A DNA stretch of 8,168 nucleotides from Okeania sp. (GTDB taxonomy: Bacteria; Cyanobacteriota; Cyanobacteriia; Cyanobacteriales; Microcoleaceae). The first letter of the stretch is position 1. Each line of letters opens with the position of its first letter. Both the position numbers and the translations under genes were made by a program. Location of the stretch: the NCBI RefSeq assembly GCF_035285525.1, contig NZ_JAYKGW010000192.1:1-8168 (forward strand). The letters run 5' to 3'. Below are positions 1-8,168 of the stretch, one piece after another. Under the pieces are notes generated by a model. It had not been told where the DNA came from. It ran no database searches and saw nothing but the letters and a program-made list of their open reading frames with translations.

Positions 1-1351
1 TTTCCATCGCTTTCAGACTGCCAATATAACTTTCCACTACCATTTTAAATAAGTCATTTGCCAGATTTTTATCTACGGAAAATTCTGTTTCTAACTCTGG
101 CAATAATTCTGGCAGTTTCGGCGATAAGTTAGTAGTAATTAAATAATGAATATCAGTAAATAGGGCAGCAATAATATTATGATAAGCTCCTAACAAAGCC
201 GAGAATTTACTAAAATCTTCACTATTAGTTTCATAGTGACTTTGAATTTCTATTCCATCTGCTGCTAATTCTTGATTTTCTCTATAAATACTCAAATTTA
301 AAGGATTATCTCCCCCAAATCTTTCGTTGATATCTTCTTCTGTTTTCCCTTTTGATAAGAGTTTTTGTTTCACATTCTTTTCCCAATTTAAAGCACGTTT
401 AATTGCAAATTCATAGAGAAATTTAGGATAATTCAAGTGAGAAATTATGGTTTTATAAAAAGGAAAAATTTCTTGTCCCCCACTCCAATAAGCAACTTGC
501 ATATTAATCAAATCTCCATCTACTTCTGATTCTATTAATAGTATTGGTTCCGATTTTAAGCGACTAAATATAGCTTTAACTGCACTACCTCCAGCAAAAC
601 GGTTACTATCCCAAGCTCGGTCTATTAATTCTGTAGGCCGTTGTTCATTTTCTAGAGAATAATATTTTTCCAGAAAATTTCGTAAGTCTTGAGAAAGACG
701 TTTTTCGACTTTAAAAAATCCAGCACTAACAGTTTTATTTGGATTTTCAAAACGGTCATAGTCAATTTCTGGAGGTGCGAGAATTATTTGCAAGGGAATA
801 GGATTTCTATCTTGATGAGATTCAATAATTTGTGATGGATAAATTTTCAGAGGCCAGTTATCTAATTCTTTAATTTCTAGGGCAACTTCTCGTTGATAAG
901 TTGCGTTAAGAAATTGATTTTCTCGATTATATTGAGAAAGTTCTATTTGCAGTTGTTTTTGTTGTTGAAATAGCCATAATTGAAATTCTTGGTAGCTTTT
1001 AGCTATTTCAATATCTACGGCTTTAATAAATTCTTGAATCTGGGGATTTTCTTGCCATTGGTATGCAACTATTTTAGCTTCAAATTCTTGACGAACAATT
1101 TCTAGTTTTTGGGGAAATTCTAGTTGAAATTGTTGATAATCTTGCGACCACTTAATCTGAGACATAGTACGCATATATTCCATCTCAAATTTAGCAACTA
1201 TTTGTTTTTCTTGTAATTCTTTTTGATGAGCTAGTTGTTCCTCTTCTAAATTTTGCTGCATGGTTTTATTGGGGGCAGTATTAAAGGCATTAATACAGTT
1301 GTTCCATACAGCAACTCCGCCATGAACTTTGGGAAGCAAATGTATAGTCAT
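1..1351 (-). CDS. Hypothetical protein, N-terminal 450 codons; the C-terminus lies beyond the left edge of the window. Q/E-rich predicted coiled-coil at about residues 30-165, followed by a globular region with no domain I can name.
   Basis: I reverse-complemented and translated 1351->1 by hand. ATG at 1349..1351 is followed by 450 sense codons with no stop (MTIHLLPKVHGGVAVWNNCINAFNTAPNKTMQQNLEEEQLAHQKELQEKQIVAKFEMEYMRTMSQIKW...IPLQIILAPPEIDYDRF...NRFAGGSAVKAIFSRLKSEPILLIESEVDGDLINMQVAYWSGG...NDLFKMVVESYIGSLKAME). A GGAGA Shine-Dalgarno lies 8 nt upstream of the ATG (ggagaaaaaaatATG). An open frame this long in stop-rich, AT-rich DNA is very unlikely by chance. It is missing from the ORF track, presumably because it has no stop inside the window. 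Confidence 0.8.
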   Translation of the reverse strand, partial: MTIHLLPKVHGGVAVWNNCINAFNTAPNKTMQQNLEEEQLAHQKELQEKQIVAKFEMEYMRTMSQIKWSQDYQQFQLEFPQKLEIVRQEFEAKIVAYQWQENPQIQEFIKAVDIEIAKSYQEFQLWLFQQQKQLQIELSQYNRENQFLNATYQREVALEIKELDNWPLKIYPSQIIESHQDRNPIPLQIILAPPEIDYDRFENPNKTVSAGFFKVEKRLSQDLRNFLEKYYSLENEQRPTELIDRAWDSNRFAGGSAVKAIFSRLKSEPILLIESEVDGDLINMQVAYWSGGQEIFPFYKTIISHLNYPKFLYEFAIKRALNWEKNVKQKLLSKGKTEEDINERFGGDNPLNLSIYRENQELAADGIEIQSHYETNSEDFSKFSALLGAYHNIIAALFTDIHYLITTNLSPKLPELLPELETEFSVDKNLANDLFKMVVESYIGSLKAME

Positions 1352-1428
1352 ATTTTTTTCTCCTGATAATTAAAAATTTTTCGTAGGCTCAAAAATTTTC
1401 AGAAATGTGGGGTTTTGTCGAGCCAGGA

Positions 1429-1456
1429 AATGTACAACTTTCTACAAAATTATCAA
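1429..1456 (-). promoter_or_regulatory. Candidate sigma70-type promoter for the 1..1351 gene (TTGATA-N16-TACATT)
   Basis: On the minus strand: TTGATA (1451..1456), a 16-nt spacer, then TACATT (1429..1434), about 80 nt upstream of the ATG. Hexamer matches like this are common in AT-rich DNA, so the support is weak. Confidence 0.2.
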
Positions 1457-1626
1457 CGTTTTTAAGTCTTTAGGAGAAAGTCTGATTCTCGAAATTCCCT
1501 AAATATCCTCGGTGGGAAAAAGTTGCACATGGCGTAACTCATGGAATATTAAAAATACTCCTTTACGCTCCACTGCTTTCTGCTTTTTATGTTGCGTAGC
1601 AAAATGCACCCTACTGAAATAATTTT

Positions 1627-1656
1627 GGGTTTGGGGGGAGTTCCTGAACCCAACAC
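1627..1656. repeat. Degenerate copy of the 'GTTGGGTT...' hairpin repeat family (minus-strand orientation)
   Basis: The reverse complement of gggtttggggggagttcctgaacccaacac begins GTGTTGGGTTCAGGAAC. This resembles GTTGGGTTTCGTTCC at 3117. GGGTT/AACCC inverted arms are present. Confidence 0.35.
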
Positions 1657-1880
1657 TTAAACTGATAAAATCTGATTTACTGTTAATTTTAACTCAGAAA
1701 AAAGTATCACAAATAATTAGGGTTTACTGATTAAATCTAAAAGCATTGATAGATAAATGTTTCAACTTTTTTAGCTTCTCAAAAAATACCCGCTTTGAGG
1801 CTGAAAATATCTGAAAAATTAAGCATTTTGGATGGAGATTTCTTCGGGGTATTAATATAGAAAAACCAAAGCTAAGTTTT

Positions 1881-1924
1881 TCCCCTTTCCTCCCAATGAC
1901 AGCATGGAAGTCATTGCCAGGGGA
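1881..1924. other. Two-tier stem-loop: TCCCCT...AGGGGA outer stem enclosing CAATGAC...GTCATTG inner stem
   Basis: TCCCCT (1881..1886) pairs with AGGGGA (1919..1924). CAATGAC (1894..1900) pairs with GTCATTG (1910..1916) around a 9-nt loop. Read directly from the sequence. Confidence 0.5.
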
Positions 1925-1966
1925 AATATTTCACTATGATTTTTCACGGTCTACCAAAAAGACCCT

Positions 1967-1997
1967 GAAGCAATCTCTAGAACTTTGAGATTGCTTC
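1967..1997. other. Perfect 11-bp inverted repeat GAAGCAATCTC-N9-GAGATTGCTTC
   Basis: The arms at 1967..1977 and 1987..1997 are exact reverse complements, with a 9-nt loop. A 5-bp hairpin GGTCT-N7-AGACC lies immediately upstream at 1948..1964. Confidence 0.6.
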
Positions 1998-2092
1998 CCT
2001 TCTCTGTTAATAAGAAATCTCAAAAAAATTTCGGAGCAGATGCTTGTTTGGAGTGCTTCAGAAAATGTTTCATTTTGATGGTTGCCTAAGAG

Positions 2093-2100
2093 GCGATCGC
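2093..2100. repeat. HIP1 octamer GCGATCGC
   Basis: Exact match, located in an intergenic region. Confidence 0.9.
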
Positions 2101-2855
2101 TATACTTCTAAGTTTTGGTTATAGGTTTATACTGTTTAGTTTTAAAATTTTAAATATTGTCAGGATTAGATGACATAATAACGGAAATTTTGCCCGATTT
2201 ATTTAACGAGCTTTCAATATTTTCAGCTCTTTGGTTCAATTTTGTGATATTCTCAAAGAATGTAAAATCCAGAGGAATGTTTTTGCTTAATTAAACTTTT
2301 AGGGGGAAAAGCTCATGATATTGTTGTTTAGAGAGGAAATTTTGTTGATTTTTTCTGCCATGAAAGACTAATTTTTCTCTGTTCCTATTAAAGCTGTTTG
2401 ACAGATTTATAGTTGTGTGGTACTCGGAATCACTTATCAGCTTTTTTAGTTTTTTTATGATATAGAACAAAATTTGGCTTGGATTTTGTTACCGTCAACT
2501 CTTGCTAAGTAATCTTGATTAATCTGGTAATTTTTCTATTTCCTCTTGAATTAAATTTGTTCAGTAATGGATAATTGATAATTACCTTTCCCGAAAAGGA
2601 AGAGGATTGAATAAAAGGAAAAAATTTATTTTTTTCTCCTTTAAAGGGGAGGCTTCAAGCCACGAATTATTTAATTATTTAATTATTAATTATTCGGTAA
2701 ATTTTCTGTATGAAATTCAAATGACAAACAGAGCCTATTAGTTCTGCTAAAATATCCCCTTTTTATTCATCTGTTAAATTTAGCAGTTTTAGTTAATTTA
2801 GTAAGAATAGAACCATCTCACATGCTTCTCCTAATTCAGATAATAATACTTATAG

Positions 2856-2898
2856 GGCTGAATCAGTCATCAGTTATCAGCCTTTTTTCAGTTTTTTT
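2856..2898 (+). terminator. Candidate intrinsic terminator on the plus strand
   Basis: GGCTGA (2856..2861) pairs with TCAGCC (2877..2882) around a 15-nt loop. It is followed by TTTTTTCAGTTTTTTT (2883..2898). The short stem and long loop make it weak. The loop and arm consist of ATCAGNN heptamers. Confidence 0.35.
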
Positions 2899-3116
2899 GA
2901 TCATGTAAAATAAGATTTTGCCAATCTCATCTGCACCTTTTCAGTTATAAGTTATTTCATTTATTAATATTTAGTTTATCCTGCGGATAAGATTTCCTCA
3001 AGTTCCTAAAATACTGGAATTCTTGCTCTAAAATCTTGCAATAGTAAGGGCAGGTTTTAGCTAGAATTTTAATACTTACTCTAAAATTTATATAAACCCG
3101 CCCTAATGCACTAAAT

Positions 3117-3167
3117 GTTGGGTTTCGTTCCATCCTACGCAACCCTAACGGGAACAACCCGACCTAC
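3117..3167. repeat. Small hairpin repeat of the 'GTTGGGTTTCG...CCTAC' family (MITE-like fragment)
   Basis: In gttgggtttcgttccatcctacgcaaccctaacgggaacaacccgacctac, GTTCC pairs with GGAAC and GGGT pairs with ACCC. A related degenerate copy lies at 1627..1656. This sequence accounts for much of the spurious 66-aa ORF at 2957..3157. Confidence 0.5.
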
Positions 3168-3248
3168 ATTATATATTATTGCCAAAGAAATGAGGTTAAA
3201 TTAATTAACCAAAATACAAAAAACACCCTATAAAATTGTGAGATAAGT

Positions 3249-3647
3249 TTAATTAGAGCTAGTAGGAAAGACTTTTAATAGTTGATTTTGTAAATCAAGT
3301 TCAATACCTAAAGCTTCTAGTGGCAATACTCCTAATAAAGAGTCCTTACCTCCAGAAATTTCTAAACATTCAAAAGTTCCTTCCCATCCAAGTAGAGAAA
3401 TTTTAGCATCTTGAAAAATGCCTGCTTTACTAATACCAGTAGCAGTCATGACATCTACTTATTTAAGAATTTCTAATCCTAATTGAGCGATCGCTTCTGG
3501 TGGTAAACAGAGAGTTGTAGCTCCCGTATCTACCAAAACATATTTAATAACAATATAACGTACTTCTTCAATAGAAATCCAACCTTGAGAAGCATTTGTT
3601 TTATTTATATGATTATTGATGACTAAATTTGTAGTTATTTTACCCAT
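3249..3647 (-). pseudogene. Retropepsin-like (clan AA, single DTG) aspartic protease, about 132 codons, interrupted by one in-frame TAA at 3459..3461
   Basis: Track ORFs 3459..3665 and 3249..3449 are in the same frame. The junction reads ...PEAIAQLGLEILK-TAA-VDV-MTATGISK.... The N-terminal half carries the catalytic motif VLVDTGATTLCLP. The C-terminal half (GKDSLLGVLPLEALGIELD) resembles the dimerisation end of small bacterial retropepsin-like proteases. The combined length is typical for that family. The likely start is ATG at 3645..3647 (MGKITT...); the track ORF starts at a TTG at 3663..3665. Confidence 0.75.
3487..3494. repeat. HIP1 octamer GCGATCGC
   Basis: Exact match, inside the protease pseudogene. 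Confidence 0.9.
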
Positions 3648-3704
3648 TGAATTTTGATCGACCAACTACATAAACTTTTTCTATTTTATTCTATCTTAAA
3701 GTTC

Positions 3705-3840
3705 ATTAGGGTGTCTTAGGGAAGCGTAGTGCATCATGTTTTTGGATAACTTTTGAATTAATTATGGTGCTATATCGTCAATTTTTTTTATATGATTTTT
3801 AAATTAATTATGGTGCGTTAAGTCTAACGCCTAACTCACC
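3705..3840. repeat. Composite hairpin repeat unit A (about 135 bp)
   Basis: Aligns to unit B at a 161-bp offset with roughly 75-80% identity by eye. It shares ...aattaattatggtgctatatcgtcaatttttt(tt)atatgatttttaaattaa(t/c)t(a/g)tggtgcgtta.... It ends in the hairpin GCGTTA-agtc-TAACGC (3815..3830). Confidence 0.7.
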
Positions 3841-3865
3841 TAAAATCTAATAACTGAAGTATTCT

Positions 3866-4000
3866 ATTAGGATGTGTTACGCTTCGCTAACACACCATCT
3901 TTTTTGATAATTTTTGCATTAATCATAGTGCTATATCGTCAATTTTTTATATGATTTTTAAATTAACTGTGGTGCGTTACGGCTAGCGCCTAACACACCC
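3866..4000. repeat. Composite hairpin repeat unit B (about 135 bp); overlaps the last codons and stop codon of the helicase
   Basis: Begins with the hairpin GATGTGTTA-cgcttcgc-TAACACACC (3871..3896). Ends with GGTGCGTTA-cggctagcgcc-TAACACACC (3971..3999), one mismatch per stem. The helicase TAG (3990..3992) lies inside the second hairpin. Confidence 0.7.
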
Positions 4001-6398
4001 TACAACTTGGAAACTTCTCTCTTAAAGCATATAAAATAGGACTTGGTTTTTGTACTTGTAAATTTTCCGGTTTATTCCAAGTAAAAGGCGCTTCTTTAGC
4101 AGCACACATCCACAACAACTTTTTTGCCCTAGTCATTGCCACATATAATAACCTAAATTCTTCAGCCATTTTTAAATATCCTGCCTGTTCCCAAGCTTTA
4201 GAAATATCTAGTAAATCTTCTCCTTGTAAACTTGCTCGAATTTGCGCTCTAGCAACTTCAGCTAAATCAAAATCTCCCAAAAAAGTAGCTTGAGGCAAAA
4301 CTCTTAAATTACCAGGAATTATATTTTCATGCAAAAAAGGTAGAAAAACAAAATCCCAATCTAAACCCTTAGACTTGTGCATCGTAATAATAGTAAGTTG
4401 TCGAGAACGAGTATAATATTCCTCTGCATTTTCTTCCACATCTACAGTTTCAAATCTCTCAGAATTAACAATTTCACTTAACACTTCTAACATAGAATTA
4501 ATCGAACTATTATTAGCAGTTTGTTTAGCAACTCTTTCAGCTAACTTATCAGCAGTTGCCAAATCTGACTGTTTATAATTTAAAGCCAAAGCCAAAAAAG
4601 AAATTAATTGATAAAGAGGCAATTCTAATTTTGCTTTAAGCAAACTACGACAAAAATCTCGACATTTACGCACCTTTTCTGACTGATATGGATCGAGAGG
4701 ACCAGGGTAAAGAAATTGTTCTAATTGAGACGCAAAATAATTATAATCTTGCTGGGGAATTAAGTGGCGATCGCCTAAAACTTTTAAAGCAGATTTTAAA
4801 TAATCTGGAGAATGAGGGCGATAAATAAACTGCATTAATGCTAATATTTCTGCCGGAATTTGAGAGTGACGTGCTCCTTGAGAAACATCCTGTATTTTAA
4901 TACCATAATCTCCTAAATTAATTTCGATTCCATACTTTCCAGGTTCGCTAAAAGTATCTGCAATAAATTGACCTTGTTTATTTTCTCTTACTAATACTGC
5001 AAATTTACCTTCAGGATTTTCTTCAAACAAATTAATTATCCGTTTACCCATCAATTTAAGAGTTTGATAAATATCTCTAGGTTCATATATTTCCAAACCA
5101 TTACCAGTAGCTAAAGGATTATGATTATTTTCTGATTCTTTAACTTTTACAGGATGAATATCTTGGTCTCGAAATGGTTTTTCTTTTCCTGCTAAATTCA
5201 AACTATTTACCCACTTCAACACAAAATTAGCAGCATCAATAATTATCTGACAACTACGACCTGCTTGTTCCATAAATGCTAATTTTTCTAACTGTTCACA
5301 CTCTTCACAAAATCGCCGAAAATCTATTGGATCGGCTGGAGTAAATGTAGAATTAATTGCTTGATTTGGGTCTCCCACACGCATCAAATTTAGATGACTT
5401 AATTTTGATAATCTTTCTTCCTGAGCCAGAGAATTAAAATCTAAATTACTATCATTATTATCACTAGAAGTAGCCAGAATTTCTAATAACTTAGTTTGTA
5501 AAGGTGTCGAATCTTGAGCTTCATCTTCAAACACAGCAAATACTTGCTTTTGCCACATTTTTCTAGCACCTTCATTTTGCAATACTCGTAAAGCAGCCAA
5601 AATCATTTCATCATAGTCAATTAATCTACTTTCCCTCAACATTTCCTGATATATTTGATATAAACTAGCAGCAATATTTAAAACCTGATAATTATCATTT
5701 GTCTTCTCTCTTAGTTCCCATAAATCTTCAGGTTTAAGACCAGAACTTTTTGCCTGTTGAATAGCTTTCCAAGCTAACTGAGGTAGTACTTCAGTTCTTA
5801 AAACAGACTGCCTTCTTAACCGTTCCGTTTCCTCTCCATCAAACTGACTTCCCTCAATTAAAAATTGATAATGTCTTGGATTTTTAGCAATCCAACTTTC
5901 TACACAACTGCGAGTTATCTTATTACTAGGAGTAGGCAAAACCAAATTATAATTTTCCAAATCTAACTCAGATAACTCAGGGTGACGTAGAGCAATACTT
6001 AAAGCCAAACCATGCAAAGTATGAACAACAAAACCACCTTCAGGTAAAGATAACTCCTTTAAAAATTGACGAATTTTAACCCTAATATTAGTCGCTGCCG
6101 AACGAGTAAAAGTAACAACAATTAATTGATGATGACTATGTAACTTATAGCGAGCGATCGCTAATGCTGCTGCTGTTGCCAAACCATAAGATTTTCCGGC
6201 TCCAGGAACTGCTGATACTGCCAAAGGTCCTCCTTTCCAGTCAGCCATTTGTTGTTGTCCTGGTCTTAAAGAAGAACAAATTTTTTCAATTGTTTGTTCC
6301 CTTAAAGTTGCTATTGATAAAGTATTTTCTATATCTTTAGTATTAGTTTTAAGGTCATCAAATGAAAGTGTAAAATTATCGGAAAAATCGTCAGTCAC
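3990..6398 (-). CDS. SF1 UvrD/Rep/PcrA-family ATP-dependent DNA helicase (802 aa as drawn)
   Basis: SF1 motifs appear in the correct order: Walker A AVPGAGKS; Ia VVTFTRSAATN; II (DExx) VFEDEAQDS; III RVGDPNQAIN; V-like TIITMHKSKGLDWDFVF; VI LLYVAMTRAKKLL. The start as drawn is GTG (6396..6398) with no clear SD and lies inside a repeat unit, so the exact start is uncertain. No in-frame ATG occurs before the conserved LRPGQ...GGPL region, so translation must begin near this position. Confidence 0.9.
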   Translation of the reverse strand: MTDDFSDNFTLSFDDLKTNTKDIENTLSIATLREQTIEKICSSLRPGQQQMADWKGGPLAVSAVPGAGKSYGLATAAALAIARYKLHSHHQLIVVTFTRSAATNIRVKIRQFLKELSLPEGGFVVHTLHGLALSIALRHPELSELDLENYNLVLPTPSNKITRSCVESWIAKNPRHYQFLIEGSQFDGEETERLRRQSVLRTEVLPQLAWKAIQQAKSSGLKPEDLWELREKTNDNYQVLNIAASLYQIYQEMLRESRLIDYDEMILAALRVLQNEGARKMWQKQVFAVFEDEAQDSTPLQTKLLEILATSSDNNDSNLDFNSLAQEERLSKLSHLNLMRVGDPNQAINSTFTPADPIDFRRFCEECEQLEKLAFMEQAGRSCQIIIDAANFVLKWVNSLNLAGKEKPFRDQDIHPVKVKESENNHNPLATGNGLEIYEPRDIYQTLKLMGKRIINLFEENPEGKFAVLVRENKQGQFIADTFSEPGKYGIEINLGDYGIKIQDVSQGARHSQIPAEILALMQFIYRPHSPDYLKSALKVLGDRHLIPQQDYNYFASQLEQFLYPGPLDPYQSEKVRKCRDFCRSLLKAKLELPLYQLISFLALALNYKQSDLATADKLAERVAKQTANNSSINSMLEVLSEIVNSERFETVDVEENAEEYYTRSRQLTIITMHKSKGLDWDFVFLPFLHENIIPGNLRVLPQATFLGDFDLAEVARAQIRASLQGEDLLDISKAWEQAGYLKMAEEFRLLYVAMTRAKKLLWMCAAKEAPFTWNKPENLQVQKPSPILYALREKFPSCRVC
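4767..4774. repeat. HIP1 octamer GCGATCGC
   Basis: Exact match, inside the helicase CDS. Confidence 0.9.
6154..6161. repeat. HIP1 octamer GCGATCGC
   Basis: Exact match, inside the helicase CDS. Confidence 0.9.
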
Positions 6399-6462
6399 TT
6401 TATTTAAAATCGTCAGTTAAAATTAAAAGTTTAGCAGAAAATATTAATGTTTATTTCTTGCT
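6362..6462 (-). repeat. Array unit 0: the genuine helicase start region (first 12 codons, about 35-nt leader and hairpin H0)
   Basis: Roughly 80% identical by eye over about 100 bp to units 1-3. Imperfect hairpin H0: AGCAGAAAATA-ttaatgtt-TATTTCTTGCT (6433..6462). Confidence 0.75.
6384..6417. repeat. Perfect 12-bp direct repeat AAAATCGTCAGT x2, 22 bp start-to-start, bracketing the helicase GTG
   Basis: The copies at 6384..6395 and 6406..6417 are identical (ACTGACGATTTT on the minus strand). One copy forms codons 2-5. The other lies 8-19 nt upstream of the GTG. Confidence 0.6.
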
Positions 6463-6470
6463 AAATTTTT

Positions 6471-6595
6471 TCACTCTTTTATCATATAGATAGATGGAAG
6501 TGTAAAACTATTAGAAAAATCCTTAGTCACCTTCTTGAAAATTGCCAGTTAAAGTTTTTAAGTTTAGTAAGAAATATTGATGTTTATTTCTTGCT
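6471..6595 (-). repeat. Array unit 1 (125 bp) containing a pseudo-start and hairpin H1
   Basis: Differs from unit 2 (6674..6798) at only 2 positions. The minus strand reads GTG ACT AAG GAT TTT TCT AAT AGT TTT ACA CTT... (MTKDFSNSFTLPSIYMIKE*), compared with the helicase MTDDFSDNFTLSF.... Hairpin H1: AGTAAGAAATA-ttgatgtt-TATTTCTTGCT (6566..6595). Confidence 0.8.
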
Positions 6596-6634
6596 GTTCC
6601 CTGTTTCCTATTCCATCTTTTATAATAAAAGTTT

Positions 6635-6664
6635 AGCAAGAAATATTAATGTTTATTTCTTGCT
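6635..6664. repeat. Solo hairpin module H2 with a perfect 11-bp stem
   Basis: AGCAAGAAATA-ttaatgtt-TATTTCTTGCT has exactly complementary arms. It is preceded by the same 'aaaagttt' context as H0. Confidence 0.8.
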
Positions 6665-6673
6665 CCCCCCTTT

Positions 6674-6798
6674 TCACTCTTTTATCACATAGATAGATGG
6701 AAGTGTAAAACTATTAGAAAAATCCTTAGTCACCTTCTTGAAAATTGCCAGTTAAAGTTTTTAATTTTAGTAAGAAATATTGATGTTTATTTCTTGCT
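6674..6798 (-). repeat. Array unit 2 (125 bp) containing a pseudo-start and hairpin H3
   Basis: 123/125 identical to unit 1 at a 203-bp offset. Hairpin H3 is at 6769..6798. Confidence 0.8.
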
Positions 6799-6807
6799 GT
6801 TCCTTTT

Positions 6808-6928
6808 TCTCTCTTTTATCGGATAGATGGAAGTGTAAAACTATCAGAAAAATCCTTAGTCACCTTCCTGAAAATTGCCAGTTAAAATTTTTAAGTTGAG
6901 CAGTAAATATTAATGTTTATTTCTTGCT
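6808..6928 (-). repeat. Array unit 3 containing a pseudo-start and hairpin H4
   Basis: The 102-bp core (6827..6928) has about 8 mismatches to unit 1. The pseudo-ORF reads MTKDFSDSFTLPSIR*. Hairpin H4: AGCAGTAAATA-ttaatgtt-TATTTCTTGCT (6899..6928). Confidence 0.75.
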
Positions 6929-6933
6929 GTTCC

Positions 6934-6989
6934 CTATTTCCTGTTCTCTGTTCTCTGTTCTCTGTTCTCTATTCTCTATTTCCTCTTTT
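6934..6989. repeat. Tandem heptanucleotide tract (STRR-like), 8 units of CT(G/A/C)TT(C/T)(T/C), including CTGTTCT x4
   Basis: Read directly: ctatttc ctgttct ctgttct ctgttct ctgttct ctattct ctatttc ctctttt. Confidence 0.8.
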
Positions 6990-6999
6990 ATCATAGTTG

Positions 7000-7029
7000 A
7001 GCAGAAAATATTAATGTTTACTTTTTACT
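7000..7029. repeat. Degenerate hairpin module H5, abutting and overlapping the kinase stop codon
   Basis: AGCAGAAAATA-ttaatgtt-TACTTTTTACT keeps the same loop and left arm as H0. The right arm has diverged. Confidence 0.5.
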
Positions 7030-8149
7030 ATTCCCTGTTCCCTGTTCCCTCTTTCATAATAGGAAAATAAAGATAAAAAGTTGTACCTTTCCCTACAGTT
7101 GATTCAAAATAAATTTCTCCATTATGAGCATCAACAATTGTTTTGACAATAGCAGTACCTAATCCTATACCACCCTGCTTATCACTTACAAAAGCATCAA
7201 ATAAATTCTCTTTAATTTCTTCAGGAATACCACAACCATTATCCGAAAATGTAATTTCAACCCATTCATCTTTTCTCTTAACTTTAATTTCTATCCTACC
7301 TTGATTTTGATGGAAAGCTTCTATAGCATTAGCTAATAAATTTTGTAATACCCGATTAATTTTATTTTCATCAGCATATATGACTAAATCCTCTTCAACA
7401 GAAATTATCAATTTCACAGAAGTAGAATCAACATAAACTTGGTTGATTTTTTTAAAGCTTTGTAATAACTTTTCTATATTAACTGGTTGACAGTATAATT
7501 TTGTATCTCCCTTAGAAAAAGCCAGTACCTCTTCCGCCATATTTAACATTCGTTGAACTTGAATAGAAATTAGATTGCACCACTCTTGACTTTCTGGATC
7601 TGGATGAAGTTCTTTTAAGATAGAACTTGATAATTGAATACCAGTAAAAGGGCTTTTAAAATCGTGAATAATAGTGTTAACCATCTCTCCAATGAAAGTC
7701 ATTTTTTCTTTATAAGCTAATTGATTAACATATTCCGTCGTCATAGAACGAAGTCTGTCAGGCAAAACACTTAATATTTTTAAAACAATATCCCCTTTTG
7801 TTTCAGCTAATATATCCATTATTTGGTCATAATAAATTTTAGCTATAGTTGTTTCTTTAAAAGTAATTACTCTAGCAATTCTTGGTTGTCTATCTACAAT
7901 TCCTAATTCGCCAAAATAATCATTTGATTCAAAAGATGTAATCACAACATAATTTTTATCTCTCCCACTTTTTTTCCTAACTTGAATTTGAACTTCACCT
8001 TCCAAAATTAAAAATAAGGCATCTGAATCACCACCTTGTTCAATAATAATCTCCTGGGAATTAAATTTTTCAATAATAGCAATCTGACAAATTTGTTGAG
8101 CTTGTTCCGGTTCAAAATAACGAATAAACTTATGTTCTTCTAGTTTCAT
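7028..8149 (-). CDS. Sensor histidine kinase with an N-terminal cyclic-nucleotide-binding (CAP/Crp effector-type) domain
   Basis: cNMP-binding signature: LFLILEGEV...YFGELGIVDRQPRIARVIT. H-box: IIHDFKSPFTGI. N-box: VLQNLLANAIEA. G1: FSDNGCGIPEE. G2: GGIGLGTAIVKTIV. ATG at 8147..8149 and TAG at 7028..7030. No transmembrane segment is evident, so the protein is probably soluble. Confidence 0.9.
   Translation of the reverse strand: MKLEEHKFIRYFEPEQAQQICQIAIIEKFNSQEIIIEQGGDSDALFLILEGEVQIQVRKKSGRDKNYVVITSFESNDYFGELGIVDRQPRIARVITFKETTIAKIYYDQIMDILAETKGDIVLKILSVLPDRLRSMTTEYVNQLAYKEKMTFIGEMVNTIIHDFKSPFTGIQLSSSILKELHPDPESQEWCNLISIQVQRMLNMAEEVLAFSKGDTKLYCQPVNIEKLLQSFKKINQVYVDSTSVKLIISVEEDLVIYADENKINRVLQNLLANAIEAFHQNQGRIEIKVKRKDEWVEITFSDNGCGIPEEIKENLFDAFVSDKQGGIGLGTAIVKTIVDAHNGEIYFESTVGKGTTFYLYFPIMKEGTGNRE
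7031..7051. repeat. Three tandem heptamers TTCCCTG TTCCCTG TTCCCTC encoding the kinase C-terminal tail
   Basis: The minus strand reads GAGGGAA CAGGGAA CAGGGAA TAG, which translates as ...EGTGNRE*. Confidence 0.8.
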
Positions 8150-8168
8150 TGGATAGTAGATTATGGTG

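Follow-up and report, generated by a model that had tools for sequence, protein, structure and literature searches.

The spacer between a histidine kinase gene and a UvrD/PcrA-type helicase gene of Okeania sp. is probably a young, unstable and lineage-specific tandem segmental amplification of local DNA. It spans 6399-7027 (629 bp) of the window (the whole stretch of 8,168 nucleotides that was analysed), in which all the genes are on the minus strand. The GTG at 6398 is the true helicase start because the N-terminus MTDDF... is conserved in more than 50 homologues. Helicase codons 1-13 are the portion duplicated into the repeat units; the spacer harbours three extra copies of the helicase leader with these 13 codons, and a 30-nt palindrome occurs in it six times (H1 to H6). 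A second tandem duplication in the window (~160-nt) overlaps the helicase stop codon. From the kinase to the helicase, the features are the following:

7028..8149, minus strand: histidine kinase with a cyclic-nucleotide-binding domain (Pfam cNMP_binding, HisKA, HATPase_c), the gene upstream of the spacer
7000..7029, minus strand: palindrome H6, with its first base inside the kinase stop codon; the most degenerate copy (8/11 pairs), followed by a 6-nt leader stub only
6929..6999, minus strand: unit tail T6 (TATGATAAAAGAGG...), whose heptamer tract has expanded (minus-strand AGAGAAC; plus-strand CTGTTCT x5.3 at 6941-6977)
6799..6928, minus strand: repeat unit 3 (U3), with H5 (6928..6899), leader copy (6898..6864), pseudo-start GTG at 6863, 15-codon ORF (6863..6816) and tail
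6665..6798, minus strand: repeat unit 2 (U2), with H4 (6798..6769), leader copy, pseudo-start GTG at 6733, 19-codon ORF (6733..6674) and a tail ending in GGGGGG
6596..6664, minus strand: short unit, with H3 (6664..6635; the perfect palindrome copy), a leader stub of 9 nt (AAACTTTTA) and a heptamer-bearing tail
6463..6595, minus strand: repeat unit 1 (U1), with H2 (6595..6566), leader copy, pseudo-start GTG at 6530, 19-codon ORF (6530..6471) and tail
6399..6462, minus strand: genuine helicase upstream element, with H1 (6462..6433) and a 34-nt leader (6432..6399)
3990..6398, minus strand: UvrD/PcrA-type helicase, 802 aa, GTG start at 6398 (Pfam UvrD-helicase, UvrD_C)

Tandem Repeats Finder returned two periods, 203 nt (1.9 copies, 94% matches, score 688) and 130 nt (2.4 copies, 86% matches, score 478), and a repeat search located a 63-nt leader/start block four times (at 6362, 6494, 6697 and 6827) and the palindrome block six times. 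U1 and U2 were 99% identical over their 102-nt cores, with exactly two mismatches over 125 nt (6485 T/C and 6562 G/T); identity was 91-92% between U3 and U1/U2, and 80-84% between the genuine unit and the extra units. The pseudo-ORFs starting at GTG 6530, 6733 and 6863 encode MTKDFSNSFTLPSIYMIKE, MTKDFSNSFTLPSIYVIKE and MTKDFSDSFTLPSIR (19, 19 and 15 codons respectively), each followed by a stop codon. The palindromes at 6433, 6566, 6635, 6769, 6899 and 7000 form 9, 10, 11, 10, 9 and 8 Watson-Crick pairs of 11, and their loop reads TTAATGTT four times and TTGATGTT twice. The perfect 30-mer was matched within 2 mismatches by five copies, and none of 200 window shuffles gave any match. These results bear out the sequence-only reading, which had described the 629 bp as structured repeats, the helicase-start block recurring three times upstream, 2 differences in 125 positions between U1 and U2, U3 at about 92% and the genuine unit at about 80% identity, extra copies made of a GTG and a 15-19-codon ORF, and six palindromes with a near-invariant loop, one of them perfect.

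Each repeat unit begins with the final ~9 kinase codons, takes in the heptamer tract, palindrome and leader, and ends at helicase codon 13. The 3' end of the kinase gene (about 7030-7065, ...FPIMKEGTGNRE and stop) is unlike that of its orthologues, which end in FPLATR, FPLVV or FPIAEVD; in the tail alignment these last ~9 codons, together with a GGGAACA heptamer tract that Tandem Repeats Finder placed at 7031-7050, proved homologous to the tail of all repeat units. At the other end, the extra units align to orthologous helicase 5' ends as far as ACACTTCCATCTA (codon 13), and they retain an ancestral Leu-Pro-Ser since lost from the genuine copy. Heptamer tracts are present at all unit borders. 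Head-to-tail duplication in this Okeania lineage first copied ~130 nt, from the kinase last codons to helicase codon 13, and the product was re-duplicated at least three more times with differing end points, including a 203-bp event. The two periods of 130 and 203 nt, the identity of H2 and H4 and the resemblance of H1 to H3 indicate several duplication phases. The short unit is a product of the 203-bp duplication, which copied H1, U1 and H2 as H3, U2 and H4.

The identical helicase and 117 bp upstream of it, with the U1-H1-start junction, recur in a Logan contig (locus L001) assembled independently from run SRR19514071 at k=31, the k-mer length of Logan assemblies (PMC12424806). This contig stops at window position 6515, exactly 30 nt beyond 6485, the base separating U1 from U2. 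A 31-mer graph must branch at this point if the reads hold two copies, and the break therefore supports a real array. Moreover, the units can be told apart by the 92% identity of U3, by unique junctions and by differing tails. A short-read mis-assembly, or else a MITE/REP-like mobile element inserted repeatedly, is barely credible as the origin of the array. At 8.2 kb, the contig that forms the window is short and belongs to a metagenome-assembled genome, U1 and U2 are identical over 76 nt, a length that short reads barely bridge, and the exact copy number could be wrong; but the assembly graph branches just where two copies are predicted. As for a mobile element, the unit holds the ends of both flanking genes, which makes it local and not foreign DNA, and dispersed copies were not found in 185,579 representative genomes, in metagenomes or in the remainder of the window. 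The 21-mer core of the palindrome had seven matches in those representative genomes, and the two cyanobacterial ones were each a single copy at the orthologous locus. The pseudo-start 19-mer had only two matches, both unrelated, in 241 million metagenome records.

The kinase-helicase order is kept at 11 orthologous loci (Dapis, Okeania, Trichodesmium and other Microcoleaceae), and none of them carries the unit more than once. A single unit was present in Dapis M172, M229 and M126, Okeania SIO3I5, Microcoleaceae MO_207 (L020), two Trichodesmium loci and the metagenomic L005, L016 and L017; these include the closest relative, whose helicase is 90% identical. Okeania and Trichodesmium were placed as close relatives by the helicase search. 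The relatives' spacers (46-92 bp) consist of a heptamer tract, present in every orthologous spacer, an AT-rich imperfect palindrome and a ~35 nt leader. In orthologues the palindrome stem measures 8 bp and is all-AT or mismatched, except where one arm is gone, in L005, L017 and Trichodesmium. Judging from these loci, the ancestral kinase-helicase spacer was short and single-copy. Single-copy orthologous loci had been named beforehand as a result that would weaken the claim, and the two fallback readings offered at that time, serial leader amplification and neutral slippage or unequal recombination, fit these comparative data.

Another Okeania clade (SIO1I7/SIO2G4; L019, L025) has its own helicase-leader array in the same kinase-helicase spacer. 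As in the present array, every unit has a palindrome, a small one, and is bordered by a heptamer tract; ~70 nt directly upstream of the GTG were amplified in tandem, and copy number differs among close strains (4, 3 or 1 in strains with 96%-identical helicases). By contrast, the SIO1I7/SIO2G4 units end ~3 nt before the start codon and are consequently without decoy ORFs, and the palindrome (CTGTTACTCAGTAAC), the heptamer (GAGTAGG) and the periods (88-129 nt) also differ. Because its junctions are different from those described here, the SIO1I7/SIO2G4 array is an independent event. Across ~108 kb of DNA from related loci, ~12 tandem arrays had a period of at least 40 nt, a density of about 1 per 10 kb, and some had heptamer tracts inside the units; such repeat-rich genomes commonly undergo long-period tandem duplication.

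The core ATAAACAYYAATATTT of the genuine upstream element is kept at the equivalent place in orthologues. The asymmetric core ACATTAATATTT, ~48-43 nt upstream of the GTG, is the most conserved upstream block across all orthologues and most likely contains the -10 box of the helicase promoter, TAATAT, located at 6446..6441 (minus strand) within the loop and right arm of H1. In L005 and L017 the entire spacer is a heptamer tract plus a ~57-nt block containing the conserved core, so any helicase-specific promoter must sit there. This conservation, an asymmetry that suits a promoter better than a symmetric protein-binding site, and the independent arraying of the same leader in the second Okeania clade are consistent with an adaptive promoter/leader amplification selected twice in Okeania, in which three to five stacked sense promoters would raise helicase transcription or uncouple it from the kinase. 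However, we consider this unlikely. No convincing -35 hexamer accompanies TAATAT, a predicted -10, and two of the five upstream palindrome copies (H2 and H4) carry CAATAT, with a mutated first T. Upstream transcripts would have to traverse decoy ORFs and stem-loops, and a single copy suffices in most relatives, the closest included. Given the density of such arrays, two in one spacer among ~6 sampled clades is not clearly above chance.

An array of small-RNA genes, NsiR1-like or Trichodesmium-repeat-RNA-like, would produce one short transcript per unit regulating helicase translation, either a plus-strand RNA antisense to the pseudo-start (81-84% complementary to the helicase initiation region) or a minus-strand RNA of ~130 nt reaching the next hairpin. 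The arrangement recalls both the NsiR1 array upstream of hetF (PMC9045159) and the T. erythraeum array, with its partial adjacent-gene copies and opposite-strand transcription (PMC4143802). H2, H4 and H5 are more stable as plus-strand RNA (-12.0, -12.0 and -6.9 kcal/mol, vs. -5.6, -5.6 and -5.0 on the minus strand), which G-U pairs account for; TTTTTT follows H1 on the plus strand, and a promoter-like TTGCTA-16-TATCAT lies at 6458-6485 of that strand. We nevertheless regard small RNAs as quite improbable. H2 and H4 derive from one duplication, which leaves two substitutions as the source of the strand bias, and H6 is biased the other way, towards the minus strand. Promoter-like sites in the region were not in excess (4 vs. 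a mean of 3.6 in shuffles), and TATCAT becomes TATCAC or TATCGG in other units. A plus-strand TTGAAA-N18-TAAGTT had been reported in units 1 and 2; it stands in unit 1, but unit 2 reads TTGAAA-N18-TAATTT and unit 3 CTGAAA, and neither plus-strand candidate is kept from unit to unit. These hexamers were found in no single-copy orthologue. Transcription from TTGAAA-N18-TAAGTT would start 4-6 nt within the 5' arm of the hairpin, which therefore could not form. The spacer gave no Rfam family match even at E <= 10, the TCCGGA (DIF1) motif is missing from the entire window, as had been noted before, and the array is absent from orthologues. The 50-70-nt plus-strand RNAs with their own promoter and terminator, proposed from the sequence, were thus not supported, given the lack of an Rfam match and a promoter intact in one unit only, and the NsiR1-like reading failed on every feature examined.

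A simple terminator scan was passed by one of the six hairpins, H3 on the minus strand (11-bp stem followed by AAACTTTTAT), contrary to the earlier suggestion of a terminator in every unit. This gene-strand result for H3, and H6 adjoining the kinase stop codon, speak for a stack of terminators or an insulator, in which six stem-loops would progressively block kinase read-through and the helicase would be transcribed from its own promoter only. Kinase and helicase are probably co-transcribed in Trichodesmium, because the genes are 46 bp apart there, and a larger spacer could uncouple them. We find such a stack very improbable: the gene-strand stems are AT-rich and weak (-3.6 to -8.7 kcal/mol in 5/6 hairpins), the T-runs behind them are short and offset by AAAC, and the kinase-adjacent copy is the weakest of the six. 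Moreover, the orthologous stem is poor or one-armed, indicating that termination is not the ancestral role.

The tandem amplification of local DNA likely arose through replication slippage or unequal recombination, for which the heptamer tracts bordering the units, and perhaps the palindrome, would have been the seed. If TAATAT is the -10 box, each full unit would supply an additional promoter, an additional leader and a decoy GTG opening a 15-19-codon ORF. The palindromes would contribute weak stem-loops between kinase and helicase. Overall, the array probably affects helicase expression little or is neutral, and we infer that it has little or no function. The extra copies are already decaying, as indicated by CAATAT in H2/H4 and by extra leaders that have diverged more than the genuine one.

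Some observations speak against this account. Independent amplification of this spacer in two Okeania clades could reflect selection on helicase expression and not a mutational hot spot. Such arrays can be strongly expressed, as in Trichodesmium erythraeum (PMC4143802). Palindrome pairing is stronger here than in every orthologue (up to 11 bp, with 3 G-C pairs), and all six copies are still foldable. The extra units are ~19% off the genuine unit, so the array is not very young unless the copies evolve unconstrained.

Filamentous cyanobacteria reportedly carry short tandemly repeated heptamers (STRR; Mazel et al. 1990). The border tracts GGGAACA, AGAGAAC and CAGGGAA resemble them in being tandem heptamers in intergenic DNA, although their sequences presumably differ from the classical STRR1-3. 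Unlike the present array, STRR are heptamer tracts only, and not 130-203-nt units with gene ends and a palindrome.

The NsiR1 array of Nostoc/Anabaena, upstream of hetF (Ionescu et al. 2010; PMC9045159), likewise consists of short tandem units just 5' of a protein gene in a filamentous cyanobacterium, with identical to slightly divergent copies, the gene-nearest of which overlaps the gene 5' region. NsiR1 comprises ~60-nt RNA genes, each with a DIF1 (TCCGGA) promoter, is expressed specifically in heterocysts and is conserved across at least 19 heterocystous species. By contrast, the Okeania array has no sequence or structure match to NsiR1, no DIF1, other neighbour genes, a non-heterocystous host and no promoter conserved between units, and it is missing from close relatives.

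The array beside Tery_0080 in T. erythraeum IMS101 is transcribed from the opposite strand, and its RNA is the cell's most abundant (Pfreundt et al. 2014, PMC4143802). Its units are longer (736-973 bp, with more than 6 kb in total, vs. 69-134 bp and 0.6 kb) and combine a gene 3' part with foreign sequence, whereas the array described here holds a gene 5' part and local sequence only. In other respects the two arrays are alike: both are head-to-tail, intergenic beside a gene of a marine filamentous cyanobacterium, carry a partial copy of the neighbouring gene's end in all units, and have near-identical central copies and more diverged outer ones. The origin of the Tery_0080 array was ascribed by its authors to duplication events (PMC4143802).

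The 8,168-bp contig belongs to a metagenome-assembled genome (MAG) of Okeania sp., and the spacer (6399-7027, 629 bp) separates two genes:

8149..7028, minus strand, histidine kinase with a cyclic-nucleotide-binding domain
6398..3990, minus strand, UvrD/PcrA-type helicase (NCBI protein MEB3342708.1)

In the NCBI annotation the helicase has 774 aa and its first residues are MATLREQ. Reading from the GTG at 6398 gives the N-terminus MTDDF(D/N/S).NF.., which over 50 homologues also have (Dapis, Okeania, Trichodesmium, Lyngbya, Planktothrix and Microcoleus). This comparison indicates that the GTG at 6398 is the true start and the deposited start 28 codons too short (6312-6398); the helicase entry thus needs 28 more codons at its start. 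On the 3' side of the helicase (1-3990), no ORF exceeds 68 aa over nearly 4 kb. Two adjacent minus-strand ORFs (3459-3665 and 3249-3449) resemble a broken aspartyl-protease gene with a VDTGATT motif; their Pfam matches (gag-asp_proteas and Asp_protease_2, E = 1e-3 to 4e-3) are under the curated cut-offs. A second tandem duplication (3725-4046, approximately 160 nt, 84% identical) lies at the helicase 3' end, its proximal copy overlapping the end of the helicase reading frame, stop codon included. Both copies contain a palindrome of the GTGTTAG...GTAACAC type, and part of a third copy lies at approximately 3870-3897.

The spacer consisted of repeats over nearly its whole length. Tandem Repeats Finder (TRF) reported two periods, one of 203 nt (94% matches, score 688) and the other of 130 nt (86%, score 478), and a repeat search found a 63-nt block (leader, start codon and approximately 11 codons) four times and a 30-nt palindrome six times (H1 to H6, at 6433, 6566, 6635, 6769, 6899 and 7000). 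The tandem array described in the sequence-only reading was confirmed. Recomputed core identities were 99% between the extra units U1 (6463..6595) and U2 (6665..6798), with 2 of 125 positions differing exactly as first counted. They were 91-92% for U3 (6799..6928) against U1 and U2, and 80-84% between the genuine unit (the helicase's own leader and start) and the extra ones; about 92% and 80% had been estimated. The decoy ORFs after the extra GTGs run for 19, 19 and 15 codons, matching the 15-19 proposed. In the palindromes, 8 to 11 of the 11 stem positions form Watson-Crick pairs, one of the six copies being perfect, as had been noticed. None of 200 window shuffles gave even one match, so the palindrome is not a chance occurrence. 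Unit borders are marked by heptamer tracts (TRF: CTGTTCT, 5.3 copies, 6941-6977; TTCCCTG, 2.9 copies, 7031-7050). As the MTDDF N-terminus is common to the homologues, the repeats copy the genuine 5' end of the helicase gene.

The order of kinase and helicase was kept across relatives; the length of the spacer was not.

Length of the kinase-helicase spacer in relatives
Two Trichodesmium loci: 46 bp
Metagenomic loci L005 and L017: 85-92 bp
Okeania KiyG1: 223 bp
Okeania SIO2G4: 383 bp
Dapis M172: 649 bp
Okeania SIO1I7: 654 bp
Microcoleaceae MO_207: 860 bp
Okeania SIO3I5: 1,011 bp

A single copy at orthologous loci had been named beforehand as part of a result that would weaken the claim, and such single copies were found: the window-type block (palindrome-like core, leader and start) occurs once in 11 of 11 loci from other lineages. 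The closest relative (helicase 90% identical) has one such block. The long spacers of relatives are taken up by other heptamer tracts and unrelated sequence. In almost every orthologue a heptamer tract directly follows the kinase stop or directly precedes the helicase upstream core, and the heptamer varies by lineage (TAATTAA, TAATTGA, GGAAGAA, GAATTTA, CCCCACA, GAGTAGG, GGGAACA).

Heptamer tracts at orthologous loci
L002: 3350-3383
L003: 2974-3033
L005: 3906-3957
L017: 1082-1126
L024 (KiyG1): 2313-2374
L020 (MO_207): about 2360-2400

After the helicase, the MO_207 locus carries genes with pPIWI_RE_REase and pPIWI_RE_Z domains (5324-7406), which are part of a prokaryotic Argonaute-related defence module; these genes are present neither in the window nor at the other orthologous loci.

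The repeat units were aligned with the single-copy orthologous regions (alignment A1) and the unit tails with the kinase 3' end (alignment A3). In A1, the extra units match orthologous sequence up to ACACTTCCATCTA, which is helicase codon 13, and are divergent beyond; they retain the ancestral Leu-Pro-Ser, where the genuine copy now has Leu-Ser-Phe. Beyond codon 13, every unit has (T)ATGATAAAAGAG and a purine-rich heptamer tract, which align with the nine codons that end the kinase gene, CCTATTATGAAAGAGGGAACAGGGAACAGGGAATAG (A3). Together, the alignments therefore define the unit as kinase 3' end, heptamers, palindrome, leader and helicase codons 1-13. The joining of codon 13 to a copy of the kinase end is the junction expected from tandem duplication of a segment spanning a gene end and the start of the next gene. 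Repeated local duplication, copying the ends of both flanking genes, enlarged a spacer of approximately 100 bp to 629 bp. It follows from the 203-nt period that the block H1-U1-H2 was later copied as H3-U2-H4, which accounts for the short unit at H3, with a leader of only 9 nt. The leader after H6 is cut off much like that after H3. End points differ, which argues for repeated, imprecise duplication and not for a modular element. The array further shows head-to-tail copies, graded identity, nested periods (203 and 130), a unit derived from local unique sequence, junctions that join both segment ends, a single copy in relatives and a variable number in a second Okeania clade, all features of tandem segmental duplication. 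The comparison of orthologues and junctions thus supports what the sequence-only reading had kept as a fallback, a leader amplified through slippage or unequal recombination.

The upstream protein was affected as well. The kinase C-terminal tail FPIMKEGTGNRE (IMKEGTGNRE, 7028-7065) is unlike that of any orthologue (FPLATR*, FPLVV*, FPIAEVD*, FPVAKIY*), and it is encoded by unit-tail sequence and the GGGAACA heptamer tract, so that part of the tail is translated heptamers. The kinase thus owes its altered C-terminus to the array.

In Okeania sp. SIO1I7 (helicase 81% identical to that of the window), the spacer between these two genes carries a tandem array as well. Approximately 70 nt upstream of the GTG are present four times, genuine copy counted, each with a small palindrome, CTGTTACTCAGTAAC, and with GAGTAGG heptamer tracts between copies; these units end approximately 3 nt short of the start codon, so that there are no decoy ORFs. 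Palindrome, heptamer and unit ends are unlike those of the window, and the SIO1I7 array is therefore a separate event. SIO1I7, SIO2G4 and KiyG1 carry four, three and one copies of their own leader, and their helicases are 96% identical; copy number therefore changes fast.

Own-leader arrays and single copy in the second Okeania clade
L019 (SIO1I7): 2135-2500
L025 (SIO2G4): 2270-2500
L024 (KiyG1): 2280-2500

Of the new findings, the return of such an array in a second clade, together with its copy-number polymorphism, is the most interesting. With two independent hits on this spacer and copy numbers that differ between near-identical strains, the locus is a convenient natural system in which to measure the dynamics of tandem duplication.

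An independent Logan assembly (contig L001, run SRR19514071) contains an identical helicase and 117 bp upstream, matching through H1 into U1. Its end (L001 position 1) corresponds to window position 6515, exactly 30 nt (k-1) past 6485, a base that separates U1 from U2. Logan contigs are built on 31-mers (PMC12424806), and in a 31-mer graph a branch is expected at this point where two differently flanked copies exist in the reads. The 31-mer contig thus ends where a branch is predicted for two copies; the exact copy number given here is provisional. Contig ends k-1 past a distinguishing base are, more generally, simple evidence for real repeat copies.

The locus-specificity of the palindrome was checked, as had been suggested, with its 21-nt core against 185,579 representative genomes. 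Of seven hits, two came from cyanobacteria, in each case a single copy at the orthologous locus; five came from unrelated bacteria and are chance matches. A metagenome scan with the pseudo-start 19-mer gave two hits, both in unrelated sequence, and within the window the palindrome is confined to the spacer. Judged by the representative genomes, the metagenomes and the window, as distinct from the organism's remaining genome, the unit is locus-specific and lineage-specific and not mobile. A dispersed MITE- or REP-like palindrome was rejected on the same scope (no unrelated cyanobacterial loci in the 185,579 genomes; copies in the window only in the spacer; the organism's remaining genome outside the search). 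The intervals between palindromes (39-104 nt) repeat each other and the flanking genes. A CRISPR array was rejected, as these intervals are not unique and the window has no cas gene.

Other tandem arrays are common around this locus in relatives. In approximately 108 kb of fetched related loci, TRF found about 12 arrays with a period of at least 40 nt, or approximately 1 per 10 kb; heptamer tracts occur within the units of some.

Other tandem arrays at Okeania/Dapis loci (periods 74-207 nt), some possibly within repeat-protein genes
L003: 7126-7701 and 8832-9881
L024: 5766-6245 (ACTGATA heptamer tracts within each unit)
L005: 6889-7317 and 8125-8526
L002: 10043-10417

Approximately 40% of the T. 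erythraeum genome is non-coding, and the RNA present there in the highest amount derives from a tandem array over 6 kb long, each unit of which includes a duplicate of the 3' portion of the adjacent gene (PMC4143802; review PMC6596454). The array density in the related loci and the second duplication in the window agree with this published picture.

The sequence-only reading had preferred plus-strand small RNAs of 50-70 nt, in the manner of NsiR1. NsiR1 lies upstream of hetF in heterocyst-forming cyanobacteria, whereas the array here lies between genes for a cNMP-binding histidine kinase and a UvrD-type helicase; Okeania is not known to form heterocysts. Each NsiR1 unit has one start and one terminator and gives an RNA of approximately 60 nt. 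Each also carries a separate promoter containing the DIF1 motif TCCGGA (PMC9045159). The absence of NsiR1 identity and of TCCGGA, both remarked on at first sight, held up: cmscan of the window against Rfam 15 (E <= 10) found nothing relevant in the spacer, the only match in 6399-7027 being a chance one to FopS (E = 8.4, overlapping 6322-6408), and TCCGGA occurs 0 times on both strands of the window. Promoter-like sites were not enriched in the region (4 found vs. 3.6 expected in shuffles). One hairpin of six (H3, minus strand) passed the terminator scan; the stems have 2-3 G-C pairs or fewer, with folding energies of -2.3 to -12.9 kcal/mol. The plus-strand promoter TTGAAA-N18-TAAGTT, which had been assigned to units 1 and 2, is intact in unit 1, but unit 2 has TAATTT and unit 3 CTGAAA, and orthologues lack it. 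The hairpin begins at 6566, just two bases beyond the last base of this promoter's -10 (6564), and transcription would therefore start 4-6 nt inside the hairpin 5' arm. This promoter was rejected, and an NsiR1-like array, having no Rfam hit, DIF1 motif or promoter enrichment and a start inside a hairpin arm, is unsupported.

H2, H4 and H5 fold slightly more stably on the plus strand and H6 on the other; since H2 and H4 represent one duplication event and H6 is opposite, the plus-strand bias carries little weight. Covariation across orthologues was too weak for a conserved structure (a pair that is G-C here is T-A in two loci and mismatched in three), and L005, L017 and Trichodesmium have lost one of the two arms. 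The best-conserved upstream block across all orthologues is an asymmetric core, A(T/C)AAACAYYAATATTT, which includes TAATAT 42 nt before the GTG. We infer that TAATAT is the putative -10 box of the helicase promoter, with a start near the palindrome 3' end and a leader of approximately 35 nt. Each full unit would then be a spare promoter, leader and decoy start, and the array, if it acts at all, would alter helicase transcription or its coupling to the kinase. CAATAT stands in two of the upstream palindrome copies, and divergence is greater in the extra leaders than in the genuine leader, which fits decay without constraint. Two other candidates were rejected: plus-strand TTGCTA-16-TATCAT as a per-unit promoter (the -10 is TATCAC or TATCGG in other units), and TAAAAT just before the GTG in orthologues as a -10 (the mRNA would start past the start codon, and the motif is not kept in the window).

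Rather than debris, the array might also be a selected regulatory device for tuning a UvrD-type repair helicase, either a tandem promoter bank or a source of short sense/antisense RNAs and micro-ORFs; it would have arisen convergently in two Okeania clades and be a small relative of the massively transcribed gene-fragment array of Trichodesmium. We consider this unlikely; across the rival readings, the recurrence in the second clade leaves a modest chance that the amplification is selected or expressed. If per-unit transcripts are later seen, the locus could be used to test the birth of small RNAs or promoter banks from gene 5' ends. As a product of tandem duplication, it is a clear and dated case of growth in the large non-coding fraction of Trichodesmium/Okeania-type genomes.

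Compared with known systems, the array falls into a class described before in this lineage, tandem repeats between genes that take in gene ends; it is smaller than the described example, and its origin is clear. As in STRR-type repeats, tandem heptanucleotides lie in the intergenic DNA of a filamentous cyanobacterium, here and in the orthologous spacers. With the Tery_0080 array of Trichodesmium it shares tandem units beside a gene, each with a partial copy of that gene; the Tery_0080 units give a highly abundant non-coding RNA (PMC4143802).
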